Source of the DNA: a bacterium
GTDB taxonomy: Bacteria; Zhuqueibacterota; Zhuqueibacteria; Oceanimicrobiales; Oceanimicrobiaceae
Length of the DNA: 64,000 nt
Assembly (NCBI GenBank): GCA_037446635.1
Contig: JBBIIG010000003.1
Location: forward strand, 66,635-130,634
Direction: 5' to 3'
The stretch's first letter is position 1; every line of letters begins with the position of its first letter. The notes beneath the pieces are model-generated. The model was not told the DNA's origin. It was given only the letters and a program-made list of their open reading frames with translations, and made no database searches. Of this stretch, positions 1-64,000 are shown in pieces. The translations under genes and the position numbers were made by a program.

Positions 1-174
1 GTCGCGCAGTTATCGCCCAAACAGAAGACGGTGTTTGTGCTGCGGCATTATCAGGGCATGAAGCTTCAGGAGATTGCGAACATTCTCAAGTGCTCGGAAG
101 GCACCGTCAAAAATTATCTTTTCCGAGCCACGCAGAAAATGCAAAGTTTGCTGAGGGAATATTCAAAAATTTAA
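1..174 (+). CDS. ECF RNA polymerase sigma factor, C-terminal region 4 (5' end outside window)
   Basis: Frame 1 reads VAQLSPKQKTVFVLRHYQGMKLQEIANILKCSEGTVKNYLFRATQKMQSLLREYSKI*, a typical sigma70 region 4.2 HTH. It lies directly upstream of an anti-sigma gene. Confidence 0.9.
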   Translation, partial: VAQLSPKQKTVFVLRHYQGMKLQEIANILKCSEGTVKNYLFRATQKMQSLLREYSKI

Positions 175-217
175 CACATTGGAGTCAAATCTAATTTGAC
201 GGGGATTTGATTATTAA

Positions 218-288
218 CAGATTCCTCACTCCGCCAATCGGCAGAGCCGATCCGCTTTTGCGGAAAAACGTCGGGGTTCGGGATGACA
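218..288. repeat. REP-like palindromic element (CAGATTCCTCAC...GTTCGGGATGACA family)
   Basis: Ends match the reverse complement of 60478-60520. Internal hairpins ATCGGC/GCCGAT and TCCGC/GCGGA. Confidence 0.65.
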
Positions 289-332
289 GGGCAATAGGAT
301 CAAACTTAATCAAGCTCTAAATAAAAGGACCC

Positions 333-1289
333 ATGAAAAAAAGCAAACACATTGAAAAACTGATCCCGCTCTATTTTTACGATGAGCTGAGCGCGATCGA
401 GAAACAGCAGATGGAGGCGCACCTCGAGGATTGCGAGCTGTGCCGGCAGCGGTTCGAGGAGACGCGGCTTTTGCACGAGGCGCTGGATCGCAAAATTGTG
501 ATGCAGCCTTCTGAACAGGTGCTAACTCAAGCGCGGGCGCAATTGCGTGATCGTCTGCGTCAGGAGAAACTGGCGCGCTTGCGCGATCCCTGGTGGCAGC
601 GGCTTTCCGATTTCATCTCCAATGCAAAGCCGGCGTGGCAACTGGCGGGCGCCGCCGCGTTGTTGGCGATCGGTGTAATGGCTGGCAAACTTGTGTGGGC
701 GCCGTCGGCGGCGCGCCCGACGGTTTCGGCGCCGGCCGCCGGCATCCAGTCGCCGGAGGCCGCTTCCCCTTTCATCAGCAACATCGATCTGATTGAATAT
801 GATCCGCAAACCGGCAACGTCACCATCAAATACAAAAGCATCAGCGATGTGCTGGTGCAGGGCAAAGCGGATGATGAACCCATTCGCAATTTGCTGGCTT
901 ACGCCATTCGCACCGAGGGCAATCCGGGGCGACGGCTGGCGGCGGTGAAAGCCGTCAGCAGCCAAACCTCGTCGGACGCGGAGTTGGAGAACGCGCTGAT
1001 TCACGCGCTCGAAAACGACACCGTCGATGGCGTCCGCTTGCGCGCGGCTCAGGCGCTGCGCTCGCTGCCAATGAATGACGTCATCAAAAAAGCCTTCATT
1101 CGAATTTTGATAAAAGATCCCAATCCTTCCATTCGTATCGTGGCCGTGGAGGCGCTGAGTCAGGTGAAGGAAGAAGCAGACGTGCTGCCGGTTTTTCAAG
1201 ACGTGGCCAAAGACGACGAGAACGACTTTATTCGCTTAAAAACCTCCAGCGCTCTGGAGCGACTGGAAAATCCAAAAATAGAGAAATAG
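333..1289 (+). CDS. Anti-sigma factor with zinc-binding zf-HC2 domain, one TM helix and C-terminal HEAT repeats
   Basis: HLEDCELC (HxxxCxxC), hydrophobic segment LAGAAALLAIGVMAG, and HEAT-like repeats such as VRLRAAQAL and IRIVAVEAL. Confidence 0.85.
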   Translation: MKKSKHIEKLIPLYFYDELSAIEKQQMEAHLEDCELCRQRFEETRLLHEALDRKIVMQPSEQVLTQARAQLRDRLRQEKLARLRDPWWQRLSDFISNAKPAWQLAGAAALLAIGVMAGKLVWAPSAARPTVSAPAAGIQSPEAASPFISNIDLIEYDPQTGNVTIKYKSISDVLVQGKADDEPIRNLLAYAIRTEGNPGRRLAAVKAVSSQTSSDAELENALIHALENDTVDGVRLRAAQALRSLPMNDVIKKAFIRILIKDPNPSIRIVAVEALSQVKEEADVLPVFQDVAKDDENDFIRLKTSSALERLENPKIEK

Positions 1290-1307
1290 ATTTTAAAGGA
1301 GAATAGC

Positions 1308-2597
1308 ATGATGAAGAAGCTTGAAAGAACATGGCTGGTTTGGGCTGCGAGCTTGTTCGTGTTGATAATATTGAATGATGAAAGCCATTCACAGGAGCTG
1401 ACCAAAAAGGGGCGATATTACATCGCCGAGGTAACCAAAAATTTTACCGCCAGGCCCGGCGGCACGCTGCGAATTTACGACATCCGCGGCAACGTGGATG
1501 TGCAGAGCTGGGATAAAAACGAAGTGCTGGTTAAAGAATACAAAAAAATTGATGCTCGCTCTGAGCGCGAGGCAAAAGAGATTCTGGAAAAATCCCGCTC
1601 CGGTTATTCCCAACGCGGAGACGTGATTGAAATTGGCGGCGATTATTACGATCGCGATTGGATGGAAAGCGACTACGTGGTAACCGTCCCCAAAAATTTT
1701 AATGTTGATATTCGAACCCGCGGCGGCGATGTGAATGTTGGACATCTAACCGGCAAAGTTGACCTGATGACTTCCGGCGGCGAAATTCGTTTGAATGATA
1801 TCGATGGCCCGGTGGACGCGAAAACCTCCGGCGGCGATATCGAAGTCATCAACTCGAAGCAGCGCACCAGCGTCTCCACCTCCGGCGGCGATTTGGATTT
1901 GGAGGACATCGGCGGGCCGCTGATTGCCAAAACCTCCGGCGGCGACATCACTCTGCGCGGCTCGCGGGACCGCGCCGTCATTCACACTTCCGGCGGCGAC
2001 ATTTTCATCAGCGATGCCGGCGGCGCGGTGGAGGCGCACACCTCCGGCGGCGATATTGAAATTTCCAATACCAAAGGCGCGGCGGAAGTGCACACCTCCG
2101 GCGGCGACATCCAGTTGCGCAATATCGGTGGCACGCTGCAAGCCTCCACTTCCGGCGGCGATATTGTGGGCCGCGGCATTCAGGGCGGCGCGGAAATTTC
2201 CACTTCCGGCGGCGAAATTGAATTGTTGGATGTGAAGGGCGGCGTCTATGCCAAAACCGCCGGCGGCGATATCACGGTTGAGATTACGCTGACCGATTTT
2301 AAGGTGGATCACCGCACCAGTTTGCGCACCGCCGGCGGCGAAATTACCCTCTACATTCCGGAAAAAATGCCGGCCTCCATTCGCGCCGAAATTGAAATCA
2401 CCGACCGCTGGGAAGACTACAATATCTATTCCGATTTTCCGCTCACCAGCTCATCGGAGTCCAGCAGTGGCGAAAGCCGGCGCTGGCGCAGCCGCAAATT
2501 TATCCGCGGCGAAGGCGACATCAACGGCGGCGGCGATTTCATCGAGCTGTACACCACCGACGGCGACATTCACATTAAAAAATTGCTGAAAAAGTAG
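1308..2597 (+). CDS. DUF4097 family beta-strand repeat protein, exported
   Basis: N-terminal signal-like segment and many 19-aa repeats with a TSGGDI core. Confidence 0.85.
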   Translation: MMKKLERTWLVWAASLFVLIILNDESHSQELTKKGRYYIAEVTKNFTARPGGTLRIYDIRGNVDVQSWDKNEVLVKEYKKIDARSEREAKEILEKSRSGYSQRGDVIEIGGDYYDRDWMESDYVVTVPKNFNVDIRTRGGDVNVGHLTGKVDLMTSGGEIRLNDIDGPVDAKTSGGDIEVINSKQRTSVSTSGGDLDLEDIGGPLIAKTSGGDITLRGSRDRAVIHTSGGDIFISDAGGAVEAHTSGGDIEISNTKGAAEVHTSGGDIQLRNIGGTLQASTSGGDIVGRGIQGGAEISTSGGEIELLDVKGGVYAKTAGGDITVEITLTDFKVDHRTSLRTAGGEITLYIPEKMPASIRAEIEITDRWEDYNIYSDFPLTSSSESSSGESRRWRSRKFIRGEGDINGGGDFIELYTTDGDIHIKKLLKK

Positions 2598-2608
2598 GGA
2601 CTGAAAAA

Positions 2609-3592
2609 ATGAAAACGAAAAAAGTATGGCTGCCATTTGCGACCATTTTTTGGTTGGCTGCCAACGCCAACGCCGTCCAAGATTTTGAGCGGCGAATCGA
2701 AAAAAGTTTTCAAGTTCAAAAAGGCGGGACACTGTTTCTAAAAACCGATCGCGGCTCGGTGACAATTCGCGCGCACGCCGCCGAGGAAGTGAAGGTCGAT
2801 GTGATGCTGGAGGCCGACACCCGCAATCGCGAGCGCGCCAAAGAGTGGTTGGACGAGTTTGAGATCAGCTTCGAGCAGCGCGGCAGCGATGTGGACATTC
2901 GCGGCGAGTGGCCGCACGAATGGTCGTGGCACAGCGATCGCTTGAAGGTGCACTTCGATATTCTCGTCCCGCAGCAGTACAACCTCGATGTTGAAACCGC
3001 CGGCGGCAGCATCGACGTCGGCGATCTCAAGGGCGAAGTTAAGTTGCAAACCTCTGGCGGCAGCATCACTACGGGGCGCATCGGCGGTCCGGTTTCGGCG
3101 CACACTTCGGGCGGCAGCATCTCGATTGCCGGCGCCAAAGGCGAAACCGTGGCGCACACCGCCGGCGGCGGCATCACCCTCGGAGAAATCGACGGCTCCG
3201 CCGACGCCAAAACCTCTGGTGGCTCGATCACAGTGGAAGGCGTCAACGGCGATCTGCAGGCGCGCACCTCCGGCGGCAGTCTGCGGCTGCAAAACGTCAG
3301 CGGAAATCTAATTGCTAAAACTTCCGGCGGCTCGATTACCGCCCGCTTGCTCAAGCAGATCAATGCGCCGGCGGATCTCGAAACCTCCGGCGGCAGCATC
3401 CGCTTGGAGATTCCTCCCGATTTCAAAGCCGATATCGACGCCTCCACCTCCGGCGGCCGCGTTTACGCCGATCTACCCATTATAGTTCGCGGCGTCATCG
3501 ACAAAAGCGATTTGCGCGGCAAACTCAACGGCGGCGGAGCGTTGATCACCCTTCGCACCTCCGGCGGCAGCATCGAGATTCGCGAGCGGTAG
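2609..3592 (+). CDS. DUF4097 family beta-strand repeat protein, exported
   Basis: Signal peptide ending ANANA and TSGGSI repeats. Paralog of the upstream gene. Confidence 0.85.
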   Translation: MKTKKVWLPFATIFWLAANANAVQDFERRIEKSFQVQKGGTLFLKTDRGSVTIRAHAAEEVKVDVMLEADTRNRERAKEWLDEFEISFEQRGSDVDIRGEWPHEWSWHSDRLKVHFDILVPQQYNLDVETAGGSIDVGDLKGEVKLQTSGGSITTGRIGGPVSAHTSGGSISIAGAKGETVAHTAGGGITLGEIDGSADAKTSGGSITVEGVNGDLQARTSGGSLRLQNVSGNLIAKTSGGSITARLLKQINAPADLETSGGSIRLEIPPDFKADIDASTSGGRVYADLPIIVRGVIDKSDLRGKLNGGGALITLRTSGGSIEIRER

Positions 3593-3623
3593 AGCCGAAC
3601 AACCGCCAAATTTGCGCGATCAC

Positions 3624-3665
3624 AACAGGCCGCTTCAAGTTACTCGAAGCGGCCTGTTTGTTTCC
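3624..3665 (+). terminator. Rho-independent terminator
   Basis: 13-bp stem AACAGGCCGCTTC / GAAGCGGCCTGTT followed by a T-rich tract. Confidence 0.75.
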
Positions 3666-3678
3666 ACAGAAAAATGGC

Positions 3679-3707
3679 TTGAAAAATTTAGCGAAAACTC
3701 GTACCAT
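3679..3707 (+). promoter_or_regulatory. Putative sigma70 promoter of first Uma2 gene
   Basis: TTGAAA-17 nt-TACCAT. Confidence 0.5.
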
Positions 3708-3736
3708 TTCCACAAGTAAATTTGTGAGAATCTGTT

Positions 3737-4354
3737 ATGGAAACAATGGCAAAAGAAAAGTCCGAAAAAAAAGTCCTGGTGACCGAAGAGGAATTTTTAG
3801 AGATTTGCGACGAGGATGTGCGCGCGGAATTTATTGATGGGAGGATTATCGTGCATTCACCAGCATCATTAATTCATGTGGACTTAAGTGGTTTTGTTTA
3901 CACTCTGGTGAAGTTGTTTGTAAGGAAGCATAAACTTGGAAGAGTAATAGGTAACAATTTTCAAGTTCGGCTGCGTCCTGGCCTGCGGCGCGTTCCGGAC
4001 CTGATGTTCATCGCCAGTAACAACACCGTTACGATTACCGAAACCCAAGTCGATGGCGCGCCGGATTTGGTTGTTGAGATCGTTTCCCCGGATAGCGTGG
4101 AACGCGACTGGCGAGACAAGTTTTTTGAATACGAGATAGCGGGCGTCAAAGAATATTGGGTTCTCGATCACGGCAATCGCCGATTTGAAATCTACTGTTT
4201 GAACGAAAAGGGTAAATACGAAGCTCAGCCGAAAACCAAAGGTGTGGTAAAGTCGCAAGTGCTGCCGGGTTTTTGGCTGAAGGCGGAGTGGTTTTGGCAG
4301 GAACCCCTTCCTGACGAGCTGGCGGTGGCAAAGGAATTGAAGATCAAGATCTGA
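3737..4354 (+). CDS. Uma2 family PD-(D/E)xK endonuclease (copy 1)
   Basis: Motifs RAEFIDG, RRVPDL, GAPDLVVEIVSP and KFFEYEIAGVKEYWV. Confidence 0.92.
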   Translation: METMAKEKSEKKVLVTEEEFLEICDEDVRAEFIDGRIIVHSPASLIHVDLSGFVYTLVKLFVRKHKLGRVIGNNFQVRLRPGLRRVPDLMFIASNNTVTITETQVDGAPDLVVEIVSPDSVERDWRDKFFEYEIAGVKEYWVLDHGNRRFEIYCLNEKGKYEAQPKTKGVVKSQVLPGFWLKAEWFWQEPLPDELAVAKELKIKI

Positions 4355-4502
4355 CTTGAATAAACTATCTATGGCATAATCTCGATAATTATTATTCTTT
4401 CTTACAAAGCGGATGAATGGAGTAGTGGATTGATGGATTGATAAAAATCCAGTGATCCATCAATCTATTAATCCAGTGAATTTATAAATCTAACTCTGGC
4501 TA

Positions 4503-5174
4503 ATGAATCCCACCCCGCGCGTCAAAATCTGCTGCATCCAAAGCGTGGAAGAAGCCTGGCTGGCCATCCGGCACGGCGCGTCAGCGCTGGGACTGGTTTC
4601 GGAAATGCCCAGCGGCCCGGGCGTGATTTCCGAGGAAATGATTACTGAAATCGCTGCCGCCGTTCCGCCGGGCGTGGCCACGTTTCTGCTCACCAGCCGG
4701 CAGGACGCCGAGTCCATCATCGCGCAGCAGCGCCGCTGCCGAGTGAACACTCTGCAACTGGTGGATCGTCTGGAACGCGGCAGCTACGGCGACCTGCGCC
4801 GCGCCCTGCCCGGCATCAAAATCGTGCAGGTCATTCACGTCACCGGCGAGGAATCGGTGGCGGAGGCCGTGGCCGTCGCCCCGCAGGTGGACGCGATTTT
4901 ACTGGACTCCGGCAACCCCGCCCTCAAAGTCAAAGAGTTGGGCGGCACAGGCCGCGTCCACGACTGGCACCTCAGCAAACAAATCCGCGCACGCATCCCC
5001 ATCCCCCTTTACCTCGCCGGCGGCCTCAAACCCGAAAACGTCGCCGAGGCCATTCGACAGGTAAGCCCGTTCGGCCTGGACATCTGCAGCGGTGTACGCA
5101 CCGCCGGCAAATTGGACGAGTCGAAATTGGCGGACTTTTTCGCCGCCGTTCGCGCCGCGTCCCAGGCTGTTTAG
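4503..5174 (+). CDS. trpF: Phosphoribosylanthranilate isomerase
   Basis: VKICCI start, LGGTGRVHDW, LAGGLKPENV and GLDICSGV. Confidence 0.88.
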   Translation: MNPTPRVKICCIQSVEEAWLAIRHGASALGLVSEMPSGPGVISEEMITEIAAAVPPGVATFLLTSRQDAESIIAQQRRCRVNTLQLVDRLERGSYGDLRRALPGIKIVQVIHVTGEESVAEAVAVAPQVDAILLDSGNPALKVKELGGTGRVHDWHLSKQIRARIPIPLYLAGGLKPENVAEAIRQVSPFGLDICSGVRTAGKLDESKLADFFAAVRAASQAV

Positions 5175-5187
5175 CGCCAAAAATCTG

Positions 5188-5216
5188 TTGCATTAATCTT
5201 TGCAAAATCCTACTAT
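5188..5216 (+). promoter_or_regulatory. Putative sigma70 promoter of second Uma2 gene
   Basis: TTGCAT-17 nt-TACTAT. Confidence 0.5.
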
Positions 5217-5251
5217 ATTTTCGAAAAAAAGGCTGTCCGAAAGAGATAATC

Positions 5252-5875
5252 ATGGAAATCGTCACCCAAGAAAGACTCAAGAAAATACCGCGGGATCAAA
5301 TGACCGAAGCGGAGTTTCTGGATATCTGCGACGAAGACCTGCGCGCGGAATTTGTGGATGGGAGGATTATTGTGCACTCACCAGCATCATTAGACCATGT
5401 CGATTTGAGCACGTTTATCGTGACTCTTGTAAAAATGTTTGTCGATAAGCAAAGTTTAGGCAGAGTATTAGGAGACAATTTTCAGGTACGGCTTCGCCCC
5501 GGCCTGCGGCGTGTTCCGGATTTGGTTTTTATTTCCAACGACAACAAAGTCAAGATCACCAAAACCGAAATCGACGGCGCGCCGGATTTGGTGGTCGAAA
5601 TCGTTTCCCCCGACAGCGTCGAGCGCGATTGGCGCGACAAATACTTCGAATACGAAAAAGCCAAAATCCGCGAATACTGGGTGATCGATCCACTCAGCAA
5701 GCGGTTTCAAATGTACTGCTTAAATGCAAAAGGCAAATTTGTTGCACAACCGGCTGAAAAGGGAGCCCTGAAATCGAACGTTCTGCGCGGCTTCTGGCTG
5801 AAACCGGAATGGCTCTGGCAGGAGCCGTCGCCCAACGTGGTGGCGGTAGCCAAAGAGTTGAAGATTAGAATTTAA
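5252..5875 (+). CDS. Uma2 family endonuclease (copy 2)
   Basis: Same motifs as copy 1 (PDLVVEIVSP, EYWVIDP). Confidence 0.92.
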   Translation: MEIVTQERLKKIPRDQMTEAEFLDICDEDLRAEFVDGRIIVHSPASLDHVDLSTFIVTLVKMFVDKQSLGRVLGDNFQVRLRPGLRRVPDLVFISNDNKVKITKTEIDGAPDLVVEIVSPDSVERDWRDKYFEYEKAKIREYWVIDPLSKRFQMYCLNAKGKFVAQPAEKGALKSNVLRGFWLKPEWLWQEPSPNVVAVAKELKIRI

Positions 5876-5899
5876 TTTTTGCAGCTCAAACGGATCATC

Positions 5900-6523
5900 A
5901 TGGAAACAATGACGTCAGAAAAAATCAAGAACATGCCGCTGGATCAATTTATGACTGAAGCGGAATTTCTGGATCTGTGCGACGAAGACGTTCGCGCCGA
6001 ATTTGTGGATGGGAGGATTATTGTGCACTCACCAGCATCTTTTCAACACGTGAGAATTGCAGCCTTTGTAACTACTCTCGTTCAAATGTTTGTTGACAAG
6101 TACAACTTGGGAACCGTATTGGGAGATAATTTCCAACTTCGTATTCGTCCCGGATTGCGGCGCGTGCCGGACTTAATCTTTGTTGCCGCTGAAAACAGCG
6201 TGACCATCACTCAAACCGAAATCGACGGCGCGCCGGATTTGGTGGTCGAAATCGTTTCCCCCGACAGCGTCGAGCGCGATTGGCGCGACAAATACTTCGA
6301 ATACGAAAAAGCCAAAATCCGCGAATACTGGGTGATCGATCCCAGCAGCAAGCGGGTTCAAATCTACGTTCTAAATGAGAAGAACAAATTTGTTGCACAA
6401 CCGGCTGAAAAAGGAGTCGTGAAATCAAGCGTTCTGCGCGGCTTCTGGCTGAAACCGGAATGGCTCTGGCAGGAGCCGCTGCCGAATGTTCTGAAAGTGG
6501 CGAAGGAATTGAAAATAATTTAG
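5900..6523 (+). CDS. Uma2 family endonuclease (copy 3)
   Basis: Same motifs. ATG at 5900 is preferred over the TTG at 5879. Confidence 0.92.
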   Translation: METMTSEKIKNMPLDQFMTEAEFLDLCDEDVRAEFVDGRIIVHSPASFQHVRIAAFVTTLVQMFVDKYNLGTVLGDNFQLRIRPGLRRVPDLIFVAAENSVTITQTEIDGAPDLVVEIVSPDSVERDWRDKYFEYEKAKIREYWVIDPSSKRVQIYVLNEKNKFVAQPAEKGVVKSSVLRGFWLKPEWLWQEPLPNVLKVAKELKII

Positions 6524-6549
6524 GCTTGCTTTGATCTGCTCAAATTGCC

Positions 6550-6577
6550 GTAGAGACGTTGCATGAAAACGTTCTAG
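6550..6577. repeat. GTAG-type REP palindrome
   Basis: GTAGAGACGTTGCATGAAAACGTTCTAG, an imperfect hairpin with a GTAG foot. Confidence 0.5.
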
Positions 6578-6698
6578 GGAATCAAAAAAAAAGATCAGCC
6601 CATCATGAAAGTTTACCTCAAAAAATGGCGCGAGGAATCTGTTTTCGAGGATGTAAAAATATCTGAGCCAGTAAACGCATTTTAGGCAAAAATCAATC

Positions 6699-6977
6699 AT
6701 GCTAATTTGCCGCGTAGTGGGAGACGTCGTCTCCACTCAAAAAAACGTTCACCTCGAGGGACACAAACTGCTGCTGGTGCAGCCGGTCGATCTCGACGGC
6801 AGCACTCCGTTGGGCACTTCGATGATCGCGGTGGACAAAGTAGATGCCGGCGATGGCGATCTGGTGCTGGTCAACAAAGAAGGCGGCTCCGCGCGGCTAC
6901 TGTTGGGGGATGATGAAATTCCAGTGCAGGCGGTGATTGTGGGAGTGATTGATGGGATGGAAGTGGTGAAGCAGTAA
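6699..6977 (+). CDS. eutN: EutN/CcmL family bacterial microcompartment vertex (BMC-P) protein
   Basis: M-x-I-C-R-V-V-G-x-V-V-S-T-x-K start, KLLLVQP, AVDxVDAGxGDLVLV and PVQAVIVGVID. Confidence 0.92.
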   Translation: MLICRVVGDVVSTQKNVHLEGHKLLLVQPVDLDGSTPLGTSMIAVDKVDAGDGDLVLVNKEGGSARLLLGDDEIPVQAVIVGVIDGMEVVKQ

Positions 6978-6978
6978 T

Positions 6979-7179
6979 ATGGAAATTCGGCCAATTAAAA
7001 CTGATGCTGATTACCAAAAAGCTCTCAAAGAAATCGAGAAGCTATTCGATGCTACTCCCGGTTCAAAGGAAACGGATCCTGTCGAGGCTATTAAGTATTT
7101 TATTAAAAGCCGTGGTTTGTCACCCAAAGATTGGTGTGAATTACAGAATCATCTTTTTTTAATTAAGGAGTTGTCATGA
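6979..7179 (+). pseudogene. HigA-like antitoxin remnant
   Basis: MEIRPIKTDADYQKALKEIEKLFDATPGS joins directly to DPVEAIK...GLSPKD. The usual intervening helix and most of the HTH are missing. Confidence 0.65.
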
Positions 7180-7448
7180 AAAATCAACTCGCCGACGAAG
7201 AAACATTTGCTCTGATTGAGTCCGAGGCCAATTTAGAGTCTCTGGTTGAGCAAGTTCAGAAAAGCAAACGGCCATTAATCCTAATGCATGATAGCGAAAG
7301 CAAAGCGGTGCTTCTAAACATCGAGGACTACCAGACTTTGCTTGAGGAATTGGAAGTTCTAAGAGATATTCATGTTGCTGAGGAACAGCTTCGTAACGGT
7401 CAATTCATCAGTAACCGCGAAGCCAGAAAGCGTCTGTTAGGTCGTTGA
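7176..7448 (+). CDS. Phd/YefM family antitoxin
   Basis: LVEQVQKSKRPLIL...KAVLLNIEDYQTLLEELE. Overlaps the toxin start (TGATG). Confidence 0.8.
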   Translation: MKNQLADEETFALIESEANLESLVEQVQKSKRPLILMHDSESKAVLLNIEDYQTLLEELEVLRDIHVAEEQLRNGQFISNREARKRLLGR

Positions 7449-7744
7449 TGAAACTCATTTGGACTGAAAAGGCAATCGAGCGCGTTGAGGCTATTGCCGA
7501 TCACATCGCTCGTGACAGTCCATTTGCAAGCCAAAAATGGAAAACCGAAATTTACCAACGAGTTCAGCCACTGAGGCTTTTCCCCAGAATGGGGAGAGTT
7601 GTACCTGAAACCAACCGAGACGACACAAGAGAGAGCTTCCACGGTGCGTATCGCATTATCTATCGAATTGAAGCAAAAAGAATTGCTGGGTTGACTGTTC
7701 GCCATGGAATGCAACATCTCAAACTCGAAGAAATCAATAAATAA
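7448..7744 (+). CDS. RelE/ParE family toxin
   Basis: MKLIWTEKA...IADHIARDS...[10 protein letters not shown]...YRIIYRI...VRHG. Confidence 0.88.
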
Positions 7745-7749
7745 TTCCA

Positions 7750-8616
7750 ATGAACCTCGACTTCCTGATCGACAAAGTTGTAGATGAAATGACTGCTCAG
7801 CCCGTCCACTCGCACGGCGTGAAAACGCCCGAGTGCAACTGGTGCTGGGTGTGCCCCAACTGCCGCAGCGAGGTGGTGAAAGAGATGGTTGGCAATGGCG
7901 CCAATCGCGTGGGCGCGGGACCGAATTTAGGCCCGATTCACACGAACCTCGCAAAGTACATCGATCACACGTTGCTCAAACCGGAAGCCACCGAAGATCA
8001 AATCATCAAACTGTGCCATGAAGCGGTGCAGTACGGCTTCGCTTCGGTGTGTGTTAATCCGACCTGGGTGCGGCTCTGCCGTGAGCTGACGCGCAACAGC
8101 GACGTGCTGGTGTGCACCGTGGCCGGCTTTCCGTTGGGCGCCAACACGACTGCGGTTAAAGCCTTTGAAACCCAGAAAGCGGTGGAAGAAGGCGCCGACG
8201 AAGTGGATATGGTCATCAACATCGGGCGGATGAAATCCGGCGACTACAATTTCGTGATGCGCGACATCCGCGCGGTGGTAGAGGCCGCGGCCAAACGCGC
8301 AGAAGTCAAAGTCATCATCGAAACCTGTTATCTCACGGATGAAGAAAAAATCAAAGCGTGTCTCTTGGTCAAGGAAGCCGGCGCGCATTTCGTGAAAACT
8401 TCAACTGGCTTTGGCAAACAGGGCGCGACCCTCGGCGACGTGGCACTCATGCGCAAAGTCGTCGGTAGCGAATTGGGCGTGAAGGCCGCCGGCGGCATCC
8501 GCGATTACGAGGTCGCGGCGCAGATGATCGAAGCCGGCGCCAACCGACTCGGCGCCTCCGCCAGCGTGGCTATCATCGGACTGCCCGCCAGAGGCCTTGG
8601 GCAGGCGGGCAAATGA
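7750..8616 (+). CDS. deoC: Deoxyribose-phosphate aldolase with ~65-aa N-terminal extension
   Basis: [33 protein letters not shown] and VKAAGGIR. Confidence 0.95.
8581..8610 (+). repeat. 30-bp palindromic element in frame inside deoC ([10 protein letters not shown])
   Basis: CTGCCCGCCAGAGGCCTTGGGCAGGCGGGC, 27/30 identical to 13973-14002. Confidence 0.8.
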
Positions 8617-9932
8617 ATCCCATCGACATCATCATAAAAAAGCGCGACGGTGAAACCCTCAGCGCCGAGGAATTGCAGTTCCTGATTTCGGGCTACGTCC
8701 GCGACGAGATTCCCGACTATCAAATCGCTGCATTTTTAATGAGCGTTTATTTTCAGGGAATGCAGCCGACTGAAATCGCGACTCTCACGCAAATTATGCG
8801 TGACTCCGGCACCGTGCTCGATCTCGCCGACATCCCCGGATTCAAAATCGACAAACACAGCACCGGCGGCGTCGGCGATAAAGTCTCGCTCATTCTCGCG
8901 CCGCTGGTGGCAGCCGCCGGACTCATTGTGCCGATGATTTCCGGGCGCTCGCTGGCCCACACCGGCGGCACGCTCGATAAGTTGGAAGCCATTCCCGGTT
9001 TTCGCACCAATCTCAGCATCCCCGAAATTAAATCCCTGTTGAAAAAAATCGGCGTGGCGCTAGTGGGACAGACGGCCGATCTGACTCCCGCCGACAAAAA
9101 AATCTACGCTCTACGCGACGCCACCGGCACCGTGCACGCGATCCCGCTCATCACCGCCAGCATCTTGAGCAAAAAACTGGCCGAGGGCATCGATGCGCTG
9201 GTGCTGGACGTCAAAGCCGGCAGCGGCGCGATTTTCGAAACCAAAGAGAAGGCGGAGGAGTTGGCGCGCATGTTGGTCGCCACCGCTAACCAGTTTAATT
9301 TGAAAACGGTTGCCATCATCACCTCGATGGAACAGCCGCTGGGCAACGCTATCGGCAACTGGCTGGAGACCCGCGAAGCCCTTGCGACGCTGCGGGGAAG
9401 CGGGCCGGCGGATTTGCTGGAGGTCACCCTCACCCTCGGCGCGCAGATGCTGGTGCTGGCCGGCGCGGCCGCGAATCTCGAATTCGGCAAAAAAATCTTG
9501 CAAGAGAAAATCGATGATGGCTCTGGCTTTGAAAAATTTTGGGAGATTGTGAAAGCGCAGGGCGGCGATACCTCGGTGATCGAAAATCCTGAAAGTTACC
9601 CGGCTGCTAAATTCTCATTTGAAGTAAAAAGTCCGAAGGCCGGATTTGTTTCCAAAATACACTGCCGGGAAATTGGCAAAATTTCCATGGCCCTCGGCGC
9701 CGGCCGCAGCGCGGTGAAAGACGGCGTGGATTACACTTCCGGCATCGTGCTGCATAAAAAGGTTGGCGATCGTATCGAAGCCGATGAGGTGCTGGCTGTG
9801 GCGTACACCAACAAAAAAGAGCGCATCGAAGAAAACAAAAATCGTCTGCAAAATGCTTTTAAAATAGTTGATGCGCAAGTTGATCCGCCGCCGCTGATTC
9901 AGGGGTGGGTGGATGGCAACGACGAGGAGTGA
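8613..9932 (+). CDS. pdp: Pyrimidine-nucleoside (thymidine) phosphorylase
   Basis: [37 protein letters not shown] and [10 protein letters not shown]. Confidence 0.95.
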
Positions 9933-10017
9933 TGGAGTGCTGGATCAATGAAGCGGCAACCACATGAATCCATAGACCCATCAATCTAGGCTGAATAGAG
10001 AGAAAAAAGGTTAGAGC

Positions 10018-10419
10018 ATGCGCTATCTCGTCAAAGCACGCATCAAATCGGGGAAGGCCGAACCCCTGCTGCGCGCCATCGAAACCGGCACGCTGGGTGA
10101 AGGCTCGGTTGCCGGCGATGAATATATTTACGATATGCAGCAGGCGCGCCAGTTGGAAGACGGCACAATCTGCTGGGTGGAAACCTGCTTTTGCCCGACG
10201 CCGCTCGCCGAAGAAACGCCGTATTGGGAAGAATATTTTGATCTTCTCAAAATCAAAAACGCCCACGACCCGCGCCGCTGCAAAGATTTGAACGGAAGCG
10301 AGCCCTGGGCCTGCTGCGATTGCGATTGCACCAAAAAGTTGGAGGAAAAGATGAAGGGTTGGGGGAAATCGTTTCTGGCGACCTTGGAAGCATCCGGCAA
10401 ATCGCCGAATTCAAAATAG
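10018..10419 (+). CDS. Hypothetical cysteine-rich protein
   Basis: 133-aa ORF with host-like codon use and CFC, WACCDCDC motifs. Confidence 0.7.
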   Translation: MRYLVKARIKSGKAEPLLRAIETGTLGEGSVAGDEYIYDMQQARQLEDGTICWVETCFCPTPLAEETPYWEEYFDLLKIKNAHDPRRCKDLNGSEPWACCDCDCTKKLEEKMKGWGKSFLATLEASGKSPNSK

Positions 10420-10421
10420 TT

Positions 10422-10742
10422 TCACTGCACGACCACCGCCGTTCCGCTGGCCGAGACCATCAACATGCCGTTGTTTTGACCCAGCACTTCGTAGTCGAGA
10501 TCGATGCCAACCACTGCGTTCGCGCCCAACTCTTGTGCGCGTTGTTGCAGTTCATCGAGCGCAATGTCGCGAGCATTTTGCAGCTCTTTTTCATAAGTGG
10601 CCGATCGCCCGCCGACGAGATCGCGGATGCCAGCGAACAGATCTTTGAAAATGTTCGCGCCCAGGATTGCCTCTCCAGCAACGATGCCGCAATACTTGGT
10701 GATGCGCTTGCCTTCGATGGTTGGGGTAGTGGTAAGTTGCAT
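10422..10742 (-). CDS. YbjQ / UPF0145 family protein
   Basis: [11 protein letters not shown]...[12 protein letters not shown]...GGRS...[12 protein letters not shown]...ASGTAV. SD GGAGG upstream of the ATG at 10742. Confidence 0.93.
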
Positions 10743-10756
10743 GGTTCCTCCCAATG

Positions 10757-11026
10757 TCAAGAATTTTGCTGACTACTGGCTTGGTTAATTTTTTCTTGAA
10801 CCCATAGGTTTAACAGAGTCTCTTCGCTAATTCCACGTTCTTCGGCGATCTGTCTAACCTTCAATGAAAGATGGCCGTCCAATGGGTAATACTTGCGTTG
10901 CGATTTAATCTTCACATCGAATTTCACTTCAGTCTGTTCTCCGAATTCAGTAGCATCATGTTCATCCCAAAACGCGCCTATTTCCTGATAAGTGCGAGCT
11001 TTTGAGATTGGTGTTTTACTTGACAT
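10757..11026 (-). CDS. CopG/BrnA-like antitoxin
   Basis: [14 protein letters not shown]...[20 protein letters not shown]. Overlaps the 3' end of a BrnT remnant. Confidence 0.75.
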
Positions 11027-11090
11027 ACTTTTTCCTTTCCTTTTTTGTCATCTCTCGTGCTGAAACGATGATAGCTTGTTTGTATAAACT
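11016..11090 (-). pseudogene. BrnT toxin C-terminal remnant
   Basis: Minus strand reads ...[21 protein letters not shown], the BrnT C-terminal motif. No recognisable upstream BrnT sequence. Confidence 0.7.
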
Positions 11091-11223
11091 GCTTTCCTCC
11101 AGTTACTCCAATTTCTCAAGTCTAATATTAGACACTGAATGTCTAAATATGGCCGTTGCCATCCCGATCCTTTAAATTTAGACCAAGCCGCAAAACCTTC
11201 AAGATTCCAGGGTTCTATAAGAA

Positions 11224-11369
11224 TCACCCCAGCAAATCTGCCACCACCGCTTTCTCTTCATTCAATTCCTTCAATGTGATCTGAATTTTCTCGCGGGCGA
11301 AGTCGCTCCACTTCACGTTTTGCACAATCGAATAGTTGCCTTTGCCGTCGCTGGTGCAGGGGAAGGAAA
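11224..11369 (-). repeat. Orphan duplicate of the mdh 3' end (direct repeat of 12033-12178)
   Basis: 146 bp colinear with the last codons of mdh, offset 809 bp, about 10 mismatches by eye. Ends ...AVVADLLG*. Confidence 0.92.
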
Positions 11370-11384
11370 GACTATTTACTCCCG

Positions 11385-11672
11385 TCATTGATGTGTTTGT
11401 TCGATGGGGTCTTTATGGGCTTCAGCATATATGCGAAGAGCTGCGGCCATGAGGCGGGAGTAGTCTTTGCCTTGTGCCTTGAACCACTCCAGTACCTCAG
11501 GCTCTACGCGCACAGTAATAGATACCGGCGGTCGCGGCATACGCAAGGTGGCCTTGGCAAAAAACTCTTCCGACAAAGGTGGAACGTCGGAAGTGTCAAT
11601 CATTTCATCGGTCATGACATCAATGCGGGCCCAGTCGGTCTCGGAAGGCTTGTTCATATTTTGTTTGTTCAT
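11385..11672 (-). CDS. BrnA family antitoxin
   Basis: TDWARI...IDTSDVPPL...ITVRVEPEVLEWFKAQGKDY...AALRIY. Confidence 0.9.
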   Translation of the reverse strand: MNKQNMNKPSETDWARIDVMTDEMIDTSDVPPLSEEFFAKATLRMPRPPVSITVRVEPEVLEWFKAQGKDYSRLMAAALRIYAEAHKDPIEQTHQ

Positions 11673-11923
11673 GTGTAAGTGCCTTTCTTAATGAAATAAT
11701 TCTGATTACTTCTTCGTCACTTTCTTCGCGCTCGGCAAAAACCTACTACAACGATACACGCATCAAGCACGCCAATTCCAATCCACCGGTCTTCGCCATA
11801 ATCCTCGCGTTCGTCAAGGTTCGTAAGCATAGGGGTCGCAAAAATTTTCCACGCATCGGCAAAATCGAAGCCGTGCTTACGAATGTTCTCCTTACGTTTG
11901 TTTTCGTCCCACTCAAAGCGCAT
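11620..11923 (-). pseudogene. BrnT family toxin, frameshifted
   Basis: MRFEWDENKRKENIRKHGFDF... shifts frame near 11741. The other frame continues FAEREESDEEVIRIISLRKALTHEQTKYEQ...* to 11620. Confidence 0.85.
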
Positions 11924-12032
11924 GAATTATGTGTAGTTGCCAAGTTCAGCTAATGGACTTTATCTCGACTTCAAATATAGCATAAATCCCGAATGACGCA
12001 ACCCGAAATCTGGGAGGTTCGAGAATCAATTC

Positions 12033-13016
12033 TCACTTAATCAAATCCGCTACCACCGCTTTCTCTTCGTTCAATTCTTTCAATGTGATATGAATTTTCT
12101 CGCGGGCGAAGTCGCTCCACTTCACGTTTTGCACAATCGAGTAGTTGCCTTTGCCGTCGCTGGTGCAGGGGAAGGAAAAGATCAGCTCGTCCGTGATGCC
12201 GTAGCTGCCGTCGGTGGCCACGGCAGCGGAGAACCAGTCGCCCGCTGGGGTTTTGGCCAGCAGCGTTTTCACGTGATCGATGGCGGCGTTGGCGGCAGAC
12301 ATCGCCGAGGAAAGCCCGCGGGCGGCAATCACCGCGGCGCCGCGCTGCTGCACGGTTTTGATGAAATCTTCCCGCAGCCACGCGACGTGGCCGATGGCGT
12401 CGGTGGCCGGCTTGCCTTTGATCTTCGCGTTTTCGAAATCGGGAAATTGCGTGGCGCTGTGGTTGCCCCAGATGGTCATATTGGTCACGTCCTTCACCGA
12501 GACGCCGGCCTTCTTCGCCAATTGCGCTTTGGCGCGCAGCTCATCCAGTCGGGTCATGGCGCTGAAACGCTCGCGGGGAATGTCCTTGGCGTTCTTCATG
12601 CAAATCAGGCAATTGGTGTTAGCGGGATTGCCCACCACGAATACCCGCACGTCATCGGCGGCTTTGGCGAGCGCCTTGCCCTGTCCCACGAAAATCGGGC
12701 CGTTGTCGCGAATGAGGTCTTTGCGCTCCATGCCTTTGCCGCGCGGCTTGGCGCCAATCAGCAGCGCCCAGTTGATACCATCAAAAGCAGTCTCGGCTTT
12801 ATCGGTCACCACAATTTTTTCAACCAATGGAAACGCGCAATCTTCGATTTCCATCACCACGCCTTCGAGGGCGGGCAGTACCGGCGTGATTTCCAGCAAA
12901 TGCAGATGGAGTTTGGTATCGGCGCCAAACACTTCTCCCGAAGCGATGCGCGGAAGAATGGCGTAGCCAATTTGTCCCGCCGCGCCGGTCACGGCAACCT
13001 TCACGGTTTTTGACAT
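12033..13016 (-). CDS. mdh: Malate dehydrogenase
   Basis: [38 protein letters not shown] and SSAMSAANA. Confidence 0.97.
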
Positions 13017-13212
13017 CGCAACCTCCTTCGATTTTCGTCTTTATTACTTTGTTGGTCAAATAGCTGCAGCCTGTTCAAAGATAATTTAAAGATAAGAATC
13101 GGGTGATGATCCGCAAGGGATTTTTTTGCGACTCAGTAGGGCCGCCTGCCAAGTTTTCGCTTGCGCTTTGAGAAAGATTTTTTTATTTAATACCACGCAA
13201 AAATAGAGGAGC

Positions 13213-13230
13213 TTGTGAGACACCTCACAT
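13213..13230. promoter_or_regulatory. CRP/Rex-like operator palindrome
   Basis: TGTGA-GACACC-TCACA in the divergent region between mdh and the beta-propeller gene. Confidence 0.5.
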
Positions 13231-13432
13231 TTAGTTTCCAATTTGATCCTGGAGTGGATTTTTATTCTGTATGAAGGCCATCCGCCCAATGGAAAGACCG
13301 GATTACGACGCTTCTACAAATGTTCCACCACGAGCTGTTAAAATTGGCCGCGTTCCTTCGCAATCGGAAATTCTTTGAGACGCCCTTACTCATTTTAGGA
13401 ATTGCTCCACAAACTAAAACAGAGGAATCAGC

Positions 13433-14806
13433 ATGATGAAAAAAATGACACTCGTAATTATCTCATTCTCACTATTAGTTTATGCTGCTGCATTTCCCAG
13501 CGAACCCAACGCCGACCAGCAGCGCAACTGGCCGCAGTGGCGGGGACCGCTGGCCAACGGCGTCGCCCCGCACGCCAATCCACCAGTCGAATGGAGCGCA
13601 ACCAAAAACATCCGCTGGAAAACCGAAATTCCCGGACGCGGTCACGCCACGCCCATCGTTTGGGGTGAGCAGATTTTCATCTTAACCGCGGTAGAAACGG
13701 AACAGGCCGGCAGCACTCCCGCCGCCGATAATAACCTGCCCGAATGGCGACGCGGCCGCGGCATTTCCACGGACAAAATCCACCGCTACGACGTTCTCTC
13801 CATCAACCGAAAAGATGGCAAAATTCTTTGGCAGAAAACCGCGACCACCGCGCTGCCCCACGAAGGCACCCACACCGACGGCAGTTGGGCCTCCCACTCG
13901 CCGATTACCGATGGCGAATTGCTATTTGCGTATTTTGGATCGCGGGGAATTTTTTGTTACGATCTCAAAGGCCTGCCCGCCAGAAGCCTAAGGCAGGCGG
14001 GCAATTTGAAATGGCAGAAAGATTTGGGCGACATGACCACCCGTAACAGTTTCGGCGAGGGCAGCTCGCCGGCGCTGCACGGAGATAAACTCATCATCAA
14101 CTGGGATCACGAGGGGCAATCGTTTATTGTCGTTCTCAATAAAAAAACTGGTGAAGAAATTTGGCGCGCCGATCGCGACGAACCGACCTCGTGGTCCACG
14201 CCACTGGTGGTGAGCCATGATGGCCAGCCGCAGGTGATCGTCAGCGCCACCAATCGCGTGCGCAGTTATGATCTCAACAGCGGCAAAATTTTGTGGGAAT
14301 CGAGCGGCATGACCGTAAATACGATCCCCTCGCCCGTGCACGATGACGGCATAGTGTACGTGATGAGCGGCTTCCGCGGCAGCGCGCTGCAAGCCATTCG
14401 CCTCGCCGATGCCCGCGGCTACATCAACGATACGCCGGCCATCATCTGGCAGCACGACCGCGACACGCCGTATGTGCCCTCGCCGCTGCTGTACGACGAC
14501 AACCTCTATTTTCTGAAAGTGAACACGGCTATTCTTTCCTGCTTCAACGCCCGCACGGGCGAGCCCAATTATGAGCCGCAGCGGCTGGAGGGGTTGACGA
14601 ACGTTTACAGCTCGCCCGTGGGCGCGGCGGGTCGCGTTTATATCACCAGCCGCAACGGCGCGACCCTGGTGCTGAAAAACAGCCCACAATTCGAGGTGCT
14701 CGCCGTCAATCAACTCCATGATGATTTCGAGGCCTCGGCGGCGTTAGTTGATGGGGAATTGTACTTGCGAGGAAAACAGACGTTGTATTGTATAGCGGAA
14801 AACTGA
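13433..14806 (+). CDS. PQQ-binding-like beta-propeller repeat protein, exported
   Basis: Signal peptide, NWPQWRGP and repeated W...SP / GxxxW propeller motifs. Confidence 0.88.
   Translation: MMKKMTLVIISFSLLVYAAAFPSEPNADQQRNWPQWRGPLANGVAPHANPPVEWSATKNIRWKTEIPGRGHATPIVWGEQIFILTAVETEQAGSTPAADNNLPEWRRGRGISTDKIHRYDVLSINRKDGKILWQKTATTALPHEGTHTDGSWASHSPITDGELLFAYFGSRGIFCYDLKGLPARSLRQAGNLKWQKDLGDMTTRNSFGEGSSPALHGDKLIINWDHEGQSFIVVLNKKTGEEIWRADRDEPTSWSTPLVVSHDGQPQVIVSATNRVRSYDLNSGKILWESSGMTVNTIPSPVHDDGIVYVMSGFRGSALQAIRLADARGYINDTPAIIWQHDRDTPYVPSPLLYDDNLYFLKVNTAILSCFNARTGEPNYEPQRLEGLTNVYSSPVGAAGRVYITSRNGATLVLKNSPQFEVLAVNQLHDDFEASAALVDGELYLRGKQTLYCIAEN
13973..14002 (+). repeat. 30-bp palindromic element in frame inside the propeller gene (LPARSLRQAG)
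   Basis: CTGCCCGCCAGAAGCCTAAGGCAGGCGGGC interrupts the motif CYDLKG|NLKW. Confidence 0.8.
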
Positions 14807-14864
14807 CCCAACTCGCTCCAGCACGGTTTGTAACCGTGTTTGGAATTCTAAAAGCTCGCAATCT

Positions 14865-15200
14865 ATGTTCTTTTTCCAAAACACGGTCGAAGACCATGTT
14901 ATGATGATGCACTGCTACAACTGCCAAAGCGAAATTAACTTGACCGGACAGCCCAGCCGCAGTGCCACCTGCCCCAAATGCGCGGCCTATTTGCGCTGCT
15001 GCCGCAACTGCCGGTTCTACGATCCCAACGCGCACAACCAGTGCCGCGAGCCGCAAGCTGAGTGGGTGCAAGACAAAGAGATGGCCAACTTCTGCGACTT
15101 TTTTGAGGCGGCCAGCAAAGCGGCGGACAGAGAAACGGCGCGCAAAGAGGAGGCGCGCAAAAAGCTGGAGGAGTTGTTTAAGAAAAAGCCCACGGATTAG
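14865..15200 (+). CDS. Hypothetical cysteine-rich (zinc-ribbon-like) protein
   Basis: CYNC, CPKC, CCRNC, QCRE and NFCDFF. The true start is probably one of the ATGs at 14901-14907. Confidence 0.75.
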   Translation: MFFFQNTVEDHVMMMHCYNCQSEINLTGQPSRSATCPKCAAYLRCCRNCRFYDPNAHNQCREPQAEWVQDKEMANFCDFFEAASKAADRETARKEEARKKLEELFKKKPTD

Positions 15201-15334
15201 AAAACCACGTGAAAAAGAAGTCAAAACAATTTTGCCCTCTATAAATCTTGCTTTTCGATTGACGTTTGATTATGTTTACCGCTGGTTATTGCTGCAACAT
15301 TCCAATCATAAAAAAATAATTAAGAGGAGGGTTT

Positions 15335-15709
15335 ATGACCGCGAGACTTTTGCTACTGACTTTGGTTTTTGTGTGCCTGGCAATGCTCTTGCCGGGATGC
15401 TACACCATGAACCAAATCGGCACGCCAACCGATATCGCGATTGAAATTACGAATGCAGAGAACGCCACCACCATTCAGCACTTCACTCGTACCAAACTGG
15501 TGAATCATTTCATTTTTGGGCTGGTCAGTCCGCAAGATTCTGGTTTTGAGAAGCTGATCGCAGAAGAAGTGAAAAAAAACAATGGCACGCGAGCAGTGAA
15601 CCTGAGAACGAAATATCAATACACGTTCGTCAACGGACTCGTGGGCCTCATCACGTTTGGTATTTACACGCCCTTCACTCTGACCGTCGAAGGCGACGTG
15701 CTAAAATAG
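15335..15709 (+). CDS. Bor/Iss family lipoprotein
   Basis: Lipobox LPGC, HFIFGLVS and TFVNGLVGLITFGIYTP. SD AGGAGG. Confidence 0.75.
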   Translation: MTARLLLLTLVFVCLAMLLPGCYTMNQIGTPTDIAIEITNAENATTIQHFTRTKLVNHFIFGLVSPQDSGFEKLIAEEVKKNNGTRAVNLRTKYQYTFVNGLVGLITFGIYTPFTLTVEGDVLK

Positions 15710-15738
15710 CAAACGACCTCTTGCAAGTTTCGGAGTTT

Positions 15739-15776
15739 AAAATCACCCTGGGTATCTCAGGGTGATTTTTGTTTTT
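15739..15776 (+). terminator. Rho-independent terminator
   Basis: AAAATCACCCTG / CAGGGTGATTTT stem plus T tract. Confidence 0.75.
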
Positions 15777-15797
15777 ATTCAAAACAGGGAGCCAGTT

Positions 15798-17555
15798 ATG
15801 AAACAACGCTTAATTTGCCTTCTCTGCCTGACACTCGTCGCGGTTGCGCCGGCGCAGGAATTAGACTCGCCTTCCAAGCAACTTCAACAGCTCTTCAACG
15901 ATTACTGGGAATACACCCTCGAAGAAAATCCGCTGCTCGCTACCTCGCACGGCGATTTGCGCTACAACGACAAGTTGAGCGAAGCCGGTTTAGAGGCCAG
16001 CCGCAAAAGTTACGAAGCCGACCGCGCGTTTCTCGCTCGCATTCAACAGGTAGATCGCGCCGCCCTCTCTGCAGAGGATCAGCTCAACTACGATCTCTTC
16101 AAAGAGCAATTAGAGTGGCAAATCGAAGAGTTTCAATTCGGCAGCTATCTCGAAGCTGTCCACCAGCGCAGCGGCTTTCACCTTTTTCTACCTCGCTTCC
16201 ACGAACGGGTACCGCTGCACACTCGCAAGCACTACGAGGATTATCTCGCCCGTCTCCAATCCATTCCCACTTTGATTGCCGGCGTGACGGAATTGCTGCA
16301 GGAAGGGCTGCGCCAGGGAAGAACGCCGCCGCGGCTGGTGCTCGAAGCGGTTCCCCAGCAAATCGCAATGCTGGTGAATACGCCGGTCGAGGAATTCCCG
16401 CTCTACCACCCGTTTCTAAATTTCCCAGCGACAATTTCCAAACCCGATCAAAATACCTTGCGCCAGCGCGGAGAGAACATTTTAAAAAATGAGGTCTTGC
16501 CGGCGTTTGAACGCTTCGCCCAATTTTACAGAGACGAATTCATCCCCCAAGCCAAAACCGCAATCGGCGCCAGCCAACGCTACGCCGACGGCGAAAGGTT
16601 TTATGCCTTCCGGGTTCGGCGGTTCACCACCACGCACCTCACCGCCAAAGAAATTCACGAAATCGGTTTGAAAGAGGTGGAACGCATCAAAACGCGCATG
16701 TTGGAAATTATGAAAGAAACCAACTTCAGCGGCGGGTTTAGCGATTTCACCGAGTTTCTGCGCCGCGACCCGCAATTTTATTATTCTAAACCGGAAGACC
16801 TGCTCAGCGGCTACCGCGATATCTGCAAACGCATGGACGCCGAACTGCCGAAGCTCTTCGGCAAGCTCCCGCGCGCCCCGTACGGGGTGCGCGAAATCCC
16901 GGCCCACGAAGCGCCGCGCGCCACCACCGCCTACTACAACCAACCCACCGCCGACGGCACCCGGCCCGGCTGGTTTTACGCCAACACCTACGATTTGAAC
17001 AGCCGCCCGAAATATGAAATGGAGGCGCTGGCGTTTCACGAAGCCGTGCCCGGACATCATTTGCAAATTGCTCTGCAGATGGAATTGGAAAACGTGCCGA
17101 AATTTCGCACCCTGGCCAGTTACACCGCCTTTGTGGAGGGCTGGGGGCTTTACGCCGAAAGCCTCGGCAAAGAGGTGGGATTTTATACCAATCCCTACTC
17201 CGAGTTTGGGTTTCTTTCCTACGAAATGTGGCGGGCGCTGCGGTTGGTGGTGGATACCGGGATCCACGCCTTCGGCTGGTCGCGGGAGCAGGCCATCGAA
17301 TACATGTTGGCGAACTCCGCCCTCACTCGCACCAACGTGGAAAACGAAGTCGATCGCTACATCGCCTGGCCGGGACAGGCGCTGGCCTACAAAATCGGGC
17401 AGATGAAAATCCGCGAGCTGCGGACCCGGGCTGAACTGGAGTTGGGCGAAACATTTGATGTGCGCGCCTTTCATGATCTCGTACTCAGCGCCGGCGCGGT
17501 CCCGTTAGATATTTTGGAAAAAAGAATCCACGAGTGGATTGCAGCGCAAAAATAA
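15798..17555 (+). CDS. DUF885 family protein (putative exported metallopeptidase)
   Basis: Signal peptide, HEAVPGHHLQ, AFVEGWGLYAE, RLVVDTGIH and PGQALAYKIG. Confidence 0.93.
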   Translation: MKQRLICLLCLTLVAVAPAQELDSPSKQLQQLFNDYWEYTLEENPLLATSHGDLRYNDKLSEAGLEASRKSYEADRAFLARIQQVDRAALSAEDQLNYDLFKEQLEWQIEEFQFGSYLEAVHQRSGFHLFLPRFHERVPLHTRKHYEDYLARLQSIPTLIAGVTELLQEGLRQGRTPPRLVLEAVPQQIAMLVNTPVEEFPLYHPFLNFPATISKPDQNTLRQRGENILKNEVLPAFERFAQFYRDEFIPQAKTAIGASQRYADGERFYAFRVRRFTTTHLTAKEIHEIGLKEVERIKTRMLEIMKETNFSGGFSDFTEFLRRDPQFYYSKPEDLLSGYRDICKRMDAELPKLFGKLPRAPYGVREIPAHEAPRATTAYYNQPTADGTRPGWFYANTYDLNSRPKYEMEALAFHEAVPGHHLQIALQMELENVPKFRTLASYTAFVEGWGLYAESLGKEVGFYTNPYSEFGFLSYEMWRALRLVVDTGIHAFGWSREQAIEYMLANSALTRTNVENEVDRYIAWPGQALAYKIGQMKIRELRTRAELELGETFDVRAFHDLVLSAGAVPLDILEKRIHEWIAAQK

Positions 17556-17621
17556 TGTGGGCGCACAATTGGTGAGTGCATTAATTGCGCCAAATCCTGC
17601 GTAAAATTTTTATTTTTCAGC

Positions 17622-17650
17622 TTGACAAATTGCGAGCACTTTAGTATTAT
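17622..17650 (+). promoter_or_regulatory. Near-consensus sigma70 promoter of the serine protease gene
   Basis: TTGACA-17 nt-TATTAT with an AT-rich upstream element. Confidence 0.7.
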
Positions 17651-17714
17651 TTCCCCACTTTGTTTCCCACCTATTTATTCACAAAAACTTCTAACCAACT
17701 GCAAGGAGGAGGTT

Positions 17715-18782
17715 ATGAAGAAACCGTTTTATCGTTCCATGAACTGGATTTTGGGTTTCACGGCTGTGGCTCTGATCGTGACGCTGGTTTGGATTGGCTG
17801 CGGCGAAAAATACCAGACGCCCAGCGGCCCGGAGCAGCTTCAGGAGAACCTACTCAGTGCCGATAATCCCCAAGTCAAAGCTGTGATGGAAATTCAGAAC
17901 CGCCACACGAATGACCTCATGGCAAAAGCGGGGGTGGTTGGCGTCGGCACCGGGATGACAGAGGATGGCCGGCCGGCGATCGTCATTTTCACCACCGCTG
18001 AAACGCTGGCCAAGGGCGAACGGCTGCCGCTGGCGATTGAAGAGGTGCCGGTGGTCGTCGAGGTGACCGGCGAATTCAAAGCCCTGCGAGGTGGGGGCAG
18101 CAGCTTCGACACCACCATCAAGCACCGTCCGGCGCCGAACGGCGTGTCGTTGGGGCATCCCGACATCACGGCCGGCACACTGGGCTGCCTTGTCACCAAA
18201 AACAACACCATTTACATTTTGAGCAACAACCACGTGATGGCGGACGAGAACCAGGCCAGCATTGGGGATAACATTTTACAACCCGGGACTTTTGACGGCG
18301 GACAAGATCCTGCTGACAGGATTGCGACGCTCTCCGAATTCGAGACCATTATCTTTTCTACCAGCGCCAGCAACGTGATCGACGCGGCGATTGCCGACGT
18401 GGATAATGACGCCGACGTGACCGGCGCTACGGAACCGGCTGGTTACGGCAGCCCGCGCTCCAACCCGATCACTGCCGCAGTGGGTATGCGGGTGAAGAAA
18501 TATGGCCGCACCACCAAGCAAACAACCGGCCGCGTCAGCGCCATCAACGCCACGGTCAACGTTGGCTATTCGACGGGAGTCGCCCGCTTCGTCAACCAAA
18601 TCGTGATTGGCGGCGGCAGCTTCAGCGCCGGCGGCGATTCCGGCTCCCTGATTGTTGTAAATGGCGGCTCAAATGACCGCCGGCCAGTGGGGCTGCTATT
18701 TGCCGGCAGCAGCACCTCCACCATTGCCAATCCCATTGGCGCCGTTTTATCAGAATTTGGGGTGACGGTTGTTGGGGATTAA
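17715..18782 (+). CDS. Trypsin-like (Nal1-type) serine protease lipoprotein with N-terminal pro-domain
   Basis: SD AGGAGG, lipobox-like WIGC, AGTLGC, LSNNHV (His), IDAA (Asp) and GGDSGS (Ser). Confidence 0.85.
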   Translation: MKKPFYRSMNWILGFTAVALIVTLVWIGCGEKYQTPSGPEQLQENLLSADNPQVKAVMEIQNRHTNDLMAKAGVVGVGTGMTEDGRPAIVIFTTAETLAKGERLPLAIEEVPVVVEVTGEFKALRGGGSSFDTTIKHRPAPNGVSLGHPDITAGTLGCLVTKNNTIYILSNNHVMADENQASIGDNILQPGTFDGGQDPADRIATLSEFETIIFSTSASNVIDAAIADVDNDADVTGATEPAGYGSPRSNPITAAVGMRVKKYGRTTKQTTGRVSAINATVNVGYSTGVARFVNQIVIGGGSFSAGGDSGSLIVVNGGSNDRRPVGLLFAGSSTSTIANPIGAVLSEFGVTVVGD

Positions 18783-18812
18783 CTAATTTGTAAATCAGAG
18801 TGTGAAAAAATG

Positions 18813-18859
18813 AGGGAAGAGTTTCGGAGGTAATCTACAAGCTCTTCCCTTTTGTTTTT
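18813..18859 (+). terminator. Putative terminator between the protease and the small lipoprotein
   Basis: AGGGAAGAG / CTCTTCCCT stem followed by TTTGTTTTT. Confidence 0.55.
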
Positions 18860-18867
18860 GGTTTGAA

Positions 18868-19182
18868 ATGATGATTTCCAAAGTAATTCTCCCCATTCTG
18901 GCGGCGCTGACGATGACACTTGGCTGCACGCAGGACGCCGCTAAAGAGGATGCCATGCCGAAGAAAAGCATCGAAACCGTGCTAAAAGAACACACCGACG
19001 ATTTGATGGCTCTGCCGGGCGTGGTGGGTACCGCGCAAAGTTTATGCAAAGGCCAGCCCTGCATCAAAATTTATGTCAGTGAAATGACGGATGAACTGCA
19101 GCAAAAACTTCCGAAAACTCTTGAGGGATATTTAGTCGATGTTGAAGTGACCGGCGAATTTCGCGCGCTGCCCAAAAAGTGA
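18868..19182 (+). CDS. Small lipoprotein homologous to the N-terminal domain of the upstream protease
   Basis: Lipobox TLGC. HTDDLMALPGVVG...VEVTGEFRAL matches the protease segment HTNDLMAKAGVVG...VEVTGEFKAL. Confidence 0.85.
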   Translation: MMISKVILPILAALTMTLGCTQDAAKEDAMPKKSIETVLKEHTDDLMALPGVVGTAQSLCKGQPCIKIYVSEMTDELQQKLPKTLEGYLVDVEVTGEFRALPKK

Positions 19183-19183
19183 C

Positions 19184-20719
19184 TCACCAACTCACGCCAA
19201 CCTGACCAAAATAGCGGTGCAGCCCCTTCCTCGCCTCGAGATTGGTGGCCTCCGCCCACAAATCCACCGGGTTCAAATCGTCGGTCAAAACCGCGGCGTG
19301 GCTAATTTCCGGTACAAAGCGATTATCCCAGGCTCGATTTTGATGGAAAGCTGGAGTCTTCCCGTAATTCAAATCGCGGACACCGGGGTCGAGCGGTTGA
19401 ATGAACGTCAGCTCGTTTTGAGAAGCCAATAAAATGATGTTGCCAATCACCTCCGGCGCGTGAGAGAGTGGCAGCGCCAGCACATGTTCGAAATGCGGTT
19501 TGAGCGTCGCCGCCAGCGACCGCACTAAAATATGGTTCCAGCTTAGCGCCTCCACATTAATGGCCAAAATGCCGCCGGGTTTCAGCCGCGCCGCCGTCAA
19601 ACCAAACGATTCCTTCGTCACCAGGTGGAACGGAATCGAGCTGCTGCCAAAGGCATCCAGGACGATGAGATCATAAAGCTGGTCTTTCTCTTTTAAAAAT
19701 TTGCGGCCGTCCATCACAAACACCCGCGCCTCGGAAGAATCCAACCCGAAATATTCGTAGGCGACATCGGCGACCTCCTGGTCAATTTCAACGGCATCGA
19801 CGCGCCAACTGGCCTGCGCATAATTTTTCGCCACCGAACCGCCGCCCAATCCAATTAACAGCAACCGGCCCTGTTTTTCAAAAAAAAGCTTGGCAATATC
19901 CAGCACGGCAACATAAGGAAAAACAGAGCGATAACTTTCCAATTCGACGATGGAGTGAATGCCGCCATCGATTACAAAATGGCGGCCGTTCTCCGTATCC
20001 ACCACCCGCAACTCGGCGTAGGGACTGTGCCGAACCGCAATCAAGCCCTTCTCCAAATCAGCGCGCTGGCCCGGCGCTTTGGCAAACGCCAACACCGCCG
20101 CGCCCATCGCCAGCACCGAAATAAACGTCATCAATTTTGATTTTAAATGAAAGAGGAACCCCACTGCTGCCAGAATCAACAGCGCCGCGCCAATCGCAAA
20201 CGTCAAGCGCGCCACGCCAAAATTGGGGATGAAAACAAAGCCGGTGAGCAGCGCGGAAATCACGCTGGCAAGGGTTGAAAGCGCGTAGATATCGCCGGCG
20301 GTGCGGCCCACGACGTTGAGGCTGGCGGCGCGCACGCGGATGGCGTACGGGCTGACCATCCCCAGCAGGGTCAGCGGCGGCACGAACAGAATGAACGCGG
20401 CGGTCAACACCGCAAACCGCAGCCCCAGGGGCTCGGAGACCGCCAGCACCGGACGGGTCAGCCAGGGGATGAGCAGCGTCCAGGCGCCGGCGCCGGCCAC
20501 AATGTAGTAGAGCCGGGAAATTTTCGCTTCTTTATCCGCCCAGCGCCCGCCGATGGCGTAGCCGGCACTGAGCGCAATTAGCGTCACCGTGATCAGCGCC
20601 GACCACAAAAACAGGCTGACGCCGTAAAACGGCCCCAAAATGCGCGTGCCCAAAATCTCGATCGCCAGCACCGCGGCCCCGCAAATGAAAACGATGATAT
20701 ATAAAAACAAATGAGGCAT
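19184..20719 (-). CDS. Fused MFS-like membrane domain / spermidine synthase
   Basis: About 7 TM helices followed by the SAM-binding motifs LLIGLGGG, VEID, DLIVLDAF and LTDD. Confidence 0.9.
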   Translation of the reverse strand: MPHLFLYIIVFICGAAVLAIEILGTRILGPFYGVSLFLWSALITVTLIALSAGYAIGGRWADKEAKISRLYYIVAGAGAWTLLIPWLTRPVLAVSEPLGLRFAVLTAAFILFVPPLTLLGMVSPYAIRVRAASLNVVGRTAGDIYALSTLASVISALLTGFVFIPNFGVARLTFAIGAALLILAAVGFLFHLKSKLMTFISVLAMGAAVLAFAKAPGQRADLEKGLIAVRHSPYAELRVVDTENGRHFVIDGGIHSIVELESYRSVFPYVAVLDIAKLFFEKQGRLLLIGLGGGSVAKNYAQASWRVDAVEIDQEVADVAYEYFGLDSSEARVFVMDGRKFLKEKDQLYDLIVLDAFGSSSIPFHLVTKESFGLTAARLKPGGILAINVEALSWNHILVRSLAATLKPHFEHVLALPLSHAPEVIGNIILLASQNELTFIQPLDPGVRDLNYGKTPAFHQNRAWDNRFVPEISHAAVLTDDLNPVDLWAEATNLEARKGLHRYFGQVGVSW

Positions 20720-21008
20720 GGCCCCTCCTCTCCTGATTTGACGTTTTCCATCGAGTATTTTTTAAACAGCGGTGGAGAATTTAGGTTTTTATCTTTAAAA
20801 AAACAACTCGGCGCTCTCTGCAGTTTAGGAAAACCTAAGACCACTTTGCGACTGAATTCCAGCCAGATGAAGTATAACCAATCAGCACCAGTCAATTTGG
20901 AAATTGCACTCTTCGGCGGCTCGGTTCATTTTCCTGGCATGGACATTGTAATCACATAACCCACGTTTACGACAACAGGTTTTGACAACATAATCGGAGG
21001 TTACAATC

Positions 21009-21782
21009 ATGAATCGACTTACAAATTTGATGGCGCTGCTGGCCGTGCTGGCCTTGATTGGCTGCAGTAAAAGTCCAACCATTCCGGACGGAATGGGGCG
21101 GCTGGAAATCGGCCTCACCGATGCCCCAGTGGATTTTGAGGCTGTGAACATCACCTTTTCGGAGATCAGCGCACATATTGACAGTGTGTGGATAAACCTG
21201 CGCGTCGATCCGGTTACCGTAAATTTGCTGGAATTCTCCAACGGCCAAACTTTTGAGCTGGCCGCCGAGAACGTGCCGGCCGGTCATTATACTCAGATTC
21301 GGCTCAAAATCACCGCTGCGGAGGTGGTCGTGGGCGGCCAGGTGTACCCGGTTACTGTACCCAGCGGTGCGCAGACGGGCTTAAAACTCGTGGGCCAGTT
21401 TATTATTGTTGCGGGCGAGACGCTGGCGCTGGTGCTCGATTTCGACGCTCAGCGCTCGATTGTTCGGACTGGGCCGCCGCAAAATCCTTTCGGCTATATT
21501 TTAAAGCCAACCATCCGAGTGATCGGCAAAGCCGATAGCGGCGCGATTTCCGGTGTCGTCAGTAACCCGCAGAACGCGCCAGTGGCCTACGCCATCGCCA
21601 GCGGCGACACAATAGCCGCCACGGTGGTCAAAAAAGATAATGGCAAATTTGTGTTGGGATTTTTGCCGGCCGGACTCTATGCGGTGAGCATCGCCGATAC
21701 GCTGAATCAATCGTATCGCAATAATCAGGTTTTGGTGGCCGTCGGCGCCGAAACCAACTTGGGAACGGTGACGCTGCAGTGA
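21009..21782 (+). CDS. DUF4382 domain lipoprotein
   Basis: Lipobox LIGC, LTDAP, VPSGAQTGLKL, LDFDAQRSIV and YILKPTIR. Confidence 0.85.
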   Translation: MNRLTNLMALLAVLALIGCSKSPTIPDGMGRLEIGLTDAPVDFEAVNITFSEISAHIDSVWINLRVDPVTVNLLEFSNGQTFELAAENVPAGHYTQIRLKITAAEVVVGGQVYPVTVPSGAQTGLKLVGQFIIVAGETLALVLDFDAQRSIVRTGPPQNPFGYILKPTIRVIGKADSGAISGVVSNPQNAPVAYAIASGDTIAATVVKKDNGKFVLGFLPAGLYAVSIADTLNQSYRNNQVLVAVGAETNLGTVTLQ

Positions 21783-21805
21783 CCACTAACGCATCAACCA
21801 CAAAC

Positions 21806-21836
21806 AAAAAAGCCCGATTGCAAAATCGGGCTTATT
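21806..21836. terminator. Bidirectional terminator between convergent genes
   Basis: AAGCCCGATT / AATCGGGCTT stem with A/T tracts. Confidence 0.7.
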
Positions 21837-21855
21837 AATTGGCGTTGGTCGAGAT

Positions 21856-22524
21856 TTAGTTGGTGCGAAATTCTTCGTATAGCGACAGCACGGCGGGCAC
21901 GTAGTTTTGAGTTTCTGAATAGAGAACGCCGTGCGCTTTGTTTTGCGCCAACCACATTTCCGCGCGCCGGTTGCCGCCGTTGTAAGCAGCCAGCCCGCCA
22001 TCGATATCGTACAACTCGATGAGGCTGGAAAGATAGCGGCAGCCGAGCCGGATGTTCAAAACCGGATCAAAGAGCACGTCATCGGCAGAAGTCCATTCGA
22101 CGCCTTCGATTTTCGCGAGAAACTTGCCGGTGGCTGGCATCACCTGCATCAGCCCCATGGCGCCGGCGGGCGAAACCACCTGCGGGTCCCAGCTAAACGC
22201 CGATTCGTGAGTGATGGTCGCGCAAATCAGATCCACATCGAGGTTGTTGTACTTGAAGCTGGCTTCGGTAATTTCATTGGCAATGGCGAGCTTGCGCTCA
22301 AACGGCATTGCCGGGTTATACCGATTTAATACTAACAGCACCTTGTTGATGTTGTCGGTTCGCAGCTTCTCAATTTGCGCCACTGAATTCAAAGTATTTA
22401 CCTGTTCAGAAAAATTCGCTATCTGTTTTCTCTCAACTGCTGTTTTTTGATAGACAACTAATCCAACCACGACCAAGGCAGCCAGTAGGGTCAATGATTT
22501 GGTTAACTGCAAACAACCTCCCAT
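21856..22524 (-). CDS. Lytic transglycosylase (SLT domain), membrane anchored
   Basis: ITHESAF, SPAGAMGLMQVMPATG, NIRLGCRYL, LAAYNGG and ETQNYV. Confidence 0.92.
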   Translation of the reverse strand: MGGCLQLTKSLTLLAALVVVGLVVYQKTAVERKQIANFSEQVNTLNSVAQIEKLRTDNINKVLLVLNRYNPAMPFERKLAIANEITEASFKYNNLDVDLICATITHESAFSWDPQVVSPAGAMGLMQVMPATGKFLAKIEGVEWTSADDVLFDPVLNIRLGCRYLSSLIELYDIDGGLAAYNGGNRRAEMWLAQNKAHGVLYSETQNYVPAVLSLYEEFRTN

Positions 22525-22679
22525 CTTTAAGTTACTAATTGCTCCCCCGTTTCTGTACTATATCTGCGCCCTTCTACGCAGTTTTTGAAAATTGGGTTTC
22601 CATCTTTTTTAATTTAGTACGATCATGCAACCACTAAGCTACTATTTTCGTGAGCTTTGTGGCTTGGCGGGAAAAGCTG

Positions 22680-25571
22680 TCAATAATCCAGCCCGATGGA
22701 AAAAAAGGTGGACGGTTCGCCGTTTTCGTGCTTAAAGGGAAAATCCCACCGCAGCACCAGTAATCCACCTAAGTTAAAGCGGATGCCCAACCCATAGGAT
22801 GTGCGAATGTCGTCAAAATTGAACGTGCGATTCAATTCTCTGCCGGTAGCAGGGTCGCGGCCTTCCACTCCCCAGGCATTAGCGGCGTCAAAAAAGGCGA
22901 CCAACGTCAGGAAGTCGTACTGAAGCGGCAAGAACGGAAACATGGGAAATCTGAATTCAATGTTCTGAAAAAAGATTTCGGTGCCGGCCAGCTCGCCAAA
23001 ATCCACGCCGCGAAAGGTGAAGGGCCCACCGATTCGGAACAGGCGCTCGTCGCGCCCGAAAATGCTGCCGGCGGTCAGGCGGTAGGCGATGGAGTAGCGT
23101 GGAACGCTGATGGGAATATATTTACGATAATCGGCCAGCAGCAACGTGTATTGCAAATCGCCGACGTTTTGCTGGGCGGTGAAGCGCGCGCGGGTTCCCC
23201 AGATGGGGGCCGCGATGCCCCAGGCCGCGGAGTCGCGGACTAAAGAAGCGTCGAAGCTGGTGAAAATGGCGCTGCCCGAACTCCGCCCGGTGACTTGTCC
23301 GGCAAAATTGAAGGAGATGACATCCTGGCTGACAAAATAAAGGTTCGAACCCAACTCGATGCGGGTGAAGGTGTCAAACGGCAACGAGGCGCCGCCGCCG
23401 ATACCGCGGAAGACCTGGCTGACGATTTCCCCCTCATCGGGCGAGGTGAACACACCGAAGTCGTCACGAAATTGGAAGCCCGATAACGCCCAATTGAGCC
23501 GGCGTTTTTGATTATAATAGGTGGCGATGATGGTGGATTCGAGGGGGTCGCCATAAAGCGCGGCTTGTAGAATCAGGGTCTTGTCGCCTAACATATCGCT
23601 AAACAGAAAGGCGGTCTGGCCGGCGAAACCGACGTTGCTGGCAAAGGCGCCGCCGCCCACAATCAAATCCGGAGTCAGCTTGGAGCGGTAACCCGCCAGT
23701 TGAAACTCCGAGCTATCGGGCAAAGAATATTGCCGGTATTTTTCGTTGGCGTCGGGCAACGACTCAAGTACCAGGCTCACTGGCGGTTCGACTTTTACTT
23801 TTTCATATTCATCTAATGTGTAAATGTACCAGCCGGCATTGGAGAAAGCGCTGAAAGCCAACCGTCCGGTCTCCGTGGCGAGGCTGATGGCGGGGCTTTC
23901 GGTGATAATTCCGGCGACCCCCGTTACGAAATTGGTGATTTGAAACAGCTCGCGGGTGTCCAACTTCATCGAATAAATATTGGGGATGCCGTTCATATCG
24001 GAAACGAAGAAAATTTCATCGCCGGTTTTGGACCACACCGGGTTGATGTGATTGCCGCCGGTTTCGGTCAGAAGTTCGGTTTTGCGTGTCTCCAAATCTA
24101 TCAGGGCGATATTGTAGTCGCCGAAAATGAGACTATCCACGTTGGTGCGGGGGCCGCGGTCGGTAGTAAAAGCGATTTTCAGGCCATCCGGCGACCATTG
24201 CGGGTGGAGATGCGAATAGCGATCGTCGGTAATTTTCTGCAGATCCGTGCCGTCACTATTGGCGACGTAGAGATTTGAAATGCCACCCTCTAAGCCGGAG
24301 AAAACCAGCCGGTCGCCGCTCGGGGACCAACTGGGCGCGGCCATGCCGGTGAGATTTTTAAACGAGAGCTTTTGGATGACCTTTCGCCGCTTGGCGTCCA
24401 CAATGTAAATGGCGTCGTTGGCGCCCGATTTGGCCACGAACGAAAATTTCTGGCCATCCGGCGACCAGTTCATCGCGGTGTCAAAATAGCGCAGCACTTC
24501 ATAGCTTTCGCTGGTGCCGCTGGTGACGATTTTGTGTTTATCTTTTTTATTATCGACCTCACGCAGGAACATGTGCAGGGTATAATTTTCATCGCCAATA
24601 TAGGCGATGTCCTCGCCATTCGGCGCAATCGCCGGCACAATATTGAGGCTGGTACAATCCACGCACGGGTCGTTCAAAGGCTTCGCTACTTCGCCGGGTT
24701 TTTTCAAGAACACATTTTGCGGCAAGTAGCGGCTGCGGGCGTCATCTTGCCAGCGCTTGGAAAGCTCTTCCAAATCTAAGCCGGTGTGAGCTTTGAAGGC
24801 TCGGTTCAAGTCGCCAGTGGCGCGAGCGGTTTTGAAAATTCGGCCGACCACCTCTTTGCCATCCCCGACGTAAAACCAGATGGCCTGCCCCATGCGATAG
24901 ACGCGAATATCGAACACGTACGTCATCTCCGGGATCGTGAGCAGGGTGTTGTTCAGAACCGCATCGCGCATCCACATGCGGGTGATGTTGTCCATACCCA
25001 CGGAAAGATACTCGGCCATGCCTTCGATAAACCATAACGGAGGGTTGAAGCGCCGCACCAGATCCGCTGGGCCTTCGGCCAGCAAAATATCAAACTGAAA
25101 TGCGTGCACCATTTCGTGGGTCAACACGTGAATGAATTGCGCATACGAGCCGGTGATGGGGAGAATCATTCGCCCTTTGAGGGATTCGGTGACGCCCTGT
25201 GTGCCTTCGCTGATATAACTTTGAATGGCGTTGGTCTGTTGAAAGTCGTTGTGTGAAGCGTAGAGCAAAAGCGGTATTTTTTGCTTGAATTTATAATCCA
25301 ACACTTCGCTGAGATAGGCATAGGAGCGCTCGGCAATCTGCGCGGCGTCCATGGCGGCCTGGCGCTCTTCTTCATAAAAATGAATGTCGAAGTGTTCGGT
25401 GTGAATGACCGACCAATTGAAGTTTTTATATTGGACTTTATTTTTGCCAAAGCCGAATATATCGCCAAATTGCGCGTAAGCGGGCGATGAAATTAGCAAA
25501 AAAAGCAACGGCGCGCTCCAAAGAAGATTCCTCCACCTCGAGTCGATTCTGCAATTTAACCGATATTGCAT
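22680..25571 (-). CDS. Fusion of HExxH peptidase-like domain, TolB-like PD40 propeller and Omp85/BamA-type barrel
   Basis: Signal peptide, THEMVH and WFIEGMAEY, repeated WSPDG/WSPSG, and a C-terminal barrel ending FFSIGLDY. Confidence 0.85.
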   Translation of the reverse strand: MQYRLNCRIDSRWRNLLWSAPLLFLLISSPAYAQFGDIFGFGKNKVQYKNFNWSVIHTEHFDIHFYEEERQAAMDAAQIAERSYAYLSEVLDYKFKQKIPLLLYASHNDFQQTNAIQSYISEGTQGVTESLKGRMILPITGSYAQFIHVLTHEMVHAFQFDILLAEGPADLVRRFNPPLWFIEGMAEYLSVGMDNITRMWMRDAVLNNTLLTIPEMTYVFDIRVYRMGQAIWFYVGDGKEVVGRIFKTARATGDLNRAFKAHTGLDLEELSKRWQDDARSRYLPQNVFLKKPGEVAKPLNDPCVDCTSLNIVPAIAPNGEDIAYIGDENYTLHMFLREVDNKKDKHKIVTSGTSESYEVLRYFDTAMNWSPDGQKFSFVAKSGANDAIYIVDAKRRKVIQKLSFKNLTGMAAPSWSPSGDRLVFSGLEGGISNLYVANSDGTDLQKITDDRYSHLHPQWSPDGLKIAFTTDRGPRTNVDSLIFGDYNIALIDLETRKTELLTETGGNHINPVWSKTGDEIFFVSDMNGIPNIYSMKLDTRELFQITNFVTGVAGIITESPAISLATETGRLAFSAFSNAGWYIYTLDEYEKVKVEPPVSLVLESLPDANEKYRQYSLPDSSEFQLAGYRSKLTPDLIVGGGAFASNVGFAGQTAFLFSDMLGDKTLILQAALYGDPLESTIIATYYNQKRRLNWALSGFQFRDDFGVFTSPDEGEIVSQVFRGIGGGASLPFDTFTRIELGSNLYFVSQDVISFNFAGQVTGRSSGSAIFTSFDASLVRDSAAWGIAAPIWGTRARFTAQQNVGDLQYTLLLADYRKYIPISVPRYSIAYRLTAGSIFGRDERLFRIGGPFTFRGVDFGELAGTEIFFQNIEFRFPMFPFLPLQYDFLTLVAFFDAANAWGVEGRDPATGRELNRTFNFDDIRTSYGLGIRFNLGGLLVLRWDFPFKHENGEPSTFFSIGLDY

Positions 25572-25714
25572 GTCTCCTCCTTAAAAATTGCAAATGAAAT
25601 CTACTAAGAAAAACTGATAAATCAAAATATTATTCCAAAATTTAACAACGTTGTCTTTTATACGCCTTTGGTAAATGTTTTATTCCAAAAGCAGAATGAA
25701 GGGCCCTCAAAAAG

Positions 25715-25760
25715 AATCGGGGTTGTCCAAAAATTTATTTTTTGAACAACCCCGATTTTT
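25715..25760. terminator. Long hairpin, probable terminator of 25808-26014
   Basis: AATCGGGGTTGT / ACAACCCCGATT. Confidence 0.55.
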
Positions 25761-25807
25761 ATTAATGCAATTGTAATTGGCTATTACCGAATTTTCCGCT
25801 TACGTGA

Positions 25808-26014
25808 TTACGCCAACGCAATCTGGTTCTGGTTCAGCTTCTGCGAGTAACGGATTCTAAACTCCTCAGCGTAACCTTCTGCAAACCAAATCATCGCTGC
25901 TTCTTGAAACGACACCTGAACCTGATTTTGGTGCGCCAGCGTTGCACGGAAGCTTTCGATTTCCATCAATTGCAGGGACATGAAGTCCGATTGTTTAGAT
26001 TTTTTTTCGCTCAT
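25808..26014 (-). CDS. Small hypothetical protein
   Basis: 68-aa ORF preceded by SD AGGAGA. Pattern QLMEIE...VSFQEAAMIW...YAEEFR. Confidence 0.65.
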   Translation of the reverse strand: MSEKKSKQSDFMSLQLMEIESFRATLAHQNQVQVSFQEAAMIWFAEGYAEEFRIRYSQKLNQNQIALA

Positions 26015-26364
26015 GTCGTTTCTCCTCTATTTTTTAGGAGCATCGCTCCATCAGCATCGAACATCTGCGCATTTTTACGCAAAAAATATACCAATGGCCG
26101 AGATTATTTTTTTCGCCATGAATAAACCAAAGAAAAATAAAGCCAGAAAGCAACCGGGCGTTACAACTCGATCTGGCGGCAGACTTAGCAGGTTTGACAC
26201 AACTGTGAAAAGTCTGCACCGAATTGATCCAATTCGGCAATTTGTCAGATGATTATCCTAAAAAGTTCTTCCAGCGCTTTTTGATATGAGAGTAAGTCCC
26301 CTGTTTTTTTGTCATATAAATTTAAAAAAGGAATCTTTCAAAAAATCCAAGCAAGGGAGGTACT

Positions 26365-27510
26365 ATGAGCACGAGAGCCGTTTTGGAAACATTGGATTCA
26401 GGGCTGAGCCAATCGCACGACTACCAAAACAAAAAGGACGAAACGGAAGAAAAAGTGCGGGAGTACTTTCTCGCCAAAAAAGGTGCGGACCCCACCGACA
26501 CTGCAATGGAACACCATTTCATCCAGAAAGCCTTCGCGAAAACCAATCTCGACACCGCCGCTCTGGCTTCCTATAGCAAAAGCTATTTGGAAGAAGCGTT
26601 CTACGAGCTCATCAACCTCGCGCTGTTTTCACGCTTCCGGCAAAAGACCGACGACGCCAATAGCAATTTCTCCAAAGCCAACCAAATTGCTGCTTATTTG
26701 AACAACCCGTTCATAACCGCCCATTATGACTTTGCCCTCGTTTTGGATGGCGAGCCGTTGAAAAAAAAGCTCAAAGCCGAACGATGCTATGAGTTGGTGA
26801 ACCAAACATTGGCCAGCGATAAGGACATGGGCGTTGAATTGATTGGTACCGGATTATTTTTGGCCATCGACATTCAGGATGAAAAGCGCCGCCTCGATTT
26901 CCTCTCCAAAAGCCAGTACGTGCTCTACGAACTGGAAAGCCTGCAACATGTCGCCATGAGCCTCGGCCTCTACCTGCTCGCCAACACAACGGGGTACGAA
27001 ACGCTCACCGGCTGGACCAAATTCCACAACGGCAACATCTGGCTGGATTTCGAGAACTATTTGTCCGCGCGCGACGAATTTGAAAGCGCCTTAGACTGGG
27101 CGCTCGACAGCGGCTTCCCCTACGCGGTGATGACGCTTTACGAACGTTTAGCCCTGGCCAACGCGCGGCTTAAGAAACCGAATCTCGCCGAAAAATATTA
27201 TCACGACTCGCGGCAGGCCGCGGCCTCAACTGAAATCAAACCCGAATTGGTTATGAAAAACGAAGTGCGCTGCCTCATCGGTTTGGGAAATCTCAACTAT
27301 CAAAAAGCCGTGGGCCAAAGCGGCAATGACAAAGAAAAACAATGCCGCGCCGCGGATCTGCTTTTCAAACAGGCGCTGAACCTAACCAACCAAATAAACT
27401 ACGCTTCCAACCGCAAGGTCGCGCTCACTAACTTGAGCGAGCTGTACAAACTCTGGCGCGGCCCCAACGATCCGGATGCGCAGCACTACATGGATCTGGC
27501 AAATCAGTGA
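26365..27510 (+). CDS. TPR-like helical protein, paralog of the N-terminal region of the downstream CHAT protein
   Basis: SD GGGAGG, helical repeats, and segments that align by eye with 27580-30657. Confidence 0.75.
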   Translation: MSTRAVLETLDSGLSQSHDYQNKKDETEEKVREYFLAKKGADPTDTAMEHHFIQKAFAKTNLDTAALASYSKSYLEEAFYELINLALFSRFRQKTDDANSNFSKANQIAAYLNNPFITAHYDFALVLDGEPLKKKLKAERCYELVNQTLASDKDMGVELIGTGLFLAIDIQDEKRRLDFLSKSQYVLYELESLQHVAMSLGLYLLANTTGYETLTGWTKFHNGNIWLDFENYLSARDEFESALDWALDSGFPYAVMTLYERLALANARLKKPNLAEKYYHDSRQAAASTEIKPELVMKNEVRCLIGLGNLNYQKAVGQSGNDKEKQCRAADLLFKQALNLTNQINYASNRKVALTNLSELYKLWRGPNDPDAQHYMDLANQ

Positions 27511-27544
27511 TCGCCATCGCGCGAGACACGGCTACAAAAAATGG

Positions 27545-27573
27545 TTGAAAAATAATTTCGTAGGCGTTATCAT
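27545..27573 (+). promoter_or_regulatory. Putative leaderless promoter of the CHAT gene
   Basis: TTGAAA-17 nt-TATCAT, then 6 nt to the ATG at 27580. No SD. Confidence 0.5.
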
Positions 27574-27579
27574 TCGCCT

Positions 27580-30500
27580 ATGAAACTTCCATCACCCAGG
27601 CATTATCAAAAAATTTTACTGGCGGTCCTGATTTTGGCTTTGCTGGCAATCTATTTCTGCAAAAGGCAGCCCCTTGATTTGGGAAAAATCGAGGCAGATC
27701 TGGCCGCGGGCGATTCACTCGACGTTGAAACTTTCGGCGACATCGTTCAACATTTTGAGAAATACGATCTGCCCGATAGCACTTACGCGCGCATCAACGC
27801 CGAATTGCAGCACAATCAATTCATCAACCTCCGCGACACGGCGCTTGCTCACCGCTTGCAGATTTTGAAAGATTCAACGATGAGTTTGGCTGCCAAAACC
27901 TCTTTTTTTAAAGATAAAAAGTATGCGCTGTTTTCTCTAATCACAAAGTTGTTCAACCACTGTTTATATCTGAAAAAATTCGCGCCGGGAAAAAAAAGTG
28001 AGTTGGACGAAAGCCGGAAAGCCGCCGAAACCGCGATCGCGATTTACGACGACCCACACGAAAAAAACTTTCTCCTCTCTCAAAGAGATTTTTATGAAAC
28101 CCTGCCGCCGGAACATCTGGAAACCAGATTGCGTCTCGAATACTTAACAACACAAAGCCACGGGCTATCGGAATCGGATCCAAACCGTGCTCTGCAGCAT
28201 CTCGGCGCCGGTTTGAAGCTGGCGCGAATTCTGGGCGATCAAAAGAGGAAAATCGATCTACTCACAAACCTGCAATTCATTCTTTATAACAACTTCGGCT
28301 TCACGGAAATCGGGCTGGGGTTTGGCAAACGTCTTTTAGCCGAGAGCGATTCCATCGGCTATATCGTAAAAACCGGAGGGATCAAATTTCAAAACGGCCA
28401 CTGCCACCTGGATAAAGGCCAGTTTCCCAAAGCGTTCGATGAATACAAATACGCGCTCGAACTTTACGAAAATTATAACTACCCCCCTATGATTATTCGC
28501 ATGCATGAACGCATGGGCGTGGTGCTCCGCCGCATGGGGGAATTCGGAAAGGCCATTGAAAACTACGAAAAAATCTTTCAGCGCGAAAAAGAATTTAATG
28601 AAACCTCCGCGGAAATTGATTACTTAATCGGCCGCGGTTTGGTTTATGCGGAAATGGGCAAAAACGTCGCCGCGGATAGTTTTTATCAGCAGGCGCTGGG
28701 TCTCGCCAAAATATCAAGGGATCCAACCGAGCGCGCCATCGTCTTAGGCAATCTCGGAAACCTGTACCTCGATATCGGGCATTACGAAAAAGCTCGAGCA
28801 GTTACAGAGGAAGCCTATGCGCTGATCGATTCAGTAGGCAACCCCCACACCAAAATCTCACTATCGAATATTCTGATTGAAATATTAGCGGAGACCAACC
28901 AGTACGAAGACGCCAAATTATTGGCGGAAAAAACCCTCCGCAAACTCACGAAACATCAGTTCGGACTGCTGGAGGCAGACTCGTATTTGTGCATTGGCAA
29001 ATTGCACTTTCAAATCGGCGATTGGCAGAAGGCATTTGAGCTATTTGAGCAAGCCCGCGCTATCTCCGAGAAAAAGGGGTTCATCGTCAACCACATTGAA
29101 TCGCTGACGATGCTGGCCGAAACTTGCCGCCGCCAAGCCCAACTCAAAAGCGCGACAGAATTCATCAACACAGCTTTAAAGTTGTGCAAGCGATATCCAT
29201 TTGCCGATCCAAAATGGCACGCCTACTTCGGGCTGGCGCGCATTGAGCGCGACACCGGCGACATCGCCGCGGCGGAAGCAAATTTCGATGAAGCAATTGG
29301 CATCGTCAAAACCCTCGCCGCCGAAATCAAAGATACCGAAGGCCGCTCCAATTTCTCGGAAAAAATCCAGCCGATATTCGAAGAAATGGTGCTGCTGCAG
29401 TTGGCGCAAAATGACAACGACGACGCGCATTTTTATGCTGAACTGGAGCGCGCCCAAGTGTTCAAAGTTCTGCTGCAACAAAACTTCACCGGCAAAGCCG
29501 CGCCAGAATCCATCACGGTCAGCACCTTCCAACTGGGGAAAAAAGAAAACCCCCTGTCCTTTACGCTGCCGAATTTGCAGTCGCTGCTGCGCGCCAACGA
29601 GCTGGTGGTGGAATATGAATTGACCGAAAGCCTTTTGATTATCTGGGTGATTGGCCGCAACACATTTGCGGTTGCAACAAAGACAATCAGCCGCAATACG
29701 ATTAACAATTGGGTTAAAGATTTCCGAACCTGCACAAATTTAGACACGTTGTACAATCGCGCCAAAGTCGCCGAAAATTACACCAAGATTGAATCGTTGT
29801 GCAGGCGTTTTTATGACGAACTCATCTCCCCAATTGCTGAGCACTTAAGCGATGCCGGACTGATCTATTTCATCCCCGATGAAACCTTAAACTATCTGTC
29901 CTTCGCCGCTTTGATGGACAACGCCGGAGAATTTTTGATCCGCCGCCACCCCATCGTCATGATGCCCAGCGCGGAAATTCTTTATCAATTGCTTTCATCG
30001 AAAACCAGCAGCACGGTTGGCTCAAATACTTTGCTGGTGGCGGCGACCAACCCGGATTTGGAATATTCATTTGTGGAAGCGCGAGTGGTGGCGAAAAAAT
30101 TTGCAGAAGTCGATTCGCTCATTGGAGAGGGTAAAACCGAACTCGAGTTGAAGCATAAACTCACAACCAAATCTTTTGACGTCATATTGTTATCGCTGCA
30201 CGGTCGAGTGAATGAAAAGCGTCCCCATCTGTCATCGTTGGTTTTAAATAGGGCCATTGCAGAAAGCAGCGCCGTGATGGATAACGATGCTCAACTGATG
30301 CTCTCCGAGATTCAACCATTGCCGTTGGACGCCACCAATTTAGTTTATCTCTCCGCCTGCGAAAGCGCTTCGGGAAGGCTCTATCGCGGCGAGGGCATCG
30401 TGGGCTTGCAGCGGGCGTTCCTGATTGCCGGCGCAAGCTCGGTCATCGCCAATCTTTGGAAAATAGATGACAAGAGCGCCCAAAAACAGACGGAGGCGTT

Positions 30501-30657
30501 TTTTGACATTTGGCTGCAAAAGAAAATTTCGAAAGCCCAGGCCCTGCAGGAAGCGCAACTCAATCTCATCGACAATTTGAAAAACAACCCAGTTTACAAG
30601 GGCAAGGCCCACCCCTGTCTGTGGGCGTCGGTTACGTTAACGGGAATTCCAAATTAA
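27580..30657 (+). CDS. TPR-CHAT (caspase-like cysteine protease) protein with N-terminal signal/anchor
   Basis: Hydrophobic N-terminus ending AIYFC, many TPRs, and CHAT motifs IPDETLNYLSFAAL, LSLHG (His), LSACES (Cys), GEGIVGLQRAFLIAGA and HPCLWA. Confidence 0.93.
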   Translation: MKLPSPRHYQKILLAVLILALLAIYFCKRQPLDLGKIEADLAAGDSLDVETFGDIVQHFEKYDLPDSTYARINAELQHNQFINLRDTALAHRLQILKDSTMSLAAKTSFFKDKKYALFSLITKLFNHCLYLKKFAPGKKSELDESRKAAETAIAIYDDPHEKNFLLSQRDFYETLPPEHLETRLRLEYLTTQSHGLSESDPNRALQHLGAGLKLARILGDQKRKIDLLTNLQFILYNNFGFTEIGLGFGKRLLAESDSIGYIVKTGGIKFQNGHCHLDKGQFPKAFDEYKYALELYENYNYPPMIIRMHERMGVVLRRMGEFGKAIENYEKIFQREKEFNETSAEIDYLIGRGLVYAEMGKNVAADSFYQQALGLAKISRDPTERAIVLGNLGNLYLDIGHYEKARAVTEEAYALIDSVGNPHTKISLSNILIEILAETNQYEDAKLLAEKTLRKLTKHQFGLLEADSYLCIGKLHFQIGDWQKAFELFEQARAISEKKGFIVNHIESLTMLAETCRRQAQLKSATEFINTALKLCKRYPFADPKWHAYFGLARIERDTGDIAAAEANFDEAIGIVKTLAAEIKDTEGRSNFSEKIQPIFEEMVLLQLAQNDNDDAHFYAELERAQVFKVLLQQNFTGKAAPESITVSTFQLGKKENPLSFTLPNLQSLLRANELVVEYELTESLLIIWVIGRNTFAVATKTISRNTINNWVKDFRTCTNLDTLYNRAKVAENYTKIESLCRRFYDELISPIAEHLSDAGLIYFIPDETLNYLSFAALMDNAGEFLIRRHPIVMMPSAEILYQLLSSKTSSTVGSNTLLVAATNPDLEYSFVEARVVAKKFAEVDSLIGEGKTELELKHKLTTKSFDVILLSLHGRVNEKRPHLSSLVLNRAIAESSAVMDNDAQLMLSEIQPLPLDATNLVYLSACESASGRLYRGEGIVGLQRAFLIAGASSVIANLWKIDDKSAQKQTEAFFDIWLQKKISKAQALQEAQLNLIDNLKNNPVYKGKAHPCLWASVTLTGIPN

Positions 30658-30679
30658 AACAAACTCCAGGAGGTGAATT

Positions 30680-30757
30680 ATGCACCCAATGAACCGTTCC
30701 TTTGACGCCGATGTGATCGACCCGCGCGACGGCCCCGGCCCGGATCCCATTCGCTAA
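30680..30757 (+). CDS. 25-aa peptide MHPMNRSFDADVIDPRDGPGPDPIR (not in ORF track)
   Basis: SD AGGAGGTG at 30668-30675. The ATG follows 22 nt after the CHAT stop, and a terminator-like stem lies downstream. Confidence 0.65.
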   Translation: MHPMNRSFDADVIDPRDGPGPDPIR

Positions 30758-30810
30758 GCGCGGTCATCAAAACAAAAGCCGACTTTTACGAACCTAAATA
30801 AATAATCCCC

Positions 30811-30876
30811 CGCAGAGGTCGCTCAGAGCGCAGGGGCTCCTGAAAAAACTCTGCGTTCTCAGCGCTCTCTGCGGTT
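30811..30876. repeat. REP-like inverted repeat (CGCAGAG...CTCTGCG family)
   Basis: CGCAGAGGTCGCTCAGAGCGCAG ... CTCTGCGTTCTCAGCGCTCTCTGCGG. A related element lies at 35321-35404. Confidence 0.6.
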
Positions 30877-30956
30877 ATGAATTAAAGTCGGCTTTCTTTT
30901 TTTGCCTCTCTGCGTCTTTGCGTGCGCTCTTCTTTTGGGAGAATTCGCCCAACTGC

Positions 30957-32456
30957 TCAGGCGCGGCTTTTGGGACTCGCAGGCTGAAAAAACGGCGCCC
31001 ACTTTTCCGGCGGCGAGGGCTTGGTTAGCAAGCTGACCACCACCAGCAAACTCACCGACATCATCACGCCGGGAATGACGATGTAATCGCTGCTGGCGAA
31101 GTCGAACTCTGTCCCCCCCAACGTCATCGTGAAATCGACTCCGAGTCGGCTCAATATGCCAATTCCGACGATGCTTGCTAACCCACCGGCAATACAGGCG
31201 ACTCCCCCTTGAGGCGTGATCCGCTTCCACAGAAATGCCGCCAGCAGCGCCGGAGTCAAGCTGGCGCCCACCAGCGAATAGGCGTAAAGCGCCATCGAAA
31301 GAACCGTCTGAAACTGGGTTAAAAGCACGATGCCCAGTCCCCCAAACAAAAAAACAAAGGTTCGCTGCACCGCCACTTTTTTGGCGTCCGTTGCCTGGGG
31401 GTTGATGTACCGCTCATAAATATCCCGGCTGACGTTGGTGGAAGGCACCAGCAGAAATGAGTTCCCCGTGGACAGCACGATGGCGATGGCCGCCGCCAGC
31501 AAAATCGCGCCGCCCAAAAGCGGCAGCCCGTGGCGGGCCGTATAAAGAATGACGGTTTCCGAGGCGGCGCGGCCAACGATGGTAGTTTGCTCCATCAAAT
31601 CCGGAAAGGCGGCGCGGCCAACGATGGCAACCAAAGCCAGCGCGGTCTCGATCAAAATGATTCCTACCACCATGCCCACCACCGCTTTGCGCGCGGCGGT
31701 TTCATCTTTGGCGGAGAAAAATTTCTGATACATGCCGCTCTCCCCTAAAATCAACAAAAACGTCGGCATCGCCACCCCCATCACCCACAGCACGTTGTGG
31801 CCGCCGAGAACGGTAGAATGGTGTTCGGGCAACCGCGCCAGCACTTCGCGCACTCCGCCGACTTCAAAAACCATATACGGCAAAGCCAGAAGAATTCCAA
31901 CGGTGATGATGATTCCGTTGAAAACATCCACGGTCACAATCGAGACCATGCCGGCGAGCGCGGTGAAAGTCACAATGGCAGCGGCGGTGATGTAAATGCC
32001 CTGCGTCGGCGAAATTACGCCGTCGGTGACGATACTTAAAATCCAGCCGCCGCCGCGAAACTGGTACGCGGCGATGGTTACATAAGCCAGAATGATGGCA
32101 ATGGTGCCGAGAACCCGGGCGGCGGAGTTGTAGCGCTGTTCCAGCAAATCGGGAACGGTGTATTGGGCGATGCGGCGTACGCGGCCGGCGATAAAATACG
32201 CCACCAACAAACCCGCCCACCCGCCAAAAGAAAACCACAACTCGGCGATGCCGGTGCGATACGCCAGCCCGGCGCCGCCAAACAGCGAACCCGAGCCGAT
32301 CCAGGTGCAAACCAGCGTTCCCACCAATAATGGCACCGGCACCGAGCGCCCGGCCACCATGAAGTCGGCGTGGCTCTTGACAGAACGGGAACGCCACAGG
32401 CTGACGCCCACCAATATAATCGGATAAATGAGAACCACTGCCACCAAAAGATTCAT
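30957..32456 (-). CDS. Sodium:solute symporter family protein
   Basis: DFMVAGRS, TWIGSGSLFG, TVPDLLEQRY and about 13 TM helices. ATG at 32456 with SD GGGAGG. Confidence 0.92.
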   Translation of the reverse strand: MNLLVAVVLIYPIILVGVSLWRSRSVKSHADFMVAGRSVPVPLLVGTLVCTWIGSGSLFGGAGLAYRTGIAELWFSFGGWAGLLVAYFIAGRVRRIAQYTVPDLLEQRYNSAARVLGTIAIILAYVTIAAYQFRGGGWILSIVTDGVISPTQGIYITAAAIVTFTALAGMVSIVTVDVFNGIIITVGILLALPYMVFEVGGVREVLARLPEHHSTVLGGHNVLWVMGVAMPTFLLILGESGMYQKFFSAKDETAARKAVVGMVVGIILIETALALVAIVGRAAFPDLMEQTTIVGRAASETVILYTARHGLPLLGGAILLAAAIAIVLSTGNSFLLVPSTNVSRDIYERYINPQATDAKKVAVQRTFVFLFGGLGIVLLTQFQTVLSMALYAYSLVGASLTPALLAAFLWKRITPQGGVACIAGGLASIVGIGILSRLGVDFTMTLGGTEFDFASSDYIVIPGVMMSVSLLVVVSLLTKPSPPEKWAPFFQPASPKSRA

Positions 32457-32537
32457 AGCGGTTTCCTCCCTCAAATAAAAATTAGCTCGAATAGTAACTC
32501 GCTCCCACGCTGAGCTTGGGAGCGAGTTAAAAACATT

Positions 32538-32604
32538 GGACACGGATTTGCGCAGATGAACGCAGCGGGAATAATCTGTGAAAATCTGCGTAATTTGCGT
32601 CCCC
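32538..32604. repeat. REP-like inverted repeat
   Basis: GGACACGGATTTGCGCAGAT ... ATCTGCGTAATTTGCGTCC. Confidence 0.5.
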
Positions 32605-32631
32605 AATCATTTCTGCAACATCCTGAATCCC

Positions 32632-35256
32632 CTACGGCACGCTGTTCCCGCGCACCAAACCGATGGCGTAGCGACCCGTGGTGAAATATTTTTGCGCGGC
32701 GCGCAAAATATCTTCGCGGGTGACTTGCGCGACGCGCCGGGGAAAATTCTCGATCTCATCCAGGTCTTTTCCAAGAAGAAAATTGTGCGCGTTCTCGGTC
32801 ATCTGCGCGTGATAGGTTTCAAGCCCGATTTGAAATGAGCCGATGGTGTAGCGCACGGCGCGCTCCAACTCCTCCGCTGTAATTGGCTCTTTGGTTAATT
32901 TTTCGAATTCCCGCAGCAGTCCGGATTTGGCGATTTCTTCCTTCTCGGGGGAAGTCGCAATATACGAAACAAACGCGCCGGCGTGCAGCCGCGCCACTAA
33001 AAACGCCGAAACCGAATAGGCTAAGCTCTGCCGGCCGCGCAGCTCCTCAAAAAATCGTCCGCCCAATCCCGAAATAACATTTTGCAGAACGGTCAACGCG
33101 TAGTAATCATCGTCGCCGTACGACGGCCCAGTAAATCCCAACGCCAGCGCCGACTGTTGTTTGTTGCGGGTCTCCATTTTTTCTGTGATGTGCGCGGGAC
33201 GCGGCGCAGTCAATTGGTTTTTATTCCGGCGCGGCGAGGGTTCGAGTCCGCCCAATTTTTGCTCGACGAGCTCGAAAAGCCGCTCAGCTTCAACGTCGCC
33301 CACCACCGCCAGCAGCATATTTTCTGGCTGAAACAGCCGACGATGCCAGGCTTGCACCTCCGCGCGATTGAAATTCATGATGCGCTCGGTTTCGCCGTTG
33401 GCCGGCAGCCCGTAGGGGTGATTTTCAAAAAGCGCCGAATAAAACAGATTGAGGGGGCGCTGAAACATATCGTCTTTCTCGCGCAGGATCAACGCCGCGG
33501 TGTTGTCTTTTTCCTTCGCCAATTCCAGATCGGGAAAATTCGCCGCGGCGATGATCTCCGCCAAAATATCGAAGCCCGCCGCTAAATTTTTGGAGAGAAT
33601 GGAGAGGGAGTAATAGCAGTAATCGGCGTGGTTGGAAAAATGAATGGCGCTGCCCAAATTTTCCATCGCCAGCGCCAGCGCCGCGGCGCTGCGATTCGGC
33701 GTTCCCTTCAGCGAGGTTCGCAGCGCCAGCCCCGTCAAGCCGGCGGTCTCAGGCGTCTCCAAAGCCCGTCCGCCTTTTGCAAATATTCCCAGCGACGCCA
33801 TCGGCAGTTGATGAATTTGTTTGATCAGCACCGCCAGACCGTTTGCGAGTTGGTATGGTTTGATTTCCCCAACGCCGCCGTCTTTATTGGCAATTGGCGG
33901 CAACACCTCCGGCGCGGCCTCCCACTGCGCGGGCATCCCTTGCGCAGCTTCACGGATGGTAAAATACTTTTCCAGCTCCGCGGCCATCTCTTCGGCGGTC
34001 GCTGCCGGCAGCTCTGCCGACTCCGGAACATACTCCAAAACGCTGCCGTTCTCCAGCGTCAAATACTGATTGGCGACCCGCACAACATCAGCCGGGGTGA
34101 CCGAATAAAGTTTTTGCAAATACTCGTCAGCCAGACGGTAATCGCCCAGCGCCTCATAAGCTGCCAGCAGATTCGCCTGCCCGGCAACCGTTTCCTGACT
34201 GAAAATATACAGCGACTCGATGAGGTTCCGCGCCCGCGTCAATTCCGCGGCGGTCACCCCTTCTTTTTGCAGCTTCGCGATCTCGGCCATGATCGCCGCA
34301 ATGGTTTCCCGCAAATTTTCTGGCTTGGCAACCGCCTCGCTCAAAAACAAGCCCACGTCCGGCAAAATATAATTGGCGGCCGAAATGGAATGCACCAACC
34401 GCTTTTCCTCTTTGATGTTTTGAAAGAGCCGGGAGCTGCGGCCGCGGCCAAGAATGACCGCCAGCATCTCCAGGGCGTAGGAATCCGGGTGCAGCAGCGG
34501 CGGCGCGTGAAAACCGATTTCGAGATACGCTTGCTGAATGTCTCCCCGCAAATGGCGGTACCGGAGCTGGCGCTGCGGCGGCTCCGGCGGCGACTCGTCT
34601 TTCAACAGCTCGCCGCGCTCGAAATCGCCATAGTAGTTTTCAATTTCAGAAAGAGCGCGCGCCGTCTCGACATCGCCCACCACCACCAGGATAATATTTT
34701 CGGGGCGATACAGATTTTTGTGAAAAGTCAAAAAGTCGTCGCGAGTGAGGGCGCGCAGCCCCTGCTCGCTGCCGATACGCCAGCGCCGCATGCGGTGGCG
34801 GTCGAACGCCAGCTCGAACAATTTTTCCGAAGCCACCGCAGACGGGGAATCGAGCTTGCGCTTGGCTTCCTCGATCACCACTTCGGTCTCTTTCTTCAAC
34901 TCCTCGGGAGCGAAAACGGAATGCAGCAGCGCGTCGGATTGAATGTCTAAACCGCGGGAAAAATTCTCGCTGGGCAAAACCGTGTAGTAAACAGTGTGAT
35001 CGTAGGTGGTGCTGGCGTTGAGGTAGCCGCCGAGGGATTTGGTTTCGTTGCCAATCTCGCCGACGCCGCGGCGGCGCGTGCCCTTAAAAAACATGTGCTC
35101 GAGGAGATGGGAAATCCCAACCAGGCGATCGCTCTCATTAAAATAACCAGCTTTGACATAAGTAACGATAGCCACAGTTGGCGAGGTGTGATCCTCTTTG
35201 ATCAAAACCGTCAGGCCGTTGTAAAGAACGTGTTTGGCGACTTCGGAACTGATCAT
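32632..35256 (-). CDS. M16 (pitrilysin) family zinc peptidase, two-module form
   Basis: GISHLLEHMFFKGT (HxxEH), NASTTYDHTVY, and a second non-catalytic module. Confidence 0.95.
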   Translation of the reverse strand: MISSEVAKHVLYNGLTVLIKEDHTSPTVAIVTYVKAGYFNESDRLVGISHLLEHMFFKGTRRRGVGEIGNETKSLGGYLNASTTYDHTVYYTVLPSENFSRGLDIQSDALLHSVFAPEELKKETEVVIEEAKRKLDSPSAVASEKLFELAFDRHRMRRWRIGSEQGLRALTRDDFLTFHKNLYRPENIILVVVGDVETARALSEIENYYGDFERGELLKDESPPEPPQRQLRYRHLRGDIQQAYLEIGFHAPPLLHPDSYALEMLAVILGRGRSSRLFQNIKEEKRLVHSISAANYILPDVGLFLSEAVAKPENLRETIAAIMAEIAKLQKEGVTAAELTRARNLIESLYIFSQETVAGQANLLAAYEALGDYRLADEYLQKLYSVTPADVVRVANQYLTLENGSVLEYVPESAELPAATAEEMAAELEKYFTIREAAQGMPAQWEAAPEVLPPIANKDGGVGEIKPYQLANGLAVLIKQIHQLPMASLGIFAKGGRALETPETAGLTGLALRTSLKGTPNRSAAALALAMENLGSAIHFSNHADYCYYSLSILSKNLAAGFDILAEIIAAANFPDLELAKEKDNTAALILREKDDMFQRPLNLFYSALFENHPYGLPANGETERIMNFNRAEVQAWHRRLFQPENMLLAVVGDVEAERLFELVEQKLGGLEPSPRRNKNQLTAPRPAHITEKMETRNKQQSALALGFTGPSYGDDDYYALTVLQNVISGLGGRFFEELRGRQSLAYSVSAFLVARLHAGAFVSYIATSPEKEEIAKSGLLREFEKLTKEPITAEELERAVRYTIGSFQIGLETYHAQMTENAHNFLLGKDLDEIENFPRRVAQVTREDILRAAQKYFTTGRYAIGLVRGNSVP

Positions 35257-35320
35257 TAGTGAAATCTTTTAAACAGAATTATCCAAAACGAAGTGCACAG
35301 CAGTCGGCCGAAACCAAATT

Positions 35321-35404
35321 AACCGCAAAGTTCACTAAGAAAACGCGAAGGGCGCAAAGAGAAAATTTAGCGATCTTTGCGCTCGCCTTGCGTTCTTTGC
35401 GGTA
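35321..35404. repeat. REP-like inverted repeat
   Basis: AACCGCAAAG...CGCAAAGA / TCTTTGCG...CTTTGCGGT. Confidence 0.55.
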
Positions 35405-35415
35405 AGTTGATGCTT

Positions 35416-37615
35416 TCACAGTTTTTCGTTCACCACCGTCTCGCCGTTTTTGGGTTCAACGATGGGAACGATCAGCTCCTGGCCGGCTGTGAGCCGCAGC
35501 AGGTCCGCCTGCGGATTGTAGCGTTTGATCAACCAGTAGGGAATTTCGAACTCGCGATTGCAGATGATCCAAATGTTTTCGCCGCGCTTGACTTTATACA
35601 CAGTCTCGCCGCCGACGCTGTAATTGTTATAAAAATCTTCCTCGATGCCCTGATGGTATTCCAGCCGCCGGCGATGGAATTCTTCCGGCGTAACATTTTC
35701 AAAGGTCAGCAACAGGGGCTGCTCGATGCGGATCGGCTCAGAATGAGAAAGCCGGTTCAAATTGCGCAACCGCTGAGTTGAGGTTTGCAGCCACTCGGCG
35801 AAGTGACCAAGGGTTTCATCCGGCTCCACTCGCACCTGTCCATTCTGGGGGAAATCCAGCGTTCGCAGCGAGATTTGCGCCAGCGCGTGTTGCGGTGTAC
35901 GCACCACCCGGGTATGCCAGTCGCGCGTCATCTCAACATAAAAATCGGGAAGGGCCACCTCCATCTCTTGCTCGAAGGCGGCCGCGAGCTGTTTCAGATC
36001 TGGCGCGTCTGCCGGCAACGCCGGTTTGTCTGCGATCGTCACTTTCTTTGCCGGCGTGGGCTTGGTGGGCGCAGGCGCCGCATCGACTTTAGGCGGTTCC
36101 TTTTCAGCAACCGCAGCGGCGGGCGCGTGCTCTGTTACCGGGGGAGCATCCAGTATCACCGGCGGCTGATCTTTCTTTCGCAAATCCGCTTCCGCCAATT
36201 GCGGCGGCGCTGGCGGCGACACGGGGGGAGCGGCGGCCCGGGTCGCCGGCGGCGTACTGGTTCCAGATGGAATTTGTAAGTTCTGCCCGGGGTATATCAA
36301 ATGCGCGCGCTCGAGGTTGTTCAACGCCAACAGTCAGTTCGTTCACCGAGACGCCGTACTTTCGGGCGATGGCGCTAAGATTTTCACCGCGGGCCACGGT
36401 GTGCCATTCGGGGTGAATCTGTTCAGTGAAACGCTCTTTGGGCGAAATGCGGGCGTAGATTTCATCGGTGTGCAAGTTCTCCCGCATGGGCGCGCGAATT
36501 TTAAAATTCTTCGGAATGCGTCGTTTCGACTCCAGCACCGGCGGCCGCAGCGCCGGATTCAACTCAGCAAATTCTTCGAGATCGATCTCTAATAATTTTG
36601 TGAGAGTTTTGACGCTCAAGAAATCGGGGGTCTCGAAGGTGATGAAGTCAATGGGCTTATGAAATTCAATATCTCCGAAGTAGTGTCGATAGTTGTTGGT
36701 CACGTGCAGAGCCGCCAGAAACTCGGCGTAAAAATTTCGCGAAGCAAACCCGAAGCTTCGGCTCTGATAGTTTTGCACGATGACGCCCAGGTCGTCTCCG
36801 TGCAGCTCGCGGGCGCGTTTCATGCCGTTCAGCCCGTGGTTGTAAGCGGTGATCGCCAGCGGCCAACTGCCGAGAACTTCGTAATTGCGTTTCAAATGGC
36901 GAGCGGCGCTCTCGGTGGCGGTGATGGGATCGAGCCGTTCATCCACTTCGTAATTAACTCTCATGTACAAGCGCGCAGTCGGCCGGGTGAACTGCCAGAT
37001 GCCGGCCGCTCCCATCTTGGAGTAGGCTTTATAATTAAATGAAGATTCCACGTGCGGCAGGGTCAGCAGCTCCAGCGGCAGACCCTCAGCGCGGAAGACG
37101 TCGCGCATTATCGAAAGGTAACGGCCCGAGCGCTCCAACCCCAATTTGAAGCGTTCCTTCAAACCCGATTGCGCACGAATGTTGCCGGCTGCACGCTGCA
37201 AACGCGCCGCATCGAACTGCCAGCGAAAAAGCTCGCCGACGCGTCGCTCACGCTCGGAGAGACTCGCCGTCTGCGATGGTACAGTATCGGAGAATTTTAG
37301 AAGAATGGCGCGATACTCTTTTTTGATCTCCTCCACCCGCTTCCACTGCAGACGCTCGCTAATTTGCACGCCGCGGAACAGGCTGTCGAGATGAATGACT
37401 TCATAAACAATGCTCAAGTCCTCAGAATCGTGAAGCACAACCTCGCGCTCCGAGTAGTGGGCGTAAATGTTTTTCCAAAAATTTACATTGGGTTTGAGGA
37501 TTTCAGGAGTGGGAAACAAAGAGCTTGAAAAGCTGTTCATTTGCGCAGGAACGGCATCACAAACCAACAACAAAAAAGCCGGCGGCAACCAAAATCTTAA
37601 CCTGTTCAGAATCAT
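35416..37615 (-). pseudogene. MltD-like lytic transglycosylase with LysM domains, split by a 4-bp duplication
   Basis: LPHVESSF, GIWQF and ITAYNHG. A LysM domain is broken at CAGTCAGT (36331-36338), and removing one copy restores VSVNELLALNNLERAHLIYPGQNLQIP. Confidence 0.85.
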
Positions 37616-37743
37616 TCGGCACCAGAAATTTTTTAAAAATTACACCCCAATCGAGACGCAAATTCCATTTCCCCAAATAATAAACAGGCAGGAAGAACGA
37701 TTGCGGGCTAAAAATGTATCGGAAAGAAAATCAAATGACTTGA

Positions 37744-38220
37744 TTAATTGAGCAAGCCGTCCAAATCATAATCATCGTCATCGCGGTTTTTTTCATTGAC
37801 CAGCTCAAGATTCCCGAAGTCTTTTACCAACATTCTGGCGATGATTTCGATCAACTCGGTTTTATTTTTGCCTTCTAACTGTTTGATGGAATCGGCGACG
37901 TTGGCGAAGCAATCGCTGTCGTAAATCCAGCAATAAAGCAGGGCGATGCAGTGAATACAAATTTCGCCGCGGCGGCAGGTGGAGCAGAAGGTGGTGATTT
38001 GCCTTTCATCCACTTTGATCTCCACCAGGTTATCCTCGCTGAAATTCTGAAAGCGGCCGGAAATTTTGTTGACGAACACCGTGGGGTGGGCGATGTAGCT
38101 GCTGCAATAGAATGCCCAGCCTTCGCCGCCGGTCGCTTCGTGATCGAGGGTCGCCACCTGCTGTTCGGTTAAATCGTAAAGACTACTCGAAATATTGTAA
38201 CTTTTCGGCTTGTGATTCAT
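37744..38220 (-). CDS. SWIM zinc finger family protein
   Basis: FCSTC...ICIHCIALLY, SWIM-like. Confidence 0.7.
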   Translation of the reverse strand: MNHKPKSYNISSSLYDLTEQQVATLDHEATGGEGWAFYCSSYIAHPTVFVNKISGRFQNFSEDNLVEIKVDERQITTFCSTCRRGEICIHCIALLYCWIYDSDCFANVADSIKQLEGKNKTELIEIIARMLVKDFGNLELVNEKNRDDDDYDLDGLLN

Positions 38221-38336
38221 GCGGCAAAATTACAAAAAATACCTTAAACAAGTCAAGGGAAATATCTTCGATTGGCCAACTCTTAGATCGAAAAAGTGTG
38301 CTAGAAGGCTGCTCGGAAAATGCTTGATGTTACAAA

Positions 38337-38402
38337 TTCATGGTTCGACTCCGCACACCATGAAAAGAATTAGCTTCATACTGAGCGGAGTCGAAGGATG
38401 AA
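38337..38402. repeat. REP-like inverted repeat
   Basis: TTCATGGTTCGACTCCGC ... GCGGAGTCGAAGGATGAA. Confidence 0.55.
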
Positions 38403-38545
38403 GTCGCTCGCACATTCCATTTTCCGACCAGCCTGCTAGTGTTTTTCATTATTGATCTCAGGTACGTTTTTCTTAACAAATAATGCGCAAACTTTTTCTT
38501 GATTTTGAAAAAAAAAGTGATTAGGTTTTCGCTGGTAAAAAAAAT

Positions 38546-38619
38546 GGGCGATTAGCTCAGCTGGTTAGAGCGCTGGTCTCACATACCAGAGGTCGCAGGT
38601 TCGATTCCCGCATCGCCCA
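38546..38619 (+). tRNA. tRNA-Val(CAC)
   Basis: GGGCGAT acceptor stem, D-arm TAGCTCAGCTGGTTAGAGC, anticodon arm CTGGT-CTCACAT-ACCAG, T-loop GTTCGAT. CCA is not encoded. Confidence 0.95.
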
Positions 38620-38626
38620 CAAACTG

Positions 38627-38656
38627 AAAAGGCTCACAAGTTGGTGAGCCTTTTTT
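38627..38656. terminator. Bidirectional terminator after the tRNA
   Basis: AAAAGGCTCAC / GTGAGCCTTTT followed by T's. Confidence 0.8.
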
Positions 38657-38677
38657 GAGCTTTCACAACCCTTCAGA

Positions 38678-39433
38678 TCAACATACACGATTGCCATTGC
38701 TGAGAAAAGGTTGCGCCAGTCCCTTCAAGGAGCCATCCGGTTCGAGCACCGGCTCCGGCGAATATTGAATCGCATAAATCCGCCGCAAGCGATTGGTCTG
38801 GTTGGCGCCGGAGCGGTGAAAAGCCGTGCTGGAAAACACTGCGATGGAGCCGGCTTTACAGATAACCGGCACACCGGGGTGGCTGCCAAAATATCCTACA
38901 CGCTCGTTGGAGTTCGGCACCATTTTGTGCTGCACTTTCTCTTTCGTGCCAGCGAGGGAATAAGGCAAAATGTAAAGCGTGCCGTTTTCCTCATTGACGT
39001 CATCTAAAGGAATCCAGCAGTTGACGTACGGTTTGTGGGGGCCATCACAATAACCAGAGTCCTGGTGCCAACCGAACTCCGAGCCCTTTTCCGATCCCTT
39101 CACCACGAATTGTTCCCAGAAGAGTTGCGCTTCCGGGCCGATCGTGGCGCGGCAAATTTCCGCCATCAAATCGCTAAAAATGAATTGGCCCAGCAGCGGC
39201 CGGTTTTTATACGCTAAAAATACAAAGTAGCGGCTGTTGCGCCGGCTCAAATTAATGACATCGGTGCCCTGCCGATCCATCTCGGCCTCCTGCTCGGCAA
39301 TCAGTTCGGAACATTGTGCGCGCAGAATTTCCAAATCTTCGTCCGGAATGACTTTATCAAGTATAAAATAGCCTTCTTTTTGATACTGCTCTTTCTGCTG
39401 CGGCGTAATACGGAATCCATTGGTTTTTGACAT
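38678..39433 (-). CDS. Phytanoyl-CoA dioxygenase (PhyH) family Fe(II)/2-oxoglutarate dioxygenase
   Basis: WHQD, WIPLDDVNEENGTL and FHRSGAN. Confidence 0.9.
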   Translation of the reverse strand: MSKTNGFRITPQQKEQYQKEGYFILDKVIPDEDLEILRAQCSELIAEQEAEMDRQGTDVINLSRRNSRYFVFLAYKNRPLLGQFIFSDLMAEICRATIGPEAQLFWEQFVVKGSEKGSEFGWHQDSGYCDGPHKPYVNCWIPLDDVNEENGTLYILPYSLAGTKEKVQHKMVPNSNERVGYFGSHPGVPVICKAGSIAVFSSTAFHRSGANQTNRLRRIYAIQYSPEPVLEPDGSLKGLAQPFLSNGNRVC

Positions 39434-39469
39434 GGTTGCTACCTCAGTTTTAATTAGTGATAATCGCGT

Positions 39470-40987
39470 TCATTTTAATTTATCGAAAGTTGGTTTAAAC
39501 GTCGCGTACATTTCTTTATAAATAGCGTAAGCCGATTCATAGCGCTTCACCCACTCCGGCTGCGCAGGCGTGCGCGTTGAAATTTTAATGGTTTGCTCAC
39601 ACGCCGCTTCTACATCACCATAAACACCGGCGCCCACGCCCGCGAGCAGAGCCGCGCCGTAGGGAGCGCCCTCGGTTGAAACCAAGGTACTCAATTCAGA
39701 ATTTAGCACGCTAGCGAGAATTTGCCGCCAGAGCTCGCTGCGGGCGCCGCCGCCGGAAACATAAACTTCGGAAATAGACAAGCCCATTTTTTTGATCAAC
39801 TCCAGACAGTCGCGCAAACTGAACGCCACGCCTTCTAAAACGGCGCGCGTCAAATGGGCTTTGGTGTGGCGCACCGTTAATCCGAAGAACACGCCGCGGG
39901 CGTTGGGATCGGGATGCGGCGTACGCTCGCCGCTCAAATAGGGCAGAAAAAACAGCCCCTCGCAGCCAGCGGGCGCGTTGCCGGCTGCGGCTATCAACAA
40001 TTCATACGGATCAACTTTTTTGGATTTCGCGAGCTGGACTTCCTCCTGCGCCAGCGTGTCGCGGAACCAGCGCAGCGAGCCGCCGGCCGCAAGCGTGACG
40101 CCCATCACGTGCCAGGCGCCGGGCGCGGCGTGGCAAAAGGCATGAAGCCGGCCCTCCGGTTCCACCGCTAATTTTGGCGTGTGCGCAAAAACCACCCCGG
40201 AGGTTCCGATCGTAATCGAAACCACGCCGGAGCGCACGATGCCGCTTCCCACGGCGCCGGCGGCCTGATCGCCGCCGCCGCCGACCACCGCTGTCCCCGC
40301 GGCCAAACCGGTAACCGCTGCGGCGTTTTTCGTCACTTGGCCAGTAATTTCCGGCGATTCATAAATTTTCGGCAGCCAATCTTTTGGAATCTCCAAATGG
40401 CGCAGCATCGGCTCGGACCAACTGCGGCGCTGAACATCCAGCAGCGACGTGCCGGAGGCGTCCGAAACCTCGGTGGCGTACTCGCCGGTGAGCCGGTAGC
40501 GAATGTAATCCTTTGGCAGCAAAATCTGAGCGGCTTTCTCAAAAACCTGCGGCTCGTTCTCGCGAACCCAAATTACTTTTGGCGCGGTAAATCCCGGCAG
40601 CACCGGATTGCCGGTGAGCTGCAGCAATTTTTTTGCGCCGATTTTTTCGGTGATGGCGGCGCACTGCGGCGCGGTGCGCTGATCGTTCCACATGATGCAG
40701 GGCCGCAAAACCTGGCCGGATTTGTCCAGCAAAACCAGACCGTGCATTTGGCCAGTCAACCCAATCGCTTTCACTTCGTTGGGTTTCACCCCCGATTTGT
40801 CCAAAACCGTGCGGAAACTTTTTTGAGCGGCCTGCCACCAATCTTCGGGATTTTGCTCCGACCACAGAGGCCGCGGCGTGAACATCGGGTACTCAGAAGT
40901 GGCGCTGGCGAGCACGTCGCCTTTTGAATTGATCAGCAGCGCTTTGGCGCCGGTGGTCCCGACATCTAAACCGAGTAAATAGGCCAT
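39470..40987 (-). CDS. xylB: Xylulokinase (FGGY kinase)
   Basis: LGLDVGTTG, GLTGQMHG, WNDQRT, GGGDQAAGAVG and LPYLSGERTP. Confidence 0.92.
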   Translation of the reverse strand: MAYLLGLDVGTTGAKALLINSKGDVLASATSEYPMFTPRPLWSEQNPEDWWQAAQKSFRTVLDKSGVKPNEVKAIGLTGQMHGLVLLDKSGQVLRPCIMWNDQRTAPQCAAITEKIGAKKLLQLTGNPVLPGFTAPKVIWVRENEPQVFEKAAQILLPKDYIRYRLTGEYATEVSDASGTSLLDVQRRSWSEPMLRHLEIPKDWLPKIYESPEITGQVTKNAAAVTGLAAGTAVVGGGGDQAAGAVGSGIVRSGVVSITIGTSGVVFAHTPKLAVEPEGRLHAFCHAAPGAWHVMGVTLAAGGSLRWFRDTLAQEEVQLAKSKKVDPYELLIAAAGNAPAGCEGLFFLPYLSGERTPHPDPNARGVFFGLTVRHTKAHLTRAVLEGVAFSLRDCLELIKKMGLSISEVYVSGGGARSELWRQILASVLNSELSTLVSTEGAPYGAALLAGVGAGVYGDVEAACEQTIKISTRTPAQPEWVKRYESAYAIYKEMYATFKPTFDKLK

Positions 40988-41033
40988 CTTTCAGCTTCCA
41001 AAAATTTTATGGTGGTGAATTCAATTTTCTACG

Positions 41034-41061
41034 GTAGGGGCAATTCATGAATCGCCCCTAC
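41034..41061. repeat. GTAG-type REP
   Basis: GTAGGGGCAATTCATGAATCGCCCCTAC, with a near-identical copy at 50631-50657. It supplies the TAG stop of the cupin gene. Confidence 0.8.
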
Positions 41062-41690
41062 CAGGTCGCATTGCGATTTGGGATGGCCGGACCGTGCGTG
41101 TGTTCCCACAAATGGCCCAGCCGCTTTTGTCCCCTCAACGTGGTCTCAAAGTAAACGCCGGTGATTTTCTCAAACACAAAGGGAAAATCGTGGTGATACC
41201 TCATGGCCGTGGCCACGCAATCGCCGGCCGCGACGTCAAAAATTTGGCCTTCGGTGACGACTCTTCCCCGGCCATTGACGATGATCCAATATTCATCGAA
41301 GTCGTGGTAGTGGTTATCAAAAACCGTGTTGCGCGGATAGGCCGTTGGGTCGCCGTCGTTTCGCGGTGAGTCGCTTTTATCCAGCGTGAAAACGCCGCAG
41401 GAACCGATTTCCTCGCCCCAGTGTCCGGCCACCCGCACCAACGTGAGCGGCTCATCAACATTGCTCACGACGAACATCCCATCACTGCCGAGATCGTAGA
41501 TTTGGCCGGGGCCGGCCTCGCGCTCCGTCTCGCCAACTAAAACTGAACCCAAACCTTCGCACACAAAGAGCTTCTCTTTCGCCGCGGCTCGTTCAAACCG
41601 GCGCGTCTCTCCTTTTTTCAAATTGGCGATTTCAAAAAATGTCATCTCGCACCAACTGGGCAGCCATTGAGCGTTTTTGAAAATAGGCAT
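41058..41690 (-). CDS. Cupin domain protein
   Basis: HYHDFDEYWII and HHDF metal-binding cupin motifs. Confidence 0.8.
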   Translation of the reverse strand: MPIFKNAQWLPSWCEMTFFEIANLKKGETRRFERAAAKEKLFVCEGLGSVLVGETEREAGPGQIYDLGSDGMFVVSNVDEPLTLVRVAGHWGEEIGSCGVFTLDKSDSPRNDGDPTAYPRNTVFDNHYHDFDEYWIIVNGRGRVVTEGQIFDVAAGDCVATAMRYHHDFPFVFEKITGVYFETTLRGQKRLGHLWEHTHGPAIPNRNATW

Positions 41691-41693
41691 AGG

Positions 41694-42599
41694 CTATCCT
41701 AAAGCAACGTTGGTGCAACCTAATTTTTCGAGCGCGGCGATCCAGCCGGATTTCGTGGCGTCGTCGGTGTTGGGGAGATGCGCCAGCTCCGGCTCGCGGC
41801 CGATGCGGCGCGCTTTGTCCACGCCCATGTTGTGATAGGCCATGATATCGATGCGAAGAAGATTCGGATACCGCTGTGAAAGCTCCGCAATTCCCATGAG
41901 ATGCTCGGCTGTATCATTCACGCCCGGCACCAGCGGGCAGCGCACGATAATGCGCGCGCCGGCGTGGTAAAGAAAATCGAAATTGCTGAGGATCAAATCA
42001 TTGGACACGCCAGTCCAGCGGCGGTGCGTTGCGGCGTCCGTCGCTTTATAATCGAAAAGAAACAGATCGACGTGTTTGATGATGGCGCGGTATTTTTCCA
42101 CGGGCGCGAAGCCGCAGGTATCCACGCAGGTGTGAATGCCCGCGGATTTTGCGGCCCGCAGCAGCGCGCGGGTAAATTCAAACTGCGCCATCGGCTCGCC
42201 GCCGGAGATGGTGAGCCCGCCGCCGCTGCGCTTGTAATAAGCAATATCTTTGATCACCTCCTGCATAACGCGCTCGACCGTCATTTCCGCGCCAATAATT
42301 TTGAGCGCACCGTGCGAACATTCCGGCGCGCAGAGTCCACAGGCGTCGCAGAGATTTCGTTCAAAAACACGCTGGCCATTTTCGATGCGCATTGCGCCGG
42401 TGGGGCAAGCCACCACGCAGGAAAAACTGCTTTGGCATTTATCCGCCCAAAACGATAACTCCGGTTTGAACGATTGCGATTCCGGGTTGTGGCACCAGGC
42501 GCAGCGCAGCGGACAGCCTTTGAGAAAGACGGTGGTGCGAATGCCGGGCCCATCGTGAAGGGCAAAGCGTTGGATGTCGAAAACGAGTCCAGTCATCAT
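41694..42599 (-). CDS. Glycyl-radical enzyme activating enzyme (radical SAM with ferredoxin insert)
   Basis: HDGPGIRTTVFLKGCPLRCAWCHNPES, CDACGLC and SGGEP. Confidence 0.95.
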   Translation of the reverse strand: MMTGLVFDIQRFALHDGPGIRTTVFLKGCPLRCAWCHNPESQSFKPELSFWADKCQSSFSCVVACPTGAMRIENGQRVFERNLCDACGLCAPECSHGALKIIGAEMTVERVMQEVIKDIAYYKRSGGGLTISGGEPMAQFEFTRALLRAAKSAGIHTCVDTCGFAPVEKYRAIIKHVDLFLFDYKATDAATHRRWTGVSNDLILSNFDFLYHAGARIIVRCPLVPGVNDTAEHLMGIAELSQRYPNLLRIDIMAYHNMGVDKARRIGREPELAHLPNTDDATKSGWIAALEKLGCTNVALG

Positions 42600-42887
42600 C
42601 TCAATTACTTCTGGTATTGTAAAAATTAGATCGCCTGTGATGAATCATCAGGCTAATTTGCTGAAGTCGATTGAAATCGACTATAGACGGCAACAGCTTA
42701 ATTTATTAAGCTTAGCTTGGAAATTCATTTCCAAGCGAACTGCTTTCATCGACAGAAGCCATCTTCTTAGGATTTTTACAATAGTCCAGCTACTTTAAAC
42801 TATAGTGCGGAGAAAGCATTACACCCCTGCCCCGCAAAAAGCGCGGGGCGATCCCCTCAAGGGGACATTTTGCGTTCGCGCTTTACA

Positions 42888-45191
42888 TCAGTAAAGTGTC
42901 CGATTCAAAATTTCCAATTGCACGTCGCGGGAGAGTTCCACGAAGCGGGCGCTGAAGCCGCCGACGCGCACAAATAGGTGCTGGTATTTTTCCGGTTCTA
43001 TTAGCGCGCGTTCGAGATCGCCGCGGCTGACCACGGTGATCATCGCCTGCGCGCCGCCCTTTTCAAAGTAGGTATCCAGCAGCGCCGAGACTTCTTTGGG
43101 CTGGGTGGTGAACAGCTCGCGGCTGAATTTCATATTCTGCACCGCGCCGGCGTGAATTTTTGGCGACGGCTTGACGATGGAATTCAAAAACGCAGTAACG
43201 CCGCTGCGGTCGAACCCACTGGTGGGATTATTGCCATTGTTCATCGGCTCACCGGAAAGACGGCCGTCCGCCGACGCCGCGGTTTGATGCCCCATCAGCG
43301 TGTTGGCGCTGTTGTTGATGATAACCACGAGGTACGAATGCAGTCCGACCCGCTGGGCTTGCTGGCGCACGTAATTGCAGACGTGGTTGTGAACCTCGAG
43401 CAGCATGCGGTCAGCGCGATCGTCATCATTGCCGTATTTGGGCGCGTCCAGCAATTTGCGGCGCAGTTTTTCGTAGCCCGCGAAGTTGGCGTCGAGCGCC
43501 GCCAGCAGCTCCTCCGGTTGAATTAACTTTTTCTCATAAACCAACTCTTTGATGGCGGTGAGGCTATCGGCGGTGTTGGAGTTGCCGTAGGTTTCCAGCG
43601 TTCCTCCTAAATAACGAATGCCGCCGGCAAACGCGCCTTTACCGCGGAGCAAGCAATCATCGTACAACATGCTCAAATAGAGAAACGGCGCTACTTCGCC
43701 GGCGATTTTGTATTCGAGCACTTCCTGCTCGGCCATCATTTCCACAAAAAATTCCACTTGCTTTTTGTAAGCATTCCAGAGGTCGTCGAAGGTTTTGAAA
43801 TCGCGAAACTCGCCCAACGCCAGTCCGATGGTTTTGCCGGTCATGGGATCGACGCCGTTGTGCAGCGTCACTTCCAACGCCTTGAGCAGATTAATAACGC
43901 CGCTGGGCGTGCCGAAACTTTGATGTTCGATGATGTACTCACCGCAGCCGTAGGGCACGTACTGCTCCGCGGTTTCGCGATCGAATCCGAAGGCCGCCAT
44001 CACCGCCGGCACGTTGACGTCGTCGTTGTAAAGCATCGGGAAGGTGCGGCCGGCGCCGATCACTTGCATGGCTTTTTCCATCAACGCCGGGTTCATACCT
44101 TTGTAAAATCGCAGTGAAAGCTGCGGCTCGATTTCCAGCACGGTGCGCGTCGCTTCCATCGCCAGCAGCGCAAAACGGTCGGCGTGCGCTTCGTTGGGAC
44201 GGCCCACGCCGCCGATGATCACCCGGTTGTGAACGACGGTGTGCAGATCAGCCATGAGCTGCCACAGCGATTGCAGCAGCCGCAGCGCCTGCGCTTCGGA
44301 CAGCGCGCCCGATTCCAGATCGGCCGCCAAAAATTCTCCAAGATAGACGTCCATGCGGCCGTAGTTGCGGACGTCCGCGACGCGCGCATAGAGCCAAAAA
44401 AGTTGAATGGCCTCGCGTAAATTTCGCGGCTTGCTGTTGCTGATGTTATTCAACACCGCTGCCATCTCCGTCAGCTCGCGGGCGCGCTCGCGGCGAGTTT
44501 CCGCCAGCGCTTTCTTCTCCGCTTGCTTGGCGAAAAAGCGGCAAACATCCACCAGCACGTCCAGCGCCAGCCGCATGCCGTCGTAAAGTTTCACATCGCC
44601 GTGGTTGGCGGCCGCTTTCGCGCGGTAACGTTCCACTTCCTCATACATGCCAGGGATGCCGAGGCGCACCAGTTTGCCAAAATCAATCGTGCCGCCGGTG
44701 AGACGGTACAGTGGAAACGCGATGCCGTGATCGTGCATCCAATCATCGGTGGGAAGATAGCGCGCCATTTCGGGCGGATAGGCTGCGCGCAGTTTGCTGG
44801 AGGTGTCTTCGCTTTTCCAAAAATCGAGCATGGCCAAAACGGCGCGGCGGGTTTTAGCATCGGCGCCGGAATCATCGAGGCGTCTGAGGATTTCCGCGCG
44901 CTGGCAGTAATAGCCAAAGGCGGTGGGGCCCCACTCGTCCGGAGTCACGCCCACCAGCGGGTGGTCGATGCGGCCGGCAAAGAGATCGCCATCCTGGATT
45001 TCGGCAAAGAAATCTGGAAACTGCGTTTTCAAACACATCGCCTCGCGGATGGCCGGATGCTCGTGCTGAAAGCGCTGGTAAGTTTCGGTGAAGCGCACCT
45101 CGCGGCCAAAATTATACTTCTTCAACATTTCTGATTTTCCATTTGGTTTTTTGGCCATTTTATTTGCATATTTAATATAGAATTTTGCCAT
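42888..45191 (-). CDS. Glycyl radical enzyme (PFL-like family), uncharacterised class
   Basis: Cys loop PYGCGE and Gly loop VRVGGFSARF. Start is uncertain (45191, 45158 or 45128). Confidence 0.92.
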   Translation of the reverse strand: MAKFYIKYANKMAKKPNGKSEMLKKYNFGREVRFTETYQRFQHEHPAIREAMCLKTQFPDFFAEIQDGDLFAGRIDHPLVGVTPDEWGPTAFGYYCQRAEILRRLDDSGADAKTRRAVLAMLDFWKSEDTSSKLRAAYPPEMARYLPTDDWMHDHGIAFPLYRLTGGTIDFGKLVRLGIPGMYEEVERYRAKAAANHGDVKLYDGMRLALDVLVDVCRFFAKQAEKKALAETRRERARELTEMAAVLNNISNSKPRNLREAIQLFWLYARVADVRNYGRMDVYLGEFLAADLESGALSEAQALRLLQSLWQLMADLHTVVHNRVIIGGVGRPNEAHADRFALLAMEATRTVLEIEPQLSLRFYKGMNPALMEKAMQVIGAGRTFPMLYNDDVNVPAVMAAFGFDRETAEQYVPYGCGEYIIEHQSFGTPSGVINLLKALEVTLHNGVDPMTGKTIGLALGEFRDFKTFDDLWNAYKKQVEFFVEMMAEQEVLEYKIAGEVAPFLYLSMLYDDCLLRGKGAFAGGIRYLGGTLETYGNSNTADSLTAIKELVYEKKLIQPEELLAALDANFAGYEKLRRKLLDAPKYGNDDDRADRMLLEVHNHVCNYVRQQAQRVGLHSYLVVIINNSANTLMGHQTAASADGRLSGEPMNNGNNPTSGFDRSGVTAFLNSIVKPSPKIHAGAVQNMKFSRELFTTQPKEVSALLDTYFEKGGAQAMITVVSRGDLERALIEPEKYQHLFVRVGGFSARFVELSRDVQLEILNRTLY

Positions 45192-45241
45192 AAAAAGTCT
45201 TGTCTTAATTTGACCGTTTTTTTGTGCTATATTGATATTTA

Positions 45242-45268
45242 GTAGGGCGAGCAGACTGGTCGCCCGAC
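45242..45268. repeat. GTAG-type REP
   Basis: GTAGGGCGAGCAGACTGGTCGCCCGAC hairpin. Confidence 0.5.
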
Positions 45269-45276
45269 ATTAAAAC

Positions 45277-46137
45277 ATGGACACACTCAAAATCTATACT
45301 GCGGATTTAATCGACCCGGAGTCCGAGATCCATTACGCTTTTCACAAAAGCATCCGCAGCATCACGATTGCCCATCATCACGAGTTCTTTGAAGTTTTTC
45401 TCATCACCAAAGGCGAAGTGGTGCACGTCATCAACGGCAAGCAGGAAATTCTCAGCGAGGGCGCGCTGGTGTTCATTCGCCCGGATGACATACACCATTA
45501 CGCCAAAAGCAACGGCCACGAATGCGAACTCATCAACCTTGCGTTCTCCCACAAAACCGCACTCGAGCTATTTCACTATCTCGGCGAGGGATTTTTGCCG
45601 ACGCGATTGTTAGATGCGAAAATGCCGCCGCGGGCAACCCTGCCGAAGGCCGAGCTTCATTTAGTTAAAACACGATTGGAGGAACTCAACACGCTGCCGC
45701 GTTCCGACAAAGCGGCGGTGCGCACCCGGCTGCGCGTGCTGCTGGTGGAGCTGTTCAGCAAGTATTTTCCCGTCAGCAAACAGTCGGAGAAAAAATCGAT
45801 TCCGGATTGGTTGGACTGGCTGGTGAACGAAATGCACAAGAAGGAAAACTTCACAGGCGGGCTGGCGCGCATGCAGGAGCTTTCGCGCCGCACGCCGGAA
45901 CACCTCAGCCGCCTTTTCAAAAAACATCTCGGCGTTACGCCCACGCAATTCATCAACGAGTTGCGATTGAATTACGCCGCCAATCTTCTGGCCAACAGCG
46001 ACGAGACGATTGCCAGCATCGCGCTGGAAGCCGGGTTTGAGAACCTCAGCCACTTTTATCATCTCTTCAAATTAAAATTCAAACGCTCGCCCAAACAGTT
46101 TCGCGCGGATAATAAGAAGAGCGTCATTCCGGAATAA
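45277..46137 (+). CDS. AraC family transcriptional regulator (cupin sensor + HTH)
   Basis: HHHEFFEVF, EHLSRLFKK, IALEAGFENLSHFY. Divergent from the GRE gene. Confidence 0.93.
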   Translation: MDTLKIYTADLIDPESEIHYAFHKSIRSITIAHHHEFFEVFLITKGEVVHVINGKQEILSEGALVFIRPDDIHHYAKSNGHECELINLAFSHKTALELFHYLGEGFLPTRLLDAKMPPRATLPKAELHLVKTRLEELNTLPRSDKAAVRTRLRVLLVELFSKYFPVSKQSEKKSIPDWLDWLVNEMHKKENFTGGLARMQELSRRTPEHLSRLFKKHLGVTPTQFINELRLNYAANLLANSDETIASIALEAGFENLSHFYHLFKLKFKRSPKQFRADNKKSVIPE

Positions 46138-46169
46138 TGGGGTGAAACGCTTTTTTTCTGCGGAGCGGA

Positions 46170-50516
<4,347 letters not shown>

Positions 50517-50630
50517 GCTACTCCAATGAATTAGTTAGATGTTATATCTAATTTCGACAATTATAATCGGTTTCTTGATGTGAGAGGATGACGGCGTGCA
50601 AAAAATCAGCGCAGCATATTTTTGCGGCCC

Positions 50631-50657
50631 GTAGGGGCAATTCATGAATGCCCCTAC
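50631..50657. repeat. GTAG-type REP
   Basis: GTAGGGGCAATTCATGAATGCCCCTAC. Confidence 0.8.
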
Positions 50658-50670
50658 TAGGTTCGACGAA

Positions 50671-51588
50671 TCATGGGAGGCGCTGCAGTTTAGTGAGGCG
50701 TCCGCGCTCATGCCACTCGACGACATACACATCGCCGCGGGAATCCACGCACACGGCGTGCGGGGCCACAAATTTGTCCGAAGGCAAATCGGACAGCGGT
50801 AGGTTCGGCCAGCCCTCCTTTTCCCAGACCGCGGGGTTGTCGCCGAGATGGGTGATGAGCCGGTTGTGGCGATCAAAAATCGTAACGCGAGCGAGCAAAT
50901 CCGGGATGTAAATTTCGTCCCCAAACTGATAGAAACAGCACGGCAGCCGCAGTTCTGCGGTGATGAAATCGATGGGCTCGCCAACAAGAGTGAACCGCTG
51001 GATGCGTTGGTTGCCGCGGTCGGCGACCAGCAGAATCGGCGCGCGGCCGCGGGTGTCCACCCAAATCCCGTGGGGGCAATCTAATTTTCCGGCATCACTG
51101 CCTTTGCCGCCCCACGAGCGAATGTAAACTGCCTTCCGCGAGTAGTGATGAATCCAGTTTTGGCCGTAGCCGTCGCAGACGTAAACATCCCCGTTAGGCG
51201 CGACGGCGACGTCGGTGGGCTGGAATTGTTCTTCTGATTGATAAACGTCGGGCAGTTTCGGCGCGCCCAATTCCCACAAGATTTCACCATTGAGAGTTGT
51301 TTTGACCACGAGATGACGATCGAGATCGGTGAGATAGAGAAATTCATTCTCTCCCTCATTGCTCAAAAACATGCCGTGCGCGCCTTTGGCAAATTCCCCT
51401 CCCCACGAATTTAGAAATTGGCCGTCGCGATCAAGCACAATCACCGCGTTTTCACTTTGATTGAAAATGTACACGCGATCGCGGGAGTCCACCACCACGC
51501 CGTGCGTATAGCCGAGTTTGATGCGATTTGGCAGCTTCGCCCAATCGGGAACGACTTCATACGTGTGCAAGCCGTGGCCTACTTTCAT
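50671..51588 (-). CDS. NHL-repeat beta-propeller protein (peptidylglycine lyase-like)
   Basis: HGVVVDS, PTDVAVAPNGDVYVCDGYG, PHGIWVD and ADRGN. ATG at 51588 with SD AGGAGA. Confidence 0.85.
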   Translation of the reverse strand: MKVGHGLHTYEVVPDWAKLPNRIKLGYTHGVVVDSRDRVYIFNQSENAVIVLDRDGQFLNSWGGEFAKGAHGMFLSNEGENEFLYLTDLDRHLVVKTTLNGEILWELGAPKLPDVYQSEEQFQPTDVAVAPNGDVYVCDGYGQNWIHHYSRKAVYIRSWGGKGSDAGKLDCPHGIWVDTRGRAPILLVADRGNQRIQRFTLVGEPIDFITAELRLPCCFYQFGDEIYIPDLLARVTIFDRHNRLITHLGDNPAVWEKEGWPNLPLSDLPSDKFVAPHAVCVDSRGDVYVVEWHERGRLTKLQRLP

Positions 51589-51679
51589 TGGCTGTTCTCC
51601 TTTGGAGTGCATCGACGGGCGCCGATGCAGGGGCAACCTCGCAGCAGTACGTTGACACAGGCAACGTACTGCATAAAAA

Positions 51680-52879
51680 TCACTCCCTAACAAATCGCGG
51701 CAGCATCGGCACATCGGGATGAATATCCGGGCCGAAAAATTTGATGATGATCAAATCCTCGCGGCCGGTGTTTTGAATCTCCAGCGGCGCAATGGCGCGA
51801 TCGTGAGTAATCAGCAATTCGTCCAAATTGGGATCGCCGCCAGCAACTTCTTGTCCGCCAAAGATTCCCGTTCCGCGCCACACGAGAATATTATACACCC
51901 CGCGATCGCGGCTCGTGAATTTCTGCCCCGGCCGCACCACCAATTTTTTGCCGCTGAAACGCAGCGTGTTGTAAAAAATCCAATACTCCTCGCCGCCGGC
52001 TTGCTGATTTTCTTTGATGAGGATCGGCGGCGTATGGCGGTGCTCATAAAAGTACGGATCGCCGTTGGTGGGCCAGTCGATGAAATCGAGGATGATGCGC
52101 TCGCCGTGTTTTTTGCGATCCTCGGGACGGACGTCTTTGAACAGTAGTTCCTTCGAAATTTGAAATTTGCCGACCCGCGCCTGCAGCATCGCGAACACGT
52201 CGGAGTCCTCCTGCAATTCGATGGTGAGTGCCGAGCCGGGCGCGTGCAGCACGCCGGACGGAATGTGAAAGCCTTCGCCGGCAACTTGCAGGTAGGCGCG
52301 TGCGTGCTGCAAAATCAGGTCGCTGTCCCATTTTTCGAGATACGGCAAAAGCAGCTCGTACTTTTTTTGTTCGGCAATGTAGGGATGAACGCCGAAAAAG
52401 GTTTCGGGATGCGGCCCCAGATCGACGCCCTCGGGAAAATAGTACGCTTCTTCTTTGGGATTGCGCCCCACCAGCGCCGCGTGCTGCTTCATTTGATGGA
52501 GATGATACGGCAGGCGCTCGGCGTAATCAAAAATTTTGGCGAGGCGGTCGAGGGATTGGTGCGTGCGGGCATAATCCTCGCCCATGATGGCCTGCGGCGC
52601 GATCTCCACGGCTTCTTTCAAAGTAATGCTCTCTTTGGTTTCGAGGTTGAGATAACTCAATCCCTCGTCCGGCGGCCCGACCTGATTGTCGGCTTTGGTG
52701 GTGGAGGCGAGCCAGCGTTCGCAGATACCGCCGCGCTCGCCCAGTTCATATTGATCTTCCGGCAATCCCAACCGGCGGCCGGGCGCAAGAAACGCGCGCG
52801 CCACCCACGCCGGCTTGAGCCGCAGAATGCCGTTATTTTTCTCGATGGCTTGTGTGATGAGAGATCGTCGCGCGTTCAT
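51680..52879 (-). CDS. Phosphomannose-isomerase-like cupin protein
   Basis: PYHLHQ, KEEAYYF, LHAPG and ELQEDSD resemble PMI metal ligands. ATG at 52879 with SD GGAGG. Confidence 0.7.
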   Translation of the reverse strand: MNARRSLITQAIEKNNGILRLKPAWVARAFLAPGRRLGLPEDQYELGERGGICERWLASTTKADNQVGPPDEGLSYLNLETKESITLKEAVEIAPQAIMGEDYARTHQSLDRLAKIFDYAERLPYHLHQMKQHAALVGRNPKEEAYYFPEGVDLGPHPETFFGVHPYIAEQKKYELLLPYLEKWDSDLILQHARAYLQVAGEGFHIPSGVLHAPGSALTIELQEDSDVFAMLQARVGKFQISKELLFKDVRPEDRKKHGERIILDFIDWPTNGDPYFYEHRHTPPILIKENQQAGGEEYWIFYNTLRFSGKKLVVRPGQKFTSRDRGVYNILVWRGTGIFGGQEVAGGDPNLDELLITHDRAIAPLEIQNTGREDLIIIKFFGPDIHPDVPMLPRFVRE

Positions 52880-52899
52880 ATTTCCTCCATCTTTTAAGT

Positions 52900-52957
52900 C
52901 GGAGTGCAAAACTTTAGTTTTGCATTGTTGTTGGCAATGCTAAAGCATTGCACTCCG
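52900..52957. repeat. GGAGTGC...GCACTCC double-hairpin REP-like element
   Basis: Terminal inverted repeat enclosing two hairpins. A related element starts at 63946. Confidence 0.6.
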
Positions 52958-52963
52958 GAACAG

Positions 52964-53521
52964 CTAATCCCAGGGATTGCGTTTGTAATGCCCGCTAAGT
53001 GGATGCAGTTCTTTGCGGCCATCCACAAACACGGCCACCCACTCGGCGAGGCGTTTGCCCAACCGGCGGCAGGCTTCGATTTCTTTTTCGGCGCGCGGCT
53101 CGCCAGCCTGCGTAACGCCGTAGTGCGCGGTGAATTGATTCCCAGTGTAGTCCGTCACGCCGAACACCAAAAATCCAAAATTCATCATGATCGTCAGCAG
53201 CGATTGGCAGGTCAACTCGGCGCCGCCGCCCCAGCCGCCCTCGGAGCTGAAGGCGCAGCCGATTTTGCCGTCAATCTTTTGCCAGATGGGAAGAATCTCT
53301 TCGTCCCAAAATTTCTTCATCCGCCACGCTACGGTTCCGAGGTTGGTGGGCGAGCCCAACGCCAGACCATCGCACCACAAAATATCTTCCCGCGACGCCT
53401 CGTCCACGCTCTTCAGCCGCACCTCGACCTGCGGAATTTGCGCCGCGCCTTCGGCGACGTACTGCGCCATCTTCTGGGTGTGGCCATCGCGGCTGCAAAA
53501 TAAAACCAGTATCTTACCCAT
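52964..53521 (-). CDS. Flavodoxin / WrbA-like NAD(P)H oxidoreductase
   Basis: SRDGHTQKMA, LGSPT and GKIGCAFSS. Confidence 0.88.
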   Translation of the reverse strand: MGKILVLFCSRDGHTQKMAQYVAEGAAQIPQVEVRLKSVDEASREDILWCDGLALGSPTNLGTVAWRMKKFWDEEILPIWQKIDGKIGCAFSSEGGWGGGAELTCQSLLTIMMNFGFLVFGVTDYTGNQFTAHYGVTQAGEPRAEKEIEACRRLGKRLAEWVAVFVDGRKELHPLSGHYKRNPWD

Positions 53522-53679
53522 TTTACCGGCCCTCCTGGACTGTGAATCCGCCGGCGCGATCCACGACAAACTGCCTGACGCCGTTGAGGGAAATCATCTC
53601 AGGTCCATCGGGCTGAGCGACCGGCTGCTAACGGTTAATTTTGTCAGAAAAATCGGACTCATCGAAACTTGGTGGTATC

Positions 53680-54729
53680 TCATTTTTGGACAAAACTCGC
53701 TACAAAGCTACTTTTGGCCGCAAGCCACGCCTGAATGAAGTCCATCTCTTGCTTTCGCCGTTCGTAGCCGGTGGAGTGTCCGCGAAATTCATTCAAATAC
53801 CATTTGATGGTTTTCGGCAGCCACTCGCGCGTGGGGGTGGAACGATAATGCAAATCGCGTCGGATTTTCTCCAGACTAAAAATGGCCGTGCGACGGGTGT
53901 TGAACGGAAACACGTCGCCGCCGGGGTACGAACTAATCGGCAGGGCATCAAAAATCTCCTGGTCGACGTGCACGAATTCCGGCTGGCGCTCAAGAATTTG
54001 GCACAACAATTTGAGATAATCGTTCAACGAGAAAATCTCCTCTCCGACGACATTGTAAGCCTGCCCCACCGACGTCGGATGGTCGAGCAAACTTACGAAT
54101 GCACGCGCCACATCGTCGACGAAAACGTTTTGAAACGCGTAATCGCCGCTGCCGGGAATGAGTAACGGTGCGCCGTCGCAAATGCGCTCGATCCAGAAGA
54201 AATCGCGCAGCGTGGGATCCTGCGGACCGCAGACGTAAGTTGGCCGAAGCATACTCACCGGAAAATCTCTTTCGTTATGCGACTTCCACAGCACCTCCTC
54301 GCACCTCCTTTTGTTGATGCCGTATTGCATGCCAAAGGGATTGCGGGCGAAAAACGGCATCAGCGGCGCCTTGTCCTGATCTTCGGTGATGGGACACTGC
54401 ACCTCGTTGGAAACCATGTACACCGAGATGGTGCTGCAATGAATGAAACGGCCCACTTCGCCGCGAAACACCCGCGCCGCGATTTCGGATTCCTGCGGCT
54501 CGTACGCCACCATGTCGTACACGGCATCAAAAGTGTGTTTTGCCACCGTGTCTCGCAGGGAATTTTCTTTGCCGCGATCGCCGACCACAAAATCTAAATT
54601 CGTGTGTCGCGGCAGCGAGCGCTGACTGCGGCCGCGCGTGAACACCGTGACGCGATGCCCGGCTTGCAACAACATTTCCACGAGGCGGCCGCTGATGAAT
54701 CCTGTGCCGCCGATGATGAGAATGTTCAT
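53680..54729 (-). CDS. NAD-dependent epimerase/dehydratase (extended SDR)
   Basis: IIGGTGFIS, YGINK (YxxxK) and LRPTYVCGP. Confidence 0.9.
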   Translation of the reverse strand: MNILIIGGTGFISGRLVEMLLQAGHRVTVFTRGRSQRSLPRHTNLDFVVGDRGKENSLRDTVAKHTFDAVYDMVAYEPQESEIAARVFRGEVGRFIHCSTISVYMVSNEVQCPITEDQDKAPLMPFFARNPFGMQYGINKRRCEEVLWKSHNERDFPVSMLRPTYVCGPQDPTLRDFFWIERICDGAPLLIPGSGDYAFQNVFVDDVARAFVSLLDHPTSVGQAYNVVGEEIFSLNDYLKLLCQILERQPEFVHVDQEIFDALPISSYPGGDVFPFNTRRTAIFSLEKIRRDLHYRSTPTREWLPKTIKWYLNEFRGHSTGYERRKQEMDFIQAWLAAKSSFVASFVQK

Positions 54730-54852
54730 AGAACCTCGCGATAAACGTGCCAGGCACTTTTGAAGTGCCTGGCCCCCTTTTATCATTATTTACATCCACC
54801 CGCGCTAAAACCGGCCCCCCCATTTTTCACGTGCCTGGCACGTCTCTCCGGA

Positions 54853-56490
54853 TTACCCCGGCAAACGACTCCACGTTTGCAGCAGTCTTTTGAGACGATG
54901 AAATGACGCTTTGGGCGAACAATCCTCCCGCACCAAACCACCGTTGTGGATGTAGGGCCGGAAATCGGAAAAATCATACCAGTTGATGGCTTTAATAGAC
55001 TGCCGGCTGTAATACAGCGTGTAAACTTGCTCCAGCCAATCGGCCTGCAATTCTTCGTCCCAGTAGCGATGCCAATCGTACGGCTCTTTGGGCAGCTCCT
55101 GTTCGCCAGTGAGAATGGCCTGACGCAGCGGACCGGCAGAGGCACCGATTTCGGTGATGTAAATCGGTTTGCCAAATTTCTCGAAGCGCTCAACCATGCG
55201 CACGATGTCCGACAAATCGCGGCGCGGAAAATAAATTTGAATGCCCACCACGTCGAAATCGACGCCGGCGTTCAACACATCCTCGATGAACTTGCGCGGC
55301 GAGCGCTGCGGCCGAGTGGCGTCGGCGCGGGCGCGTCGGCCCATGGCGGCGTACTCCGCCCACAAGCAGCAGTTGTTTAAAATACGCACCACTTTCGGAT
55401 TCACCTCTTTGGTTTTATCGCAGGCGAGACGGACAATTTCGGTGATTTGCTCCGGGGTGTGATCGTGAATGTTGCCCCAGTCGTGATACTCGTTTACCAC
55501 CTCCCACTGCAGCACGCGGTCGCCGTAGTGACTCACCACGTCACGGGTGTGGCGCTCGACGTATTTTTTCACCTCATCAAAATTTTTGTTTTTGAGCCAA
55601 TCCGGCGTCACCGTGGGATGAAACCAAAACAGCGGCCGGCCCTGAATGGTGATGTTATTTTTCTCCAGCCAGCGAACGATGTTGTCTTTCACGCCCCAGT
55701 TGTATTCGCCTTCGCGCGGCTCGAAGACCTCGTACCAGGTATCCCAAATATAATGCGTAACCGTTGCAAAATTGAACAACTCCACAAAACGTTTGGTGAA
55801 TTCTTCGGACTTGGCCCAGATGTACTGCCGGGTTTCGCAGCCAAAATGAACGTTGTCCGCGCGCGGCCAGTGCAGAATATCGCTGGCGGCGCGTTCCAAT
55901 TCGATTTTTTCACCGGCCCACAGCGCGTACTGCAGCGCGCGATCTGAAAGCCGCGCACAGCGTTCGCCATCCTTCTGCTTCTTTTGCGCCTCCACGAACA
56001 ACTCTTCGGACAGCGCCTGCAAATGGCTCACCTCCGATGAAAATGTCACGCCAGCGTTTTCGTATTGTTTGCGAACGCGCTGGTTGCGCGCCACCCGGCT
56101 GCGCGCAAATTCGAAATTCAAAATCCGGCTTTTGTTGGAGATAAAATCTTTGGCGGAAAAAAATTCGCCGGCGTTATCCGCTTCGAGAAAAAGAAATCCG
56201 AAGCCGGGAACAAACCAGCGCGCATTCACGGAAAATCGGCGGCCGCTCATTTCTTTCGGCGCGACGACGCCCGCGTTGGTGATCTGCATCAGCGATTTGA
56301 AGGGGTCGCCGAATTCATCCACGGCGTAGGCGAATTTTATCTCCGGCATCCAGTGGTGGGGATAGAGCTTGAAAACCAAATCGCTCTGCGTTGAAGCATA
56401 AACGCTGCGCCACCCCGGAATCAGCGACGCCGCTGCCGCGGCGGACACACCGGCCGCGCCGGTTTTTAAAAACTCTCTGCGTGAAATCAT
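54853..56490 (-). CDS. GH10-like glycoside hydrolase with Tat signal
   Basis: SRREFLK Tat motif, WEVVNE and IYITE. Confidence 0.85.
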   Translation of the reverse strand: MISRREFLKTGAAGVSAAAAASLIPGWRSVYASTQSDLVFKLYPHHWMPEIKFAYAVDEFGDPFKSLMQITNAGVVAPKEMSGRRFSVNARWFVPGFGFLFLEADNAGEFFSAKDFISNKSRILNFEFARSRVARNQRVRKQYENAGVTFSSEVSHLQALSEELFVEAQKKQKDGERCARLSDRALQYALWAGEKIELERAASDILHWPRADNVHFGCETRQYIWAKSEEFTKRFVELFNFATVTHYIWDTWYEVFEPREGEYNWGVKDNIVRWLEKNNITIQGRPLFWFHPTVTPDWLKNKNFDEVKKYVERHTRDVVSHYGDRVLQWEVVNEYHDWGNIHDHTPEQITEIVRLACDKTKEVNPKVVRILNNCCLWAEYAAMGRRARADATRPQRSPRKFIEDVLNAGVDFDVVGIQIYFPRRDLSDIVRMVERFEKFGKPIYITEIGASAGPLRQAILTGEQELPKEPYDWHRYWDEELQADWLEQVYTLYYSRQSIKAINWYDFSDFRPYIHNGGLVREDCSPKASFHRLKRLLQTWSRLPG

Positions 56491-56522
56491 GTTCTCCTCT
56501 TAGTTGCTCTATAATGTTCGAT

Positions 56523-58079
56523 CTACTTCCGCCACTTCTCCTGCAATTTTTGCAAACGAATAAACGCCGCTTTCTTTTGTCCCTTCGGGGATTCCAAAAG
56601 CCCGCCAGTTTTGATCCACGAATGCGGATCGACAAAATCATACCAGTTGACCGCCTCGATCCACGGCTTGCTGTACGCCAGCGTGTACAAGCCCTCGAGC
56701 CAATCCGCCTGCAGTTCCTGATCCCAATGACGATGCCAGACGTACGGCTCCGTCGGCAGCCCCAACCAGCCGCTGTTGATGGAGTCGCGCGTGGGACCGG
56801 AGCTGGCGCCCACTTCCGTGAGCTGCACTGGCCGGCCAAATTCCTCGAAGCGCTCGATCAGCAAAATGGTATCCTGCAAATCGCGATACGGAAAATACAT
56901 CTGCTGCCCGGTGATGGTGAAATCGACGCCGGCGGCCACGAGGTCTTTCATGAATTTATGCGGCGTGCGCTGCGGATATTTGGCGTCGAGCTCGCCCCAT
57001 TTTTTAAGCTGCACGTACTCCGCAAACGGACAGCAGTTGTTAATCAACCGATGCACTTTCGGCGCAGTGGCCTTCGCCACCTCGCAGGCGAGTTTGGTCA
57101 CTTCAACGATTTGCTCCGGCGTCAACTGCAATTCGTTGGCCCAATCGTGCGCTTCATTCACTACTTCCCACGCGTACATTTCGTCGCCGTAGTGGCCTAC
57201 CACCTCTTTCGTGTGCGATTCGACGTACTTCAAAAGTTGATCGTAGGATTTGTTGCGCAGCCAATCCGGCGTGACCGTGTTGTAAAACCACAACAGCGGC
57301 CGGCCCTCCACCGTGATGTTGCGGCTGCGCAGCCGTTTGAACAGCGCCGTCCGCAAATCGAATTGCTTCTGCCCTTCAACCGGTTCAAAATCCTGATAAA
57401 TTCCGCTGATCAAATAGTGCGTGATCGTGGCGTAGTTGAAAAGCTCGGTGAAGCGTTCCATGAACAGATCGGCGTCCATTTGAAAAAAGCCGCGGGCGTC
57501 GCAGCCGATGAAAAAGCGGGGGCGATGGCCGCGCCGCGCGATCTCATGTTCCGCTCTCTCCAGTTCCATCTTTTCGCCGCCCCACATGGCGTAATAGAGC
57601 GCCTTTTGCGACAGCTCGCCGCACTTTGAAACATCGTTTTGGGACTTTTGGGCGTCAGCGAAATAGTCGTCCGCAATGGCGAAAAATGTTTTCACCTCCG
57701 ACGACGGCGACCAACCATTTTTTTGAAGAAGCTTGACTCGCCGGCGATTACGCAGCACGCGGCTTTTCGCCAATTCAAAATTGAGGTTGAGCGTGCGGGT
57801 TTGCCCGGCTGGCGGCAGTTGATAAAACTCGCCGCCATTATCCGCGGTGATGTAAATGTAACCGAAACCCTCGACGTTCCAGCGCACGTCGATGCCAAAT
57901 TTGTCCACGCCCTCGGTGTCGGAAATTTTCACGCCCTCTTTGCTCGATGTGATATTGGAGTGAAAGGCGTCCCAATTTTCATCGCTGGCGTAGGCCCAAT
58001 CGAGCAAATGCGGGCCGAGGCCTTTTTGCACGAAGATCGGGCGGAAAATTAGCTCTCCACTATTCATCAACTTGCTCAA
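56523..58079 (-). CDS. GH10-like glycoside hydrolase, no signal peptide (paralog of the downstream gene)
   Basis: WEVVNE and VQLTE. Colinear with 54853-56490. Confidence 0.85.
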   Translation of the reverse strand: MSKLMNSGELIFRPIFVQKGLGPHLLDWAYASDENWDAFHSNITSSKEGVKISDTEGVDKFGIDVRWNVEGFGYIYITADNGGEFYQLPPAGQTRTLNLNFELAKSRVLRNRRRVKLLQKNGWSPSSEVKTFFAIADDYFADAQKSQNDVSKCGELSQKALYYAMWGGEKMELERAEHEIARRGHRPRFFIGCDARGFFQMDADLFMERFTELFNYATITHYLISGIYQDFEPVEGQKQFDLRTALFKRLRSRNITVEGRPLLWFYNTVTPDWLRNKSYDQLLKYVESHTKEVVGHYGDEMYAWEVVNEAHDWANELQLTPEQIVEVTKLACEVAKATAPKVHRLINNCCPFAEYVQLKKWGELDAKYPQRTPHKFMKDLVAAGVDFTITGQQMYFPYRDLQDTILLIERFEEFGRPVQLTEVGASSGPTRDSINSGWLGLPTEPYVWHRHWDQELQADWLEGLYTLAYSKPWIEAVNWYDFVDPHSWIKTGGLLESPKGQKKAAFIRLQKLQEKWRK

Positions 58080-58204
58080 GGTGTCTCTCCAATTTTAAGA
58101 CGTTTACTAAACCTCCAAGATTTCGTAAACTTTATTCCATGACCCCGAAAATGATTTCTGCGTCCGGCAGCGATGCTGGTTTTGCACCGGCATCATTAAA
58201 TCCT

Positions 58205-59497
58205 CTATTGTCTGCTCTGCAGCAGCGCATTCGACTTCGCCGCTGCTTCATCCAAAACCGTTTTCGGATCCATCCCGCCCACCGTCGCCTTTTCAATCGC
58301 CTCGGCCAAATACTGATTGATCTCCACGCGATAAAAATCGATCGGTCGCCGGCTCTCGGCCATCGCCAGTTGCGCGACGAACGATTTCAGGGCCGGGTCA
58401 GTTGCGAGATAAGCCTGATACTCCGGCATCTGCAGAGTCGATTGCCGCACCGGCAGGTAGCCGGACTTCATCGAAAACAGCGCCTGATTTTCCGGCTGAA
58501 TCACCCACTTCACAAATCGCCACGCGGCATCGGCGTGCCGGCTCTGTTTGAAAATCGCCAAATGCTCGCCCGCCAAATAGGTGACCTGACGCGCCGGTCC
58601 GGCCGGCAGCGGCGCCACGCCCCATTCAAATTTGTTGATTTCACGGAAGCGCGGCAAATCCCACGGGCCGTCCATGATCATCGCCGAAGCCCCGGAGGCA
58701 AAGGCCAGATCGTGCGTCATCGAAAAATTGCGGATGTTCAGCTCGTCGTAAAGCTTTTTCCAAAGAGAGAGCGCCTGCACGCCAGCCTCGCTGTTGAACA
58801 GCACCTGCGTTTGTTCGGGATTGATTTCGACGCCGCCGGCCTGCCACAGATAGGGCGTCCATTGCAGAGTCATCCAGATGCTGAGGGCGCCGGTGGCCGG
58901 CAGCCCCGGAATGTAAAATCCGAATTGTTCGATCACGCCGTCGCCGTCGCGATCAATGGTGAGTTGGTGGGCGTAGTCGCGCAGCTCCTCCCAGGTTTGC
59001 GGCGGGCGCTCGGGATCGAGTCCGGCGGCGCGGAACGAATTTTTGTTGTAGAATAAAGCCAGCGCCGTGGCTTCCATTGGCAGCGCGTACAGTTCTCCGC
59101 GCCACGAGGCGTTTTTCAAAAGCTCCGGGAAAATGTCCGCCAGCTCTTCGGGCGCAAGCCCATTCGCGCCGTCGATGAAATGGCGCATGTTGTAAATGGC
59201 GTCGGCCTGCACCAGCTTGTCCATGAAATCAGCGTGAATCCACGCGACATCCGGCGCGCTCTGGCTCTGAATCGCCGCGACTAATTTTTGGATGAGGGCG
59301 TCGCCAGTGGGAATGTACTGTTCGTGGATTTTGAGGTCGGGATTTTCGGCCTCGAATTTTTTCAGCAGCTCCGCCAGCGCCGGCCGCGTGGTGGAAACGA
59401 AACTGTGCCAAAAGGTGACGGTGGTGCCGGTGTCGGAACGATCGCTTTCGCAGCTTAATATCAGTGATGCGATTAATAGAAGCAAGAAACGAATCAT
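58205..59497 (-). CDS. ABC transporter sugar-binding lipoprotein
   Basis: Lipobox ILSC, LFYNK, PPQTWEEL and DGPW. Confidence 0.92.
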   Translation of the reverse strand: MIRFLLLLIASLILSCESDRSDTGTTVTFWHSFVSTTRPALAELLKKFEAENPDLKIHEQYIPTGDALIQKLVAAIQSQSAPDVAWIHADFMDKLVQADAIYNMRHFIDGANGLAPEELADIFPELLKNASWRGELYALPMEATALALFYNKNSFRAAGLDPERPPQTWEELRDYAHQLTIDRDGDGVIEQFGFYIPGLPATGALSIWMTLQWTPYLWQAGGVEINPEQTQVLFNSEAGVQALSLWKKLYDELNIRNFSMTHDLAFASGASAMIMDGPWDLPRFREINKFEWGVAPLPAGPARQVTYLAGEHLAIFKQSRHADAAWRFVKWVIQPENQALFSMKSGYLPVRQSTLQMPEYQAYLATDPALKSFVAQLAMAESRRPIDFYRVEINQYLAEAIEKATVGGMDPKTVLDEAAAKSNALLQSRQ

Positions 59498-59560
59498 GAG
59501 AGTGATCGATTATTGATTATTGTCAATTGATTAATGCTGTCAGCGGTCAGCCTTCAACTA

Positions 59561-60442
59561 TTAGCTACTGAATATTCCGATGAAATGATCGAAAAAACGC
59601 TGCGGGTCAACTGTGTCAGCGACCTCGTGAACGCCCGCGGCATCCGGTTGAAAACGCATGGCGCCGAACTGCGATTGGTCGCGCCATTCCGTTTCGATGT
59701 TGCCGCGTTGGAAGCTGCAAATCGTGTCATCGAAAATCGTGGCGGCGGCCAGCGGGTCGTGGAAGATCGTGGCGTCGTATTTTTGAAACCAGATTTCCGC
59801 CCATTCCAAAATCGGATCAAACAATTCAAATTTGCCAAACGCGGCGCGAAATTCCTCGCGGCTCATCTCGACTTTGTGCGTCACATCCAGTCCGACGGAG
59901 CGATGCTGGCGAACACCCGCGCGATACACGATGGCCGTGGCATGGGGATCGCACATGGCGTTCCACTCACGCGGGCCGTAGCCCTTTGGCGGCGCGCCCA
60001 AAAGGCCGCACATCATCACCAGGCCTTTCAGCAGCGACGGAATTTCCGGATCAACGGCGAACAGCAATCCGATGTTGGTGAGCGGCGCGATGGTCAGCAG
60101 CGTCACTTCGCCGGGATGCTGGCGGATGGTGCGCCGCATGAAGTCGATGGCATCGCGCGGAAAATTCGAGTCGTGCGGCCAATCCGCCAGCGCCGCGGCT
60201 TGCTGTGCCACGGGCTGCCCCTGCGACACCAGCAGCGGATTTTCACTACCGACGTAAATGGGCACGGCTTTGCCAGCGCGTTTGCACAGCACACTCGCAA
60301 GCTGCGCGCGTCTCTCCGCCTCGCCCGTCACAGTCGTGATGCCCAGCAGGTCGCATTGCGGATTCATCAGCAAATAGGCGAGGCACACGGCATCGTCGAT
60401 ATCCGTGCCGATGTCGGTGTCGAGTAGGATTTTGGTTTTCAT
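59561..60442 (-). CDS. Nucleoside hydrolase (IU-NH family)
   Basis: DTDIGTDIDDA, APLTNI, EWNAMCDP and HDPLA. Confidence 0.9.
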   Translation of the reverse strand: MKTKILLDTDIGTDIDDAVCLAYLLMNPQCDLLGITTVTGEAERRAQLASVLCKRAGKAVPIYVGSENPLLVSQGQPVAQQAAALADWPHDSNFPRDAIDFMRRTIRQHPGEVTLLTIAPLTNIGLLFAVDPEIPSLLKGLVMMCGLLGAPPKGYGPREWNAMCDPHATAIVYRAGVRQHRSVGLDVTHKVEMSREEFRAAFGKFELFDPILEWAEIWFQKYDATIFHDPLAAATIFDDTICSFQRGNIETEWRDQSQFGAMRFQPDAAGVHEVADTVDPQRFFDHFIGIFSS

Positions 60443-60477
60443 GTTTTTGTCCTATGAATTAGCTCAGCAGCACTCAT

Positions 60478-60603
60478 TGTCATTCCGAACCAGACGCTTT
60501 TGGTCTGGTGAGGAATCTGACGCGCGAAACAGTCTTGCAAATCAGTAAAAACACGTTCGTTAAATCTATTCTCCGTCAGATTTCTCGCTTCGCTCGAAAG
60601 ACA
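60478..60603. repeat. Paired REP-like element (TGTCATTCCGAAC...GGAATCT / AGATTTCTCGC...GACA)
   Basis: Inverted pair flanking a spacer. Same family as 218-288. Confidence 0.65.
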
Positions 60604-60617
60604 ATTTCATGATAATC

Positions 60618-62792
60618 TTACTTCATTTCAAAAACCAATTTGCCGCCAGCCACAATTTGTGAATGATTCATCTTGAAATCAGTTACTGGCCGGCCATTCA
60701 ATTGAGGGCTTGATACTCTGCCACCAGCATTCCCGATCTTTTCGATCACAAATTCTTCGCCGTCGTAATGTTGCGTGTTTAAACGAATGCGCGCCCGCTC
60801 AAACAGCGGAATTCCCAAACGATACTCATCCGACGCCGGACACGCTGGATAAAATCCGAGCGCCGAAAACACGATCCAGGCAGAGATCGCGCCGCAGTCG
60901 TCATCGCCGCGCAGACCGTTTGGCCCGGTGCGGAACGAATCCCGCATGATTTCGTCCACCAACTTTTGCGTCCGCCATTCTTCGCCGCAAACATACGTGA
61001 ATAGATACGGGTACGCAATGTCCGGCTCGTTGCCGATGGTGAAGTGGTTTTCATCAAAACAGCGCTGAAGTTTTTTCACGAACGGCTGCGGCCCACCGAA
61101 GAGATCGATCAACCCTTTAACATCATGCGGGACAAACCAGGTGTAATGCCACGCGTTGCCTTCGACATAGCCTGGACCGCCGGCGCCAGCCCACGATCCG
61201 GAACCTTCGAGCGCCAGCGAATCGAACGGCGCCAGCCACTCGCCATTCTTCCGCTTCGGTCTCAGAAATTGCGTGTTGGCATCGAAATAGTTTTTATAGA
61301 AATGTGAACGGCGGAAAAATTCTTTCGCATCATTAGTTCGACCCAATTTCTCCGCCACGCGCCCAATCGCCCAATCCGAGAGACAATATTCGAGTGACGT
61401 GGAAACCGGCCCCCACACCCACCAGTCTTGCGTCGTATCTTGCTCGAATGGAATGTAGCCGTACTGCAGTTGCTCATGATAGCCAGCGCGAATGGGCGGC
61501 GCATCTTCGCCGTCGCGCAGCAGCGCGGGTTTGGTCATCGCCTCATAAGCCAGCGCGGCGTCGAAATCATCGAGGCCTTTCAAATAGGTGTCGGCGATCA
61601 CAATCGCGGCCGGATCGCCGACCATCATGTAAGTTTCGTTGCCGGCCAACTCCCACTTGGGGAGAAACCCGGACTCGCGATACATGTCGAGCATCGTCTG
61701 CACCATCGCCAACTGCCGCTCGGGATACACCAGCGTGAGAAACGGATGCAGCGTGCGATAGGTATCCCACAGCGAGAAAATCGTATAGCGTTCGCGGCCG
61801 CTGATTTTGCCAACGCCGCTGCGCCCCATCAATGGATATTCACCGTTAACATCACTAATGATGTTGGGATGGATGAGCGTGCGATAAAGCGCAGAGTAGA
61901 ATTTTGTTTTGTCGTCGCGGCTGCCACCTTCGACTTGGATGCGGGAAAGTTCACGCTGCCAGGCATTTTGTGCTTCGGCGCGCACGCGATCAAAGTCCCA
62001 ATCAACAATTTCCAAGTCTAAATTCTCGCGCGCGTTGGCAATGCTGACGTACGAAATTCCAATCTTCACCAGAACGAATTTCTCGGACGCTCCCGCGAAC
62101 TTCAGCCACGCGCCGATGCTCTGCGCTTCCACAGTAGCCGAGGTGGCGGCGACGGGCCGATCATCCACCCAGATTCCGCTCTTTATTACCGGCTCACTAA
62201 ACCGCGCTGCAAAGTAAACCGTCTGGCGATTGGCCTCGCCGCAAAATCCGCCGGAGATGTTGTAGCCTTCGACTTCGGTTGCAGAGCGAATGGCGACCGC
62301 GCCGCCGCCGAGCAGCGCGAGACTGCGGCCGGCATCGATCAGCACAGTCAGATCGCCGTCCTTTTCCGAAGTGAATCGGAGGAAGCCGCAGCGCGGTGTG
62401 GCCGTGGCTTCCGCCAAAACACCGGGCTCGTTGAGTCGGACGGAATAGAATCCCGGCGCGGCTTTTTCATCGCCATAAGTGCACTTGTATTTTTCGGGAT
62501 CGAAATGGATGTTGCGCGCGGCCATCACCAGCACGCTGCCGAGATCGGCGCAGCCGGTGCCGCTGAGATGCACTTGTCCGAAGCCGTAGAAAAATGGCGC
62601 GCCGTGTCGATAGCCCGATGGCGTTCCCGGCGCGGTGTGCGGACTCACCGAAACCATCCCCCACGGCTGCACCGCGCCGGGAAAGGTGTGGCCGTATTCG
62701 CCGGTGCCGATGAAGGGATCGACGAACTGCGTCAACTCCTGTGCGCATATAACGAGGGGGATAATAAGCGAAATTAAAAATTTCATCATCAC
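60618..62792 (-). CDS. GH92 family alpha-mannosidase
   Basis: VDPFIGT, HLSGTGC, SLWDTYRT, EGNAWHY, GNEP and GDDDCG. Confidence 0.93.
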   Translation of the reverse strand: MMMKFLISLIIPLVICAQELTQFVDPFIGTGEYGHTFPGAVQPWGMVSVSPHTAPGTPSGYRHGAPFFYGFGQVHLSGTGCADLGSVLVMAARNIHFDPEKYKCTYGDEKAAPGFYSVRLNEPGVLAEATATPRCGFLRFTSEKDGDLTVLIDAGRSLALLGGGAVAIRSATEVEGYNISGGFCGEANRQTVYFAARFSEPVIKSGIWVDDRPVAATSATVEAQSIGAWLKFAGASEKFVLVKIGISYVSIANARENLDLEIVDWDFDRVRAEAQNAWQRELSRIQVEGGSRDDKTKFYSALYRTLIHPNIISDVNGEYPLMGRSGVGKISGRERYTIFSLWDTYRTLHPFLTLVYPERQLAMVQTMLDMYRESGFLPKWELAGNETYMMVGDPAAIVIADTYLKGLDDFDAALAYEAMTKPALLRDGEDAPPIRAGYHEQLQYGYIPFEQDTTQDWWVWGPVSTSLEYCLSDWAIGRVAEKLGRTNDAKEFFRRSHFYKNYFDANTQFLRPKRKNGEWLAPFDSLALEGSGSWAGAGGPGYVEGNAWHYTWFVPHDVKGLIDLFGGPQPFVKKLQRCFDENHFTIGNEPDIAYPYLFTYVCGEEWRTQKLVDEIMRDSFRTGPNGLRGDDDCGAISAWIVFSALGFYPACPASDEYRLGIPLFERARIRLNTQHYDGEEFVIEKIGNAGGRVSSPQLNGRPVTDFKMNHSQIVAGGKLVFEMK

Positions 62793-63935
62793 TCAAATTT
62801 TCACAAACCAGCGTTTTTTCCACATACCCCACGCGACTAAATACATCAACAGCAGAAACGCCAACGCGAACAACAGCGAGGCGAATTTTGGCGAAGCAAG
62901 TGGTACGAAAATGTTCTCGTGAATTTCATCGTGCAGCGTGGTTGCCGCGCCGTCGGGTTTCGTCCACGACATCACCCAGAGAACGATGGCCAACAGATCA
63001 GACAGCACGAACACCACGATGGCGTTCATCCCGAAAATCACGAATGGCTGCGCGCCGCGACACCAGCCTTTGATATCGACCATCCAATAAATGGCGCCCA
63101 ACCACAGCAGCGCCCAGCCGGCCATGAAAATGGCAAACGTGCTCGTCCACAGATTTTTGTTGATGGGCAGCCAGCGGTCGAAAATCCAACCGAGAGTCAG
63201 CAGCGCCGCGCCGGCCGCAAGCATCCCCAACATCTTTTTTTGTGATGACGCGCCGCCGCGCAGCCAATGGCCGGTGAGAATTCCAAACAGCGTCGTGGCG
63301 ATCGCCGGCAGCGTGCTGATGATGCCCTCGGGATCGAATCCTGCTGCAGGCGCATATTCCCACGTGTGACCGTTCATCAACGTTGAATCCAAATACCAGC
63401 CGAGGTTGCCAGTGGGTTCCAAAACGCCGGCGCCGTAGCCGGGAACCGGCACGAGTTTTATCAGCAGCCAATAGATGATCAAAAACGCGACCAACCACGC
63501 GGACTGTGCGCGGACGTTAGTAATGAGAAAAATGGCGCTGGCGATCAAATAGCAAATCGCGATGCGCTGCAGCACGCCGGGGATGCGAAACGTTGACCAA
63601 GAAAATTCGTGGCCGGGCATCAGCCCAAACGGGAAACCGTTGATCAGCAAACCCAGCGCAAACAGAATGGCCGACCGCCACAACACGTGTTTGAACAATT
63701 GCCCTTTGCTGGCGCCCTGCGCTAATCGTTTTGAAAACGAAAACGTCATTGCCACGCCGACGATGAAGAGAAAGAACGGAAAAATCCAATCGGTGATAGT
63801 CCAGCCGTGCCACGGCGCGTGCCGCAGTTGCGAATACACATGATCCCACGAGCCGGGATTATTGACGACGATCATCGCGGCGATGGTGGCGCCGCGGAAG
63901 ACGTCGAGGGAGAGAAGTCGAGTTGGTTGCGTCAT
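62793..63935 (-). CDS. Heparan-alpha-glucosaminide N-acetyltransferase-like membrane acyltransferase
   Basis: RLLSLDVFRG, HAPWHG, FPFFLFIVG, GVLQRI, DPEG and PINKNLWT. Confidence 0.92.
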   Translation of the reverse strand: MTQPTRLLSLDVFRGATIAAMIVVNNPGSWDHVYSQLRHAPWHGWTITDWIFPFFLFIVGVAMTFSFSKRLAQGASKGQLFKHVLWRSAILFALGLLINGFPFGLMPGHEFSWSTFRIPGVLQRIAICYLIASAIFLITNVRAQSAWLVAFLIIYWLLIKLVPVPGYGAGVLEPTGNLGWYLDSTLMNGHTWEYAPAAGFDPEGIISTLPAIATTLFGILTGHWLRGGASSQKKMLGMLAAGAALLTLGWIFDRWLPINKNLWTSTFAIFMAGWALLWLGAIYWMVDIKGWCRGAQPFVIFGMNAIVVFVLSDLLAIVLWVMSWTKPDGAATTLHDEIHENIFVPLASPKFASLLFALAFLLLMYLVAWGMWKKRWFVKI

Positions 63936-64000
63936 AATTCATTTTGGAGTGCGGAAGCCATGCTTCCGCAAAGGCGCGAGCACGGCTCGCGCGCACGCGC

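Follow-up and report, generated by a model that had tools for sequence, protein, structure and literature searches.

A conserved TPR-CHAT protease cassette with a candidate peptide ligand and a likely unlinked sigma/anti-sigma partner in a family of KSB1 bacteria

We compared 21 genomes of one family of candidate-division KSB1 bacteria and found in 12 of them, in a patchy distribution, a cassette encoding a soluble TPR protein (A), a TPR-CHAT protease (B) and a small peptide (C), which, judged by sequence comparison, form a conserved three-gene unit. The output partner of the cassette is likely an orphan pair of genes for an ECF sigma factor and a zinc-finger transmembrane anti-sigma factor, located elsewhere in the genome. 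We propose that the cassette may be the trigger half of a split, peptide-gated signalling system for a stress sigma factor, working by the steps set out below, a reading whose chances we place a little short of even. The hydrophobic anchor of B, the absence of an anchor from A and the orphan pair are all features additional to those of the original prediction made for this DNA.

Table 1. Features of the cassette, its 3′ flank and the unlinked pair. Positions are those of the window, i.e. the whole 64,000-nucleotide stretch of DNA analysed, except in the last row.
Feature	Position	Strand	Description
gene A	26365..27510	+	381 aa, soluble TPR protein; no protease domain, no export signal
gene B	27580..30657	+	1025-aa predicted TPR-CHAT (clan CD) protease, N-terminal membrane anchor, H874 + C927
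peptide-gene ribosome-binding site	30667..30674	+	from sequence; strong AGGAGG-type
gene C, 25-aa peptide MHPMNRSFDADVIDPRDGPGPDPIR	30680..30757	+	motif D-P-x-x-G-x-G-x-x-P; no export signal
long hairpin, likely terminator region	30769..30901	.	inverted repeat I8; z -6.98
orphan ECF sigma / zinc-finger transmembrane anti-sigma pair	G000:C84:11188-11988 and 9953-11086	minus	on another contig than the cassette

The cassette and its chromosomal site

The three co-oriented genes of the original prediction all lie on the plus strand at the positions given for them (Table 1). They are neighboured by genes for an outer-membrane-type protein, a transglycosylase, a solute symporter and an M16 peptidase, and the long hairpin sits between the peptide gene and a convergent transporter gene. 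A scan for sigma-70 promoters and terminators yielded nothing above chance (5 promoter-like sites vs. 5.2 expected). We ruled out a divergent small ORF (25808-26014) as a fourth part because it is present in 19 of 20 family genomes, whether or not they carry the cassette.

The cassette is, as predicted, richer in AT than its surroundings (GC content of 49.4% vs. 53.5% for the window), but only mildly so, since 8.7% of 1001 equally long genome segments have a GC content as low. Its site is fixed among housekeeping genes in every genome where context was available, which argues that the cassette is not a defence island; together with the only mildly low GC content, this led us to reject an island origin. 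Some genomes without the cassette have a clean empty site. The B proteins of cassette genomes are only 27-38% identical to B of this locus. In G018, A is internally shortened and the peptide reduced to 18 residues, while the cassette-negative genome G019 has a remnant of the B 3′ end at the site. At homologous loci, the small ORF and the upstream paralogue recur; the pattern said to count against the idea, CHAT genes lacking both neighbours, was not what we found.

No gasdermin, cas or sigma genes occur among the genes flanking the cassette. The absence of such partners noted earlier is thus confirmed for the immediate neighbourhood; the orphan sigma/anti-sigma pair is found on another contig. 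A genome-wide Pfam search for gasdermins was blank here and equally blank in every control genome; RAMP matches occur in reading frames of 272-759 aa that lie on a different contig. In PADLOC, only B gave matches, which were generic for TPR and weak for the CHAT region; A, the peptide and the sigma pair gave none.

The protease, its TPR paralogue and the peptide

B contains TPR repeats and a CHAT domain (PF12770, 169 bits vs. a cut-off of 24), and the two catalytic residues noted earlier, H874 (LSLHG) and C927 (LSACES), show no variation among the 14 homologues aligned. In a larger alignment of 53 rows H874 is again invariant and C927 at least 90% conserved, consistent with B being a predicted CHAT (clan CD) protease with an intact His874/Cys927 dyad. 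The best structural match to B in Foldseek was separase (E 1.8e-16), with Csx29 (E 2e-16) and chains of DdvA (8rot, E 1.4e-13) also matching. Asp767, invariant in the 14-row alignment, occupies what we take to be the position at which separase binds the P1 Arg, and a basic P1 residue is likely preferred by B. The N-terminus is strongly hydrophobic in 14 of 14 homologues, with an anchor at about residues 12-26 preceded by some 11 residues; no zinc-finger match was obtained for B. We predict that B is exported and faces the periplasm. Lipobox-like signals were read by eye in some B orthologues. Four further CHAT genes are present in the same genome.

A is indeed a paralogue of B devoid of a protease domain, matching B residues 86-396 (26% identity, E 3e-21; profile-profile probability 100%). 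Its predicted fold is an all-helical TPR superhelix (pLDDT 96.8), nearest to the TPR domain of LGN and to RapH (E 2.6e-4 for RapH), and a hydrophobic N-terminus is missing in 18 of 18 rows. In 35 of 36 genome pairs, A was better conserved than the corresponding region of B (mean identity 39% vs. 29%), suggesting that A is under stronger constraint. Because its nearest folds are those of peptide-binding TPR proteins and it appears strongly constrained, we count A in favour of a peptide-gated model. Homologues of A were found in this family only, and an Atlas search with A returned only generic TPR clusters.

The tiny ORF with a strong Shine-Dalgarno sequence also withstood comparison. Its ribosome-binding site, start codon and motif D-P-x-x-G-x-G are shared by 12 genomes and by a metagenome contig, and in each of the 12 loci aligned a purine-rich site precedes the ATG, indicating that the 25-residue ORF is more than a chance reading frame. 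A peptide profile built from 11 of the 12 matching genomes gave one match per genome in 12 of the 21 family genomes (E 4.8e-6 or better), compared to a best match of only E 0.027 in the remaining 9; the match in G001, which was held out, lies directly past the 3′ end of the B gene, at a contig start. Among the 21 genomes, the peptide occurs solely where the cassette does. In the 7 motif copies compared, DPRDGPG is retained via synonymous changes (including CGC, CGA and AGA for Arg). The gene lies 3′ of B in 9 genomes and between A and B, directly after A, in 3, and has therefore been kept through rearrangement. The peptides are 25-29 residues long, apart from that of G018, and their N-terminal half is not conserved. 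Arg is found two residues past the invariant Asp in 8 of 12 rows, with Pro, Asn or Gly in other orthologues. None of the 12 peptides has a signal-like hydrophobic stretch, and their net charge ranges from 0 to -4. Just one of nine peptides looked up was present in the protein collection; the peptide has been overlooked by gene callers. We consider it very probable that the peptide is functional in the A/B/sigma system. An RRNPP-like switch within a single compartment does not account for the predicted separation of B from A and the peptide, which would reside in another compartment.

The unlinked sigma/anti-sigma pair and its possible control

The orphan pair is present in 11 of 12 cassette-positive vs. 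2 of 9 cassette-negative genomes (Fisher p 0.002, for genomes that are not independent). Both cassette-negative genomes with the pair, one of them G019, belong to one genus; in G003 the pair accompanies an empty cassette site, and G018 is the only cassette genome that lacks it. The pair forms a clade of its own in a quick tree (13 rows, SH-aLRT 89). In relatives, the pairs were viewed with about 1.5 kb on each side, the anti-sigma gene running to the contig end in G016 and G020. The loop that follows the membrane helix of the orphan anti-sigma factor contains a basic residue in 12 of 12 cases (Arg in 11, Lys in 1), and in 10 the next residue is Gly or Ser (by eye), while some CHAT-linked anti-sigma loops have His or Met in place of Arg. 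An RNA 3′-phosphate cyclase gene follows the orphan anti-sigma gene in 4 of 12 loci, and the genome encodes M50-family intramembrane proteases. B probably acts on the orphan anti-sigma factor. A mirror test of B against this factor in 8 genomes (Spearman 0.36, partial 0.74, permutation p 0.0006) was not counted, because related genomes share distances and the control gene had an average identity of 82%.

In KSB1, related TPR-CHAT genes are often found next to sigma and anti-sigma genes of the same kind. They are usually followed by a gene for a small membrane protein of DUF5676/holin_4-like type, with an N-terminal tail rich in D, G and P and often repeated. Of the 7 tails of one clade, 4 contain D-[PS]-x-x-G, compared to 50 of 6492 background ORF starts. 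The peptide profile gave no match at E 0.01 or better to DUF5676-like tails of other families, so that kinship between peptide and tails rests on position, composition and this five-residue motif. B and the motif are all that the split cassette and the linked clusters have in common. The tails are often poly-proline and free of Arg, and the motif-bearing tail is predicted to be cytoplasmic (positive-inside rule, by eye), next to a cytoplasm-facing metallopeptidase-like protein.

In the model that we propose, membrane-anchored B would cut the unlinked anti-sigma factor outside the inner membrane, in its basic loop, and a second cut of the RseP type would then free the ECF sigma factor. Gating would likely fall to the peptide, as a ligand of the N-terminal TPR region of B, the sign of its effect also being presumed. 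A, a cytoplasmic copy of this region, would hold the peptide in the cytoplasm, and B would fire only once the peptide reached the periplasm. Binding of the peptide to the TPR region common to A and B is a candidate interaction for which we see the chances as evenly balanced. A complex prediction for B residues 56-1025 and a 30-residue stretch of the reading frame of the closest peptide orthologue gave a score of 0.02 (mark 0.32), which we count neither for nor against binding. Several observations weigh against the model: export is predicted for B, whereas A and the peptide lack a signal for it and the cassette encodes no exporter; the peptide profile does not reach the DUF5676-like tails of other families; co-occurrence inside one family can mirror shared descent (as G018 and G003 illustrate); some CHAT-linked anti-sigma loops carry His or Met; and any of the four other CHAT genes could serve the orphan anti-sigma factor.

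A narrower and rather unlikely version is a membrane-breach tripwire, with the peptide in the cytoplasm and the sensor protease across the inner membrane, on its outer face. Peptide and protease would meet only when the membrane is holed or kin lyse, thereby eliciting an ECF sigma response. The peptide may be free and A-bound here, and tethered to the inner face by the DUF5676-like protein in related clusters. If this were true, a caspase-like receptor would be reading the peptide as a bacterial damage signal, and the peptide would be a first candidate for the signals of periplasmic TPR-CHAT proteins. The broader peptide-gated model offers a testable set of one protease, a 25-residue candidate ligand, a soluble copy of the presumed binding region and a candidate substrate from co-occurrence; if the peptide gates B, these would make up a peptide-switched caspase-like enzyme and a sigma circuit with trigger and output in separate loci.

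Alternatively, the peptide could be a securin-like pseudo-substrate, or a substrate, of the catalytic site of B that sets its resting state, with A as chaperone or carrier. The Arg of the commonest motif would fit the basic P1 likely for B, and the fold nearest to B is that of separase, which securin inhibits according to a passage of PMC11506125. However, this Arg is not kept in all orthologues nor in many of the related tails, A is the most conserved part yet has no catalytic domain, and the compartment problem persists; we judge this explanation improbable. We are similarly doubtful that A and the peptide are a cytoplasmic arm that never meets B, tuning for example the released sigma/zinc-finger complex or providing feedback, while B senses some other periplasmic signal. 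A and the peptide do share a predicted compartment, their genes are adjacent in 3 of 12 genomes and the tail in related clusters is also placed in the cytoplasm beside the peptidase-like protein, but homologues of A turned up in this family only, and clusters devoid of A do carry motif-bearing tails after their CHAT genes, so that A cannot be the older partner of the motif.

The suggestion of self-contained or island-like defence fared less well, given the fixed housekeeping site and the unlinked pair as likely output. A toxin-antitoxin-like module, in which B is toxic once active and is kept in check by A and the peptide, with descent as the sole reason for the co-occurring sigma pair, would account for the patchy cassette and clean empty sites; CHAT proteases do act in defence (portions of PMC10028731 and PMC11506125), and the cyclase gene after the orphan anti-sigma hints at a damage response. 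We nonetheless hold it to be very unlikely in view of the site, the only mildly low GC content, the absence of an adjoining effector and the PADLOC results. Finally, it is barely credible that the peptide is a decaying, functionless remnant of a tail-bearing membrane protein, even though its gene occupies the position of the tail-protein gene and its N-terminal half has diverged, since motif, start, ribosome-binding site and length are kept between genomes whose B proteins differ so widely, through synonymous codon changes and relocation of the gene.

Comparison with known systems

No published description of this split arrangement was found in a search largely confined to the main text of freely available articles, nor, within the same scope, were papers on DUF5676, on KSB1 bacteria with a CHAT protease or on the KSB1 CHAT clusters. 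The peptides of RRNPP systems such as Rap-Phr carry export signals and are re-imported, and their receptors carry an output domain. The cassette resembles them in having a TPR superhelix gene, whose product matches RapH, with a small peptide gene nearby. Unlike them, it encodes a peptide free of any hydrophobic export stretch, a TPR protein (A) without an output domain and a protease for which export is predicted. Gasdermin-associated CHAT proteases are unlike B in that no gasdermin adjoins the cassette. Separase, as B, joins a TPR-like superhelix to a clan CD protease and is controlled by an extended partner, securin, but this system is eukaryotic and cytoplasmic, and entry of the peptide into the active site of B is conjecture.

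In the type III-E craspase (Cas7-11, Csx29, Csx30, CASP-sigma), a ligand-gated TPR-CHAT protease cuts an anti-sigma factor and frees sigma, as described in sections of PMC10028731. Csx29 acts in the cytoplasm under the control of Cas7-11 and RNA, whereas B is predicted to be membrane-anchored. The likeness of Csx29 to B is one of fold; the family score fails the cut-off (23.1 bits vs. 300 for model NF041237), and Cas7-11, Csx30 and Csx31 are not adjacent to the cassette.

In the DdvA-DdvS system of Myxococcus xanthus, according to passages of PMC11506125, an ECF sigma factor is held by a zinc-binding transmembrane anti-sigma factor, the periplasmic TPR-CHAT part of DdvA is proposed as the first protease, before RseP, and the activating signal had not yet been found. 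The candidate partners here are likewise a sigma and a zinc-finger transmembrane anti-sigma factor, and the model of B matches DdvA chains. DdvA, however, combines anti-sigma and TPR-CHAT in one chain, while B is a separate protein whose candidate anti-sigma factor is unlinked. The cassette further includes a free peptide and a soluble duplicate of the TPR part, and no CBASS or CRISPR genes adjoin it.

The sigma/anti-sigma/DUF5676-peptidase/CHAT/DUF5676-tail clusters of KSB1 share with the cassette the CHAT subfamily, the sigma and anti-sigma families and a D/G/P-rich segment encoded after CHAT. Neither the peptidase-like gene of those clusters nor the membrane portion of their tail protein is present in the cassette of this family. 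The sigma pair is linked there and unlinked here, and only here has A been added.

A conserved cassette at a fixed chromosomal site

All three open reading frames of the original prediction were borne out, on the forward strand and at the positions listed in the table. They encode a TPR protein (A), a TPR-CHAT protease (B) and a short peptide (C).

Features of the cassette and its neighbourhood (window positions)
Feature	Position	Strand	Remarks
Gene A	26365-27510	+	381 aa
Gene B	27580-30657	+	1025 aa
Gene C	30680-30757	+	25 aa; strong ribosome-binding site ahead
Small divergent ORF	25808-26014	-	68 aa; conserved; often a second similar ORF behind
Inverted repeat	25709-25763		strong, 25 nt, terminator-like; downstream of the small divergent ORF

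Of the family's 20 other genomes, 10 contain A, which is absent from the two other genomes of the order; searching the protein collection with a profile of A gave 15 clusters. Those relatives that have names belong to candidate division KSB1 or are unclassified MAGs. Collecting homologous loci had been proposed as a check on the prediction, and in these the pair was kept, a B orthologue following A in 10 of 10 A-bearing genomes (in G016 A lies in two pieces on separate contigs, and in G011 B runs into a contig end), and the peptide was found in 12 of 21 family genomes. The cassette is flanked on one side by a transglycosylase gene, a large outer-membrane-type gene and the small divergent ORF, and on the other by a solute symporter and/or M16 peptidase gene. 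In six of the nine cassette-negative genomes the small ORF directly adjoins the peptidase or symporter, in another (G019) a fragment of B's last 50 residues is retained at the site, and two have different neighbours there. This pattern fits a single gain with subsequent losses rather than a mobile island. The stretch had been called AT-rich; its GC content is indeed low (49.4%), but only mildly so, with 8.7% of 1001 genome windows equal or lower. The small divergent ORF was rejected as a part of the system, since it occurs in 19 of 20 family genomes; a family search with it gave no match over the cut-off, and we presume that it resembles DUF4032-like small helical proteins.

Manual inspection turned up the peptide in 11 genomes and on one metagenome contig, with the consensus M-x(n)-D-P-R-D-G-P-G-x-D-P, in which D14 and G20 never vary and P15, G18 and P23 hardly do. 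In 12 of 12 cases the ATG has a purine-rich site ahead of it, and synonymous codons differ among the seven tabulated DPRDGPG copies. The profile built from these 12 sequences matched 12 family genomes once each (E 4.8e-6 or better), including a held-out match in G001 just past the 3' end of a B gene that lies at a contig start. The best E values in the remaining nine were no better than 0.027, and across the phylum (167 genomes) only two further genomes matched, weakly (E 5e-4 or worse). The gene lies after B in nine genomes and between A and B in three; in the window a long hairpin follows it. The protein collection contains one of nine peptide sequences looked up. By these criteria the peptide behaves as a gene, and it is very improbable that it is vestigial.

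Protease and compartments

B contains both TPR repeats and a CHAT domain, and the claim of an intact His/Cys pair held, H874 and C927 being invariant in 14 of 14 homologues. Its predicted structure (pLDDT 91) matches separase, Csx29 and DdvA, and the likewise invariant Asp767 presumably lies at the place where separase binds Arg. The 10 complete cassette B proteins form one clade (FastTree support 99). On one metagenome contig (L053:9215-12290) the B orthologue is broken near residue 300, by assembly error or as a pseudogene, with A and the peptide intact, and G020 carries another close homologue of B, with a lipobox-like signal, on a 3.4-kb contig (L113, G020:C454) whose shortness hides the genes around it. 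A, for which a TPR superhelix is predicted (closest structures, LGN TPR and RapH), aligns to B residues 86-396 and is better conserved than that N-terminal TPR region of B (39% vs. 29% identity; A higher in 35 of 36 pairs).

A strongly hydrophobic N-terminal stretch was found in 14 of 14 B homologues (Kyte-Doolittle maximum 2.3-3.5), some with lipobox-like signals by eye, in none of 18 A proteins (at most 1.0) and in none of 12 peptides. As only B has such an N-terminus, a periplasmic placement is predicted for B and a cytoplasmic one for A and the peptide. This split, which the original prediction missed, is one that every model must explain.

Sigma factors linked to CHAT proteases

More distant B-like genes were compared at 23 loci (20 fetched, four others and contig C49 of the window's genome, minus two short ones of the 20, omitted from the tree). 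In most, an ECF sigma factor and a zinc-finger/membrane-helix/TPR anti-sigma lie upstream of the CHAT gene, and many also hold a helical protein and a DUF5676/holin_4-like protein that carries a fused metallopeptidase-like domain (HExxH by eye). The usual gene after CHAT encodes a membrane protein of 112-165 aa with a D/G/P-rich N-terminal tail. The tail varies by clade (DPxSGPPP-like, poly-proline or Gly/Pro/Asp-rich) and frequently comes as two or three repeats. D-[PS]-x-x-G occurs in 4 of 7 tails of one clade vs. 0.8% of background ORF starts; since the peptide profile, run against the phylum genomes, did not detect the tails, kinship between peptide and tails is only suggested. This cluster, with its exported TPR-CHAT protein, is widespread in KSB1 (G000:C49 about 17209-25649, L133; L045-L048; L114-L131), and a literature search gave no paper that mentions DUF5676. 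The anti-sigma loop residue is Arg in most systems, but in some clades (anti-sigma genes of L117, L119, L121, L124, L125 and L130; L153) it is His or Met, which may mark CHAT proteases of other cleavage preference.

Profiles of the sigma and anti-sigma proteins of these clusters detected two full-length pairs in the genome that holds the window: one belongs to the CHAT-linked C49 cluster, the other is an orphan on C84, a contig with no CHAT gene. The C84-type anti-sigma forms a separate clade (13 rows; quick tree, SH-aLRT 89) and is present in 11 of 12 cassette-positive vs. 2 of 9 cassette-negative genomes (Fisher p 0.002, or 0.003 with like congeners merged, though the genomes are kin). Both negative genomes with the pair belong to one genus, and one has the B remnant; the sole positive genome without it is G018, in which A is shortened and the peptide has 18 aa. 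In 12 of 12 C84-type anti-sigmas, Arg or Lys stands in the loop that follows the membrane helix, and M50 proteases are encoded in the genome. An RNA 3'-terminal phosphate cyclase gene follows the orphan anti-sigma at 4 of 12 loci, making RNA repair a possible sigma-controlled output; in the window's genome it overlaps the anti-sigma gene end (C84:8857-9969, L132), with the same order in G001, G009 and G012. This genome has further CHAT genes at C25:40549-46843 and C52:18788-23769, both adjoining sigma-like and anti-sigma-like genes by eye, and at C80:4998-8300, whose product has a hydrophobic helix at its end; the RAMP-family genes at C27:9242-14970, part of a multi-subunit CRISPR locus, are not linked to the cassette.

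Beyond gene conservation and co-occurrence, we infer each step of the mechanism. Most likely, B would act as the first protease in a regulated intramembrane proteolysis cascade on the orphan anti-sigma. Because the linked clusters share with the cassette only B and the D/G/P motif, and A is a better-conserved copy of B's N-terminal TPR region, the motif may bind that region, with A as a cytoplasmic sink or carrier. The boldest reading, a tripwire in which peptide and B would meet only upon membrane breach and so trigger the ECF sigma response, seems to us unlikely. Equally doubtful are a pseudo-substrate role of the peptide and a purely cytoplasmic arm of A and the peptide, which their shared predicted compartment would permit. 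A self-contained defence module is less probable still; PADLOC gave only generic matches on the cassette.

Comparison with known systems

The literature searched gave no description of an exported CHAT protein accompanied by a soluble TPR duplicate and a free peptide. A regulated intramembrane proteolysis cascade has been proposed in which fused DdvA is the first protease (PMC11506125), and Csx29 frees CASP-sigma (PMC10028731). The cassette resembles DdvA-DdvS and the craspase sigma arm, as described there, in its putative working, but is a member of neither. Judged from its genes, it is a real, conserved and apparently undescribed form of CHAT-sigma signalling, for which it offers a concrete candidate ligand and a candidate substrate.
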